Origin: a candidate division NC10 bacterium RIFCSPLOWO2_12_FULL_66_18
Lineage (GTDB): Bacteria > Methylomirabilota > Methylomirabilia > Methylomirabilales > 2-02-FULL-66-22
Length of the DNA: 57,379 nucleotides
Assembly: GCA_001771285.1 (NCBI GenBank)
Contig: METI01000073.1
Span: 1-57,379 of the forward strand
Direction of reading: 5' to 3'
Below, piece after piece: positions 1 to 57,379 of the stretch. Numbering within the stretch: the stretch's first letter is position 1; every line of letters begins with the position of its first letter. A program made the translations under genes and the position numbers. A model generated the notes under the pieces. That model was not told where the DNA came from. It saw only the letters and a list, made by a program, of their open reading frames with translations, and did no database searches.

Positions 1-52
1 TCCTCAGCCAGTTCGCGATGTGCGTCCCGGAGGAACGACGAAAGACTTCAGA

Positions 53-81
53 TTGACGGCCCGGGCGACTTGACCTATTAT
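53..81 (+). promoter_or_regulatory. sigma70-type promoter for tRNA-Cys
   Basis: TTGACG (53-58), 17-nt spacer, TATTAT (76-81), about 9 nt before the tRNA 5' end. Confidence 0.45.
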
Positions 82-89
82 GCAAACAG

Positions 90-165
90 GGCGCGGTACC
101 CAAGAGGCTAAGGGAGAGGTCTGCAAAACCTCGATTCGGCGGTTCGAGTCCGCCCCGCGCCTCCA
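90..165 (+). tRNA. tRNA-Cys (GCA)
   Basis: Cloverleaf folded by hand: acceptor ggcgcgg/ccgcgcc, anticodon stem gaggt/acctc with loop ctGCAaa, T-arm ggcgg-ttcgagt-ccgcc, encoded CCA. Confidence 0.9.
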
Positions 166-476
166 TCAAGTACAGCCGTTGGCCATTAGCTGTTGGCTTC
201 AGAACCTTCCCCCCGGCCAGATGTCATCCCATCCTTCGATTCTCAGCCCGTCGCGCAGCCCCGATTCTTGATTTGCAATGTTCAGCTCTTCCACCTCGAC
301 GTTCAAAGTCCACTGGTTCGGTGCGTCCGTGGCCAATGGCCAAAGCCGATGGCTAACGGCTCGCATGCGCCCATGGACAACCAGTCGCGTCCTGTGGTAG
401 GTATCATGGCGCATGCGCTGCGGAGACTCGGTGCATCCCCTGCGTTCGCCAGAGACGCCACGTGATGCGCGACAGC

Positions 477-809
477 TTACCCCTCGGCTGCTCGTCTCCG
501 CACCAACCGGATCTCCAGCGTGCACCCCACCGCCTTCGCGTACTTCTTCAAGGTGGCGATCGTCGGGGAGTGTGTGCTCCCCGAGAGGGAGGTCTCTAGG
601 CGCGTCACCGCCGGTGCCTTGGTTCCCATCTTCTTCGCGACTGCGGCCTGGCTCAGCCCCGCCTGTTGCCGGGCGAGGAGGAGTTCGCGCAGCAGCGCAA
701 ACTCGGTGTCGAGCTCGGCGTACGCCTTCAGAAACGTCGGGTCCTTTTTCCACCGCTCCACCATCTGGCGATGGATGAGTCGCGGTGCCTTCCTGCTCAT
801 GGCTTGCAT
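477..809 (-). CDS. XRE-family HTH antitoxin (HigA-like)
   Basis: 110 aa. HTH segment LSQAAVAKKMGTKAPAVTRLE. Lies downstream of the toxin gene and overlaps it by 13 nt. Confidence 0.8.
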   Translation of the reverse strand: MQAMSRKAPRLIHRQMVERWKKDPTFLKAYAELDTEFALLRELLLARQQAGLSQAAVAKKMGTKAPAVTRLETSLSGSTHSPTIATLKKYAKAVGCTLEIRLVRRRAAEG

Positions 810-1123
810 ACCTCCCGTTGCCGCCGGCGGGCAAGCTCCAGCTCACGTGTAGGCGTTCCGTGCGTCTTCTTGATGAAGGAGTGGAGGATGATTATCCTCT
901 GCCCCACCAACGTGCAGTAGAAGACCCGGGCGATCCCCTCGCGCCCGCGGGGCCGCAACTCGTAGAGCCCGCCACCCATCGCCCGGGAGTGGGGCATGCG
1001 CAAGTCGAGGCCGAACTCTTCCAGGAGCTCGGTCAGTCGGGCGTAGGCCGCCCGGGTTCCCACGGGCAGGGCCTCGATCTCCAGCCGGACCGCCTCGCTG
1101 TAGTAGTCGATCGTCCACGGCAT
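797..1123 (-). CDS. RelE/HigB-type toxin (Gp49-like)
   Basis: 108 aa. GGLYELRPRGREGIARVFYCTLVGQRIIILHSFIKKT is typical of Gp49/HigB-like toxins. Toxin-first order as in higBA. Inverted repeat taaca-N4-tgtta lies just upstream (about 1130-1145). Confidence 0.8.
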   Translation of the reverse strand: MPWTIDYYSEAVRLEIEALPVGTRAAYARLTELLEEFGLDLRMPHSRAMGGGLYELRPRGREGIARVFYCTLVGQRIIILHSFIKKTHGTPTRELELARRRQREVCKP

Positions 1124-1654
1124 GATGGATACGTAACATATTTGTTATGCCACGACAAGAGAAACGTCTAAGAATGCCGCTTGTCCGGCGTGGTCCACGA
1201 GAACTCCATCCGGGCATCCACATGTGCGGCCTCACGTGTGGTAAGCGCCCCGTGCGATTGTCAGCGTTGCCATTCGCACACGTATGTTGCAACCGTGCTC
1301 CGGTCGATCGCAGCCCCGGTCTTGGGTTCGATGCTCCCGAAGATTGAGATTCGGCTGGAGCGTCACAGAATCCCTGGATTCTATACCGTTCGGGCTGACC
1401 CCTCCCCCCGGCCTATCGTATATGTATGGGGACCGGGGACGGCAGCGTAGTCCTGACCAAGGCAGAATGGGGGATGGCCATGAAAAAATAACATGCTCTA
1501 CGCTGACACCTGCCTTGAACTTCAGGGGCTGCGAGCCCTGCGTTCCCCGATCAGCGCAAAGGAAGTTCTCGGAGTTGTACGCAGCACGGGTCTTGACGCA
1601 CCGATCCTGCCTGGGGAGGATCCCCGCTGGGAGAGGCTGCGTTCCGGGTTAGAC

Positions 1655-1720
1655 CCGGGGGTGAACCTGCGCGACCGGTTCCGCGGTGCCCTGATCGGCG
1701 GGGCCATAGGGGATGTAGTG
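1655..1720 (+). pseudogene. N-terminal fragment of an ADP-ribosylglycohydrolase-like gene
   Basis: Translation LRDRFRGALIGGAIGD matches the characteristic N-terminal motif of ADP-ribosylglycohydrolases. The frame loses all similarity right after it. Confidence 0.3.
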
Positions 1721-2001
1721 AAGGCGATCCTCGCGGTCCGGCCTCGCGGGCGCTTGACGGGGGTGAGCGGCAGAATGGCTCGCGGCCCCCGCCGTTTCCA
1801 GGGGAACGAGAAAGGGTTGACAACGCCGCACCGGCAAGGGACCATATGGCCGCTGGCGCGGTACCGGGTCGCCCTGGCCACGGATCAGCGGGGGCAGATG
1901 AGATCCTCAATGAACGGGACAAGGGAACGAGTCGCGACGCTGCATCGAGCCGCTGCAAATTTCTGAGGCGAGCGGTCCGTAACGACCGGGGACCCGCTCC
2001 G

Positions 2002-2109
2002 CTGGGCCGGGTTGACCAACAGGATCTTCCCCTCGTCCATCACCTGCCGAAGGTCCAAGGCACTCCGCGGTTGGGTCAGGATGCGGTGCAGGAGCGGATC
2101 CGCCAGGAA
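2002..2109 (-). pseudogene. Fragment of a conjugative coupling-protein/HerA-like ATPase gene
   Basis: Minus-strand translation FLADPLLHRILTQPRSALDLRQVMDEGKILLVN resembles (from memory) the segment after the P-loop domain of T4SS coupling / DUF87-type ATPases. No start codon, and the frame decays on both sides. Confidence 0.3.
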
Positions 2110-2172
2110 TGCCCCACCTTGTTCTGGATGGGGCGATAGGCCGATGGCTGACCGCTGACCGCTTACAAAACC

Positions 2173-2201
2173 TTGACTTGCACACGAGCGGGTGTTACGA
2201 A
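2173..2201 (+). promoter_or_regulatory. Putative promoter for tRNA-Leu
   Basis: TTGACT (2173-2178), 17-nt spacer, TACGAA (2196-2201), 18 nt before the tRNA. Confidence 0.35.
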
Positions 2202-2218
2202 TCCTGGGCAGACGGAGT

Positions 2219-2305
2219 GCGGGAGTGGCGAAATAGGCAGACGCACGAGACTTAAAATCTTGTGGGCCTCGGCCCGTGGGGGTTCGATTCCCCCCTCCCG
2301 CACCA
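2219..2305 (+). tRNA. tRNA-Leu (TAA)
   Basis: Acceptor gcgggag/ctcccgc, anticodon loop ctTAAaa, long variable arm, T-arm ggggg-ttcgatt-ccccc, CCA encoded. Confidence 0.9.
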
Positions 2306-2516
2306 ATGGTTCTTCACGGGCGGGTTCGCGTGCGTGTGGTCACGTCCGGGGGACCGCTCCCGCCCTCGGTTCTCGCCTCTGGTGTTTCGAGACCGGTGTC
2401 TGAGGGAGCGCCCCCCGTCGGGGCGGACGGACCGGGGTCTGTGGGGGAGGTCGTCCGGGCGACTCAGACCAGGCGGGACACCCTATCGGGGCAGGCACGA
2501 TCCTGGAGGCCAGTCC

Positions 2517-3185
2517 ATGCCCGACTGGTTGGGGCAACGACACTTTCCCCGGTATCCGATCGTTGTCGCGGCGCTCTACGCGCCGGAAGGTCCGCCACCC
2601 GAAAGTACCGGAGCGGGGTGGACCCGCAACCTGAGCGAAGGGGGAATCTGTCTGGAGTTGACCGAGCGCATCGAGCTCTCGTCATCCCTCCGTGTGCGCC
2701 TCCGGACCGATCAGGAATGCATCGCGGGGCAGGCCCGGATCATCTGGGTGAGGGGGCCAGACCCGACGGGGGGGATCCTCCACGGCATGACCTTCACCCA
2801 GCTTGCCCCGGCACAGCACCAGGCCCTGCGCGAATTGCTGGCTCGCAGGAGCAGCGTGTGGCGGGCGGTGGTCCGCGTTCCCCAGGAGATTCCCGTCACA
2901 TGTCAAATCAAGGGAGAGACACGATCGCCCCTCCAGGGGCGGACGGGCAATATCAGCCGGCGCGGACTCTCGCTCCATCTTCCCCTCGCCATCCTTCCTG
3001 GCTCCGCGCTGGAGGTCACCCTTCACTCCTCGCATGGACCGCTCACCGTCGAGGGGACGATCGTCAGGGTGGAACCTCTGGATGCCCAGATCCCCGGCGA
3101 GCCGATCCGTCACGGATTCCAGTTCACCGACATCAGTCACGCGACCGGGATGACCCTCGGCCGCATTTTGGTCGAGGCGCTCTAG
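2517..3185 (+). CDS. Tandem PilZ-domain protein (putative c-di-GMP receptor)
   Basis: Two RxxxR ... (D/N)xSxxG pairs: RHFPR...NLSEGG and RAVVR...NISRRG. ATG 2517 is preceded by GGAGG. The longer ORF start at 2262 overlaps tRNA-Leu. Confidence 0.7.
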   Translation: MPDWLGQRHFPRYPIVVAALYAPEGPPPESTGAGWTRNLSEGGICLELTERIELSSSLRVRLRTDQECIAGQARIIWVRGPDPTGGILHGMTFTQLAPAQHQALRELLARRSSVWRAVVRVPQEIPVTCQIKGETRSPLQGRTGNISRRGLSLHLPLAILPGSALEVTLHSSHGPLTVEGTIVRVEPLDAQIPGEPIRHGFQFTDISHATGMTLGRILVEAL

Positions 3186-3225
3186 GGGTCCTGGTCGGTT
3201 TCCGTTCAGGACAGTCGACGAGGCC

Positions 3226-3981
3226 ATGCGGCTGCAGCGGTGCCATTGGCCCAGCACCGGAGGGCGCGGGGTGGAGCAGGTCCTTCAGCGATTCCTTGAG
3301 GAGATCCAGGGCCTGTACGGTGAGGACCTGCTGGCCATCTTCCTCTACGGAAGTGCGGCCGCGGGGGACCATGTTCCCGGACGCTCGGACCTCAACGTGG
3401 GGGTGGTGCTGCGGAAACTGACCCCGGCGCTCCTCCGGAAGGCTGGCGCGGATCTCCGGGCCTGGCACCGGCAAGGATTCGCCACGCCCGTGTTCTTTGA
3501 TCCGGAAAGCCTGCACGACTCCCTGGACGTGTTTCCCATCGAGTTCCTGGACATGCAGGAGCGGCACCGGATGCTGTGGGGACCGGACGTGCTCGCGGAC
3601 CTCTCCATCGCCCGCGGCAACCTGCGTCTGCAATGCGAGCAGGAACTGCGCGGCAAGTTGATGAAGCTCCGCCAGTCCTATGTCGAGTTCGCGCGCGCCC
3701 CGGGCGAGCTGGAGCACATCCTCATGGCGGTGGTCAGCAGCATGGTGGTCCTGGCCCGGACGCTCCTCCGACTTGGCGGCGGCGACACGGGTGGCGGGGC
3801 CGACGCCGTCTTTACACGGACCCAGGTGCGATTCGGCGCCTCCACCGCCAGCCTGCGGAAGGCCTGGCAGTTGAAGCGGGGAGAGATCCGCCTGACGGGG
3901 TCCAGCCTCGAGACGCTGTACCACGAGGTTCTGGAGGAGGTCCAGGGACTCGTTCGGGTCGTGGATGGCCTGGCTGCGTAG
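3226..3981 (+). CDS. Nucleotidyltransferase-domain protein (Pol-beta/MNT-like fold)
   Basis: 251 aa. LYGSAAAGDHVPGRSDLNVGVV fits the GSx(n)G...DxD NTase signature, followed by a helical C-terminal half. The 3' end overlaps the next gene by 17 nt. Confidence 0.6.
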   Translation: MRLQRCHWPSTGGRGVEQVLQRFLEEIQGLYGEDLLAIFLYGSAAAGDHVPGRSDLNVGVVLRKLTPALLRKAGADLRAWHRQGFATPVFFDPESLHDSLDVFPIEFLDMQERHRMLWGPDVLADLSIARGNLRLQCEQELRGKLMKLRQSYVEFARAPGELEHILMAVVSSMVVLARTLLRLGGGDTGGGADAVFTRTQVRFGASTASLRKAWQLKRGEIRLTGSSLETLYHEVLEEVQGLVRVVDGLAA

Positions 3982-4783
3982 CCCCTGGTTTTGCGCCTGG
4001 CTGATCCTCCTGGCCTTCCTGGGGCAGGTGGCCGCGGCTCCACCCCAGGTTCCGTCCCCGGTCGGTCCGGTGACCGACCTGGCGGGGATCCTGGATGCTG
4101 CCACCCGGCAGCGGCTGGAACAGATCATCCTGGAGGCCCGGGAGCGCACGACGGCAGAGATCGCCATCCTGACGGTCCCGTCCACCGCGCCGGAGACGAT
4201 CGAGGAGTACTCGGTCGCCGTTTTCGACCGCTGGAAAATCGGCAAGCGTGGGCAGGATAACGGGCTGTTGTTCCTGGTGGCGGTCCAGGACCGGCGGCTC
4301 CGCATCACCACCGGGTACGGCCTGGAGGGGATCCTGCCCGACGGGAAGATCGGAGAGATCCGCGACCGGGAGATCGTTCCCCGCTTCCGCGCCGGGCGGT
4401 ACGCCGAGGGGATCCTGCGTGGGACCGAGGCGCTGGCCAGTGTCATCCTGGGACAGGGTCAGGATGGCGCCCGCGGCAAGCAACCGGCCGCGCCTCCCGC
4501 CCGCCATCGGAACCGATTCCCGAGCAGGTCCACGGGAATCCTCCTGGGCATCTTCATTTTCCTGGTACTCTTCTCTGCCGGTCTCTCGTCGGTGGATCGC
4601 TCCGCCGCTGTCCCGGTCCGTGGCCGGCGGAGGCGGGGGCCATCCTGGTGGTTCGGCAGCGGGCCAGGCGGTTTTTCGAGCGGTGGGTTCAGCGGCTGGT
4701 CCGGGGGCGGATTCAGTTCCGGAAGTTTCGGTGGGTTTGGTGGCGGATCAACGGGCGGTGGTGGCGCGGGCGGGAGTTGGTGA
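3965..4783 (+). CDS. TPM-domain protein (YgcG/TLP18.3-like) with TM segment and Gly-rich tail
   Basis: Signal peptide, VTDLAGILD...AEIAILTV...GLLFLVAVQDRRLRITTGYGLEG, and a C-terminal GGFSSG/GGGAGGSW tail. Confidence 0.8.
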   Translation: MAWLRSPWFCAWLILLAFLGQVAAAPPQVPSPVGPVTDLAGILDAATRQRLEQIILEARERTTAEIAILTVPSTAPETIEEYSVAVFDRWKIGKRGQDNGLLFLVAVQDRRLRITTGYGLEGILPDGKIGEIRDREIVPRFRAGRYAEGILRGTEALASVILGQGQDGARGKQPAAPPARHRNRFPSRSTGILLGIFIFLVLFSAGLSSVDRSAAVPVRGRRRRGPSWWFGSGPGGFSSGGFSGWSGGGFSSGSFGGFGGGSTGGGGAGGSW

Positions 4784-4797
4784 GGCACGACGGCGCA

Positions 4798-4846
4798 GTT
4801 CGAAGTCCAAGGTTCGACGTTGAACATTGAACCTTGAACCTCGAAC
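4798..4846. repeat. Intergenic short-period repeat hairpin (GTTCGA/GGTTCAA units)
   Basis: gttcgaagtccaaggttcgacg ... ttgaaccttgaacctcgaac. The arms are imperfect reverse complements. Confidence 0.5.
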
Positions 4847-4870
4847 AGCGTGGGAAAGGAGCGAGAGGGC

Positions 4871-5434
4871 ATGAAGCCTGTGTGGATCATCCTCGGGGTG
4901 CTGGTCCTCATCGTGGTCGGCGTGGGTGGGACCGCCGTGTCGAAGTGGAACCAACTGGTCGCCATGGACACGGACATCAAGGCCAAGTGGGCCCAGGTGG
5001 AGAACCAGCTCCAGCGACGGGCCGATCTCATCCCGAACCTGGTCGAGGCGGTCAAGGGCTTTGCCGCGCAGGAGCGCACGATCCTGGAAGCCATCGCCAA
5101 CGCCCGGGCGAAGATGGCCGGGGCGGGGAGCGTGCAGGATCGGATCGCGGGCAGCAATGAGCTGTCCAGCGCCCTGGCCCGCCTGCTCGTCGTGGTGGAG
5201 AACTATCCCAACCTGAAGTCGGATGCGACGTTCATCCGTTTGATGGACGAACTCGCCGGCACCGAAAACCGGCTGGCCGTGGAGCGCAAGCGGTATAACG
5301 ATTCGGTGCAGGTCTACAACGTGGCCATCCGGCAGTTTCCCGGAAATCTGATTGCCTCGGTGTCGGGGTTCAAGGAGCATCCGTTCTTCGAGGTCCCGCC
5401 AGCAGCCCGACTGGTCCCCCAGGTCAAATTCTAG
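4871..5434 (+). CDS. lemA: LemA family protein
   Basis: N-terminal TM helix then WNQLV...VENQLQRRADLIPNLV...ERKRYNDSVQVYN, typical of LemA. ATG 4871 follows AAGGAG. The ORF track starts at GTG 4850. Confidence 0.85.
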   Translation: MKPVWIILGVLVLIVVGVGGTAVSKWNQLVAMDTDIKAKWAQVENQLQRRADLIPNLVEAVKGFAAQERTILEAIANARAKMAGAGSVQDRIAGSNELSSALARLLVVVENYPNLKSDATFIRLMDELAGTENRLAVERKRYNDSVQVYNVAIRQFPGNLIASVSGFKEHPFFEVPPAARLVPQVKF

Positions 5435-5436
5435 CA

Positions 5437-5517
5437 GGGGGGCAGAGGAGTGGAGGAGCAGAGGGGCAAAGGTGGAAACGTCACCCCCGCCCCCTTGCCC
5501 CCCGGCGCCTCTGCCCC
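5437..5517. repeat. GC-rich repeat hairpin after lemA (GCAGAGG units), possible terminator
   Basis: ggggcagaggagtggaggagcagaggggcaaagg ... ccccttgccccccggcgcctctgcccc, followed by gtatttt. Confidence 0.45.
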
Positions 5518-5526
5518 GTATTTTCC

Positions 5527-5555
5527 TTGACACTGTGGCGGGTTGGGGAATAAAT
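5527..5555 (+). promoter_or_regulatory. Putative promoter for tRNA-Val
   Basis: TTGACA (5527-5532), 17-nt spacer, ATAAAT (5550-5555). Confidence 0.35.
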
Positions 5556-5597
5556 TTTCCTCGCCTCCTGTATTGGTCAAGGCGGTGGGTGAGACGG

Positions 5598-5672
5598 AGG
5601 GACGTAGCTCAGGGGGAGAGCGCTTGCTTGACACGCAAGAGGTCGGCGGTTCAAGACCGCCCGTCCCTACCA
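5598..5672 (+). tRNA. tRNA-Val (GAC)
   Basis: Acceptor agggacg/cgtccct, D-stem gctc/gagc, anticodon stem cttgc/gcaag with loop ttGACac, T-arm ggcgg-ttcaaga-ccgcc, CCA encoded. Confidence 0.9.
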
Positions 5673-5692
5673 TCCATCTGGTTGAAGAGATG

Positions 5693-5719
5693 AGCCCCGG
5701 AGGACAGTCCTCCGGGGCT
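5693..5719 (+). terminator. Hairpin terminator after tRNA-Val
   Basis: agccccggagg-acagt-cctccggggct, followed by a T-containing tail tcgtgctt. Confidence 0.5.
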
Positions 5720-5801
5720 TCGTGCTTCGAGAGGAGGCCTTGGGAAACATCCGCTCGCGGGCATATTCGCGGGCACGCTCTGACTGCCTTTGGAGGAAGA
5801 G

Positions 5802-6818
5802 ATGAAAGCATTCATCTGCTGGTCTGGCGAGAGAAGTAGGCGGGCTGCAGAAGCCGTGCGTCAATGGCTTCCAAAAGTGATCCAGGCCGTGGAACCATTC
5901 ATGTCTGAATACATCGAGGAAGGGAATTCTTGGCCAGACGACGATTTGGATGCCAAACTCCGTGAGGCTCAATTCGGCGTGATCTGTTTAACCCGGGAGA
6001 ACCTCAAAGAGCCGTGGATCCAATTTGAAGCTGGCGCTCTGTACATGCGATTAGAGCAAGAGCGTGTCTGCCCCTATTTATTGGGCCTTCAGCCTTCAGA
6101 AATCCCTTGGCCTATAGCCAGATTCATGGCCACCAAGGCGGAGAAGGAGGACACCAGAAAACTCATGGACAAAATCAACAAGTCCTTGGGTGAGACAGCC
6201 CTCGATTCAGGGCGTCTCAGCGAGGCTGTTGATGTGTGGTGGCCAAGACTTGAAGACGCTCTGACTGCTGCCAGGAAATTAGAGGCGAAACCACCGCTTA
6301 AGGACTCTAAGAATGACATTCAAGAGGCGAGGCATACTGATCAAGGAAGTACGGCAGGCGAAGGGGCTGACCCAAGATGGGCTGGCCAAAAAGGCCGGGA
6401 TTTACCCGATCTATCTCGCGCAGATCGAGGGGAGCGCGAAGAACCCGCCGACGCGGACCCCAAGCCTCCCGATGCTCGAGCGCTTGGCGAAGGCCCTCAA
6501 GGTGAAGGTGGCGGAGCCGCTCAAATGACCGGACTCGGAAAGCTCCATCCACCACGAGAGGAGGGGCGGGCAATGAGCTTGAAGAAAATCGAACTCTACC
6601 GTGGGTTCAACATCTACACGGAGGAGATCCGGGGAGGCATCTGGGGAACCTCTGCGGTCGAGATTCCCTCAGGAGAAGCGGATATCATCCGTGCCCCTTC
6701 CCAGGGGCGTGTGCCGGGAGAGTATCAATCCAAGGAGGCCGCACTGGAGGCGGCAAGGGCGCATATTGATCGGATCCAGAAGAACAGAAGGAACAGAGCT
6801 AGCCAGGGAGCAAGATAG
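5802..6818 (+). CDS. TIR-domain protein (TIR part about 5802-6300; 3' end unresolved)
   Basis: MKAFICWSGERSRRAAEAVRQWLPKVIQ ... FGVICLTRENLKEPWIQFEAGAL matches the bacterial TIR-like family FISWSGxRS...FEAGAL. GGAGGAAGAG lies before ATG 5802. G+C is visibly lower than in the flanks. No in-frame stop occurs before 6818. Confidence 0.7.
   Translation: MKAFICWSGERSRRAAEAVRQWLPKVIQAVEPFMSEYIEEGNSWPDDDLDAKLREAQFGVICLTRENLKEPWIQFEAGALYMRLEQERVCPYLLGLQPSEIPWPIARFMATKAEKEDTRKLMDKINKSLGETALDSGRLSEAVDVWWPRLEDALTAARKLEAKPPLKDSKNDIQEARHTDQGSTAGEGADPRWAGQKGRDLPDLSRADRGEREEPADADPKPPDARALGEGPQGEGGGAAQMTGLGKLHPPREEGRAMSLKKIELYRGFNIYTEEIRGGIWGTSAVEIPSGEADIIRAPSQGRVPGEYQSKEAALEAARAHIDRIQKNRRNRASQGAR
6313..6528 (+). 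CDS. XRE-family HTH protein
   Basis: 71 aa. LTQDGLAKKAGIYPIYLAQIEGSAKNP...LERLAKALKVKV is a typical HTH_3. Third codon positions are strongly G/C in this frame. AAGGA lies upstream. Confidence 0.65.
   Translation: MTFKRRGILIKEVRQAKGLTQDGLAKKAGIYPIYLAQIEGSAKNPPTRTPSLPMLERLAKALKVKVAEPLK
6573..6818 (+). CDS. Small hypothetical protein (81 aa)
   Basis: ATG preceded by GAGGAGG. Non-repetitive translation MSLKKIELYRGFNIYTEE...SKEAALEAARAHIDRIQ. Same frame as the TIR ORF. Confidence 0.4.
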   Translation: MSLKKIELYRGFNIYTEEIRGGIWGTSAVEIPSGEADIIRAPSQGRVPGEYQSKEAALEAARAHIDRIQKNRRNRASQGAR

Positions 6819-6876
6819 TCAAGCGCCCCCGCACGGCTGGCACCGCCGGGGGCATGGCGCAAGACCGCTGGCTTTA

Positions 6877-7089
6877 GGGTGGACCTTCATTGCTCTGCAC
6901 CTGGAGGCGACGACGCATCCGAGGCTCGCGCAAGAGCGAGTCGGCCACAGCAACATCAAGCTCACCATGGACGTGTACGGGAAGCTGGCCGGGGACATGG
7001 CCCTGGCCGAGGATCAGGCGGTGCGGCTGAACGCCCTCACCGCGAAGGCGTTCCCCGCCCTGGCGCAATTCCCGTTAAACATCTGGTAA
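6877..7089 (+). pseudogene. C-terminal stump of a tyrosine recombinase (phage integrase family)
   Basis: TFIALHLEATTHPRLAQERVGHSNIKLTMDVYGKL corresponds to the HxxR-downstream / LGHSsi..T.d.Y catalytic-Tyr region. Only about 70 residues remain, with no N-terminal or core part. Confidence 0.65.
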
Positions 7090-7206
7090 ACACGAGCCTC
7101 CGAAACGGCCTGAAATGACCCGGATCAGCCTACAAGACGAAAGGCCGTAAGTGCTTGACAAACCGGAACATCCCGTAATATCCTGCACCACTATGCAAAG
7201 CCGTGG

Positions 7207-7256
7207 GGCGCTTGACACGCAAGAGGTCGGCGGTTTGAAACCGCCCGTGCCTACCA
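7207..7256 (+). repeat. Partial 3' copy of tRNA-Val (att-type direct repeat)
   Basis: The 25-nt core cttgacacgcaagaggtcggcggtt is identical to tRNA-Val. The rest, through CCA, has about 4 mismatches. No 5' half and no acceptor partner. Confidence 0.8.
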
Positions 7257-7291
7257 TCTCGTTTCTCGTGACGGCGTAGTGGATGGCTTGA

Positions 7292-7327
7292 GCATCACGA
7301 TGCAGGTGGTGTCGTGATGCTTTTTTC
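7292..7327 (+). terminator. Rho-independent terminator (probably the ancestral tRNA-Val terminator)
   Basis: gcatcacga-11 nt loop-tcgtgatgc followed by TTTTTTC. Lies 14 nt upstream of the thrS ATG. Confidence 0.6.
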
Positions 7328-7341
7328 TTCTGTGAATTGCG

Positions 7342-9396
7342 ATGGCTGACGCCGAACTCCTGCTGGCCGACGGCCGACGCGCTCGCGTGGCGGCCGGGCA
7401 GCCGATCCTCCCCACGCTCCAGTCGCTGGGGGAGCCGGCGGTGCGGTCGGCCGTGGCCGCCGCGTGGAACGGGCGTACTCTGGACTTCATGACACCCGTC
7501 CCGTCGAATGCGGCCCTCACACTGGTCCAGCCCGATTCGGTGGAGGGTCTGCAGGTGCTCCGCCACAGCACGGCGCACCTGATGGCGGCGGCGGTCCAGG
7601 TCCTCTTCCCGGAGGCCAAGTTCGCCATCGGGCCAGCCATCGAGGACGGCTTCTACTACGACATGGAGCTTCGACGGCCCCTGGCACCCGAGGATCTGCC
7701 GATCATCGAGGCCAAGATGCGGGAACTGGCGGCGCAACGGCTGCCGTATGTCCGCCGGGAGATGCCGCTTCCTGATGCGCTGGGATGGGCGCGCGAGAAC
7801 CGGCAGGATTACAAGGTGGAGATCCTGGAGACGATCCAGAAGTATGGGACCTCCCGGCCGGAGAGCCGCGAGCCGGGAACCGCGAGCCGCGAGCTGAGAG
7901 CCGAGGCCGGAGCGCCGAGCGCCGAGCGCCGAGAGGTTGAAGTTGAAGAACTCACGGGCGAGGTCGAGCCGGGGACGGCCACGGTGAGTTTTTACCAGAC
8001 CGGGACATTCGTGGACCTCTGTCGCGGACCCCACGTCCCGGATACCTCGTGGCTGACGGCCTTCCGCCTCACCCACATCGCCGGGGCCTACTGGCGGGGG
8101 GACGAACGGCGCCCGATGCTCCAGCGGATCTATGGGACCGCCTTCCACACCCAGGAGGCGCTGGAGCAGCACCTGTTCCGGCTGGAGGAGGCGCGCCGTC
8201 GTGACCACCGCCGCCTGGGGCGGGACCTGGACCTGTTCAGCGTGGCGGACGAGGTGGGCAGCGGGCTGATTCTGTGGCATCCCAAGGGTGGGATCATCCG
8301 CAAGATCATCGAGGACTTCTGGCGCGACGAACACCTGGCCAACGGCTACGATCTGGTGTACACCCCCCACGTGGGGCGGGCCAAGCTGTGGCAGAAGAGC
8401 GGGCACCTGGATTTCTACCAGGACCTCATGTATCCCCGGATGGAAGGGGAGGGCAATGACTATTACGTCAAGCCCATGAACTGCCCCTTCCACATCATGA
8501 TCTACCAGTCCAAAGTGCGGAGCTACCGGGACCTGCCCCTGCGATTCGCCGAGCTGGGGACGGTCTACCGGTTCGAGCGGGCCGGCGTGCTGCACGGCCT
8601 CCTGCGGGTCCGGGGATTCACCCAGGATGACGCGCACATCTTCTGCACCGCCGAGCAGATGGACGAGGAGATCACCCGGGCGGTGCGATTCAGCCTGTTC
8701 TTCCTCCGGACCTTCGGGTTCAAGGATTACGAGGTCTACGTGGCCACCCGCCCGGAGAAGTTCGTGGGCGAACCCGGGCAATGGGACGTGGCCACCGAGG
8801 CGCTGAAACGCGCGGCCGAGCGCGCCGGCCAGGTATACGAGCTGGATCCAGGTGGCGGCGCCTTCTACGGGCCCAAGATCGACATCAAGGTCAAGGATGC
8901 CCTCGGGCGTCCCTGGCAGTGCACCACGGTCCAGTTCGACTTCAATCTGCCCGAGCGGTTCGGCATCAGCTTCGTGGGCGAGGATAACCGCCAGCACCGG
9001 CCCTTCATGGTCCACCGGGCCCTCCTGGGCTCCATGGAGCGCTTCCTGGGCGTCCTGATCGAGCACTACGGGGGCGCCTTCCCGACCTGGCTGGCGCCGG
9101 TGCAGGTCCGGGTGCTGCCGGTAGCGGACCGCCATCATGAGTATGCGGCGAGCGTCGTCGCCCGCCTGCGGGCCGACGGCCTGCGGGGCGAGGTGGATAC
9201 CCGGAACGAGAAGATCGGCTTCAAGATCCGGGAGGCAGAGGTTCAGAAGATTCCGTACATCCCGGTGGTGGGAGACAAGGAAACGGCAGCGGGGACGGTG
9301 TCTGTCCGCCTGCGGGGCGGCCAGGATCGCGGCGTGATGCCCCTGGCGGATTTCGTCCACTCGCTGGCCACTGAGAGCAAGCCGCAGGCCGCCTGA
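7342..9396 (+). CDS. thrS: Threonine--tRNA ligase
   Basis: 684 aa. TGS domain, HSTAHL editing motif, DLCRGPHVP, class II core (FRNE-like, GFTQDDAHIF) and anticodon-binding C-terminus. Contains an in-frame low-complexity insert (see findings). Confidence 0.95.
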   Translation: MADAELLLADGRRARVAAGQPILPTLQSLGEPAVRSAVAAAWNGRTLDFMTPVPSNAALTLVQPDSVEGLQVLRHSTAHLMAAAVQVLFPEAKFAIGPAIEDGFYYDMELRRPLAPEDLPIIEAKMRELAAQRLPYVRREMPLPDALGWARENRQDYKVEILETIQKYGTSRPESREPGTASRELRAEAGAPSAERREVEVEELTGEVEPGTATVSFYQTGTFVDLCRGPHVPDTSWLTAFRLTHIAGAYWRGDERRPMLQRIYGTAFHTQEALEQHLFRLEEARRRDHRRLGRDLDLFSVADEVGSGLILWHPKGGIIRKIIEDFWRDEHLANGYDLVYTPHVGRAKLWQKSGHLDFYQDLMYPRMEGEGNDYYVKPMNCPFHIMIYQSKVRSYRDLPLRFAELGTVYRFERAGVLHGLLRVRGFTQDDAHIFCTAEQMDEEITRAVRFSLFFLRTFGFKDYEVYVATRPEKFVGEPGQWDVATEALKRAAERAGQVYELDPGGGAFYGPKIDIKVKDALGRPWQCTTVQFDFNLPERFGISFVGEDNRQHRPFMVHRALLGSMERFLGVLIEHYGGAFPTWLAPVQVRVLPVADRHHEYAASVVARLRADGLRGEVDTRNEKIGFKIREAEVQKIPYIPVVGDKETAAGTVSVRLRGGQDRGVMPLADFVHSLATESKPQAA

Positions 9397-9423
9397 TCCG
9401 GCGACCGCCGACCGCGGCTGGAG

Positions 9424-9942
9424 GTGAGGCCCATAAGTAAAGGCCTTCGCGTCAACGAGCGGATCCGCATCAAGGAAGTGCGGGTGATCAGTCCCGACGG
9501 GACCCAGCTTGGCGTCCTGCCCATCGAGCAGGCGCTCCAGACTGCCTACGGACTCCACATGGACCTGGTCGAGGTGGCGCCCGAGGCCCGGCCGCCCGTC
9601 TGCCGGATCATGGATTACGGCAAGTACCGGTACGAGCAGAGCAAGAAGGCGCGGGAGGCCAAGAAGAAGCAGACGATCATCGAACTCAAGGAGATCAAGC
9701 TCCGCCCGAAGACGGAGGAGCACGATTTCCAGTTCAAGGTGCGGCACGCCGACCGCTTCCTGAAGGAAGGGAACAAGGCCAAGATCACCATGATGTTCCG
9801 GGGACGCGAGGTGATCCGCATGGACCGGGGGAGGGCGCTGCTGAATCGGTTCGTGGAGGCCCTGAAGGACGTGGCCGTCGTGGAGCAACAGACCAAGGTC
9901 GAGGGCCGGAACATGACGATGATCCTGGCGCCGAAACACTAA
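9424..9942 (+). CDS. infC: Translation initiation factor IF-3
   Basis: VNERIRIKEVRVISPDGTQLGV...CRIMDYGKYRYEQSKK...IKLRPKTEEHDFQFK. The real start is probably the non-AUG ATA at 9433 (see findings). Confidence 0.9.
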   Translation: MRPISKGLRVNERIRIKEVRVISPDGTQLGVLPIEQALQTAYGLHMDLVEVAPEARPPVCRIMDYGKYRYEQSKKAREAKKKQTIIELKEIKLRPKTEEHDFQFKVRHADRFLKEGNKAKITMMFRGREVIRMDRGRALLNRFVEALKDVAVVEQQTKVEGRNMTMILAPKH

Positions 9943-9948
9943 CGACCG

Positions 9949-10042
9949 AATGACCAATGACCAATGAGCGATGACCAATGAGCGATGAGAGGCCGGATGC
10001 ATGTTCCTTCATTGGTCATTGTGAATTGGTCATTGGACATTC
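9949..10042. repeat. Intergenic short-period repeat hairpin (ATGACCA/ATGAGCG units)
   Basis: aatgaccaatgaccaatgagcgatgaccaatgagcgatgag ... cttcattggtcattgtgaattggtcattggacat. The arms are imperfect reverse complements. Confidence 0.6.
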
Positions 10043-10130
10043 CCGTGCGTTACTAACCATTGGCCGCTGGTGGTTCCGCTGGGCTGGTGGGGTGCGCGGC
10101 CAATCAACACAGCCATAGGAGTAGGGTTCC

Positions 10131-10328
10131 ATGCCGAAAATGAAAACGAACCGTGGTGCGGCCAAGCGATTCAAGGTCACCGGGACCGGGAAGCTGCGGC
10201 GCGCCCATTCCTCCAAGAGCCATCTGCTGACCGGTAAGTCCGGGAAGCGCATGCGGCCGCTGCGCAAGGAAACCGTGGTGCATCCCGCGGACGCCAAGCG
10301 GATGAAGGTTCTCGTTCCGTACTTGTAA
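10131..10328 (+). CDS. rpmI: 50S ribosomal protein L35
   Basis: [21 protein letters not shown]..., 65 aa, downstream of infC. Confidence 0.95.
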
Positions 10329-10424
10329 ACAGGCTGTTGGATCTGGGAATGGCGGATGTGAAGGTGCGAGTCGGACGTCGAAGGTCCGCATCGAGACGGA
10401 TGTAAGAAGCGAGGAGCACGGATC

Positions 10425-10784
10425 ATGCCACGTACAAAGGGTGGGTTCACGACACGCCAGCGACGGAACCGGGTCCTGAAGCAGGCGGAGGGGTACTGGG
10501 GGAAACGCAAGAATTGCTTCCGGAGCGCCCAGGAGGCGGTGGATCGCGCCCTGGCGTACAGCTACCGCGACCGGCGAAACCGGAAGCGGGATTTCCGGAA
10601 CTTGTGGGTGATCCGGATCAATGCGGCGGCGCGCCTGGCCGGCCTGTCCTACAGCCGCCTGATGGGCGGCCTCCGCAAGGCCGGCGTCACCGTGGATCGC
10701 AAGATGCTGGCGGATCTGGCGGTGCGGGATGCGGCTGCCTTCAACGCGCTGGCGGACTTGGCCAAGGCACAGGTGGCCGCGTAA
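10425..10784 (+). CDS. rplT: 50S ribosomal protein L20
   Basis: [26 protein letters not shown]...[24 protein letters not shown]. Confidence 0.95.
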
Positions 10785-10808
10785 CCCGCTGGATCGGTCC
10801 TTCCCGTT

Positions 10809-10838
10809 GCGCCCCGAATCCCTCGGGGCGCTTTTTTT
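10809..10838 (+). terminator. Rho-independent terminator after rplT
   Basis: gcgccccga-atccc-tcggggcgc followed by TTTTTTT. Confidence 0.75.
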
Positions 10839-10959
10839 GCCAAAGGCTGATCCCCATGATCCGAGTAACCACAGCTCCGAAGAGTGTGAGACAACGTTCG
10901 GTCACACCTCGTGAGTCTCGCTGGAGTCAAGGGGAGAGGCCGATTTTGGACAGTGGCGC

Positions 10960-11994
10960 ATGACAGACATTCCGCAAGCCCTGACGGTTCTGCAGGCCGA
11001 GGCATTGACGGCGCTGGAGGCCACGGCGGACGAGGCCGCCCTGGAACAGGTTCGGGTGCGCTACCTCGGCCGGAAGGGATCCCTGGCAGCGATCCTTCGC
11101 GGTCTGGCCGACCTGCCTCCGGCCGAGCGACCGGCTGTTGGGAAGCTGGCCAACGAGGTGAAGGAACGGCTGGAGGCGGCCCTGGCGGCCAGACGCGAGG
11201 CCCTTCAGGCAGCCGCCCGTGCGGCGGCGCTGGCAGCGGAGCGCGTGGACGTGACGCTGCCCGGGCGGCCGGTCCCCATGGGGCGCCTGCACCCCAGCAC
11301 GCAGGTCCTGCGGCGGATCTGTCAGATCTGGGGGGACATGGGGTTCCAGATCTATCGCAGCCGGGACATCGAGACCGAGGAGATGAATTTCGAGCTGCTG
11401 AATATCCCCGCGCACCATCCCGCCCGGGACATGTGGGACACCTTCTACACCATGGTGGATGGCATCCTGCTCCGGACGCATACGTCCCCTGGGCAGATCC
11501 GCGCCATGCGGGAGTTCTGTCCACAACCCATCCGGGTGATCCTGCCGGGGATGTGCTACCGCTACGAGCAGATCACCGCCCGGTCGGAGATCCAGTTCCA
11601 CCAGGTCGAGGGGCTGGCGGTGGGACGGCACGTCAGCATGACCGACCTGAAGGGGACGCTGATCAGCTTCGCCCATCGGATGTTCGGGGCCGTCCGGCGG
11701 GTGCGATTCCGGGCCAGCCACTTCCCCTTCACCGAGCCCAGCGCCGAGATGGACGTGGAATGCATGCTGTGCGAGGGGGCCGGCTGCGTGGTCTGCAAAC
11801 AGACCGGGTGGCTGGAAATCCTGGGCTGCGGCATGGTGCACCCCGAGGTCCTGCGAAACGGCGGCTATGACCCGGCGGTCTACTCGGGCTTCGCCTTCGG
11901 CATGGGCCCGGAACGTATCACGATGCTGAAGCACCGGATCGAGGACATTCGCTACTTCTGGACCAACGATCTTCGGTTCCTCGAACAGTTCTGA
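10960..11994 (+). CDS. pheS: Phenylalanine--tRNA ligase alpha subunit
   Basis: 344 aa. HPARDMWDTFY, class II motifs (FRASHFPFTEPSAE, GMGPERITML). Confidence 0.95.
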   Translation: MTDIPQALTVLQAEALTALEATADEAALEQVRVRYLGRKGSLAAILRGLADLPPAERPAVGKLANEVKERLEAALAARREALQAAARAAALAAERVDVTLPGRPVPMGRLHPSTQVLRRICQIWGDMGFQIYRSRDIETEEMNFELLNIPAHHPARDMWDTFYTMVDGILLRTHTSPGQIRAMREFCPQPIRVILPGMCYRYEQITARSEIQFHQVEGLAVGRHVSMTDLKGTLISFAHRMFGAVRRVRFRASHFPFTEPSAEMDVECMLCEGAGCVVCKQTGWLEILGCGMVHPEVLRNGGYDPAVYSGFAFGMGPERITMLKHRIEDIRYFWTNDLRFLEQF

Positions 11995-12045
11995 GGGGGG
12001 ATCGCCGTCCCGACGGCGCGGCGGTTACCCGCGGACCCACGACCC

Positions 12046-14532
12046 ATGCGCGTCCCGATCAGTTGGCTCAAGGAGTATGTGGACATCCCCCTGCCGGTGC
12101 AGGAGGTGGCCGAGCGCCTGACCTTCGCCGGGCTCGAGGTGGCCGACATTCAGACCATCGGCCTGCCGGGCAGCGCCTTGCCCTGGGATCCCGAGCGAAT
12201 CGTGGTGGGCGAGGTCCTGGAGGTCCGTCCGCATCCCGATGCGGATCGGCTGGTGCTGGCCACGGTGGAGTACGGGGGCGGCCAGCCCAAGACCGTAGTG
12301 ACGGGCGCCCCGAACCTGCGCGTCGGCGATACAGGCCACAAGGTGGCCTTCGCGCTGGAAGGGGCGCGCCACTGGGATGGCACCAGCCCCACGCCCGTCT
12401 CCAGCGTCCTCAAGGGACGAAAGGTCCGGGGGATCTACTCCGATGCGATGATCCTGTCGGAGAAGGAGCTGGGCCTCTCGGACGATCACATCGGCGTCCT
12501 GCTCCTGGATGCCATGGCGCCCGTGGGGATGCCGCTGGCGACCTACATGGGGGATGTGGTCCTGGACCTGGAGATCACCCCCAACATGGCCCGCTGTCTC
12601 TCCGTGCTGGGGGTGGCCCGGGAGGTCGCGGCGCTCACCGGCGGCAGGGTGCGCTATCCCCAGACTCGGATGCAGGCCGGAGGAGAGTCCATCGAGGGAC
12701 GGGTGGCAATCGCCATTGCGGACCCCACGCTCTGCGCCCGCTATGCGGCCACGCTGATCGCGGACGTCACCATCGGACCTTCGCCGGAGTGGATGCGCCG
12801 CCGGCTGCGGCTGGCGGGCATCCGGCCCATCAACAACGTGGTGGACGTCACCAACTATGTAATGCTCGAATGGGGCCAGCCGCTGCACGCCTTTGACTAC
12901 GACGTGCTGGTCCGTCGCGCCAAAGGGGTACCGCAGATCACGGTCCGCCCCGCCAAGACGGGCGAGCTGCTGACCACCCTGGACGGGGTGGTGCGCCCCC
13001 TCGCGCCCGAGCGGCTGCTGATCACGGACGCGGCGGGTCCCATCGCCATCGCCGGGGTGATGGGCGGGGCCGAGACCGAGGTCACCGACGCCACGCGGGC
13101 CGTCCTGCTGGAGGCGGCCAACTTCCACTTCGTCTCCATCCGGAAGACCACCCAGGCGCTGAAGCTCCCCAGCGAGGCCAGCGCCCGCTTCGGCCGGGGG
13201 GTGCCGCCTTCGGCGGCGGCCCCGGCCGCCCTGCGGGCCACGGAGCTGATGCGGGAGCTGGGGGGCGGGCGGATCGCCCGGGGCGTGGCCGACTGCTATC
13301 CGGCGCCCCAGGTCCCCTCCGTGGTCGTCCTGACCACCGACGAGGTGCGGCGCATCCTGGGCATGGATCTGTCCCGTGCCGAGATCGAGCGGATCCTCAC
13401 GGCCCTCGAGTTCCGCTGCGAGCCCCAGGGGGAGACGGGGTTATGCGTGACGGCCCCGGACCACCGGCTGGACATCGGGACCGGCGTGACGGGGGCGGCC
13501 GACCTCATCGAGGAGGTGGCGCGCATCCACGGGTACGATCGGATCCCCGTAACCGAAATGGCAGACCGGCTGCCGCCGCAGCGGGACATCGTCCCGCTGA
13601 ATCTGGAAGAGCAGACGCGGGACCTGTTGGCGGTCGCCGGGCTGCAAGAGGTCATCACCTACCGACTGACGACACCCCAACGCGAGGCACAGCTCACCCC
13701 GGGGAACGATTCGCCCGCGGAGCGGGCCTACGTCCGTGTGGCCAACCCCATCAGCGCCGATCGGGTGGTGATGCGGCAGTGCCTCCTGCCCGGCCTGTTG
13801 GAGGTCATGGCGCATAACGCACGGCTTCGGGATCGGCTCTGGTTCTTCGAGATCGGTCCGATCTATCTCCCCAGCGGTGCGACGAAGTTGCCGGCCGAGC
13901 CTCGGCGGTTGGCCATTGGGATGGCCGGGCGGCTGGCGTCGGCCTCCTGGCGGGATCCGGACCCGTCCCGCACCGACTTCTTCGACCTGAAGGGCGTGGT
14001 GGAGGCGTTGCTGCGCGGGCTCCACCTCGGGGCCGCCCGCTTCGAGCCGACCACGCATCCCACCTTCGCGCCGGGTCGGACCGCCCGGCTCATCGTCGAA
14101 GAGCACGAGGTGGGTTTCCTGGGGGAGGTCCATCCACAGGTGCGGGCGGCCTTCGACCTGCCGCCTGGGCCGGTCTGCCTGGCGGAACTCGACCTGGAAG
14201 AACTTCTCGCGCGCGTTCCACTGACCCATCGGGTGGCCCCGGTTCCCCGATTCCCTCCGGCGCTGCAGGACATCGCCCTCGTCGTCGATGACGGGGTGAC
14301 GGCGGCCGACCTCACGGCGGTCATCCGATCTGCGGGCGGGCCGCTGCTCGCGGACGCCCGGCTCTTCGACGTGTACCGGGGACAGCAGCTCCCATCCGGC
14401 AAGAAGAGCCTGGCCTTCTCCCTCGTCTTTCAGGCCGCGGATCGGACCCTGACCGATGCGGAAGTGGAGGCCGAGAAGCGCCGCATCGTCGAGGCGACGG
14501 CCCGCCGCCTGGGAGCGGAGCCCAGGGCCTGA
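12046..14532 (+). CDS. pheT: Phenylalanine--tRNA ligase beta subunit
   Basis: 828 aa. N-terminal MRVPISWLKEYV, tRNA-binding, B3/4, B5 and FDX-ACB regions recognisable. Confidence 0.95.
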   Translation: MRVPISWLKEYVDIPLPVQEVAERLTFAGLEVADIQTIGLPGSALPWDPERIVVGEVLEVRPHPDADRLVLATVEYGGGQPKTVVTGAPNLRVGDTGHKVAFALEGARHWDGTSPTPVSSVLKGRKVRGIYSDAMILSEKELGLSDDHIGVLLLDAMAPVGMPLATYMGDVVLDLEITPNMARCLSVLGVAREVAALTGGRVRYPQTRMQAGGESIEGRVAIAIADPTLCARYAATLIADVTIGPSPEWMRRRLRLAGIRPINNVVDVTNYVMLEWGQPLHAFDYDVLVRRAKGVPQITVRPAKTGELLTTLDGVVRPLAPERLLITDAAGPIAIAGVMGGAETEVTDATRAVLLEAANFHFVSIRKTTQALKLPSEASARFGRGVPPSAAAPAALRATELMRELGGGRIARGVADCYPAPQVPSVVVLTTDEVRRILGMDLSRAEIERILTALEFRCEPQGETGLCVTAPDHRLDIGTGVTGAADLIEEVARIHGYDRIPVTEMADRLPPQRDIVPLNLEEQTRDLLAVAGLQEVITYRLTTPQREAQLTPGNDSPAERAYVRVANPISADRVVMRQCLLPGLLEVMAHNARLRDRLWFFEIGPIYLPSGATKLPAEPRRLAIGMAGRLASASWRDPDPSRTDFFDLKGVVEALLRGLHLGAARFEPTTHPTFAPGRTARLIVEEHEVGFLGEVHPQVRAAFDLPPGPVCLAELDLEELLARVPLTHRVAPVPRFPPALQDIALVVDDGVTAADLTAVIRSAGGPLLADARLFDVYRGQQLPSGKKSLAFSLVFQAADRTLTDAEVEAEKRRIVEATARRLGAEPRA

Positions 14533-14643
14533 GCCCTCCCCCCGGACGCGGCTGGTGTCCTCACCCTCGCCTCCGGTGAAATCCCCCTTTACAAAGGTCT
14601 GGGGCTTTGGTAGGGTCTCGTTGGCCGTCACGGAGATGATCTG

Positions 14644-14937
14644 ATGGATGCAGTGCTCGAGCGACTCGCGGCCCTGGAAATGAAGGTCCGTGAGACGCTG
14701 GCAGAGTTGGAGCAAGCCCGACGCGGGCAGGCTGCCCTGGAGGCGAAGATCCAGGCCCTCGAGGCCGACCTCCGCGCCCGCGAGCAGGAGGTCGTGACCC
14801 TGCTGGCAGAGCGGGAGCGCGATGGCGCCGATCTGGCGCGCCTGCGCGCGGAGCGGGAGGAAGTCCGCGCGCGGGTGGAAGGGCTCCTGGGGGAGATCGC
14901 CCGTCTCGAGGCGGCCATGCAGGGGGTCGGCACGTAA
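14644..14937 (+). CDS. Coiled-coil protein, ZapB-like
   Basis: 97 aa, uninterrupted heptad-like Leu/Glu/Arg-rich sequence, immediately upstream of zapA. Confidence 0.45.
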   Translation: MDAVLERLAALEMKVRETLAELEQARRGQAALEAKIQALEADLRAREQEVVTLLAERERDGADLARLRAEREEVRARVEGLLGEIARLEAAMQGVGT

Positions 14938-14949
14938 GGGGGACCGGGG

Positions 14950-15246
14950 ATGACGGCCGGCGAGCGGACCACCGAGGTCGAGATCTTCGGAGAGCGATAC
15001 ACGCTCCGGGGAACCGACAGCCCCGAGTACCTCGCGCGGGTGGCGGAGTACGTGGACGGAAAGTTCCACGAGGTGGTCAAGGAGAGCCCCACACTCCCGC
15101 CTGCCAAGATCGCGGTGCTGGCGTCGCTCAACATCGCCGACGATCTGTTCAAGCGGGACGAGGCGCTCCGCCGGGCCGAACAGTTGGTCCTGGCCCGGAT
15201 CGAGGGGATTTTTCAACTGCTGCATCGCGGAGGCGTCGCCGGATAA
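14950..15246 (+). CDS. zapA: Cell division protein ZapA
   Basis: VEIFGERYTLRGTDSPEYLARVAEYVDGKFHEV...VLASLNIADDL is typical of ZapA. Confidence 0.8.
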   Translation: MTAGERTTEVEIFGERYTLRGTDSPEYLARVAEYVDGKFHEVVKESPTLPPAKIAVLASLNIADDLFKRDEALRRAEQLVLARIEGIFQLLHRGGVAG

Positions 15247-15344
15247 CCCGACGGGCGCGTCGGAGCGCGATCATCCTCGGCAGGGTGCGGCAGGGTGCGG
15301 AAAGGGCTTGCAACGGGGAACGGCCTGTGCGAGCGTGCGCAGCA

Positions 15345-15565
15345 GAGATCAGGGATACCGAGAACCCCTACCGTGCGCGTGATGCGGTAACTTTTTTTGA
15401 GCCAACACCCTCAGAACGGGGATCCCTCCGAGAACGTGGTGAGCAGGCCTGTCCGCCTCGGCGGAAGGGAAGCCTAAAGCGTTTGCGGGACCCCCACCTG
15501 GTTATCCAGGTTCAAACGAGGACCAGCACACGGCACAATGGTAGGGGTTGTTTCTTCTCTCGGCC
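15345..15565 (+). ncRNA. ssrS: 6S RNA (ends approximate)
   Basis: Closing stem aacccctacc (15363-15372) pairs with ggtaggggtt (15540-15549). Internal blocks ggtgagcaGGC..gtccg..gaagccuaaagcg..caccug..ccagguucaaa align by eye to the E. coli 6S blocks GGUGAGCAUGC / GUCCG / GAAGCCUUAAAA / CACCUUG / CAAGGGUUCAAG. Sits downstream of zapA as in E. coli. Confidence 0.65.
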
Positions 15566-15648
15566 GGTAGATCGTCCTTTCTGCGCCGCCAGCTTCAGGC
15601 TGTTCTGAATCCATCCAGCCCCTTTCTGTCCCGCCGGCACGTGTCTAT

Positions 15649-15780
15649 CCTCGCGCTCCGCGCAAATGCGCTTCGCGTGGCCTCGCGCTCCGCGCACGAT
15701 TGCCCTGCGCGTGCCCTAGCGCTCCACGTGGCCCGATGCTCCGCGTTATCTGAGAATTCGCACTGCTTCACGCTCCGTGT
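15649..15780 (+). repeat. Five spaced copies of a (C)GCTCC(G/A)(C/T)G motif
   Basis: GCTCC at 15655, 15687, 15721, 15738 and 15772. The first two lie in an exact 16-mer cctcgcgctccgcgca (15649-15664 and 15681-15696). Confidence 0.4.
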
Positions 15781-16076
15781 GGGTTGTCGCCCCGGGTCAT
15801 TCATCTTCCCGAGCGCGGTGAGCGCGGGCTCGGGGTGAGCCCTCCCGGGCGCGCCCTCCTGGGGCGTTCCAAACGGATCCTCTGGCCCTCGGATATTCCG
15901 CAGGGGACAAGAGGCACGACGGCAGGCCGGATCGTTCCGGGCCGCCCGCTGCGTCCAGCAACTCCCGGAACATGTCGGTCCGGTCCAGGATCGGATCGGG
16001 TGGATGGGAACGGGTCGGTCCCCGCGGGTGCGGGGGCGCGACCCCGTGAAGGCACAGGAGCGAGGGAGGGATTCCC

Positions 16077-17639
16077 GTGGACATATGGGTCACCATCGTG
16101 CTGGGGTTGGCGATGGGCCTGGTGGGGCTGGGCATCGGCTGGGTCCTTGAGCGCCAACGGCAGACGCGACTGAAACAGCAGGCGGAGGACGAGGCACGGC
16201 GCATCGTTCGAGAGGCAGAGCGCGAGATCGAGACCCGTCGAAAGGAAGCGGATCTGGAGATCAAGGGCAAGACCCTCCAGGCCCGGACCGAGTTCGAACA
16301 GGAGACGCGCGCGCGGCGGGAGGAACTGCAGGGGCTGGAGAAGCGCCTGAACCAGCGCGAGGAGATCCTGGACCGCAAGCTGGAGGTGCTGGATCGCCGC
16401 GAGCGCGAGGTGGCCGGGCGGGAGCAGGAGCTCCGGACGCGAGAGGCAACCGTCGTCCAGCAGGAGGGACACTGGCGCCACCTGGTAGAGGAAGCCAAAC
16501 GGACACTCGAGCAGGTCGCCGGCCTGACGTCGGAGGAGGCCAAGGCCCAGCTCATGCAGGCCCTGGAGGATGAAGCCAAGCTCCACGCCGTCGGCCGCAT
16601 CAAGCGCATCGAGGACGAAGCCAACGAGACGGCCGAGGAGCGGGCCAAGCAGATCATCGGGCGGGTGATCTGCCGAATCGCTTCCGAGTACGTGGCGGAG
16701 GCGGCGGTGTCGGTGGTGGACCTGCCCAGCGATGACATGAAGGGCCGCATCATCGGTCGCGAGGGCCGCAACATCCGCGCGCTGGAGAAGGCCACGGGGA
16801 TCGACATCATCGTGGACGACACCCCCGAGACGATCATCCTGTCCGGGTTCGACTCCGTCCGCCGGGAGATCGCCCGCGTGGCCATCCAGCGCCTGATCCA
16901 GGACGGCCGGATCCACCCGACCCGCATCGAGGAGATGGTGGAGAAGGTCACCAAGGAGGTCGAGAAGGACATCCGGGAGGCGGGGGAGCAGGCTTGCTTC
17001 GAGCTGGGGATCACCGGCCTCCATCCCGAGCTCGTCCGGATGGTGGGGCGGCTGAAGTACCGCTACAGCTACTCGCAGAACCAGCTCGCCCACACGAAGG
17101 AGGTGGCGACCCTGGCCGGCCTCCTGGCGGCCGAGCTGGGTCTGGACGTGAAGGTGCTGAAGCGGGCGGCCCTCCTCCACGATATCGGCAAGGCCGCCGA
17201 CCAGGGGACCGAAACCTCCCACGCGCTGCTGTCGGCGGAGCTGGCCAAGAAGTATAACGAGGATGCCCGGGTGGTGAACATCATCGCCGCCCACCACGAA
17301 GAGGTGGCCCCGCAATATCCAGAGGCCGTCATCCTCCAGGCCGCCGACGGCCTGTCGGCCGCACGGCCCGGCGCCCGGCGCGAGATCATGGAGACCTACG
17401 TCAAGCGCCTGGCCAAGCTGGAGGAGATCGCGACCTCCTTCAAGGGGGTAGAGAAGTGCTTCGCCATCCAGGCGGGCAGGGAGATCCGGGTCGTGGTCGA
17501 GAGCGAGCAGATCAATGACCAGGCCGCCTACGTCCTGGCCCGGGACATCGCCAAGCGGATCGAGGACGAGATGGAGTATCCGGGTCAGATCAAGGTGACG
17601 GTCATCCGCGAGACCCGGGCCGTCGAGTATGCGCGCTAA
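16077..17639 (+). CDS. rny: Ribonuclease Y
   Basis: N-terminal TM helix, long coiled coil, KH domain ([15 protein letters not shown]), HD domain (LLHDIGKA). GTG start after GAGGGAGGG. Confidence 0.95.
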
Positions 17640-17663
17640 CAACAGGGGCCAGGTGCCCAAGCT

Positions 17664-17698
17664 AAATTCGAAATTCGAAATTCGAAATTCGAAATTGG
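17664..17698. repeat. Tandem heptamer repeat (AAATTCG) x5
   Basis: aaattcg x4 followed by aaattgg, then a CCCCGA-type repeat tcccgacccccgatccccgacccc. Confidence 0.8.
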
Positions 17699-17731
17699 TC
17701 CCGACCCCCGATCCCCGACCCCTGTTCTGAG

Positions 17732-18508
17732 ATGCGGATCCTGTTCATCGGCGACATCATCGGACAGCCGGGACGTCGGATGGTGGCCCGCCACCTGAAG
17801 GCGCTGGTGGCGGACCAATCCGCCGAGCTGGTGCTGGCCAACGCCGAGAATGCCGCGGGGGGCTTCGGCATCACCCCCTCCGTCGGGGAAGAACTGTTCA
17901 GCCTGGGGATTGATCTCCTGACCTCCGGCAATCACGTCTGGGACAAGAAAGAGGCCGAGGGGTACCTGGCCAAGGAGGCGCGGGTGCTGCGGCCGGCCAA
18001 CTACCCGGAGGAGGCACCCGGCACCGGCGTCCACATCCTTGCGAAGAACGGCCGGATGGTGGGCGTGGTGAACATCCAAGGCAGGGCATTTCTCCCGGCG
18101 ATTGACTGCCCCTTCAAGGCCGCGGATCGGGAGGTGGCGCAGCTCCGCCAGGTCACCGACATGATCCTGGTGGACTTCCACGCCGAGGCGACAGCGGAGA
18201 AGCAGGCGTTCGGGTGGTACCTGGACGGGCGCGTGTCGGCGGTGATCGGGACCCACACCCACGTCCAGACCGCGGACGAGCGCATCCTGCCGGGCCGGAC
18301 CGCCTACATCACGGACGTGGGCATGACCGGCCCGCGGGATTCGGTCATCGGGATCAGGCCAGAGGATGCCATCCAGCGGTTCATCACCCAGATGCCCCGG
18401 AAGTTCACCATCAGCGACGGTCCGGCACACCTTTGCGCGGTGGTGGTGGACCTCGCGGACGACGGCCGGGCGCGGAGCATTATGCGCCTCCAGGTATGCG
18501 ACGACTAG
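17732..18508 (+). CDS. ymdB: YmdB-type metallophosphoesterase (TIGR00282 family)
   Basis: [15 protein letters not shown]...[15 protein letters not shown]...[12 protein letters not shown]. Conserved rny-ymdB pairing. Confidence 0.9.
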
Positions 18509-18567
18509 CCCGCAGCCCTCGTGACGTGATGTGTTCCGGATCCCTCTCGCCCATCGGGGAGCTTGCC

Positions 18568-19419
18568 GTGAGCGCGCGGATCATTGACGGGAAGAAGATC
18601 GCCGCCGGAATCCGCGAGGAGATCCGGCAACGGGTGCTCCAGCTCCAGGAGGCCACGGGCAAGGTCCCCGGCCTTGCCGCCGTCCTGATCGGCGATGATC
18701 CCGCTTCCGCCACTTATGTCCGGACCAAGACCAAGGCCTGTCACGAGGTAGGGATCGCCTCCCGCCAGTTTACACCGCCGGGGGATATCGAGCAGGCTGA
18801 CCTGCAGCGTCTCATTCGCGATCTGAACGGCGACCCCGAGATTCACGGGATCCTGGTGCAACTGCCGCTGGCCAAGCACCTCGACGAGCGAGCCGTCCTG
18901 GAGACCGTGGATCCCCGGAAGGACGTGGACGGGTTCACCTTCGCCAATATCGGCCGCCTGGTCGAGAACCAGCCCCAGTTCGTTCCCTGCACGCCTGCAG
19001 GAATTATCGAACTGCTGGACCGCGAGGGCATCGAGATCAAAGGGAAGCACGCGGTGGTGGTGGGGCGGAGCGAGATCGTGGGGAAGCCGGTCGCGTTTCT
19101 GCTGCTCCATCGCCATGCGACGGTGACGATCTGCCACTCGCGCACGGCCGATCTCGGTTCCGAGACGCGTCGGGCCGATATTCTCGTGGCCGCGGTGGGC
19201 CGGCCCCGCTTGATCACGGGGGCCATGCTGAAGCCAGGCGCGGTGGTGATCGACGTCGGCATCAACCGGGTGGATGGGAAGTTGGTGGGCGATGTGGACT
19301 TCGAGTCCGCGGTCCGGGTGGCCTCCGCCATCACCCCGGTCCCTGGCGGCGTCGGCCCCATGACCGTCGCGATACTCCTCCGGAACACTCTCCAGGCCTT
19401 CGAGCGATCGCTTGCGTAA
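18568..19419 (+). CDS. folD: Bifunctional methylenetetrahydrofolate dehydrogenase/cyclohydrolase
   Basis: [17 protein letters not shown]...[21 protein letters not shown]...GILVQLPLP-like...[14 protein letters not shown] 18568 chosen as start, ATG 18529 is possible. The ORF-track start at 18214 overlaps ymdB. Confidence 0.9.
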
Positions 19420-19927
19420 GGTCACCGACATCGGAGAGGATGGGGTTGGCGCCGCCCCAGGCACCTCAAGAATTTCTTTCACCCCCCGTCTGAAAGGCCC
19501 CGCTGAAGAGGTCGCCTTGGATGGCGGTGAAAAAGACGCTGGTGTCGAAGATCAGCTGCCTCGCGGTCTCCATCCAGCGCGTCCATGCGCCGGGGATTCT
19601 CCACCACGGCATGGCGCGCGGGATCTGCAACGGTCCAGCGGTCGCGCTGGCACGGATCGAGTCGGCAGCCCGCACCTGTCCGCTTGAACCAACTCGGGGA
19701 TCGGGTTGCTTCGCCGACCCAGAGATCCCTTTCACCTACCAGGTTCCGCTTGACCGGTCCCGTGGCGGATGGTACCGTCTCCGCGGACTTCGGTATTTGT
19801 CGGGTCTCTTTCCCTGACTCGGCTGTCCCACTGGTCGCCCGTCCCCTGCGGAAGCGGTCCCCGGCCGCGCCCGGTTTCCAGTTCCCTGTCGGTTCGGCGC
19901 CCCATCGGTTCTCTCGATTGAAATAGC

Positions 19928-20269
19928 ATGGAAATAGTCACGGAAGAAATCACACTGGCCAGCCTGCGCGAGATGGCCGCGAAGAAGTTCGGCGACATGG
20001 TGAAAGCCGTCGTCGACGTCGAGAGGGGGATCATGGCCATCGACGGCGAGCTTCACGCGGATGAGGAAGGCCTTCTCTTGGAGAATGGGTCGAAGCAGGC
20101 GAGCCTCTGGGGGATTAACATCTACCCGGATGTGGCTGGCGATGATTGGCTGGAATTCGATTCTCTGATCAACCTTCGCCCCTCGCAAGGGAACCGGAGC
20201 CGGGGAGTCGAGGATCCGCAACTCACAGAGAAGATCAAGGGCATCGTGTCGAGGCTGGTAAGACGATGA
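19928..20269 (+). CDS. DUF5674-like protein
   Basis: 113 aa. FGDMVKAVVDVERGIMAIDGELHADEEGLLLENGSKQASLWGINIYP...INLRPSQGNRSRGVEDP matches my recollection of the DUF5674 family. Confidence 0.6.
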   Translation: MEIVTEEITLASLREMAAKKFGDMVKAVVDVERGIMAIDGELHADEEGLLLENGSKQASLWGINIYPDVAGDDWLEFDSLINLRPSQGNRSRGVEDPQLTEKIKGIVSRLVRR

Positions 20270-20604
20270 AGCCGCAGCATCAAGAGCTGGCAGCGGGGCG
20301 GTGGTTCGAGCTTTCACTTGTCGGTCAGCTGGGCAACATCGGGAGCGAAGTCGAACGCGCCATTCGGTGGAGAGCGAAGGGGAACGCGGACTACGCCCGA
20401 AGGGCTTTCGAGCGCGCATTGGAGCTTCTGGACCTGAGCATCGCCGATAGGAAGAACAGGACACGCCTCAAGGAACTCACGCGCCTTCGAGAGGGGCTGG
20501 TCGATTATTTCTGCTTCGACAACCTCTACGGCTCTTCCGATGAAGCATGGAGGAAGTATTTTCATTCCTTCGCCTACGCCGCTGCAATTCACCGAGGGGT
20601 GTGA
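20266..20604 (+). CDS. Conserved hypothetical helical protein, translationally coupled to the DUF5674-like gene
   Basis: ATGA start/stop overlap at 20266-20269. 112 aa, LGNIGSEVERAIRWRAKGN...ERALELLDLSIAD...RLKELTRLRE. Confidence 0.55.
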   Translation: MKPQHQELAAGRWFELSLVGQLGNIGSEVERAIRWRAKGNADYARRAFERALELLDLSIADRKNRTRLKELTRLREGLVDYFCFDNLYGSSDEAWRKYFHSFAYAAAIHRGV

Positions 20605-20848
20605 CGGCCGCTGACCTGCGCCTTCCACGGCATCCTCTCTCCAGTAGCGGCATCCGCCTGACGCCACCAGCGTGCCGGGACCCACAGCCTCGTAACGCGC
20701 TGTTCCCTGGATGCGCCTCTTCTCCAGCCCCCCCATTGACACGGCGAAGAACGTTGCCGAGTATGTCAATCCAACCTGGCCTGCGGAGAACAGTCCTCTC
20801 GTCGGCCAGCAGCAGGAGGGTGGATACGAAGGGGGAGGAGTGACACGG

Positions 20849-21060
20849 TCAGGAAAGGATGTGGAGGTCGAAACGGAAGAACCGGCGGGGCAGCTCGAAG
20901 TCCCGTGGGCTCTGTGTCACGACCATGGCCCCACCTGCCTGGCGCACAACGCGATCAGCAGGTCGTTCCAGAGGGTCGGGATCTTGGACCGGAGGTGAGG
21001 TTCGCGCCGCCGGATCTCGCCGAGAAGTTCTCCGGTCCGCTCCCACGCACCGACGTCGAG
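20849..21060 (-). pseudogene. PIN-domain (VapC-like) toxin remnant, N-terminally truncated and frameshifted
   Basis: Two adjacent minus-strand frames give ...WNDLLIALCARQVG and then MVVTQSPRDFELPRRFFRFDLHILS*. Together they match the PIN C-terminal pattern D.LIAA.A...GA.LVT.N.RDF. The N-terminal about 60 aa are missing. Confidence 0.45.
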
Positions 21061-21063
21061 GGG

Positions 21064-22161
21064 TCAGGCCGAGGTCTCGGCGTACTCCTCCAGGAGCGTC
21101 CCGATCAATTCCTTGACGGACACGATCTCGGTGGCCCGGTAGGCGTTCGCACCGGCGAAGGCGAATCCACGCTTGAGGTTGCCCCGCTGGGCATTGATGA
21201 GGGCCAGGGCGATGCAGTATGGAGTCTTGGTGTAGTCGCAGGTGATGATGCAGTGGTACGGGCACTGGACCGGCGCCTTCTTGGCGTTGTTCACGTCGTC
21301 GATGAACTGGTTCCGGATGGCCCGGCCCGGCATGCCCACCGGGCTCTTGATGATCACGATGTCCTCGTGCCTCGCCCGGATATAGGTCTCCTTGAAGGCG
21401 AGGGAGGCATCGCACTCGTGCGTCGTCACGAAGCGCGTCGCCATCTGGACCCCGGCCGCGCCGAGCTGCAGGAACTTGTGAATGTCCGCACCGGTGTAGA
21501 TACCCCCGGCGGCGATCACGGGGATCGCCCTCTGGTGCTTCTCCTCGAAGGGACGCACCTCGGCCAGGACCTCCGCGACCAGTCGTTCCAAGGCGTAGGC
21601 AGGGTCGCCGATCTGCTCCGGCTTGAATCCGAGGTGCCCGCCGGCCAGTGACCCCTCGACCACGAAGGCGTCGGGGATATAAGCGTACCGCTCCGTCCAT
21701 CGCTTGGCGATGATCCGAGCCGCCCGTCCAGAAGACACGATAGGCACCAGCTTCGTTCGGGCCGTCCCGGTGAAGAAGTAGTGCGGGAGGTCGAGCGGGA
21801 GTCCCGCCCCGGAGAAGATGATGTCGATTCCCTCCTCGAGGGCCGTCTTCACCAGGTCCCCATAATTTGACAGCACCCCCATGATGTTGACGCCGAGGAT
21901 GCCCTGGCTCAGCTCCTTCGCCCTGCGGATCTCCCGCCTCAGGGCCCGGATGTTGGCTTCGAGGTAGTTCACATAGAAGTCCGCCTCGAACATCCCGATC
22001 CCCGCACAGGCGATGACGCCGATCCCGCCCTCGTTCGCAACCGCCGATGCCAGCCCGGACAGCGACACCCCAACCCCCATTCCGCCCTGGATGATGGGAA
22101 GGGGCGCGGTGAGATCCCCGATGTGCAACGCCTGCGGACGGCGATCGCTCATTGACGACAT
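21064..22161 (-). CDS. NAD(P)H-dependent flavin oxidoreductase, nitronate monooxygenase/FabK-like (NPD family)
   Basis: 365 aa. PIIQGGMGVGVS...GGIGVI...GGHLG...IPVIAAGGIYTG...GAAGVQMATRF. Confidence 0.85.
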   Translation of the reverse strand: MSSMSDRRPQALHIGDLTAPLPIIQGGMGVGVSLSGLASAVANEGGIGVIACAGIGMFEADFYVNYLEANIRALRREIRRAKELSQGILGVNIMGVLSNYGDLVKTALEEGIDIIFSGAGLPLDLPHYFFTGTARTKLVPIVSSGRAARIIAKRWTERYAYIPDAFVVEGSLAGGHLGFKPEQIGDPAYALERLVAEVLAEVRPFEEKHQRAIPVIAAGGIYTGADIHKFLQLGAAGVQMATRFVTTHECDASLAFKETYIRARHEDIVIIKSPVGMPGRAIRNQFIDDVNNAKKAPVQCPYHCIITCDYTKTPYCIALALINAQRGNLKRGFAFAGANAYRATEIVSVKELIGTLLEEYAETSA

Positions 22162-23094
22162 CCTTTCTCAGGCATGCCCAACCACCCACTCTTTCCCACC
22201 GGAATCGACTCGACCCGCCGAGGAGTACCGCCCGTGCGCCGCGGCCAAGTCTCCGGTATGGCTCTCACCAGGCAGCCGGGGTGCGAGGAAGGGTCCGGGC
22301 TGCACGCGGCCTTCGGCGCAGGCAATGACGGACGCCGCAGCATGATGTGTATCCCGGGTAGGACAATGGCGAGATAGATTAGCCTACTGGCGGGTGTCTT
22401 GGCAATCACCGATTTTCCCGTGGCTGCAGGGAGATACCTAACGCGGCTAATTCGCGAAGCTGTTCGCGAATCCTCACGGGTAATGACCAATTACCAAGGG
22501 CCAATGACCAACAGGGGAGCCGGGCCTCCTTCGTCTTCTTGTGGTAGGCTTCCCCCTGCCATGCCGCGCCGCGCCGACATCCTGAGGGATAGGGGGGATG
22601 GAGGGGGACTATTCTGGAAATCCCTGTCCGGTCTCCCTGTCGGCGGGCGGCCACCCCCAGGCCATAGCCCATCGCTCCGTGTCCATAGTCGAACCTCGAG
22701 CGTCGGACCCTGCGCCGCGCATGGTGCGGGCAGCGCTTGACATCGCCAAGCGGCTCGCGCTGGGGTTGGGCCACTTCGGCGGCTCCCGGTGACGCTGGGG
22801 GGAGGGTGATCGGGTGACCTCGGCCGGGGACGAAGGGCAGACGAAGGCTGGCGCGATCGGGGCCACACGCACGGACACACACGGCCCTCTGGGGGTGCCG
22901 ACCCCCGGGGGCCGATTTGCTTTCGGGAGACGGCACCACGCGCGTATGGGGACGTTCAGCTCCACCGGGTGGCGGCCGGTCCGCCGAAGTACTCGTGCAG
23001 ACGTCCGCGTCCCCGCGTGACCAAGAGCCGAGAGCTAACGTAGATAAAACGGCTGGGTCCCCATTTTCGTATTCAGAAAGAGAAGGAGCGGGCC

Positions 23095-23868
23095 GTGGTG
23101 AGATTGTCTGTCCTGGTCGAGGGGGCGCATGGGCTGACGTGGGACCGTTGGAAGGAATTCGTCTCGAACGTCGAGAAGATGGGCTACGCGGGGCTGTACG
23201 GCTCCGACCACTTCACCCTCGTGGCCGGGCCGCCGGACCCGGACTCGCTGGAACTGATCGTTTCGCTCGCCTACGCGGCCGACCACACGGAGCGGCTGAA
23301 ACTCGGGCAGCTCGTCTCGCCCGCCTCGCTCCGCGATCCGGTGATGCTGACGCGCCAGATGCTCGCCCTGGATGACTTGAGCGGCGGGCGGATGGTCTTT
23401 GGCGTCGGCGCGGGCTGGAACGTCCGCGAGCACGAGATGTTCGGCTACGACCTTGGCGACCTCCGCATGCGAATGGACCGGTTCGCGGAGGCGGTGGAAG
23501 TGATCACCCACCTCAAGTGGAGCGACAGGCCCGTCTCCTACTCCGGCCGCTACTACACCCTGAAGGACGCGACGCTCCTGCCACGCCCGCGGCGCCCCCG
23601 GGGCCCGCCCTTACTCATCGGCGGCGGCGGCCCGAAGCGGACGCTACCGCTCGCGGCGCGCTATGCGGACATCTGGAATGTCGCGACGGTCGCGCCCGAT
23701 GCCCTGCAGGAGAAGCTGAGGCTCCTCGACTCGTTGATCGTCACGGCCGGGCGGCAGCCGGGTGATGTCGCGCGCACGCTGATGATCCCGGTCCAGTGGT
23801 TCGCGCGGGACGACCTCGACGGCCTCCGGATGATCGCGGACGAGATAATGCCGAAGGTGGCGGCCTGA
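23095..23868 (+). CDS. Luciferase-like (LLM class) flavin/F420-dependent oxidoreductase
   Basis: 257 aa. YAGLYGSDHF...LKLGQLVSPASLRDPVMLTRQMLALDDLSGGRMVFGVGAGW...PLLIGGGGPKRTLPLAARYAD. Confidence 0.8.
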   Translation: MVRLSVLVEGAHGLTWDRWKEFVSNVEKMGYAGLYGSDHFTLVAGPPDPDSLELIVSLAYAADHTERLKLGQLVSPASLRDPVMLTRQMLALDDLSGGRMVFGVGAGWNVREHEMFGYDLGDLRMRMDRFAEAVEVITHLKWSDRPVSYSGRYYTLKDATLLPRPRRPRGPPLLIGGGGPKRTLPLAARYADIWNVATVAPDALQEKLRLLDSLIVTAGRQPGDVARTLMIPVQWFARDDLDGLRMIADEIMPKVAA

Positions 23869-23967
23869 CGGGTAGTTCAGCCTGGTGGTTCCGCCCTTCC
23901 TATACGTGGAGCAGTTGGGGCTTTCGTAAGCGTTGCTCGAAAAGTTCGATCTCGCTAGGTCCCGCCT

Positions 23968-24096
23968 GTGCTACGCGGTCCTCGGCTTGATGCTCCCGGA
24001 GTCCTCCACCACGCGTTGGTGCGCGGGATCGTGCGGCGGCCCAGCTTTCGCGAGGGATCGGGCCGACTCCATGGCTGGGCTGCGGCCGGGCGTGGG
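23968..24096 (+). pseudogene. N-terminal remnant of an IS200/RAYT-like Y1 transposase
   Basis: PRLDAPGVLHHALVRGIVRRPSF fits the PR(I/L)xxPGxx(Y/H)H(V)xxRGxxRxxIF N-terminus of Y1 (HUH) transposases. The frame then degenerates and runs into the PBP1A tail. Confidence 0.35.
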
Positions 24097-26625
24097 CTAT
24101 CTCTGGCCGGCCTGCGGCGGGAGGGGTGCGACTGGATTGGTCGGCTTGGAGGGGGGCGCGGGTGACCTGCCGGACGGCGGTGGGGCCTCGGCGGCCCGTG
24201 GGGGGCGCGGCGGGGGGCCGGCAGGAGTCGCGGACGGCTGCGGCGCGCCGCCGCCGGGAGACGTCTCGACGGCGCTGGGCGCCGTGCGAGACGGAGCGCC
24301 GGTCACCGGCGGACCGGTCGCCGCGGCCCGGGGTGGCGTTCCCGAGGTCGCCTGCGAGACGACGGGCTCGGTCCCCTTGATGAAGTATTCCAAGATCCCG
24401 CCCTTCTCGTCCTGGGGGACGGGGCGCCCGGTCATGTGGTTCACGGGGATGGCCACCACGTTCTCCGGAGGCGTAAAGTCCTCCGGCGGGAAATCGGGCA
24501 GGATCTTTTGCATGAAGGTGATCCAGAGCGGCAGGGCCAGGCGGCCTCCCGTCTCGGCCGGACCCAGCGATTTCTTCACGTCGTAGCCAACCCACACCCC
24601 GGCGACGAGATTGGGCGTGAACCCGATGAACCACACATCCGTCGCCTCGGACGTGGTCCCGGTCTTTCCCGCCAGGGGTCGCTTCAGCACCCGGGCGCGT
24701 GCAGCGGTCCCCCGCTCGACCACCCCTTTCATGACGTTGACCAGGACGTAGGCGGTTTCGGGCCGGATGACCTCCTGGGGCTCCGCCACGTGTTCCTCCA
24801 GGATGCGGCCCTGGCTGTCGGTGACCTTGCGGATGGCGAATGGCTCCGCCCGAACGCCCCCGTTGGCTAGGACCCCGTAGGCCGAGACCAGTTCCAGCGG
24901 GGTGACCTCGGAGACGCCCAGGGCCAGGGCGATCTCGCGCCGGAGCTCGCTCTCGATTCCCATCTGGTGGGCCATCCGGATGACCGGGTCCACGCCGACC
25001 TGCTCGATCAATTTCACGGTCACGACGTTGACCGAGTTCTCCAGTCCTCGGCGTAGCGTCGTGGGCCCATGGAATTTCCGGTCGTAGTTCTCCGGCGACC
25101 ATGCGACCACCTTCCCCCCGACCCGGAAGTGGAAGCTGATGGGGGAATCCTCGATGATCGTCGAGGGTGTGAGGCCCCGATCAAAGGCGGTGGCGTAGAC
25201 GAAGGGTTTGAAGGCGGAGCCGGGCTGGCGTCGCGCCTGTACGGCGCGATTGAACTTGCTGCGCTCGAAATCGTACCCGCCGATCATGGCCTTGATGGCC
25301 CCATCCCGCGGGTCGAGGGCCGCCAGTGCCCCTTCCAGCTCCGGATCCTGCTCCAGCGCTAGGTCCGCGACTTTCCGGCGCTCGTCCACCGACAGCACCT
25401 GGACCAGGACGGAATCCCCCTCCCGGAACGCCTCGGCGAAGTTGGCGATCTTGGTCCACTTCATGCTCTCAAGGGGGACCTCCCCTCGGTAGCGGCCGAG
25501 CAGCACCTCCAGGGACTTCGCCTTCACTTTCAGGACGGTGCCTGGCAGGATCTCGCCCGGGCGCGGCGTGTAGGGTCCGATGCGGACCCGCGGGACCTCC
25601 GTGGCCCGCTCTGGCCGCGGCCGATAGCCTCGGGCCTTGTCGAGGTCGCGGAGGCCGCCCACCAGGGCCTCCTCGGCCGCCCGCTGCATCTTTAAGTTGA
25701 GGGTGGTGTAGACCTTCAGCCCGCTGTTGTAGAGCGCGTACGCCCCGTAGGTCTCTTCCAGCGATTGCCTCACGTGCTCGACGAAGTAGGGGGCGATGGT
25801 GCGGCTGCGGGTGAACAGCGTCTCGTCGAAGGGGGTCCGGCTGGCCGCCTCGGCCTGCACCCGCGCGATGATCTTCTGCTCGACCATGCGGTTCAGCACG
25901 TGGTCGCGCCGCCGCCGGGCGCGGGCCGGGTCCACGATGGGGGAAAACCGGTTGGGGGCGCTGGGGAGGCCGGCCAACATGGCCGCCTCGGCCAGGGTGA
26001 GCTCGCCCACCGATTTCTTGAAGTACGTCTGCGCCGCCGCCTCCACGCCATAGGCCCCATGACCGAAGTAGACCTGGTTGAAATAGAGTTCCAGGATCTT
26101 GTCCTTGGGGTACTTTTTTTCGATCTCGACGGCCAGGAGGGCCTCCTTCAGTTTCCGGGCGAAGCTCTTCTCGGGGGTGAGGAAGAGGGCGCGGGCAAGT
26201 TGCTGGGTGATGGTGCTGCCCCCCTGGGACTTCCGTCGGGTGAGGAGGTTCATGATCATGGCGCGAGCGATGGCCCGTGGGGACAGGCCGCGATGCTCGT
26301 AGAACCGGGAGTCCTCGACCGCCAAGACAGCCTGCTTGAGATGGGCGGGAATCTTGGAGAGGGGCAGCAGGATGCGCCGCTGTTCGTAGAACGAGGCGAA
26401 GGGCTCGTCCTGGTCCGTGTAGAGGGTGGTCGCGATGCTCGGCTGGTATTCCTCGAGGCCATCCAGGCTGGGCAGGTCGCGCAGGAACCCGGCAAAGACG
26501 CCGGCGGCTGCGCCCAGGCTGATGACCAGAAAGATCAGCAGGGCCCACAGGCCAGCGAAAACCAGGCTGCGACGGAATGCCTGCCGGCTGGCGTATGATC
26601 GCCCGGCGCGTCTCCTGAACGGCAT
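24097..26625 (-). CDS. mrcA: Penicillin-binding protein 1A (bifunctional glycosyltransferase/transpeptidase)
   Basis: TM anchor, GT51 motifs (AVEDSRFYEH, GGSTITQQLAR), transpeptidase SxxK/SxN/KTG (KTGTT), and a roughly 100-aa Pro-rich C-terminal tail. ATG 26625 chosen as start. Confidence 0.9.
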   Translation of the reverse strand: MPFRRRAGRSYASRQAFRRSLVFAGLWALLIFLVISLGAAAGVFAGFLRDLPSLDGLEEYQPSIATTLYTDQDEPFASFYEQRRILLPLSKIPAHLKQAVLAVEDSRFYEHRGLSPRAIARAMIMNLLTRRKSQGGSTITQQLARALFLTPEKSFARKLKEALLAVEIEKKYPKDKILELYFNQVYFGHGAYGVEAAAQTYFKKSVGELTLAEAAMLAGLPSAPNRFSPIVDPARARRRRDHVLNRMVEQKIIARVQAEAASRTPFDETLFTRSRTIAPYFVEHVRQSLEETYGAYALYNSGLKVYTTLNLKMQRAAEEALVGGLRDLDKARGYRPRPERATEVPRVRIGPYTPRPGEILPGTVLKVKAKSLEVLLGRYRGEVPLESMKWTKIANFAEAFREGDSVLVQVLSVDERRKVADLALEQDPELEGALAALDPRDGAIKAMIGGYDFERSKFNRAVQARRQPGSAFKPFVYATAFDRGLTPSTIIEDSPISFHFRVGGKVVAWSPENYDRKFHGPTTLRRGLENSVNVVTVKLIEQVGVDPVIRMAHQMGIESELRREIALALGVSEVTPLELVSAYGVLANGGVRAEPFAIRKVTDSQGRILEEHVAEPQEVIRPETAYVLVNVMKGVVERGTAARARVLKRPLAGKTGTTSEATDVWFIGFTPNLVAGVWVGYDVKKSLGPAETGGRLALPLWITFMQKILPDFPPEDFTPPENVVAIPVNHMTGRPVPQDEKGGILEYFIKGTEPVVSQATSGTPPRAAATGPPVTGAPSRTAPSAVETSPGGGAPQPSATPAGPPPRPPRAAEAPPPSGRSPAPPSKPTNPVAPLPPQAGQR

Positions 26626-26816
26626 GTCGGGGAAACTATAACACAGGGAGGTGGTGGTGCAAAGCGCGCGGTCGTTCCGTCCGATCCGCTGGAAGGGACG
26701 CAGCAGGGCGGATCGGTGGAGCGCTCCACCGGAGGGGTTAGGGACCCTTTTCGGTTGCGACCCTCCCAACGCTGTGGTACAAGATGCGCCTGCCTGGCGA
26801 ATGGAAGTGAGCTTCT

Positions 26817-28064
26817 ATGGACGTGAAAGGGGAAGCCCGACGACAATTGGCCGTGCTCAAGGCCCGGAGCGTGGATCTCCTGGTCGAGGGGGAGCTGTAC
26901 CAGAAGCTCTGCCGGGCGCTGCGCACGGACACCCCGTTGCGGGTGAAGCTCGGATTGGATCCCACGGCGCCCGACCTGCACATCGGGCACAGCGTCGTCA
27001 TCCACAAGCTGCGGGAGTTTCAAGCCCTGGGCCACCAGGTCATCTTCCTCATCGGCGACTTCACGGGCATGATCGGCGACCCGAGCGGCCGATCCGAGAC
27101 CCGGAAGCCCCTGACTCCGGAGCAGATCCAGGAGAATGCGGAGACCTACAAACGCCAGATCTTCAAGATCCTGGATCCGGAGCGAACGATTATCGAATAC
27201 AACAGTCGCTGGGGCAAGGCGCTGGGGTCCGAGGGGATCATCAAGTTGGCGGCCCAATACACGGTGGCCCGGCTGCTGGAGCGAGATGACTTTCAGAAGC
27301 GCTTCAGCGAGGGGCGCCCCATCAGCCTCCACGAGTTCCTCTACCCGCTATTGCAGGGGTACGACTCCGTAGCGTTGCGGGCCGACGTCGAGTTGGGCGG
27401 GACCGACCAGAAGTTCAACCTGCTGGTCGGGCGCGAGCTCATGCGGGACAGCGGGCTGGAGCCGCAGGTCATCATGACCCTGCCGATCCTGGAGGGGCTG
27501 GACGGGGTGCAGAAGATGAGCAAGAGCCTGGGGAACTACATTGGGATCGACGAGCCCCCCCAGGCGATCTTCGGGAAGGCCATGTCCATCCCCGACCACC
27601 TGATCGTTCGCTACATGGAGCTGGCGACCGCCATCCCCCGAGAGGACATCACGGCGATCCGCACGGGGCTGGCCGATGGCTCGGTGCACCCCCGGGACGC
27701 CAAGGACCGATTGGCGATGGCCCTGGTCACCCAGTACCATTCGAACGAGGCGGCCGAGGAAGCGGCCCAATGGTTCCGGGAGACCTTCGTCGCCCGGATC
27801 TTCCCAGCCGATGCTCCGCCTGTAATCCCCCCTGCTGATCTGGTGGAGCCCGGGGGGGGTGTCTGGATCATCCGGCTGGTTACCCTGGCCGGCGCCGCGC
27901 CCAGCGGGTCGGAGGCCAGGCGTCTGATCCGGCAAGGGGGGGTCGAGGTAGACGGGAATGTCGTCCGGGACGAGGACTACCGTGTGATCCTGGACCGGGA
28001 GCGGCGCCTCCAGGTCGGAAAACGACGATTTTTCAGGGTGTTGCCACCGAAATCGGCCGCTTAG
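26817..28064 (+). CDS. tyrS: Tyrosine--tRNA ligase
   Basis: HIGH (DLHIGHS) and KMSKS motifs, S4-like C-terminal domain (RRLIRQGGVEVDG). Confidence 0.95.
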   Translation: MDVKGEARRQLAVLKARSVDLLVEGELYQKLCRALRTDTPLRVKLGLDPTAPDLHIGHSVVIHKLREFQALGHQVIFLIGDFTGMIGDPSGRSETRKPLTPEQIQENAETYKRQIFKILDPERTIIEYNSRWGKALGSEGIIKLAAQYTVARLLERDDFQKRFSEGRPISLHEFLYPLLQGYDSVALRADVELGGTDQKFNLLVGRELMRDSGLEPQVIMTLPILEGLDGVQKMSKSLGNYIGIDEPPQAIFGKAMSIPDHLIVRYMELATAIPREDITAIRTGLADGSVHPRDAKDRLAMALVTQYHSNEAAEEAAQWFRETFVARIFPADAPPVIPPADLVEPGGGVWIIRLVTLAGAAPSGSEARRLIRQGGVEVDGNVVRDEDYRVILDRERRLQVGKRRFFRVLPPKSAA

Positions 28065-28093
28065 GAGAGTAGGGGTCCTGGCGAAAAATTCTC

Positions 28094-28122
28094 TTGACAA
28101 ATCTCGCCGGGACGAGTAAAAG
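28094..28122 (+). promoter_or_regulatory. Possible rrn promoter P1
   Basis: TTGACA (28094-28099), 17-nt spacer, TAAAAG (28117-28122). Confidence 0.35.
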
Positions 28123-28159
28123 ACAACTCCTCTGACCGGTCGGCCCAGCGAGCGAGGCC

Positions 28160-28188
28160 TTGACCGGAACGGCTAGGTGTTCTATAAT
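28160..28188 (+). promoter_or_regulatory. rrn promoter P2
   Basis: TTGACC (28160-28165), 17-nt spacer, TATAAT (28183-28188), about 150 nt before the 16S. Confidence 0.55.
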
Positions 28189-28341
28189 ATTAGTGTGTGG
28201 CGGGAGGCGTTGTGGCCCGCCACTTCTGTTCTCTGACAATTGAATATCATTGCTACTGGCTTGTGGGTGGACACACGCGCAATTCCTCCCCGTCTGCCAG
28301 AGACGGGGTGGTCCGAGATCTCTCGGAAGAGAGAAAAGAAG

Positions 28342-29917
<1,576 letters not shown>

Positions 29918-30150
29918 AGCTGACCCCCCCGCCGAAAGGCGGGGTGCGATGCTTCGTGGTCGATTTACCCCAAGCTGGTAGCAATGATATCCCATGCACG
30001 CGCGCATCTGTGCTGATGCGCCGGCACGAGCGGGGAGGGACGCGATCCCTCCCCGATTTGTGTCGGGGGAGACATCCTGGCCGTGTGCGCAACCGGGCGG
30101 GCCCCTTGGGGCTCGAGCCGGGCTGGTCGGACATGCGGCCGGCCGCGGAT

Positions 30151-30227
30151 GGGCCTTTAGCTCAGCCGGTCAGAGCGCACGCTTGATAAGCGTGAGGTCC
30201 CTGGTTCGATCCCAGGAAGGCCCACCA
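30151..30227 (+). tRNA. tRNA-Ile (GAT)
   Basis: Acceptor gggcctt/aaggccc, anticodon stem cacgc/gcgtg with loop ttGATaa, CCA encoded. Located in the ITS. Confidence 0.9.
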
Positions 30228-30231
30228 ACGA

Positions 30232-30300
30232 ATTGAAGATTTGCGATTGACGATTTTCGATTTTCAATCGGCAATCGAAAATCCGCAATCGACAATTCGC
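30232..30300. repeat. AT-rich GATTG/CAATC-type hairpin between tRNA-Ile and tRNA-Ala
   Basis: gaagatttgcgattgacgattttcgatt / ttcaatcggcaatcgaaaatccgcaatcgacaattc. Same motif family as the tRNA-array spacers. Confidence 0.6.
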
Positions 30301-30304
30301 TCGT

Positions 30305-30380
30305 GGGGATGTAGCTCAGACGGGAGAGCACCTGCTTTGCACGCAGGGGGTCAGCGGTTCGATTCCGCTCATCTCCACCA
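30305..30380 (+). tRNA. tRNA-Ala (TGC)
   Basis: Acceptor ggggatg/catctcc with G3:U70, anticodon loop ttTGCac, CCA encoded. Confidence 0.9.
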
Positions 30381-30495
30381 GCACAGCGTCCAGATGCAAT
30401 GCGCGGGAGCCTTTGTCTCCGCCGTGGGCGGGGATCAGCTCTTTGACAACTGAATAGCGATCGGGTATCCACTCTGTTTCACCGAAGCAAAGTGG

Positions 30496-33509
<3,014 letters not shown>

Positions 33510-33580
33510 CCATATTTCTTTATCAGTATCATACGTCCGGGGAGCAGGGTGGATACCTCGATCGCTATTCTTCATCGCCC

Positions 33581-33910
33581 ATGCGACGCGCCTTCGTCCT
33601 GATCGGCCTCGGTGCGGCAGCGATTCTGGCCGGGGTGGCGTGGCTCGCCGCGGCGCAGTTCGGAGGGGGGGAGAAGACGCCTCTCGCGCCGATGCGCGCG
33701 GAAGCGCCCACGCCGATAAAGGTGGATCTCAACCAGGCGGGGGTGGAGGAACTGGGTCGCCTTCCCGGCATCACTCCGTCGCTCGCCGAGCGCATCGCCA
33801 GGAACCGACCGTATCGGAAGCTCGACGATCTCGTTACGCGGAAGGTTTTGGGGAAGAAACAGTTCGCACGGATCCGGGAGTTGGTGCTGGTAAACCGGGG
33901 CTCCCAGTGA
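33581..33910 (+). CDS. ComEA-like helix-hairpin-helix DNA-binding protein, inside the 23S-5S spacer
   Basis: 109 aa. TM/signal segment then VDLNQAGVEELGRLPGITPSLAERIARNRPYRKLDDLVTRKVLGKKQFARIRELV, the ComEA HhH pattern. Third positions are G/C-rich. The ORF-track start at 33497 overlaps the 23S. Confidence 0.7.
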   Translation: MRRAFVLIGLGAAAILAGVAWLAAAQFGGGEKTPLAPMRAEAPTPIKVDLNQAGVEELGRLPGITPSLAERIARNRPYRKLDDLVTRKVLGKKQFARIRELVLVNRGSQ

Positions 33911-33940
33911 GTCGTCGCGCCCAAGGGCATCTGTTCGATT

Positions 33941-34057
<117 letters not shown>

Positions 34058-34064
34058 TATTTAC

Positions 34065-34105
34065 CGAAGGCCTCACGCCGTCTGGCGTGAGGCCTTCGTG
34101 TTTTT
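34065..34105 (+). terminator. rrn operon terminator
   Basis: cgaaggcctcacgcc-gtct-ggcgtgaggccttcg followed by tgttttt. Confidence 0.8.
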
Positions 34106-34270
34106 GGCCAGCGAAGGCTGCTGGAATGCCGGGGATGTTCCGAACACAGGCACCCCATGTCGGCCAGGTGGACACCGCACGTGTGGAGATGTCGGGAATT
34201 CAATGGCTTGCTTGACAGCCATGCGAGGAATGTGTTACACAGAGTCGCGAAACCTCTTGGAAAACAAGGG

Positions 34271-35695
34271 ATGAAATCCTGTCGGGTCGGAAGGAAATTC
34301 AGGTACCTTCCGGGGTGGCGAGGTGCTGTCCTGGTCGGACTGTGTACGTTCTGCATTGCCCAGCAGGCCTGGGCAGCGCGGGCGAGCGGCGGCTCTTCTG
34401 CGGCGGACGCCACCATCACCCAGCTCCGCGTCGGGACCCATCCCACGTATACGCGCGTCGTCCTGGATACGGCAGGTCCTCTGGAATGGTCAATCCAGGA
34501 GGAGGGAAAGCAGGCCCTGCGGGTCGTGGTGCCCGGAGGCGTGCTGGCCCAGGGCATTCGCCGGCTGGAACTGCGGAAGGGGATCGTGCGGGCCGTCGAG
34601 CCGATCCAGCGATCCGGGGGCGCTGAGGTCACGCTCCTCTTTCCGCACCCGCGCGGTAAAATCCGCGCGTTCTCCCTCAAAGATCCCGACAGGATCGTCA
34701 TCGACGTTCTGGTTGCCGCGGGAGGCGAAGGGGGTGAACCGCCGATTCAGCCACAGACGGTCGCCTCGACCCCGGCTGCCTCCGCCTTGATCGCGTCTCC
34801 GCCCGCGGGAAGGCGCGATCCAGGGGCGGAGGCTCGACCGACCGGAAGCACCGCAGCGACCCCAGGACGGGCCACCCGGACCCCGGACGCCACAGGCTCA
34901 TCGCCCACGGATTCCCTCAAGGAAGAAGGGCGGCCGTCCCCGACGATGCCCAACCGTGGGGTCGGCGCCGTGGGGCTGACCGTGGTCCTGGATCCCGGGC
35001 ACGGGGGCCACGACACCGGGGCCGTGGGGCCCACGGGCCTCATGGAGAAGGACGTCGTCCTGGACCTGGCCTTGCGGTTGCGACGCCTCCTCCAGGAGCG
35101 GCTCGGTGTCCGGGTGATCCTGACGCGGGAGGAGGATGTCTTCGTCCCATTACAGGTGCGCACCGCCATCGCCAACCGGGCCAAGGTGGATTTCTTCATC
35201 AGCCTGCATGTGAATGGCGCTGCCAAGCGCGGCGCGGTCGGCTTCGAGACCTTCTACTTCACCCGCGAGCCGTCCGATAACGATGCTCGGGGGTCGGCCC
35301 AACGGGAAAACCTGCTGATCGAGACGGACGGCACCCGAGCGAAAGATCAGGAATCCCTGCTCCGAATCACCCTGGCGGATATGGCTGTGACCCGGGACAT
35401 GCGAGAATCGAGTGAACTGGCCGAACTCGTGTTGGGCTCGCTGGACAAGCTGCTGAAAGTGGAGAATCGGGGGGTGAAGTCCGGGCCCTTCTACGTCCTG
35501 GCCACGGCTGCCATGCCGGCTATTCTGGTAGAGGGCGCCTTCATCACCAACCCCAAGGAGGAGCGCAAGCTCCAACGGGAGGCCTACCGTCAGCGCGTGG
35601 CCGAGGCGTTGTACGAGGGGATCGCCAAGTACAAGGCGCGATACGAACGGCGGGTGGGGATGGGCAGCGGCGCCCCGGCCGCCACGGATTCGTGA
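34271..35695 (+). CDS. N-acetylmuramoyl-L-alanine amidase with AMIN domain (AmiC-like)
   Basis: Signal peptide, AMIN-like ITQLRVGTHPTYTRVVLD, Pro/Ala-rich linker, Amidase_3 (VVLDPGHGGHDTGAVG...FISLHVNG...GPFYVL). ATG 34271 chosen as start. Confidence 0.85.
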   Translation: MKSCRVGRKFRYLPGWRGAVLVGLCTFCIAQQAWAARASGGSSAADATITQLRVGTHPTYTRVVLDTAGPLEWSIQEEGKQALRVVVPGGVLAQGIRRLELRKGIVRAVEPIQRSGGAEVTLLFPHPRGKIRAFSLKDPDRIVIDVLVAAGGEGGEPPIQPQTVASTPAASALIASPPAGRRDPGAEARPTGSTAATPGRATRTPDATGSSPTDSLKEEGRPSPTMPNRGVGAVGLTVVLDPGHGGHDTGAVGPTGLMEKDVVLDLALRLRRLLQERLGVRVILTREEDVFVPLQVRTAIANRAKVDFFISLHVNGAAKRGAVGFETFYFTREPSDNDARGSAQRENLLIETDGTRAKDQESLLRITLADMAVTRDMRESSELAELVLGSLDKLLKVENRGVKSGPFYVLATAAMPAILVEGAFITNPKEERKLQREAYRQRVAEALYEGIAKYKARYERRVGMGSGAPAATDS

Positions 35696-35699
35696 CCCG

Positions 35700-36323
35700 A
35701 TGTCCGGCGCCGTCCGCCAGCCCGTGCTCTGGCCATGGGTGGGTTTCCTCGTCGCCAGCCTGGGCGTGACCGGCACCATCGCCTGGCATGCCCGGTCCCG
35801 TCTGCCGAACCAGTTGACCGCGGGATCGCGTCCGGCGGCCGTGCAGCGCCCCGCGCAGCCCCCCGCGGTCGAGCGCCAACGGATTCGTCTGTTCTTCCCG
35901 CGGGAATCGGGTGACGCCCTGAAGGAGCTGGAGCGGGAGATCCCGCGCCGGGCCACCCTGGAGGAGCAGGTGCGGGCCGTCCTCCGCGAGCTGGCCATCG
36001 GCGGGGTCCCCGGGAGCCGGCCTCCCCTTCCACCGGGGATCGAAATCCGCCAGGTGTTCCTGGATGCCTTCGGGATCATCTATCTGGATTTCGGCAAGGG
36101 GCTCCAGTCGGTGATCAACGCGCCGGGGGCCCAACCGGAGCTTGTCGTATCGGCCATCGCCACCACCCTCTCCAGCACCTTCAGCGAGATCAAGCGCGTG
36201 CAGTTCCTCGTCGAGGGCCAGGAGTTGACAGTGGCGGCCGGGGGCCTGGACCTCCGCCGTCCCATCGGGCCCCGTTTCCCCGGCGAGGAGAGTCCGCCCG
36301 TCGTGTCTCAACCTCAGGAATAA
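35700..36323 (+). CDS. GerMN domain-containing protein
   Basis: TM anchor then [10 protein letters not shown]...[15 protein letters not shown]...[11 protein letters not shown]...[11 protein letters not shown], typical of GerM-like proteins. Follows the amidase gene. Confidence 0.7.
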
Positions 36324-36336
36324 GGATAAGGGGCTC

Positions 36337-37071
36337 ATGCGGCCAGACGGACGGCGAGCGGATGAGATGCGCCCGGTGACCATCCACCGAGACTTCCTCC
36401 GGCACGCGGAGGGATCGGTGCTGATCACAGTGGGAGAGACCAAGGTCATCTGCACGGCCAGCGTGGAGGACCGGGTCCCGCAGTTCCTGCGCGAGACCGG
36501 GCAGGGCTGGGTGACGGCGGAGTACGGGATGCTCCCCCGTTCGACCAAAACCCGCACTCCGCGGGAGGTATCCGCGGGCCGGCCCAGCGGCCGCACGTTC
36601 GAAATCCAGCGCTTGGTCGGGCGTTCCCTCCGCGGCGTCACCGACCTGGCCGCCCTGGGCGAGCGGACCATCTGGATCGACTGCGACGTCATCCAGGCGG
36701 ATGGGGGCACCCGCACGGCCGCCATCACCGGGGCCTTCATCTCCCTGGCCGACGCGCTGCACACCTTGCGGGATAACGGCCGGATCACCAGTCTGCCCCT
36801 GAAGGACTTCGTGGCGGCCACCAGCATCGGGCTCGTGGAAGGGGAGGTGGTGCTGGACCTGTGCTACGCCGAAGATTCCATCGCGGATGTTGACATGAAC
36901 GTCGTGATGACGGGCGCCGGAAAATACATCGAGATCCAGGGCACGGCCGAGGAATCGCCGTTCGACCGGTCGCAGTTGGAGTCCATGTTGCAACTGGCCG
37001 GGACCGGCATCCGAGAACTCATTGCCATTCAGCGAAAACTTCTCGGGGAGAGGTTCGCAGGCGGCAAATAG
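36337..37071 (+). CDS. rph: Ribonuclease PH
   Basis: [16 protein letters not shown]...[19 protein letters not shown]...[14 protein letters not shown]...[19 protein letters not shown]. Confidence 0.95.
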
Positions 37072-37075
37072 TCCC

Positions 37076-37104
37076 TTGACAAATCTGCCCCCCCTTCCTA
37101 GAAT
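37076..37104 (+). promoter_or_regulatory. Consensus sigma70-like hexamers at the rph/rdgB junction
   Basis: TTGACA (37076-37081), 17-nt spacer, TAGAAT (37099-37104). The 12-mer cttgacaaatct is shared with rrn P1. Confidence 0.4.
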
Positions 37105-37705
37105 CACGCTGGTCGTCGCGACCGGGAACCCCGGAAAATTCAACGAGATCGCCGCGTTGCTGCAGGGCCTGGAGGTCCTGCTCCTGCCGCTCGACCGGAT
37201 CGGACCGATCGAGGTTCCTCCGGAGGGCGGCGAGTCGTTTCAGGAGAACGCCTGTCGCAAGGCGCGAGCGGTGGCGAAGGCGTCGGGCCACCTTGCGCTC
37301 GCGGATGACTCGGGGCTGGAGGTGGACGCGTTGGGCGGGCGGCCGGGAGTCCTCTCGGCCCGGTTCGGCGGACCGCAGGCCACCGATCCTGACCGCAATG
37401 CGTTGCTGCTGGAGATGCTGCGGGGCATCCCGTCAGACCGGCGGACGGCGCGATTTCGGTGTGTGGTGGCGATCGCCGAACCCGCGGGTCGCGTGCGGGT
37501 AGCCGAGGGAATCTGCGAGGGGCGGATTGCCGCGGCGGCAAGGGGGTTTCACGGCTTTGGCTACGATTCCATCTTCGAGCTCCCGTCCCTGGGAAAGACC
37601 TTCGCCGAAGTATCTCCGGAGGTCAAGAACCGGCTGAGCCACCGCGCCCAGGCCATGGCAGGAGCGCGGGAGATCCTGCGGGAGATCCCGGCGGGTCGCG
37701 GCTGA
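37076..37705 (+). CDS. rdgB: Non-canonical purine NTP pyrophosphatase (RdgB/HAM1 family); start uncertain
   Basis: [16 protein letters not shown]...[19 protein letters not shown]...GFGYDSIF...SHRAQA. There is no ATG or GTG near the conserved N-terminus. TTG 37076 or CTG 37109 are the candidates. Confidence 0.8.
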
Positions 37706-37761
37706 TCCCACGAGGATCGGATGCGCCTCTGCGGGGGCGGGGCGGTGGGTCGTCTCTGGGT

Positions 37762-37800
37762 GTGGCACAGCCCGGTAACGCACCTGCTTTGGGACAGGGT
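37762..37800 (+). pseudogene. tRNA-Pro fragment (D-arm plus anticodon arm only)
   Basis: gtggcacagcccggtaacgcacctgctttgggacagggt versus the genuine gtggcgcagcctggtagcgcacctgctttgggagcaggg. No acceptor or T-arm. A second piece, tcggggcga (about 37850), copies the tRNA 5' end. Confidence 0.55.
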
Positions 37801-37860
37801 GTCCCGTAACAACCGCAATCGGATCTCTGGTCGGGGCGAGGGACAGGGACTGGGATAGAT

Positions 37861-37937
37861 CGGGGCGTGGCGCAGCCTGGTAGCGCACCTGCTTTGGGAG
37901 CAGGGGGCCGGAGGTTCAAATCCTCTCGCCCCGACCA
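37861..37937 (+). tRNA. tRNA-Pro (TGG)
   Basis: Acceptor cggggcg/cgccccg, anticodon stem cctgc/gcagg with loop ttTGGga, CCA encoded. Confidence 0.9.
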
Positions 37938-38007
37938 GTCGGGGAACGTATTGCAGATTGCAGATTTGACAATCTCCGATCTGCCATCTGAAATCTCAAA
38001 TGGCATT

Positions 38008-38085
38008 GCGCCTGTAGCTCAGCCCGGATAGAGCAACGGCCTCCGGAGCCGTGTGTCGGGTGTTCAAATCACCCCAGGCGCGCCA
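38008..38085 (+). tRNA. tRNA-Arg (CCG)
   Basis: Acceptor gcgcctg/caggcgc, anticodon stem acggc/gccgt with loop ctCCGga, CCA encoded. Confidence 0.9.
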
Positions 38086-38189
38086 GACGATTTGTGATTG
38101 ATGATTTGCGATTGACGATTTGACTGAGGCTGTGATGCTAGGCGGTCCGGGAAATCGAAAATCCTCAATCACCAATCGCAAATGGACAT

Positions 38190-38267
38190 GGTGAGCGTAG
38201 CTCAAATGGTCAGAGCACTGGACTGTGGCTCCAGGGGTTGAGGGTTCGAGTCCCTCCGTTCACCCCA
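38190..38267 (+). tRNA. tRNA-His (GTG)
   Basis: Encoded G-1 opposite discriminator C, anticodon stem ctgga/tccag with loop ctGTGgc, CCA encoded. Confidence 0.9.
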
Positions 38268-38380
38268 CGATGGGGGGTTTTCGATTGGCGATTTGCGATT
38301 GCCGATTGCACAAAGAGTCGAAGCCGGGGCGATTTGGACAAATCGAAAATCGGCAATCCTAAATTGGCAATGAGAAGGGG

Positions 38381-38457
38381 GCGCCCGTAGCTCAGTTGGA
38401 TAGAGCGGCTGGCTTCGAACCAGCAGGTCGGGAGTTCAATCCTCTCCGGGCGCGCCA
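38381..38457 (+). tRNA. tRNA-Arg (TCG)
   Basis: Acceptor gcgcccg/cgggcgc, anticodon stem gctgg/ccagc with loop ctTCGaa, CCA encoded. Confidence 0.9.
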
Positions 38458-38577
38458 CGGACGGCGGTTGGGGATTTTCGATTGGTGATTTCCGATTGGC
38501 GATTGCCTCGGAGCGTGTGCCCTTGCGGCCCGGGAAAATCGAAAATCGCCAATCCTCAATCGACGATGGGTTGAGGG

Positions 38578-38653
38578 GCGCCTGTAGCTCAGTGGAGAGA
38601 GCAACTGCCTTCTAAGCAGTGGGCCGGGCGTTCGAGTCGCCCCAGGCGCACCA
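38578..38653 (+). tRNA. tRNA-Arg (TCT)
   Basis: Acceptor gcgcctg/caggcgc, anticodon stem actgc/gcagt with loop ctTCTaa, CCA encoded. Confidence 0.9.
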
Positions 38654-38762
38654 CGTCATTTTCGATTGGTGATTTGGGATTGTCGATTGGGCCGATTCAG
38701 AAGTTTCCGGGCGGCGGAAAATCGAAAATCATCAATCCTAAATCGTAAATTGGGAAAGGGAT

Positions 38763-38838
<76 letters not shown>

Positions 38839-38942
38839 CACTCACAAGTGGATTTCCGATTGTGGATTGGTGAATGCCGATTGAACTGCAATGCCGAGCG
38901 GTGAAATCGAAAATCCTCAATCGGCAATCGACGATCACCCTG

Positions 38943-39026
38943 GCGAGAGTGGCGGAATGGCAGACGCGTCCCGTTTAGGGCGGGATGGGGCGACCCGTGG
39001 GGGTTCAACTCCCCCCTCTCGCACCA
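38943..39026 (+). tRNA. tRNA-Leu (TAG)
   Basis: Acceptor gcgagag/ctctcgc, anticodon stem tcccg/cggga with loop ttTAGgg, long variable arm, CCA encoded. Confidence 0.9.
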
Positions 39027-39062
39027 CCTGGGCGTCGGATCGCCGAGACAACGCGAGCACAC

Positions 39063-40367
39063 ATGAAAGTCACCGTTGAGGCGTTGAGTCCATCCAAGCG
39101 AGCCCTTCACGTGGAGCTCCCGCCCGAGCGGGTCGCCGCGACGATGGAGGCGACCCTGCGCGAGTTGGGCCGGAAGATCCAGGTCCCCGGGTTCCGCCGG
39201 GGGAGAGTCCCCCCCGAGATCATCCAGCGCCGCTTCCAATCGGACCTCCAGGAGGAGGTCCTCCGGGAGTTGATCCCGGACTCCTACCGGCAGGCCCTGG
39301 CCCAGACCGACCTCACGCCGGTGAGCCAACCCCGGGTGGACGACGTCCACTTCCACGAAGGGGAACCATTGCGCTATCGGGCCGTGGTGGAGGTGAAACC
39401 GCCGGTGGATGTGACCAACTACCGGGGGATCGCGCTGGAGCGAAATTCCGTCGAGGTGACGGACCAGGAGGTGGACCGCGCCCTGGAGTACCTCCGGGAG
39501 GACGCGGCGGAGTACGTGCCCATGGAAGGCTGGCCGGCCCTGCGGGACGACCTGATCATCCTGGACCACGAAGGCACGATTCACGGAAAGCCCTTCAAGG
39601 GGGGCAGCGGAAAGAATCTGACCCTGCTCGTGGGACGCGGAGGGCCCCTCCCGGGATTCGAGGAACAGGTCCTGGGGATGCAGAAGGGCGACGCCAAACA
39701 GTTCCGCCTCCCCTTCCCCGAGGACTTCCCCCGCAAAGAGCTGGCAGGGCGCACGGCCGAGTTCAAGGTGACAGTCAAGGAGGTCAAGAAGCGCCGCGTG
39801 CCGGAACTCAACGACGAGTTCGCCCGGACGGTGGGGGACGTGGATTCCCTGGCGGCGCTCCGCGACAAGCTGCGGGACCAGCTCAAGGAACGCAAGACCC
39901 GCGATCAGGAGGCGGAGCTGAAGCACGCGCTGCTGGAGAAGCTGGCCGCGACCCACGAGGTGGAGGCGCCGGAATCGCTGGTCGAGGTCGAGGCCGGCTC
40001 GCTGCTCCGGGAGATGCTGGGAACGGTCCGGGCCTCCGGCGGCCGGGTCGAGGGGCTGCCCGAGAACGCCGAGGGGCTGACGGCCAAGGCCCTCGAGGTC
40101 GCTCGGCGGCGGGTCAAGGAGTCGCTCCTCCTGGAGGCGGTGGCGCGGCAGGAGTCCCTGACGGTCAGCCAGGAGGAGATCGAGGCTGAGATCCAGGCGA
40201 TCGCGACGGCCTATCCCGCCGGAGGCGAGGCCGCAGTGCGGCGCGCCCTGGAGGATCCGGCCCGGCGGGCCGGCCTCACGGCCCGCCTGTTGGAGCGGAA
40301 GGCGCTGGATTTCCTGTACCAGCACGCGACGATCACGGACGCCTACAATCTCATCACACCCGGATAA
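39063..40367 (+). CDS. tig: Trigger factor
   Basis: MKVTVEALSPSKRALHVELP...VPGFRRGRVP (ribosome-binding GFRxGxxP), FKBP-type middle domain. The ORF-track start at 38985 overlaps tRNA-Leu. Confidence 0.95.
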   Translation: MKVTVEALSPSKRALHVELPPERVAATMEATLRELGRKIQVPGFRRGRVPPEIIQRRFQSDLQEEVLRELIPDSYRQALAQTDLTPVSQPRVDDVHFHEGEPLRYRAVVEVKPPVDVTNYRGIALERNSVEVTDQEVDRALEYLREDAAEYVPMEGWPALRDDLIILDHEGTIHGKPFKGGSGKNLTLLVGRGGPLPGFEEQVLGMQKGDAKQFRLPFPEDFPRKELAGRTAEFKVTVKEVKKRRVPELNDEFARTVGDVDSLAALRDKLRDQLKERKTRDQEAELKHALLEKLAATHEVEAPESLVEVEAGSLLREMLGTVRASGGRVEGLPENAEGLTAKALEVARRRVKESLLLEAVARQESLTVSQEEIEAEIQAIATAYPAGGEAAVRRALEDPARRAGLTARLLERKALDFLYQHATITDAYNLITPG

Positions 40368-40429
40368 CCATCGGGCAGGCCGGCGCGGGCCGGAGGCGAG
40401 AGGGAACGACATCCGGGTGAGGAGGCGGC

Positions 40430-41056
40430 ATGTACCTCATTCCCATGGTGGTAGAGCAGACGAGCCGGGGCGAGCGCGCGTACGACATCTTCTCCCGGCT
40501 CCTGAAGGACCGGATCATCTTCATCGGGACCCCCATTGACGACGCCGGAGCGAACCTGGTCATCGCCCAGCTCCTGTTCCTGGAGGCCGAGGATCCGGAC
40601 AAGGACATTCACCTGTACATCAATTCCCCCGGGGGGTCGGTGACGGCCAGCCTGGCCATCTACGACACCATGCAGTTCGTGAAGCCGGCCCTCGAGACCA
40701 TCTGCATGGGCCAGGCGGCCAGCGGGGCCGCGCTCCTGTTGGCGGCCGGGACCAAGGGCAAGCGCATGGCCCTGCCGCACGCCCGGATCATGATCCACCA
40801 GCCCTACGGCGGGGTGCAGGGCCAGGCGGTGGATATCCAGATCCAGGCGAAGGAGATCCTGCGCATGCGGGAGGAGCTGAACCGGATCCTCGCGAACCAT
40901 ACCGGGCAGTCGCTGGAGCGGGTGGAGAAGGACAGCGATCGGGACTTCTTCATGTCGCCGGAGGAGGCCAAGGTGTACGGGCTGGTGGACGAGGTGATCT
41001 TCTATCGGGATCTGGCCAAGCGGTCGATTGACGCTCCGGTCCCGGCGACGTCCTAG
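40430..41056 (+). CDS. clpP: ATP-dependent Clp protease proteolytic subunit
   Basis: [25 protein letters not shown]...[11 protein letters not shown]...MIHQP. Catalytic Ser/His context present. Confidence 0.95.
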
Positions 41057-41127
41057 CGCGGCGGCGACGGGCTGGGGTGGGCCCACGCCCGGGAGTCAAC
41101 CGGCAACTTCTGAACGGAGGCCTGCGG

Positions 41128-42375
41128 ATGGCCAAAGCGGTCAAGGGTGGCAGCAAGCTCCAGTGCTCGTTCTGCGGCAAGAGCCAGGACGACGTGCGCA
41201 AGCTGATCGCCGGCCCCACCGTCTACATCTGCGACGAATGCATCGAGCTCTGCAATGACATCATCGCCGAGGAGTGGGAGGAGGAGCGGTCGAAAGGCCT
41301 GAGCCAGCTTTCCAAGCCGGCGGAGATCAAGGCCATCCTGGACCAGTACGTGATCGGGCAGGAGCGGGCCAAGAAGACCCTCTCGGTCGCCGTCCACAAC
41401 CACTACAAGCGGATCAACGCCCGGCAGAGCTTCGACGATGTCGAGTTGACCAAGTCGAACATCCTCCTGATCGGCCCCACCGGCTGCGGCAAGACCCTGC
41501 TGGCCCAGACCCTGGCCAAGATTCTGGACGTGCCATTCACCATCGCCGACGCCACCACGCTGACCGAGGCGGGCTACGTGGGCGAGGACGTCGAGAACAT
41601 CATCCTGCGCCTCCTCCAGGTGGCCGATTACGACGTGGAGCGGGCCGAGCGGGGCATCATCTACATCGACGAGATCGACAAGATCGCTCGCAAGTCGGAG
41701 AACCCGTCCATCACCCGGGACGTCTCGGGGGAGGGGGTCCAGCAGGCCCTCCTGAAGATCCTGGAAGGCACGGTGGCCAACGTGCCCCCCCAGGGCGGCC
41801 GCAAGCACCCGCAACAGGAGTATCTCCAGGTGGACACCACCAACATCCTGTTCGTCTGCGGGGGCGCCTTCGTGGGCCTGGACAAGATCATCCAGGCGCG
41901 CGTGGGTGAGCGACGGGTCGGCTTCGGGGCGGAGATCAAGGGCCGGAAAGACCGGAAGGTCAGCGAGCTGCTGAGCCAGATCCAACCCGAGGACCTGCTG
42001 CGGTACGGTCTCATCCCGGAGCTGGTGGGGCGGCTCCCCGTGGCGGCCGTCCTGCACGAGCTGGACGAGAAGCTGCTGGTGCGCATCCTCAAGGAGCCGA
42101 AGAGCGCGCTCCTGCGCCAGTACCAGAAGTTCTTCGACTTCGAGCACGTGAAGTTGACCTTCACGGACGATGCGGTGGCGGCCATCGCCGAGGAGGCGGC
42201 CAAGCGAGGAACCGGGGCCCGCGGCCTCCGGGCCATCCTGGAAGATGTCATGCTCGACATCATGTACGAGCTCCCCTCCCAGTCGGGGATCAGCGAGTGC
42301 ATCATCAACCGGGACGTGGTGATCGAGCGGGCCCATCCCATCATCCTCTACAAAAAGAAGGCAGAGTCCGCCTGA
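41128..42375 (+). CDS. clpX: ATP-dependent Clp protease ATP-binding subunit ClpX
   Basis: Zn-finger CSFCGKSQ...[10 protein letters not shown], Walker [20 protein letters not shown] 41128 follows GGAGG. Confidence 0.95.
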
Positions 42376-42521
42376 TCGCCTCGCCAATCTCCCCGACTGC
42401 TCCGGTGATCCCGACCCCCGTGCCCGGCCGGGGTCAGCCGGCCGGGGGGGAGACCGGGATTCGCAGGCCGGAGCACAACCTCATGCCCATTGTCAACCTC
42501 GCACCCCCGCCGAGCATCTCC

Positions 42522-43433
42522 ATGACATCACTGTCCATCCGCCTCCGATGCCTCACGCGGGGATGGCTCCTCCTGGTGGGGCTGAGCCTCCTGCTCCAGG
42601 GGTGCGGTATCTACGAGTATTTCTACGGGCGGTCCCCGCAGCGAGAGAGCCAGCGGAGCGATCAGGACCTGCTGCGATCCGCGGAGGTGGCGGTGGAGCG
42701 CCGCCGGTACGAGGAGGCCCGCAAGGACCTCCAGCGCCTCATGAACCAGTACCCGGAGAGCGATCTGCTGGCGGTGGCCCGTCTGACGTCGGCCAAGGCA
42801 CTCTATCTGGAGAAGAAATTTGACGAGGCCCGAGCGGAGTACCAGCGTTTCCTGGACCTCCATCCCCAGCACGAGCGGGCCGACGAGGCCCACTACTATC
42901 TGGGCATGTCCTATTTCCGCCAGGCTGACTCTTCGGACCGGGACCAGACGTTCACGCGAAAGGCCCTGGAGGAGTTCGACCTGCTCCTGAGCCAGATGCC
43001 GGACTCCCAGTACGCACCCGACGCCCTCGAGCGGAGAAACCTGGCCCGGCGGAAGCTGGCCGAGAAGGAGCTGTACGTCGGGACCTTCTACTTCACGCGG
43101 GGCAACTATGCGGCGGCGGTGGGCCGGTTCAACAACCTGCTGGCCCAGTACGGGAGGGCCGGCTTCGACGACCAGGCCCTCTACCTCCTGGGGGAGTCGC
43201 TCTGGCAGCTCGAGCAGAAGGACGAGGCGCGCGCCGCATTCCAGCGCGTGGTGCAGTCGTACTCGCAGTCCGAGTGGGCTGCGGCGGCCGCCGCCCGGCT
43301 GGGGGTCACCCTGGTCCGAACGGGCCCGCCCAAGCCCAAAGGCCCCGGAGCCGTTGATCGCCTGTGGCAGGGCATGAAGGAGACCTGGGACGAGCTGGCG
43401 GACACCGTGAAGGGCTACCAGGTCTTCCGGTAG
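42522..43433 (+). CDS. bamD: BamD-like TPR outer-membrane lipoprotein
   Basis: Lipobox LLLQGC, then TPR-like helices with YPESDLLAVARL...YYLGMSYF...YVGTFYF. ATG 42483 is an alternative start. Confidence 0.7.
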   Translation: MTSLSIRLRCLTRGWLLLVGLSLLLQGCGIYEYFYGRSPQRESQRSDQDLLRSAEVAVERRRYEEARKDLQRLMNQYPESDLLAVARLTSAKALYLEKKFDEARAEYQRFLDLHPQHERADEAHYYLGMSYFRQADSSDRDQTFTRKALEEFDLLLSQMPDSQYAPDALERRNLARRKLAEKELYVGTFYFTRGNYAAAVGRFNNLLAQYGRAGFDDQALYLLGESLWQLEQKDEARAAFQRVVQSYSQSEWAAAAAARLGVTLVRTGPPKPKGPGAVDRLWQGMKETWDELADTVKGYQVFR

Positions 43434-43444
43434 GGGGCCCGGGA

Positions 43445-43511
43445 AGCCATCAGCCGTCAGCCTCCAGGGGTCAGCACAGGTGCTGGGCAGAAAGGCTGAG
43501 GCCCGATGGCT
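43445..43511. repeat. Intergenic imperfect hairpin
   Basis: agccatcagccgtcagcct ... aggctgaggcccgatggct. Confidence 0.4.
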
Positions 43512-43534
43512 GAACGCTTTCGGGACAGCCGACG

Positions 43535-44251
43535 ATGACCGCGGAAATCCGGCAACTGGTCCAGCAGGGCACCAGCGCCTTCGAGGCGGGGAACTATGAC
43601 GAGGCGGAGGCCCTCCTGCTTCGTGTCGTGGACCGCACCCCCACCTATGCCAACGTGTACAATATGCTGGGGTTCATCGCCAGCCAGCGCAATGCGGGAG
43701 AGCAGGCGGTCACGCTGTTCCGACGGGCCCTGAGCCTGAACCCCAATTACACCGAGGCGCGGCTCAACCTGGTCCTGACCCTGACCGACATAGGGGCCTA
43801 CGAACAGGCGGCACAGGAAGCAACCCGGCTGGAGTCACCTGACGCGCCAGGTCCCCAGCGGCTCAGCCTGGGGGTTCGGGGCAAGCTGGCCAACGCCCAC
43901 GCCGACCTGGGCAGGAAGTACCACGAGCTGGGTCTGTACGCCGAGGCCATCGCCGAGTACGACAAGGCGCTCCTGCTGTGCCCCACCTTCCCCGATCTCC
44001 ACAACCGCCGGGCGGTGAGCTGTCGCGAGCTGGGCCTGTACGCCGAGGCCAAGGCCTCCCTCCTGCGGGCCCTGGAGCTCAAGCCGAACTACGTCGAGGC
44101 CCACGTGAGCCTTGGCGTGCTTCACCAGAAGCTGGGGAACCTGACCGACGCGGTGAAGACGTGGGAGCGCGCCCTGCAGCTCGATCCCAAGCACCGGCTC
44201 GCCCGCATGTACCTGAAACAGGCGACGGCCTCCGGAACGACCGCCCGGTGA
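43535..44251 (+). CDS. Tetratricopeptide repeat protein
   Basis: 238 aa with repeated A..Y..AL.L.P.. TPR signatures (ALSLNPNYTEA, ALELKPNYVEA, ALQLDPKH). Confidence 0.8.
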   Translation: MTAEIRQLVQQGTSAFEAGNYDEAEALLLRVVDRTPTYANVYNMLGFIASQRNAGEQAVTLFRRALSLNPNYTEARLNLVLTLTDIGAYEQAAQEATRLESPDAPGPQRLSLGVRGKLANAHADLGRKYHELGLYAEAIAEYDKALLLCPTFPDLHNRRAVSCRELGLYAEAKASLLRALELKPNYVEAHVSLGVLHQKLGNLTDAVKTWERALQLDPKHRLARMYLKQATASGTTAR

Positions 44252-45219
44252 TCCAGACGCCCCTATCCTCGCCTTCCCTCCTGTCCCGGACGCGGGCGTT
44301 CCTGGCCAGCCGGGGCCTGCGCCCGCGAACGGCGCGCGGACAGCACTTCCTGGTGAACCCGCGGGTGCGTGACGCCATCGTGGCCGCGGCCGGTATCACG
44401 CCCGGCCGCATGGTGGTGGAGATCGGCCCCGGCACGGGGGTCCTCACCGAGGCGCTGCTGCAGGCTGGAGCCACCGTCCTGGCGGTGGAGCTGGATCGGG
44501 ATCTCGCCGCGGCCCTGACCGAGACGCTCGGATCCCATCCCGGCCTGACCGTGCGGGTCGCCGATGCCCTCCGCGTCGATTTCGCCGCGCACTACGGCGA
44601 CCATCCGGAGCGGGGGCGGATCCGGGTCGTGGCCAACATCCCCTACTACATCACCACGCCCCTGATCCTTCGCCTCCTGCGGTGCCGGGAGGTATTCGAG
44701 GCGCTGTACCTGACGGTGCAGCGGGAGGTGGCGGAGCGCATCAGTGCCAGCCCGGGGGGCAAGACCTACGGCGCCCTCACCCTGGCCTGCCAGTATCGCG
44801 CCGAGGCGCGACCGGTCCTGGCCATCCCGCGCGGCGCCTTCTACCCGACGCCGGAGGTGGATTCGACGCTCCTCCGATTCGATCTTCTGGATGCCCCACG
44901 CGTCGCGGTGGCGAGCGAGGCCCGGCTCTTCGCCGTGATCCGGGCGGCCTTCAGCCAGCGGCGCAAGACGCTCCGGAACACGCTGCTTCACGGCGGGTGG
45001 CCGGCCGCCGTCCTGGACGCCGCCCTGGAGGCCTGCGGCATCGCGGGAGGGCGGCGGGGGGAGACCCTCGCGCTGGAGGAATTCGCCCGGCTGAGCCAGG
45101 CGCTGCCGGCGCGGAATACACCCGACAGCGAGAGGGATACCCGACAGCGAGAGCCGACGGGGAAACGGACAGCGAGTCGGATTTCGCTGTCGCAAGACAA
45201 GGGGACGGGATCGCGATGA
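44248..45219 (+). CDS. rsmA: 16S rRNA (adenine1518/1519-N6)-dimethyltransferase
   Basis: GQHFLVNPRV...VVEIGPGTGVLTE...VVANIPYYITTP...FYPTPEVDS. GTG 44248 overlaps the upstream stop. About 35 aa of extra low-complexity C-terminus. Confidence 0.9.
   Translation: MIQTPLSSPSLLSRTRAFLASRGLRPRTARGQHFLVNPRVRDAIVAAAGITPGRMVVEIGPGTGVLTEALLQAGATVLAVELDRDLAAALTETLGSHPGLTVRVADALRVDFAAHYGDHPERGRIRVVANIPYYITTPLILRLLRCREVFEALYLTVQREVAERISASPGGKTYGALTLACQYRAEARPVLAIPRGAFYPTPEVDSTLLRFDLLDAPRVAVASEARLFAVIRAAFSQRRKTLRNTLLHGGWPAAVLDAALEACGIAGGRRGETLALEEFARLSQALPARNTPDSERDTRQREPTGKRTASRISLSQDKGTGSR
45121..45193. repeat. Short-period repeat hairpin (CCGACAGCGAGAG units) inside the rsmA 3' end
   Basis: cccgacagcgagag x2, cggacagcgag, then the inverted tcgctgtcgc. 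Confidence 0.55.
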
Positions 45220-46382
45220 CTGAAAGGTTGTTTCACACGGCGAAGGACGAAGAGATCAAGGCCGGTCAGGTCACGGACGTCTACTTCCTGCGGACGCTGG
45301 AGATCCTCAAGCGACAGGGGGTCACCAAGCGCGCCGTGGCCGAGGTGATCCTGAAGAGCTTCCCGCCCGGCTGGTCCTGGGGGGTGCTGGCCGGCATCGA
45401 GGAAGCGGCTGCGCTTCTCACGGGCCTGCCGGTCACGGTGCACGCCTTCCCGGAGGGCACGCTCTTCGGCGCCATGCAGCCGGTCTTGATGATCGAGGGC
45501 CGCTACATCGACTTTGCCCACTACGAGACGGCGCTCCTGGGGCTCCTGTGCCAGGCTTCGGGGGTGGCCACCAAGGCCGCCCGGTGCAAGAAGGCCGCGG
45601 CCGGCCACCCGGTGGTGAGCTTCGGGGCCCGGCGCATGCACCCGGCCCTGGCCCCCATGATCGAGCGCAACGCCTACCTGGGGGGCTGCGACGGGGTGGC
45701 CGTGGTGAAGAGCGCCGAACTCATCAAGGTGGAGCCGAGCGGGACCATGCCCCATTCCCTGATCCTCATGCTTGGGGATACGGTGGTGGCGGCGAAGGCC
45801 TTTCATGAGATCGTTGACCCGGCCGTGCGCCGGGTGGTCCTGATCGACACCTTCGGCGACGAGAAGATGGAGGCGGTGCGGGTGGCCGAGGCGTTGGGGC
45901 CGGACCTGTACGCGGTTCGACTGGATACCCCCGCCTCGCGCCGGGGGGACCTGGTGGGGATCCTCCGGGAGGTCCGCTGGGAGTTGGATCTCCGGGGATT
46001 CCAGCACGTCCGGCTCTTCGTGAGCGGCGGTCTGGACGAGGACGAGATCCTGCGCCTGAATTCCGTGGCGGACGCCTACGGCGTGGGGAGCTGCATCAGC
46101 AATGCGCCCGTCCTGAACTTTTCCATGGACATCGTCGAGGTGGACGGGGTCCCCGTGGCGAAGCGAGGGAAACTCTCGGGCCGGAAGGCGGTCTATCGCT
46201 GTGCCGGCTGCGGGCGCCTCCAGGTGGTCCCTGCCGCGGTGCCGCGCCCCGACTGCTGCGGTGGAGAACCCACCTCCCTCCTGCAGCCTCTCGTGCAAGA
46301 CGGCCGGCTGGTCCGGACGCTTCCGGACGTGCAGGCGATCCGGCAACAGGTCCTTGCGGACTTGGAACGGGTCACGCTCTGA
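45216..46382 (+). CDS. Nicotinate phosphoribosyltransferase (short, archaeal-like type)
   Basis: 388 aa. TDVYFLRT...SFGARRMHP...GTMPHSLI...RLDTP...VSGGLDE. ATGA overlap with the rsmA stop. Confidence 0.8.
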   Translation: MTERLFHTAKDEEIKAGQVTDVYFLRTLEILKRQGVTKRAVAEVILKSFPPGWSWGVLAGIEEAAALLTGLPVTVHAFPEGTLFGAMQPVLMIEGRYIDFAHYETALLGLLCQASGVATKAARCKKAAAGHPVVSFGARRMHPALAPMIERNAYLGGCDGVAVVKSAELIKVEPSGTMPHSLILMLGDTVVAAKAFHEIVDPAVRRVVLIDTFGDEKMEAVRVAEALGPDLYAVRLDTPASRRGDLVGILREVRWELDLRGFQHVRLFVSGGLDEDEILRLNSVADAYGVGSCISNAPVLNFSMDIVEVDGVPVAKRGKLSGRKAVYRCAGCGRLQVVPAAVPRPDCCGGEPTSLLQPLVQDGRLVRTLPDVQAIRQQVLADLERVTL

Positions 46383-46397
46383 TAGGATTGGCAATGG

Positions 46398-46449
46398 AAA
46401 ACCGACAACCGACAAGCGACCATTGACCGGTTGTCGGTTGTCCGTTGTC
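46398..46449. repeat. Intergenic short-period repeat hairpin (CCGACAA units)
   Basis: aaaccgacaaccgacaagcgac ... ccggttgtcggttgtccgttgtc. Confidence 0.6.
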
Positions 46450-46469
46450 AGTGTGAAATTGAGGGGCGC

Positions 46470-47528
46470 ATGGACCCCGAGTTGGCCGCCCTGGGCGAGT
46501 TCGGCCTGATCGACCTGATCCGTCAGCGCGCGCAGCAGCGCTCGCCCGGGACCATCCTCGGGATCGGGGATGACGCCGCCCTGCTCGCGATCCCAGCGGG
46601 CGGCGGGCTCCTGGTGACCACCGACATGCTGCTGGAGGGGATCCACTTCCAGTGGCGCTGGGGTCGCCCCCGGGATCTGGGCCGCAAGGCCATGGCGGTC
46701 AACGTGAGCGACATCGCCGCCATGGGGGGACGCCCCCTCTACGTCTTGCTGGGGTTGGCCATCCCCCTCGCCGGGCCCAGCCTGACGGAACTGGAAGCGC
46801 TGTTGGCCGGCCTGGAAGAGGAGGCTGCGACCTACGGCGTCACCCTGGTGGGCGGTGACACCTGCAGTTCCAGGAGCGGCCTGGTGCTGGCGGTGACGCT
46901 TCTGGGGGTGCCCCCGCCGGGGGACGCGGTGCTGCGGTCCGGGGCAAAACCGGGCGATGGGCTCTGGGTGACGGGGATGCTGGGGGGGGCGGCCGCGGGC
47001 CTCCTGGCTCTGGAGCTGGGGCTGCGACCGGGCGCCCCATGGCCGGCGGACATCGCCAGGCCCGCCTGGCTCGCTACGGAGGAGGAGGCGGCGATCCAGG
47101 CGGCCATGGCAGTCCACCTGACGCCCGCCCCCCGACTCGCGGCGGGGCAGGCCCTGGTCGGATGTGCGACAGCCATGATCGATGTCAGCGATGGCGTGGC
47201 CTCGGATGCCGGCCACCTGTGCACGGAGAGCCGGGTGGCGGCTCGTATCCTGGCGAGTCGGATCCCTATTCACGCCGGGGCCGCGGCCATGGCGCGGCTC
47301 ACCGCCCGGGATCCCCTGGACCTTGCCCTGCGGGGCGGGGAGGACTACGAACTGCTCTTCACCACTCCCGCTGATCCGCGACCCACCCTGGCGGAGATTG
47401 CCCCAGGCTTGGCAGTCACCCGGATCGGCGAGGTGATTGCGGGTCAGCCGGTCCCCAGGCTGGCCCGTGCGGACGGCCGGGAGGAGATCCTGGCTGGCGG
47501 GTTCGATCACCTGCGGGTCTCCGGGTGA
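46470..47528 (+). CDS. thiL: Thiamine-monophosphate kinase
   Basis: GEFGLIDLI...GIGDDAALL...TTDMLLEGIHF...AMAVNVSDIAAMGG...GGDT. Confidence 0.9.
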   Translation: MDPELAALGEFGLIDLIRQRAQQRSPGTILGIGDDAALLAIPAGGGLLVTTDMLLEGIHFQWRWGRPRDLGRKAMAVNVSDIAAMGGRPLYVLLGLAIPLAGPSLTELEALLAGLEEEAATYGVTLVGGDTCSSRSGLVLAVTLLGVPPPGDAVLRSGAKPGDGLWVTGMLGGAAAGLLALELGLRPGAPWPADIARPAWLATEEEAAIQAAMAVHLTPAPRLAAGQALVGCATAMIDVSDGVASDAGHLCTESRVAARILASRIPIHAGAAAMARLTARDPLDLALRGGEDYELLFTTPADPRPTLAEIAPGLAVTRIGEVIAGQPVPRLARADGREEILAGGFDHLRVSG

Positions 47529-47614
47529 CCGTGCTCTGACCACTCGCAGGGGCTGGTCGGGGCCCTGTGCGTCGGAGCCCGGGGGCCCCGCGGGTGAGGC
47601 GAGAGGAGGGAGGT

Positions 47615-48049
47615 ATGGCCGAGGACCTTCACATTCGCTTCCGTGCCGGACGGGCACGGCTCACGACGGCGCTTCAGGGTGCCGTGACCATCCTGGCCTT
47701 CACCGAATCGGGACGCATGCGCCGGATGCGCCTGCCCAAGCGCCTGCTGGTGGTTACCAGCGTCATCCTGCTGATCCTGGTGGCCGGCTCCACGGTCTCG
47801 ATCCTCAGCCTTTTCCGGGGCCAGGTGGACTTGGCGCGCATGGCGTATCTCGAGCGGGAGAACCGGTCCCTCACTTCGCTCCTGGAGGGACAGGCGGAAC
47901 ACCTCAGCCGGTTGAAACTTGAGGTCGCGCGGCTCAAGGAGTTCGAGGAGAACCTCCGTGTCGTCTCGGGACTCGACTCTCAGACGACGCCGATGGTGGG
48001 GACCGGCCAGGCTCGCGGGGCCCGGCAGGAATTGCCCCGGAAACGATAA
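47615..48049 (+). CDS. Membrane-anchored coiled-coil protein resembling the N-terminal part of M23/LytM-type peptidases (no peptidase domain)
   Basis: ATG follows GAGAGGAGGGAGG. TM helix LLVVTSVILLILVAG, then a coiled coil ending ...NLRVVSGLD. The protein stops before any LytM domain. Confidence 0.5.
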   Translation: MAEDLHIRFRAGRARLTTALQGAVTILAFTESGRMRRMRLPKRLLVVTSVILLILVAGSTVSILSLFRGQVDLARMAYLERENRSLTSLLEGQAEHLSRLKLEVARLKEFEENLRVVSGLDSQTTPMVGTGQARGARQELPRKR

Positions 48050-48092
48050 GGGGACGGACCGCGCATTGCCCCCTCCACGCCTGGATGGACGA

Positions 48093-49013
48093 ATGGCCGG
48101 AGGAAACCGGGGCGGGGGATTGGCCCCAGACCCACCGCGAACGGCACCTAGCATCGCCGGCAGCGCCCTCCAGGGCAAGCTGGAGGCCGAAGCATATGCC
48201 GGGTTGCGCGATCTCATCCTCCGGGCCGGGGGGATTGACCTCGATCTCTACAAGGAGAAGTGCGTCCTTCGCCGGATCACCGTCCGCCAGCGGGCCTGCG
48301 GGGCGTCAAGCCTGCGGGCCTACCTGAAGCTGGTGATCGGCGATCTGGCGGAGCGAAGCCGGCTGGTCAAGGCTCTCACCATCCACGTCTCCCAGTTCTT
48401 CCGGAATCCGAGCACCTTCCGCGCGATCCAGGAGGACATCCTCCCCGCCATCCTGGCGAAGAAGCAGCGCGGCGGCGGCCGCGCCCTGCGGCTCTGGAGC
48501 GTGGGGTGTGCCTACGGGGAGGAGCCATACTCCCTGGCCATCCTCCTGCTGGAGACGAGGGCGCAGGCCCTGCAAGAGTACTCCAGCGCGATCTACGCCA
48601 CCGACATCGACCCGACCAGCCTACAGCATGCCAAAGAGGCCCGGTATCCTGCGGCCAGCCTGACGCACCTCCCGACCCGCTGGTACCAGCGGTATTTCCT
48701 TCAGGATGGGGATCGCTCACTGGTTGTCCCCGAGGTACGCCGCCTGGTCTTTTTCAAGCAACACAATATTCTGGATCCGCTGCCCTTCGGTCGCATTGAC
48801 CTGCTGGTCTGCCGGAACGTGCTGATCTATATGACCGAGGCTCTGCAGGAGCGCGTGCTCCTGGCCCTGCACGAGGCCCTCACCCCCGGCGGCTTTCTGG
48901 TCCTGGGGAAGGTGGAGGGGCTGGCCGGCGCGGCCCGGGATTGCTTCGAGCCGATGGACGTCGCCGAACGGATCTACCGGAAGCCCGAGTTGCGCTCCAC
49001 GCGGGCGGCGTGA
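48093..49013 (+). CDS. cheR: Chemotaxis protein methyltransferase CheR
   Basis: LTIHVSQFFRNPSTF...LRLWSVGCAYGEEPYSLAILL...IYATDID...LLVCRNVLIYM. Confidence 0.9.
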   Translation: MAGGNRGGGLAPDPPRTAPSIAGSALQGKLEAEAYAGLRDLILRAGGIDLDLYKEKCVLRRITVRQRACGASSLRAYLKLVIGDLAERSRLVKALTIHVSQFFRNPSTFRAIQEDILPAILAKKQRGGGRALRLWSVGCAYGEEPYSLAILLLETRAQALQEYSSAIYATDIDPTSLQHAKEARYPAASLTHLPTRWYQRYFLQDGDRSLVVPEVRRLVFFKQHNILDPLPFGRIDLLVCRNVLIYMTEALQERVLLALHEALTPGGFLVLGKVEGLAGAARDCFEPMDVAERIYRKPELRSTRAA

Positions 49014-49173
49014 CACGGACCGCCCTCGGGGGCGCCGGACCTCTCGGAAATGGGGCTTTCTGCTTGACTTCGGAATTCGGGCTGGGTATGGTACCTCGCA
49101 CGTATCAACTGACAATGCTCCCGGAGGCGATGCGGCGGCACATCCGGCGGAATCCCTGCGGGGAGGGGTAGCC

Positions 49174-50442
49174 ATGGAATCCGCGACGACGATCGGCAAG
49201 AAACTCTACGTCGGTTTTCTCCTGGTGATCTTCGCGACGGTCGTCCTGTCCGGCCTGCTGTCCTGGGTGCTCGGGCGGTTCCTCCCCCAGGAGTACATCT
49301 TCATCATCACGGGGCTGCTGGCCATCGTGGCCGGCATGGTCCTGGCCTTCGTCATGTCCAAGAACCTGACCACGGAGATCCGGTCCCTGGCCATGACGGC
49401 CGGCATCGTGGCGGAGGGCGACCTGACCCGGGACGTGCCGGTGAACACGTCGGACGAGGTGGGGGACCTGGCCTCGGCCTTCAACCTGATGGTGGGGAGC
49501 CTGCGGGACATCGTGCGGGAGGTCAAGACGACCTCGGACGCGGTGACCAGCTCGGCCATGGCCCTCTCCGCGTCGGCCGAGGAGATGAACGCCTCCACCG
49601 AGGAAATCGCCTCCACCGTCGAGCAGATCGCCAAGGGGGCGGAGCACCAGGCCGGGCTGGTGGAGCAGACCTCCAAGGTGATGCGGGAGATGGCCAGTTC
49701 CATCAACGAGATCGCGGCCCGCGCCAAGTCGGCGGCCGAGGCGGCGGCCGAGGCCGGCTACACGGCGCAGACCGGCGGCAAGTCTGCCCGCGAGGCTATG
49801 GAGAAGATGAAGGGGGTCTTCAGCATCATCGAGAGCGCCGCCACCGGGGTGAAGGGCTTCAGCGAGAAGACCCAGCAGATCGGCACTATCGTGGACGTCA
49901 TCACGAAGATCGCGCAGCAGACGCACCTCCTGGCCCTGAACGCCACCATCGAGGCGGCGCGGGCCGGCGAGGCGGGCCGCGGCTTCGCCGTCGTGGCCGA
50001 GGAGGTGCGGAAACTCGCCACCGAAGCTGCCGGCTCCGCCGAGAAGATCGCGGAGATCATCAAGCAGATCCAGGGAGAGAACAGCAAGGTGGTCGCCTCC
50101 ATCGAGGTGGCCACGCGGGAGATCACCTCGGGCCGCGAGGTGCTGACCTACACCGGCGATGCCCTGGAGGACATCGTGCGGGTGGTGGTGGAGGAGGTCA
50201 AGAAGGTGCAGGAGATCTCCGCCCTCACCCAGCAGCAGACGCAGGGCGCCCAGGAGCTGGTGAAGACGATCGACGAGATCGCCAAGGTGGCCGAGGACAA
50301 CGCGGCCTCCACGGAGGAAGCCTCGGCGGCGACCACGGAGCAGACGGCCTCCATGGAACAGATGGCCCAGTCCGCCCAGCAGTTGAGCCGACTGGCGGAC
50401 ACACTCAAGACGCTGGTGGCGCGATTCAATGTCGGAGCCTGA
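49174..50442 (+). CDS. Methyl-accepting chemotaxis protein (membrane hairpin, HAMP, short signalling domain)
   Basis: Two closely spaced TM helices with no periplasmic domain, HAMP (DEVGDLASAFNLM), highly conserved tip IAQQTHLLALNATIEAARAGEAGRGFAVVAEEVRKLA. Confidence 0.9.
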   Translation: MESATTIGKKLYVGFLLVIFATVVLSGLLSWVLGRFLPQEYIFIITGLLAIVAGMVLAFVMSKNLTTEIRSLAMTAGIVAEGDLTRDVPVNTSDEVGDLASAFNLMVGSLRDIVREVKTTSDAVTSSAMALSASAEEMNASTEEIASTVEQIAKGAEHQAGLVEQTSKVMREMASSINEIAARAKSAAEAAAEAGYTAQTGGKSAREAMEKMKGVFSIIESAATGVKGFSEKTQQIGTIVDVITKIAQQTHLLALNATIEAARAGEAGRGFAVVAEEVRKLATEAAGSAEKIAEIIKQIQGENSKVVASIEVATREITSGREVLTYTGDALEDIVRVVVEEVKKVQEISALTQQQTQGAQELVKTIDEIAKVAEDNAASTEEASAATTEQTASMEQMAQSAQQLSRLADTLKTLVARFNVGA

Positions 50443-50956
50443 AGAGCAGGCCCTGGCCCCCATTGACCTGGAGTGGGAAACGGATGAGGCGCCGGAGGAG
50501 CTCCGACGCCTCATTCTCTTCCAGGCCTGCGACGAGTGGTTCGGCCTGCCCCTCGAGTGGGTTCGGGAGATCCAACCGCTGGAGGGGGTCACGCGCGTCC
50601 CCAACGCCCCGGCCGAGATCCTGGGCATCCTGAACCTCCGGGGGCGGGTCCTCACGCTGTTCGACCTGGCCGGATGTCTGGGGATCCCGCCCGGGACACA
50701 GCCGAACACCCACGCGGTGGTGTTGGACTTTGCCGACCCGGAGATCAACGTGGGCCTGGCGGCGCAGCAAATCGCCCAGGTGCGGGGGGTCCCGGTCTCG
50801 GCCCTCGAACCGCCGCCCCGGGAGGGAAGCCTGGGGGTCCTGGAAGGCGTCTTCGAGCTGGAAGGCAAGGTGGTGGGCGTCCTGGATCTGCCCCGCGTGT
50901 TCGCGCGCGCCCTGCCGGAATGGGGGGTGGCGTTGCAGATGCGGGGAGCCGGGTGA
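50429..50956 (+). CDS. cheW: Chemotaxis coupling protein CheW
   Basis: LILFQACDEWFGLPLEWVREI...VPNAPAEILGILNLRGRVLTLFDL. Overlaps the mcp 3' end. Confidence 0.9.
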   Translation: MSEPEEQALAPIDLEWETDEAPEELRRLILFQACDEWFGLPLEWVREIQPLEGVTRVPNAPAEILGILNLRGRVLTLFDLAGCLGIPPGTQPNTHAVVLDFADPEINVGLAAQQIAQVRGVPVSALEPPPREGSLGVLEGVFELEGKVVGVLDLPRVFARALPEWGVALQMRGAG

Positions 50957-50978
50957 CCCTGCGGCAGGCGGGACGGGA

Positions 50979-51401
50979 GTGGACGTGCCCTTCAAGATCC
51001 TGATCGTGGACGACGCCATCTTCATGCGGAGCATGATCCGGGACTTGTTCGCCCGCGGGCCTTTCGTCGTCGCCGGCGAGGCAGGGAACGGGGTGGAGGC
51101 GATCCGGCTGTACCAGGAGTTGCGTCCGGACCTGACGACCATGGACATCGTCATGCCCGAGATGGACGGGATCACGGCGCTGAAGGAGATCATGCGCTTC
51201 GATCCCTCGGCCAACGTAGTGATGTGCAGCGCCCTGGGGCAGGAGGCACTGATCGCCGAGGCCATCGAGTCCGGCGCGCGGGACTTCATCGTCAAGCCCT
51301 TTCAACCCGGCCGCGTCCTGAAGGTGGTGCAGAGCGTGCTCGGGCTGGATGACGAGTTCCAGCCGGTGGTGCTGCCTGGGTCAGGGGGGGAGGCGCGGTG
51401 A
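50979..51401 (+). CDS. cheY: Response regulator CheY
   Basis: KILIVDDAIFMR...DLTTMDIVMPEMDG...VVMCSA...DFIVKPF. Start is GTG 50979 or 50985. Confidence 0.9.
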   Translation: MDVPFKILIVDDAIFMRSMIRDLFARGPFVVAGEAGNGVEAIRLYQELRPDLTTMDIVMPEMDGITALKEIMRFDPSANVVMCSALGQEALIAEAIESGARDFIVKPFQPGRVLKVVQSVLGLDDEFQPVVLPGSGGEAR

Positions 51402-52069
51402 CCGGCGGTGGGGGCCAGCCCGTGCGCAACGGGCGTCGGCCCCGAGGGGGATTGCCCCTGGCGCTGGCCATCGGGGCCTCCACCGGAGGCCCCCGGGCCC
51501 TGCTGATCTTGCTGGCGGATTTGCAGTTGCCCGTCCCCGCTCCCATCTTCCTGGTTCAGCACATCCATCCGAAGTTCACCCGGATCCTGAGTCGGCGACT
51601 CGGCGAGGTTTCGTCCCTCCCGGTCCTGGAGGCGGAGGAGGCGGCGGTCGTCCAGCCCGGCCGGATCTACATCGCGCCGGGCGGCCGCCACCTGGTGGTG
51701 GAGCGCGGGGTGGGTGGCACCTGCCGGACGCGGCTCACGCTGGACCCCCCGCGCCACGGAGTGCGTCCCTCCGTTGACGAGCTGTTCACCTCGGTGGCGG
51801 AAGCCTTTGGCCCCCGGGCCGTGGGGGTCGTCCTCACGGGCATGGGGCGAGACGGGCTTGCCGGAGCGCGCGCCATCAAGGCCCGGGGGGGCACGGTCCT
51901 GGCCGAGGCCGAGGAGACGTGTGTGGTCTATGGGATGCCACGGGCACTGGCAGAGGCGGATCTGGCGGATCGCGTGGTCCCCATCGGCGAGATGGCGGAA
52001 GCCATCCGCCAGGTGTGCCTGGGCCTCAGGGCGGGTACCGCCTCGGCGCTCCTCCCGCTGTCCGAGTAG
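51398..52069 (+). CDS. cheB: CheB-type methylesterase, catalytic domain only (no receiver domain)
   Basis: AIGASTGGPRAL...IFLVQHI...IYIAPGGRHL...VVLTGMGRDG...ETCVVYGMP. GTGA overlap with cheY. Confidence 0.85.
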   Translation: MTGGGGQPVRNGRRPRGGLPLALAIGASTGGPRALLILLADLQLPVPAPIFLVQHIHPKFTRILSRRLGEVSSLPVLEAEEAAVVQPGRIYIAPGGRHLVVERGVGGTCRTRLTLDPPRHGVRPSVDELFTSVAEAFGPRAVGVVLTGMGRDGLAGARAIKARGGTVLAEAEETCVVYGMPRALAEADLADRVVPIGEMAEAIRQVCLGLRAGTASALLPLSE

Positions 52070-52077
52070 GTGACTCT

Positions 52078-54120
52078 ATGGACATGTCGAAGTACGTCAA
52101 GATGTTCGTCAGCGAGTCGCAGGAGCACCTGCAGAAGATGGACGGGCTCCTGCTGGCGCTGGAACAGAACAGCGGGGACCGCACGGCCCTCGACACCCTG
52201 TTTCGCGAGGCCCACTCCCTCAAAGGGATGTCCGCCTCCATGGGCTACGACCAGCTCGCCAAGGTCTCCCACCGGATGGAGGACTACCTGGACCGGTTCC
52301 GGGGCGGCACGGGGGTCCTGGAACGCCGCGGCGTGGATCTCTTGTTCGAAGGCGTGGACCTGCTGCGCCGGGCGGTGGAGGAGATCGCCGCCGACCAGGC
52401 GCCGACGCTGGTCGCCGAGTCGTACGTGGCGAAGATGGCGTCCCTGATGGTGGCCGAGCCTTTGGCCGCGGCTCCGGCGCCGTCCGATGAGGCCGAGGTG
52501 GCGTCCGCGCGTCAGCGGGTGGAGGCCCAGGGCCTCACCCTCTTCACGGTGGAGCTCCAGATCGCATCCGACGCTCCCCTGCCCTCGGCGCGGGCCTACA
52601 TCACCCTGCGGCGGACGCGGGACCTGGGAGAGTTGATCCGGTCCGCGCCGTCGGTGGACCAGGTGCAGGCCGGCGAGTTCTCGGGGAGCCTCTCGATGCT
52701 CCTCGCCACGGCCCGTTCGGCCGCCGAGGTCCAAGCCTTTCTGGCCAGCCTCCCGGACGTGGCCTCGGTCATCGTGCGACCGCTGGAAGACGGACGGGGG
52801 CCGGATCGGCCCGGACCCGCCCCGGGCGGACGACAGGACCCGCCCCGTCGGGAGGGAGGGTCCACCGAGATCCGTCCCGCTCCTTCCCCCGTCGTGTCTC
52901 TTCAGCCGGCGGTCCCCGCCCCGTCCGTCGCTCCGCCCCCTGCGGCGCCGACCGGGGGACCGGCGGGACCACAGAGTCGGGCCGCGACCATGCTCCGCGT
53001 CGACACGCGCCTCCTGGACGACCTGATGGACCAGGTGGGGGAGCTGGTGACGGCCAAGGGGACGCTCCTGGAGGAAAGCCAGGCGATCCCCTCGCGGACC
53101 CTGCGCGAGAGCATCGGACGGGTGGAGACCCTGGTGAAAGGCCTCCAGCAGCAGACCATGAAGCTGCGCATGATGCCCCTGGAGATGATCGCCGACCGTT
53201 TCCCGCGGGCCGTTCGGGACCTGGCGCGCAAGCGGGGGAAGGAGTTGAACTTCGAGATCCTGGGGAAGGAGATCGAGTTGGACCGCGCGATCCTGGAGGA
53301 ATTGCCGGACCCGCTGCTCCATATCTTCCGGAATGCCATCGACCACGGCATCGAGGCGCCGGAGGAGCGGGTGCGGAACGGGAAACCGCCGACCGGGACG
53401 ATCCGTCTGGAGGCCAGCAAGGAGCGCGAGAGCGTCCTCATCCGGGTGAGCGACGATGGTCGCGGCATGGACCCCGCGCACCTCCGTCGCGTGGCGCTGG
53501 AGCGTGGGGTGATCACCCGCGAACAGCATGACAGCCTGCCGGACGGCGAGGCCCTGGCCCTGATCACGGTCCCGGGATTCAGCACCGCCAAGGAGGTCAC
53601 CGACGTCTCGGGCCGCGGCGTGGGCATGGACGTGGTGAAGACCGTGATCGAGTCGCTGCGCGGGATTCTGCTCATCGAGTCGGTCCCGGGCCGGGGGAGC
53701 ACCTTCACGCTGAAGCTCCCGCTGACCTTGGCGGTGGTTGCCGTCCTGCTGGTCGAGGTGGGAGGAGAACGCTATGCCCTCCCGGTGACCTACGTCCAGC
53801 AGATCCTGGAGGTTCCGGTGACGGAGATCCAGCGGTCCCAGGGACAGGAGATGATCGCCTACGACGGCGCGCTTCTTCCGCTGGTGCGCCTGGGACGGAT
53901 CCTGGGCCGCCCCGAGGAAGACGCCGGTCCCTCCCGGCTGCTGGTCCTGTCCGAGATGCGGGGGCGCCTGGTGGGGCTGGCGGTGGATCGCCTGGTCGGC
54001 TATCGTGAGGTCATGGTCAAGTCGCTGGGCAAGGCGCTGAAAGGTCTCCGCGGCTTCGCGGGGGTGACCATTCTGGGGGACGGCAGCACGGTCCTCATTC
54101 TGGATCTCAATACGCTGTGA
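52078..54120 (+). CDS. cheA: Chemotaxis histidine kinase CheA
   Basis: HPt (FREAHSLKGMSASMG), Pro-rich linker, dimerisation region, HATPase (DHGIE...SDDGRGMD...GRGVGMDVV), C-terminal CheW-like domain. Confidence 0.95.
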   Translation: MDMSKYVKMFVSESQEHLQKMDGLLLALEQNSGDRTALDTLFREAHSLKGMSASMGYDQLAKVSHRMEDYLDRFRGGTGVLERRGVDLLFEGVDLLRRAVEEIAADQAPTLVAESYVAKMASLMVAEPLAAAPAPSDEAEVASARQRVEAQGLTLFTVELQIASDAPLPSARAYITLRRTRDLGELIRSAPSVDQVQAGEFSGSLSMLLATARSAAEVQAFLASLPDVASVIVRPLEDGRGPDRPGPAPGGRQDPPRREGGSTEIRPAPSPVVSLQPAVPAPSVAPPPAAPTGGPAGPQSRAATMLRVDTRLLDDLMDQVGELVTAKGTLLEESQAIPSRTLRESIGRVETLVKGLQQQTMKLRMMPLEMIADRFPRAVRDLARKRGKELNFEILGKEIELDRAILEELPDPLLHIFRNAIDHGIEAPEERVRNGKPPTGTIRLEASKERESVLIRVSDDGRGMDPAHLRRVALERGVITREQHDSLPDGEALALITVPGFSTAKEVTDVSGRGVGMDVVKTVIESLRGILLIESVPGRGSTFTLKLPLTLAVVAVLLVEVGGERYALPVTYVQQILEVPVTEIQRSQGQEMIAYDGALLPLVRLGRILGRPEEDAGPSRLLVLSEMRGRLVGLAVDRLVGYREVMVKSLGKALKGLRGFAGVTILGDGSTVLILDLNTL

Positions 54121-54286
54121 GGCCGTTCCCGGGGGATCTCGGGTCTGCGCGTGGGAGTGGCGGCTCAGCCGCCGGGTGCGGGGGTCGGGCTCCGGACCCG
54201 CCGGCCGCCGGGGGCGCGTTTCTCTGCTGGGGGGGCGCAAGCGGGATGTACGGGGTGTGGTGGCGTTGGACCGGGCAGGGAGTCTG

Positions 54287-54916
54287 ATGACCGATCACGG
54301 TGCGCTCAGCGACGTGATCCTGCGCCAGCTCCAGGACCTGAGCACGCAGAGCATGCGCCGGGCCAGCGAATCCCTGGCCGCCCTGCTGGGGCATCCGGTG
54401 CGGCTGTCGGTTTCCGACATCCGGGCCCTGCCCAAGAGCGCCCTGCCCGGCCTGGTGGAGGGTTCGGGAGCCGTCCTCATGGCCGGCCTGGGTTTCCAAA
54501 TCGTCGGGGAGGTCAGGGGACGGATGATCATCCTCTTCCCCCTGACCACGATCTTCCGCATGCTGCAGGCGCTCCTGGGAACGCCGGGGAACCCCCGGTC
54601 TCTGTCGGGCGAGGAGCAGTCTGCCGTCCAGGAAGTCGGAAACATCGTGGCCTCGTCGTTCCTGAGCGGGCTCGGCGATCTCCTGGGGAAGCGCCTGATG
54701 CCCACGCCACCAGAGTTCCACTTTGACGATTTCCCCACCCTGATGCGGCAGGTGACGGCAGACCTGGAGGGGCAGGGGGCGGAGGTCCTGGTGGTCCAGG
54801 CGCTCTTCGAGGATCCCGAGCAGCACATCGAGGGGCGGTTCTTCGTCCTGCCGGAGGTGGCCTCCCTGGCGGCGATGTTCCAGCGGGCGGCCGGTGACAG
54901 GAGGGCAGGGGCGTGA
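54287..54916 (+). CDS. cheC: CheC/CheX-like CheY-P phosphatase
   Basis: One clear E-x2-N-x(n)-P signature (EEQSAVQEVGNIVASSFLSGLGDLLGKRLMPTPP). The first half is degenerate. Confidence 0.7.
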   Translation: MTDHGALSDVILRQLQDLSTQSMRRASESLAALLGHPVRLSVSDIRALPKSALPGLVEGSGAVLMAGLGFQIVGEVRGRMIILFPLTTIFRMLQALLGTPGNPRSLSGEEQSAVQEVGNIVASSFLSGLGDLLGKRLMPTPPEFHFDDFPTLMRQVTADLEGQGAEVLVVQALFEDPEQHIEGRFFVLPEVASLAAMFQRAAGDRRAGA

Positions 54917-55743
54917 CGCCACCCGCGGTGGTTTCCATGGAGCCGGCGCTGGCGGCTCGCTCCGAGGGGCTGCGCACCCTGCTGCGGGACATGGGCCGCG
55001 TCCTGGTCGCCTTTTCGGGAGGGGTGGACAGCACCTTCCTCCTGGCAGTGGCGGCCGAGTGTCTGGGAGAGAGCGTCTTGGCGGTCACGGGCCTGTCGCC
55101 CAGCGTTCCCGCCGCGGAACGCGAGGAGGCGGCCGCGCTGGCCCGGCGCCTCAAGGTCCGGCATCGCTGGATCGAGACGACGGAGCTCGCGCGGCCGGGG
55201 TACGTGGCCAACGCTCCGGACCGCTGCTATTTCTGCAAGACGGAACTCTACGAACGGCTGGTGGTCCTGGCGCGATCCGAAGGCTACGCCTGGGTGGTGG
55301 ATGGGGCCAACCTGGACGACCTCGGGGATGTCCGCCCGGGCCGGGAGGCGGCCCGCCAGCACGGCGTCCGAAGCCCGCTGGTGGACGCCGGATTGCACAA
55401 GGCGGAGATCCGGGAGCTGTCCCGCAGGCTGGGCCTGCCCACATGGGAGAAGCCTGCCATGGCCTGCCTGGCCTCCCGGATCCCGCACGGCATTCCCGTG
55501 ACGATCGAGCGGCTGGGCCAGGTCGAGGCGGCGGAGGCGGCGCTCCGCGCGCTGGGCTTCCGGCAGGTGCGGGTCCGGCACCACGAGGCCATCGCGCGGA
55601 TCGAGCTTCCGCCGGAAGAGCGGGGAAGGCTGCTGGATCCTGCCCTGGCGGCCGACGTGGTCCGCCGGGTCAAGGCGGCCGGCTACCAGTTCGTGGTCCT
55701 GGACCTGGAAGGCTACCGCCCGGGGGGGCGGCCCAAGGCGTGA
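54913..55743 (+). CDS. larE: LarE-like PP-loop ATP-dependent sulfur transferase (TIGR00268 family)
   Basis: PP-loop VAFSGGVDST, DRCYFCK, ACLASRIP (conserved Cys), RVRHH...ARIE. 4-nt overlap with the cheC stop. Confidence 0.7.
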   Translation: MTPPAVVSMEPALAARSEGLRTLLRDMGRVLVAFSGGVDSTFLLAVAAECLGESVLAVTGLSPSVPAAEREEAAALARRLKVRHRWIETTELARPGYVANAPDRCYFCKTELYERLVVLARSEGYAWVVDGANLDDLGDVRPGREAARQHGVRSPLVDAGLHKAEIRELSRRLGLPTWEKPAMACLASRIPHGIPVTIERLGQVEAAEAALRALGFRQVRVRHHEAIARIELPPEERGRLLDPALAADVVRRVKAAGYQFVVLDLEGYRPGGRPKA

Positions 55744-55802
55744 CGGGGTGAACCGTGGTTCCCGCGGGGTCTGCCCATGGAGAGCGGAGGCGAGGCGGAT
55801 TG

Positions 55803-56156
55803 ATGCATCCTGACAGTCCGGAGCCGGCGACGGGCTCGGAGCGGAGGCAGTACAGGCGCTACCCGGTGATGTTCTCGGTGACCGTGGAGTCCGCGGGGGC
55901 CCTGCAGCAGCTTGCCGGAGAGCTGCTGGACGTCAGCGACGGAGGACTGCTCCTGGCCCTCCCGGAGAGCCTCGCCGTGGGGACACGCGTGGAAGTGCAA
56001 CTGGAGACGCCCGTCATGGCCTTTGCCTTGCCTGGCCGGATCGTCTGGACGGGGACGCTGCGCGGCCCCTCCCAGCCGCACGGCGTGGTGTTCGACCTCG
56101 AGCAGGGCCCGCCCTTCGCGCAGCGCCTCTACGAGATCGCCCGGCAGTCCTGGTGA
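55803..56156 (+). CDS. PilZ-domain protein
   Basis: RRQYRRYP (RxxxR) and DVSDGGLLL (DxSxxG). 117 aa. Confidence 0.75.
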   Translation: MHPDSPEPATGSERRQYRRYPVMFSVTVESAGALQQLAGELLDVSDGGLLLALPESLAVGTRVEVQLETPVMAFALPGRIVWTGTLRGPSQPHGVVFDLEQGPPFAQRLYEIARQSW

Positions 56157-56219
56157 CCGAGGGAAACTTGCCGACCTGACGGCTTACGTGATAAAGAAAG
56201 CAGTAGGAAGGAACCTCCG

Positions 56220-56603
56220 ATGGGGACGTTCTCAGTGGCCGTCACGGTCGCGCATCCGACAGAGCCGGGTAGTACTGCCAGGCTGGAACTGCTCGTGGAT
56301 ACGGGGGCCACGATCAGTTTTGTTCCCGCCGATGTGCTGGCGAACCTCGGGATCGAGCCTCGCTGGGCGGAGCGCGAATTCGAGACGGCATCGGGAGCCG
56401 TGATTCGAAGACGCGTCGGTGTAGCCTCTCTCGCAGTCGATGGACACGAAACCATCACGCCCGTGGTCTTCGGCGAGCCGGGAGATGCCAAGGTTCTCGG
56501 GGCGGTTGCCCTCGATTCCCTGGGTCTCGTTGTCGATCCCATAGCCAGACGCCTCATCCCTCGTCGTTTCCTTGCCCTCCGGGAATTCCTGACCCTTCGC
56601 TGA
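56220..56603 (+). CDS. Retropepsin-like (clan AA) aspartic protease
   Basis: 127 aa. LLVDTGATISFV active-site motif, and GAVALDSLGLVVDP near the C-terminus. Confidence 0.75.
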   Translation: MGTFSVAVTVAHPTEPGSTARLELLVDTGATISFVPADVLANLGIEPRWAEREFETASGAVIRRRVGVASLAVDGHETITPVVFGEPGDAKVLGAVALDSLGLVVDPIARRLIPRRFLALREFLTLR

Positions 56604-56650
56604 GCCTTGGCCTGGGGTCAGGCCCTCAGAATCGTATCGCCCTGCCCCCG

Positions 56651-57181
56651 CTATGACTCCCCCTCCGCGTCCCAGTCCACATACTGTGGCGGGCTCTTGC
56701 CGACACACTTGGTCACCCTCGGATACTTCCCCAGCGGTCCGCCTTCCTCTATGGCCGCGACGTTGATCTGGTGCCACCAGTCGGCGCCAAAGTCGAACCA
56801 ATATCCAAAGGCCTGCCCGACCTTCAAGCCGAGTGAACCAATGGTGGTCCGGGTCACATCACCTGCGGGCTTCCCCTCCGCGAATGGGTCCGTCATGGCC
56901 ATGGGCAGCACGTAGCACTTGGCCTTTGGGTCGTAGGGACCCTTGCCGCCGATTTGGAACTCGTACAGATGCTCCTCCTCGCGATCGAACGCGCGGAAGA
57001 TAGCACGGTGAAGCTCTTGGAGTGACTGGTGACCCCGGACCTGGATCGTCCGGGAAATGACACGGTTCTTCTTGGCGAACTCTTGCGTAATGGGGTCGCT
57101 GATGATGAAAACGTCCAGTGTGTAAAGCCGATCGTCGCGGACCTCAATCTTTCTGGTTCTTTTCCCTGTTCGGCGTTCCAT
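56651..57181 (-). CDS. pRiA4b ORF-3-like (PRiA4_ORF3 family) protein
   Basis: LYTLDVFIISDP...RTIQVRGHQSLQELHRAIFRAFDREEEHLYEFQIG...YWFDFGADWWHQI matches my recollection of PF07929. ATG 57181 chosen as start. Confidence 0.65.
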   Translation of the reverse strand: MERRTGKRTRKIEVRDDRLYTLDVFIISDPITQEFAKKNRVISRTIQVRGHQSLQELHRAIFRAFDREEEHLYEFQIGGKGPYDPKAKCYVLPMAMTDPFAEGKPAGDVTRTTIGSLGLKVGQAFGYWFDFGADWWHQINVAAIEEGGPLGKYPRVTKCVGKSPPQYVDWDAEGES

Positions 57182-57379
57182 AGCTCCGGTCCCTCGTGAG
57201 ATTCCGCCTGACCAGCAACGCCTCGGATACCGCACCCGCTTCAAGCAAGCAACAGCCCCTTGATTCGTTCCACGATAAGCACGTCCTCCGCTCCACGGAC
57301 TGGGTCCTCATCAATGGCGCCAGCGGTCAGGAGCGCCTCGAACTCCTCGTCTGCGGAGGAGTTCGTTCAGACAGACTTG

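Follow-up and report, generated by a model that had tools for sequence, protein, structure and literature searches.

Here, we identify the 1.5-kb segment at 5675-7209 of the window, i.e., the whole 57,379-nt stretch of DNA analysed, as what is very probably an immobile relic of a tRNA-Val(GAC)-specific integrative element in an NC10 chromosome, and its TIR-domain gene as a broken fragment. The islet, which has TPM, LemA and thrS genes as neighbours, is an ordinary decayed integration hotspot. A previous, sequence-only reading of the locus had proposed that its TIR gene, XRE HTH gene and 81-aa ORF form a novel module; this proposal is not supported, as the three genes occur together only in near-identical copies of the same islet. 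The chief value of our analysis is negative: the locus is not worth pursuing as a new TIR defence system, its TIR gene being a broken member of a family that a defence-gene library already models. The features of the islet and its flanks are as follows.

5598-5672, + strand: functional tRNA-Val(GAC) (ARAGORN; Rfam tRNA, 67.3 bits; clean cloverleaf)
5626-5674, + strand: attL copy of a 49-nt direct repeat (repeat comparison)
5675-5753, + strand: constant element-derived segment directly after tRNA-Val, holding a GC hairpin
5802-6312, + strand: 3'-truncated TIR-domain gene, codons 1-170 (PADLOC TIR-TM; AF2/Foldseek; family alignment)
6310-6313, + strand: deletion scars, i.e., the junction between TIR codon 170 and pre-HTH DNA and the site of a 27-nt deletion (alignment of window, L002 and L001; L093 ORFs)
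6313-6528, + strand: XRE-family HTH gene, 71 aa (Pfam HTH_3, 6e-10)
6573-6818, + strand: orf81, an 81-aa conserved protein (76 homologues)
6856-7089, + strand: C-terminal remnant of a tyrosine integrase (~residues 308-400, with the HSNIKLTMDVYGKL catalytic-Tyr region; tblastn with the L096 integrase; PHROG_1)
7090-7209, + strand: element P arm adjoining attR
7210-7258, + strand: attR, the displaced original host tRNA-Val 3' half (repeat comparison and comparison with relatives)
7290-7332, + strand: the host's original tRNA-Val terminator, a 14-bp hairpin and T-run just upstream of thrS
7342-9396: thrS

Several observations support the tyrosine-recombinase footprint in the 3' half of tRNA-Val that the sequence-only reading had described, i.e., the repeats, the empty sites of relatives and an intact arrangement in locus L096. 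The intact tRNA-Val(GAC) at 5598-5672 was confirmed by ARAGORN and Rfam, and a Rfam scan of the islet returned no RNA element besides it. The direct repeat (5626-5674 versus 7210-7258) extends over 49 nt with 92% identity and four mismatches; its identical 26-nt core (5626-5651), GCTTGACACGCAAGAGGTCGGCGGTT, has exactly two copies in the window, with 0 expected from shuffled sequences. Thus, the partial tRNA copy downstream is real, the 7207-7256 and 25-nt core given earlier being a few bases off. When relatives were searched for an empty tRNA-Val-thrS junction, it was found in seven related Methylomirabilota genomes (L010-L016), in which tRNA-Val(GAC) lies ~85 nt upstream of thrS and is followed by no partial copy; in L011, the sequence is collinear with 3902-5674 and 7210-9500 of the window with nothing between. 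These empty sites demonstrate that 5675-7209 is a real insertion. Because the window thrS is about equally close to that of the empty-site genome L010 (85% nucleotide identity) and that of L003, which carries the islet (82%), integration is not separable in time from precise loss or recombinational spread. The cargo had also been described as ~50% in G+C. This is correct for the TIR part (50-53% over 5800-6300) but not for the HTH gene and orf81 (58-61%); the flanks have 62-72%.

Elements with tRNA-targeting tyrosine integrases cross over between the anticodon loop and the 3' end of the tRNA and rebuild the tRNA. The 26-nt core, which reaches from the anticodon loop to the T-stem, is likely the crossover region. 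Relative to the empty site of relatives, an element has recombined inside this core, leaving the tRNA completed by the element's own copy of the 3' half; the host's original 3' half and terminator were shifted 1.58 kb downstream and still abut thrS. The direction of integration follows from the attR side, which holds the host-type acceptor strand CGTGCCT and the host terminator; the T-loop of this displaced copy has decayed to TTTGAAA. From 5626 onward, the present tRNA-Val is element-derived and carries C69, for which G4 in the 5' strand compensates. The 4:69 pair is G:C in every islet-bearing locus and C:G in every empty-site genome, making this a clean, datable case of tRNA repair after integration in which C69 belongs to the element and G4 to the host 5' strand. 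The suggestion that each tRNA copy has a hairpin terminator of its own is correct for the downstream copy, where the hairpin at 7290-7322 is followed by a T-run and is kept in the empty-site genomes L010-L013. The upstream structure at ~5690-5723 (-36.3 kcal/mol, z -4.45) is a strong hairpin that, lacking a T-run, does not qualify as a canonical intrinsic terminator. The segment 5675-5753 is also kept 3' of tRNA-Val in L107, L109, L110-L113, L115, L116, L128 and others.

The integrase was recognised previously as reduced to its C-terminal ~70 codons with the element immobilised, and this agrees with our data, in which the last ~75 codons remain. By tblastn, 6856-7071 corresponds to residues 308-379 of the 400-aa L096 tyrosine integrase with 64% identity; moreover, the remnant matches the PHROG_1 integrase (5.7e-6), its full-length relative matches Pfam Phage_integrase, and it reads toward attR. 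Thus, ~308 of ~400 integrase codons (about 77%) are missing. No other integrase piece and no intact integrase was found anywhere in the 57-kb window, arguing for a relic rather than an active element, and the element is presumably no longer able to move. In L096, the intact 400-aa integrase reads into a displaced tRNA-Val 3' half. L096 and L109 document layered integrations, in which a full or partial integrase is followed by a displaced 3' half that matches the present tRNA exactly; orf81 comes next, and an older displaced half last. In the native layout, as seen in intact relatives, the integrase lies at the right end and reads into attR, with small ORFs and a small XRE HTH gene before it. 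L003, L097, L099, L110, L111 and L113 all have a conserved P arm; in the window it contains a sigma-70-like TTGACA-18-TATCCT at 7155-7184 that points to thrS. Searches of IMG/VR with the L096 integrase and orf81 gave no matches, suggesting that the islet does not descend from a recognisable phage.

The ORF starting at 5802 scores as TIR, as had been proposed; it matches an existing model of a defence-gene library, PADLOC TIR-TM (PDLC03016), at 1.8e-57 but only over the N-terminal positions 1-171 of 293. With Pfam TIR_2 it scores 25.2 bits, i.e., just under the cut-off of 28 bits. The AF2 model (pLDDT 87.5) has a true TIR fold, and its best Foldseek matches in the PDB are the TIR domains of SPARTA TIR-APAZ, MAL/TIRAP, AbTir, TIR-STING and SARM1; this structure-based search was the only one that matched PDB chains, sequence searches with the single TIR part or a 37-sequence profile returning none. 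The fragment contains the family's invariant W72-x3-E76 motif; E76 is shared by all 37 aligned family sequences and, going by the motif, may be the equivalent of the catalytic Glu. TIR-TM proteins are normally stand-alone TIR proteins of ~250-300 aa that are common on prophages and islands. The family ORFs in 80 viral loci have 246-395 aa, and members match the profile to at least position ~200 and up to 278. By eye, the members inspected have no obvious hydrophobic transmembrane stretch despite the label of the family. The literature on TIR-TM or TIR-HTH proteins yielded only plant R-gene or unrelated papers and no experimental paper.

The TIR gene in the window is truncated. Its homology to the family stops at codon 170, identity to the sister-strain allele L001 ends exactly at 6312, and the near-invariant family motif R..LEEIL.LVR, which L001 still carries, is missing here in every frame downstream. 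The L002 and L093 alleles are also truncated, yet have kept a stop codon. Relative to these two, the window has an extra 27-nt deletion, which could be an assembly error, and the TIR frame is left with no stop of its own and runs from 5802 to 6818 as one 338-aa ORF. The missing stop had escaped the sequence-only reading. With the loss of the element's interior, codon 170 of the left-end cargo TIR gene has become joined to DNA that directly precedes the HTH gene; in the window genome, the further 27-nt deletion has removed the stop and left the run-on frame. The window and L001 alleles differ at eight nonsynonymous and zero synonymous positions, a small sample that fits neutrality (P ~0.14) as well as positive selection. 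That the TIR gene is the retained cargo of a working module is not supported, the gene being 3'-truncated and stop-less and showing this 8:0 pattern relative to its sister copy. The fragment has lost both the C-terminal helix that is near-invariant in the family and the variable C-terminal domain, and is probably a relic that no longer functions or, at best, is unregulated. Some features run counter to this interpretation. The ribosome binding site, ATG start codon, whole TIR fold and invariant Glu are all kept; the truncated allele with a stop is abundant in metagenomes (P0005 cluster, 38 member sequences); and in this allele (L002, L093), the HTH ATG follows the TIR stop by 2 nt in an operon-like arrangement. 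Selective spread of the truncated allele, as might be read from the near-identity to L093, was considered and rejected because identity between the window and L093 is a mosaic of 79-100% per 100 nt along the whole region.

The same features count in favour of an alternative scenario, in which the truncated TIR and XRE HTH genes, with or without orf81, would act as a working minimal defence, abortive-infection or addiction module, possibly as a split TIR-HTH fusion. Judged from sequence, we regard this scenario as most unlikely. In its favour, natural TIR-HTH fusions exist among the full-length family members (P0086, P0117 and P0118), so a functional TIR-HTH link is not absurd, and purifying selection acts on the HTH gene (dN/dS 0.14 relative to L093). 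However, the TIR/HTH junction falls exactly where nucleotide homology to L001, the allele with the motif, stops, which identifies it as a rearrangement breakpoint rather than a selected domain boundary, and G+C changes across it. Moreover, the near-invariant family motif is lost, the TIR differences are exclusively nonsynonymous, and in the window the deleted TIR stop lets the frame overrun both downstream genes. The window HTH has only 28% identity to the fused HTH domains of the TIR family, a generic likeness, whereas its 83%-identical homologue P0199 is found in an integrase module. Finally, the genes do not co-occur independently: among 73 orf81 loci, TIR or a full HTH is present in only one (L093, which is this islet, breakpoint included, in a strain that is nearly identical), and none of 88 TIR-family loci has orf81 or a window-type HTH. 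L002 is a short fragment of a near-identical islet that reaches only TIR and HTH. A frameshift-split gene or programmed frameshift was also rejected as an explanation for TIR and HTH, based on the homology breakpoint, the missing linker helix and the 28% identity of the HTH; the HTH is in the +1 frame relative to TIR and by eye there is no obvious slippery site.

The XRE HTH gene, whose identification had been correct (Pfam HTH_3 at 6e-10), is part of the integration/regulation module of the mobile element. In the intact element L163, P0199 is followed by two small ORFs, two integrases and a partial tRNA, and the 3' end of the HTH gene persists upstream of orf81 in many loci. Matches of the HTH protein to PADLOC HTH_VI, which represents the Cro/C1-type HTH found in type VI retrons (PMC7736814), capH and Control_protein were rejected as evidence for a system; these are XRE-type models, and no reverse transcriptase, cyclase or restriction-modification gene was detected among the islet ORFs.

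The 81-aa ORF had been correctly called a gene and is conserved with 76 homologues of 60-98% identity. It is present in 73 loci, in ~25 of which it sits between tRNA-Val and the displaced copy, and minimal islets consist of orf81 alone. With a dN/dS of 0.14-0.43, orf81 is under purifying selection, and it is the gene that stays constant in the tRNA-Val islet across this lineage. Its absence from this position in empty-site genomes suggests that it came from the element. The AF2 model (pLDDT 73.7) predicts four strands and one long helix; Foldseek against the PDB gave nothing at E < 1, and the protein has no match in Pfam, PHROG, PADLOC or NCBIfam. The family is narrow, with 33 representatives among 1.84 billion proteins in a whole-library profile search, and its distant members have no informative domain apart from a single PilZ fusion and a weak match to DUF6566. 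Selection still appears to maintain the HTH gene and, above all, orf81, which is probably the better candidate of the two for holding the islet in place. Two more far-reaching readings, which we consider unlikely even when taken together, are that orf81 would be a domesticated element gene whose benefit to the host has kept the decayed islet fixed at tRNA-Val/thrS throughout a Methylomirabilota clade, or that the truncated TIR and the HTH would still form an NADase module, either unregulated or under HTH control.

Two further roles can be envisioned for orf81. XRE HTH and orf81 could be a two-gene unit, i.e., regulator and effector or antitoxin and toxin, that arrived with the element and for which selection would now retain the islet. 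They lie next to each other on the same strand, 45 nt apart, orf81 has a strong ribosome binding site, both are under purifying selection, and an HTH 3' remnant lies upstream of orf81 in most islets, suggesting that the pair is ancestral. Nevertheless, this role is improbable, given that only 1/50 loci with enough upstream sequence has a full HTH together with orf81, that minimal islets and distant contexts (L005, L008) have orf81 alone, that a toxin would not outlive the loss of its antitoxin, and that orf81 fits no known toxin family or fold. A type II toxin-antitoxin pair of XRE antitoxin and small toxin is likewise not supported, as obligate co-occurrence fails (1/50) and orf81 has no family or fold match. 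Alternatively, orf81 could have served the lost integrase as excisionase or recombination-directionality factor. The protein is small and basic, with the C-terminus KNRRNRASQ; its gene directly precedes int on the same strand, in the order HTH-orf81-int-attR, and in L107 is followed by a 205-aa ORF and then an integrase N-terminus. Speaking against this role, which is very unlikely, purifying selection on orf81 persists in dozens of integrase-less loci; orf81 is also found with no integrase nearby, e.g., in L005 between tex and an RRM gene, and its predicted fold matches no solved structure, winged-helix Xis included.

In other strains, the cargo at the same site includes HigBA, Phd/ParE, DUF2158, GIY-YIG, an SDH protease, DUF3800 and a LAGLIDADG endonuclease. 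The tRNA-Val/thrS junction thus appears to be an integration and recombination hotspot that swaps small toxin-antitoxin and defence-type cargo. Turnover of cargo at the islet seems to proceed by deletion and homologous recombination, as reflected in the mosaic identity of the window and L093. Because the junction swaps cargo in the poorly studied NC10/Methylomirabilota, it is a useful spot in which to seek real accessory genes. In addition, our analysis flags two uncharacterised families, i.e., orf81 and the stand-alone prophage-borne TIR proteins with variable C-terminal domains, some of which are HTH domains.

The islet resembles several known systems to different degrees. As in Thoeris, a small bacterial TIR protein is found in a mobile/defence context; however, none of the islet's four ORFs matches the PADLOC ThsA model, and the ThsB model matches the islet TIR with E = 0.064 over only 37 residues. 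The islet TIR shares with PADLOC TIR-TM the N-terminal 170 residues, the TIR fold and the W-x3-E motif but, in contrast to this family, lacks positions 172-293, which comprise the R..LEEIL.LVR helix and the variable C-terminal domain, as well as its own stop. The concept of hotspot "defence islets" with swappable cargo comes from work on P4-like elements and prophage hotspots. As in these, variable cargo lies between constant flanks, here the tRNA-Val side and the orf81/attR/thrS side, except that the islet is very small and most copies have no active integrase. In layout, the islet corresponds to tRNA-targeting islands, with which it shares an intact tRNA, a repeat of the 3' half, an att-adjacent integrase, an empty site in related genomes, a deviating G+C content and toxin-antitoxin or defence cargo. 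Unlike these islands, it has been cut to 1.5 kb with ~77% of the integrase and the interior deleted, and is immobile; it additionally preserves the compensatory 4:69 change in the acceptor stem.

The evidence does not support the proposal that this locus holds a novel TIR system; it is a decayed tRNA islet of an ordinary kind, sited at a hotspot where cargo is swapped. The footprint left by integration is itself real and well documented: the intact tRNA-Val and the imperfect copy of its 3' half described in the sequence-only reading are correct to within a few bases. The features of the window considered here are as follows.

501-1123, minus strand: HigB (Gp49, 4.7e-26)/HigA (HTH_3) toxin-antitoxin pair
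5598-5672: tRNA-Val(GAC), on which ARAGORN and Rfam agree and which folds as a clean cloverleaf
5601 and 5666: tRNA-Val positions 4 and 69, compared among loci L010-L016, L018 and L095-L128
5802-6818: TIR ORF
6313-6528: XRE HTH gene
6573-6818: 81-aa ORF, orf81
6856-7089: C-terminal remnant of a tyrosine integrase, ~75 codons (PHROG_1, 5.7e-6)
7090-7209: P arm
7210-7258: displaced host tRNA-Val 3' half (attR), followed by thrS
15362-15551: 6S RNA gene
28342-34057: complete rRNA operon with tRNA-Ile and tRNA-Ala in the spacer
37861-39026: seven-tRNA array (Pro, Arg, His, Arg, Arg, Lys, Leu)

The 49-nt direct repeat (5626-5674 versus 7210-7258) is 92% identical, and its exact 26-nt core, found in none of 100 shuffles, is present twice across the 57-kb window. 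A hairpin terminator had been assigned to each copy; the hairpin upstream of thrS (7290-7322) is canonical, with a T-run, whereas that after the tRNA (~5690-5723) is very stable (-36.3 kcal/mol, z -4.45) but lacks a T-run. As judged by eye earlier, the cargo is lower in G+C (50-53% across 5800-6300 and 58-61% across 6300-6800) than the flanks (62-72%).

Relatives were sought by scanning one genome per species with the first 260 residues of ThrS, and the nearest by ThrS were Candidatus Methylomirabilota/NC10 MAGs (78, 74, 68, 64 and 52% identity). An empty tRNA-Val-thrS junction, suggested earlier as a check, was found in seven of these relatives (L010-L016), with a single copy of tRNA-Val(GAC) ~85 nt upstream of thrS. 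Because L011 can be aligned to window 3902-5674 (TPM, LemA, tRNA-Val) and 7210-9500 (thrS) with nothing between, 5675-7209 is an insertion with a 49-nt target duplication. In a multiple alignment, the downstream copy runs directly into the host terminator and retains CGTGCCT, the host-type acceptor strand, and the working tRNA has CGTCCCT there. All islet-bearing tRNA-Val genes gathered have G4:C69 (the window, L095, L097, L098, L105-L108, L110, L112-L114 and L128), all empty-site tRNAs of the same acceptor-stem type have C4:G69 (L010, L014-L016 and L018), and displaced copies mostly keep G69. The 4:69 difference has the look of compensation in the host tRNA half for a mismatching 3' half from the element: on the simplest reading, C69 arrived with the element's 3' half, after which C4 in the 5' strand of the host mutated to G. 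Together, the element-supplied C69 and the compensating G4 would fix the direction of integration.

As already noticed, only C-terminal codons of the integrase survive, and their match in a 400-aa relative spans residues 308-379. In L096, a full 400-aa integrase (Phage_integrase plus a SAM-like domain) is directed into a displaced tRNA-Val 3' half that does not differ from the present tRNA; beyond this come a 139-aa ORF, orf81, a second, older displaced half and finally thrS. L109 has the same two layers. The XRE HTH gene has 57 close homologues, and one with 83% identity (L163) lies in an intact element comprising, in sequence, the HTH gene, two small ORFs, two integrases, a TTGACA motif and a partial tRNA 3' end. 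These layouts indicate that HTH-small ORF-int-attR is the right-end integration module of this element pool. The P arm contains a sigma-70-like TTGACA-18-TATCCT (7155-7184) oriented toward the displaced tRNA half and thrS, and this predicted motif may serve as an integrase arm site or as a promoter directed outward. The unrelated element L163 has a similar motif, GTGCTTGACAA, after its integrase gene.

The ORF taken to be TIR-like does have this fold: the best PDB matches of an AF2 model of the TIR part (pLDDT 87.5) are TIR domains (SPARTA, MAL/TIRAP, AbTir, TIR-STING and SARM1), and the conserved Glu context is retained, E76 in W-x3-E being invariant across the family alignment. What was overlooked earlier is that the TIR frame has no stop before 6818, so that 5802-6818 forms one 338-aa ORF; this ORF crosses the HTH gene in a different frame and has its frame and stop in common with orf81. 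Of the 293 positions in the PADLOC model TIR-TM, it matches 1-171 alone (1.8e-57); the match of its relatives reaches positions 200-278. The family has >400 members, nearly all of 230-300 aa, and those on 80 viral contigs have 246-395 aa. A near-invariant R..LEEIL.LVR helix comes after residue ~172, followed by a variable C-terminal domain, sometimes an XRE HTH. The window departs from the family exactly after KDSK (nt 6312). Other metagenomic contigs show the stages of this loss: L001 matches window 5678-6312 at 96.7% identity and goes on into the conserved helix; L002 and L093 have the window's breakpoint but 27 nt more, supplying a stop directly after KDSKRSLTKRRA, with the HTH ATG 2 nt later. 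The window gene is thus a truncated allele from which the stop has also gone. All 8 TIR codon differences that separate the window from L001 are nonsynonymous (P ~0.14 under neutrality and ~0.001 at omega 0.2), in contrast to dN/dS of 0.14 for the HTH gene and 0.14-0.43 for orf81. We take the TIR gene to be a truncated relic. L001, which has a 118-aa ORF in place of orf81, carries a LAGLIDADG endonuclease gene after the TIR gene; because this homing-endonuclease-like ORF (860-1423; PHROG_4645, 1.2e-22; Pfam LAGLIDADG_3) overlaps the TIR 3' end, that copy may also be disrupted downstream of the helix.

The sequence-only reading proposed TIR, HTH and 81-aa ORF as a possible novel module, a claim to be refuted if the three never co-occur elsewhere. 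Among 73 orf81 loci, gathered by metagenome scan and context look-ups, TIR and full HTH accompany orf81 in one, L093, which is the same islet (thrS 3' half 97-100% identical to the window); orf81 or a window-type HTH occurs in 0 of 88 TIR-family loci (80 viral contigs plus L001, L090, L091 and L158-L162). With no independent joint occurrence in either set, the three-gene module therefore fails the test that the sequence-only reading had set for it. In ~25 of the 73 loci, orf81 lies between tRNA-Val and a displaced copy upstream of thrS. Minimal islets (L110-L113, L115 and L128) hold only the ~80-nt post-tRNA segment, orf81 and the P arm; in other strains the cargo between tRNA-Val and orf81 is HigB/HigA, Phd/ParE with DUF2158 and a second orf81 copy, GIY-YIG with an SDH-type protease, Phd/ParE and HigBA, DUF3800, or ORFs of no recognisable family. 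In the single tRNA-Val islet of L095, orf81 copies at 1043-1288 and 2201-2440 flank a Phd/ParE pair, consistent with layered integrations or duplication.

With 76 homologues and good conservation in alignment, orf81 is a real gene, and it is the one islet part clearly preserved by selection across all loci. Its predicted structure has four strands and then a long helix (pLDDT 73.7); the model had no PDB fold match, and four HMM libraries gave no match. Only 33 family representatives were present at E <= 1e-3 among 1.84 billion proteins. One distant member is fused to PilZ. More distant homologues have unrelated surroundings: in L005 the homologue is flanked by tex and an RRM gene, and in L008 it follows HU-MerR close to tRNA-Pro. 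Mildly notable as by-products are only the orf81 family and the compensated 4:69 pair.

We suggest that an element with TIR cargo at its left end and an HTH-orf81-int module at its right end would have entered tRNA-Val. Later deletions would have removed most of int and the element interior, the interior deletion fusing TIR codon 170 to DNA directly upstream of the HTH gene. L001, L003 and L107, in each of which the HTH gene is reduced to its final 40-100 nt, would be separate deletion derivatives. Because identity between the window and L093 is mosaic (79-100%), inter-strain homologous recombination probably keeps shuffling islet pieces.

Elsewhere in the window, the HigB/HigA pair lies within a ~2-kb gap from tRNA-Cys (90-165) to tRNA-Leu (2219-2305). 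Because L016 packs Gly, Cys, Leu and Val tRNAs within 600 bp, this gap may represent another islet next to tRNA genes; a search for a partial tRNA repeat gave no clear case. ThrS has a low-complexity Glu/Arg-rich insertion (SRPESREPGTASRELRAEAGAPSAERREVEVEE) at residues ~165-205 (7830-7960), the length of which varies among strains (aligned with L093, the window shows 21-nt gaps in both the 7800 and the 7900 bin).

A second hotspot follows a conserved MiaB-SPOR-HU-MerR block (L158/L159 versus L008/L009); one genome has a full-length TIR-family gene and then element genes (AAA_25) there, and another an orf81 homologue and a 124-aa ORF before tRNA-Pro. The TIR-TM family, made up of stand-alone TIR proteins, is common on viral contigs (121 relatives in IMG/VR; contigs L165-L244), with varied C-terminal domains (XRE HTH, HTH_8, Sigma70_r4 and RNAP alpha-CTD; P0086, P0117 and P0118 among the cases). 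It has no constant neighbour gene, the commonest neighbour cluster, terminase-like by eye, occurring at 11 of 80 viral loci. Contrary to the model's name, no transmembrane segment was evident by eye in the members read, and a literature search found no paper on the family. The islet TIR is a broken copy of this family, which is already modelled in a defence-gene library.
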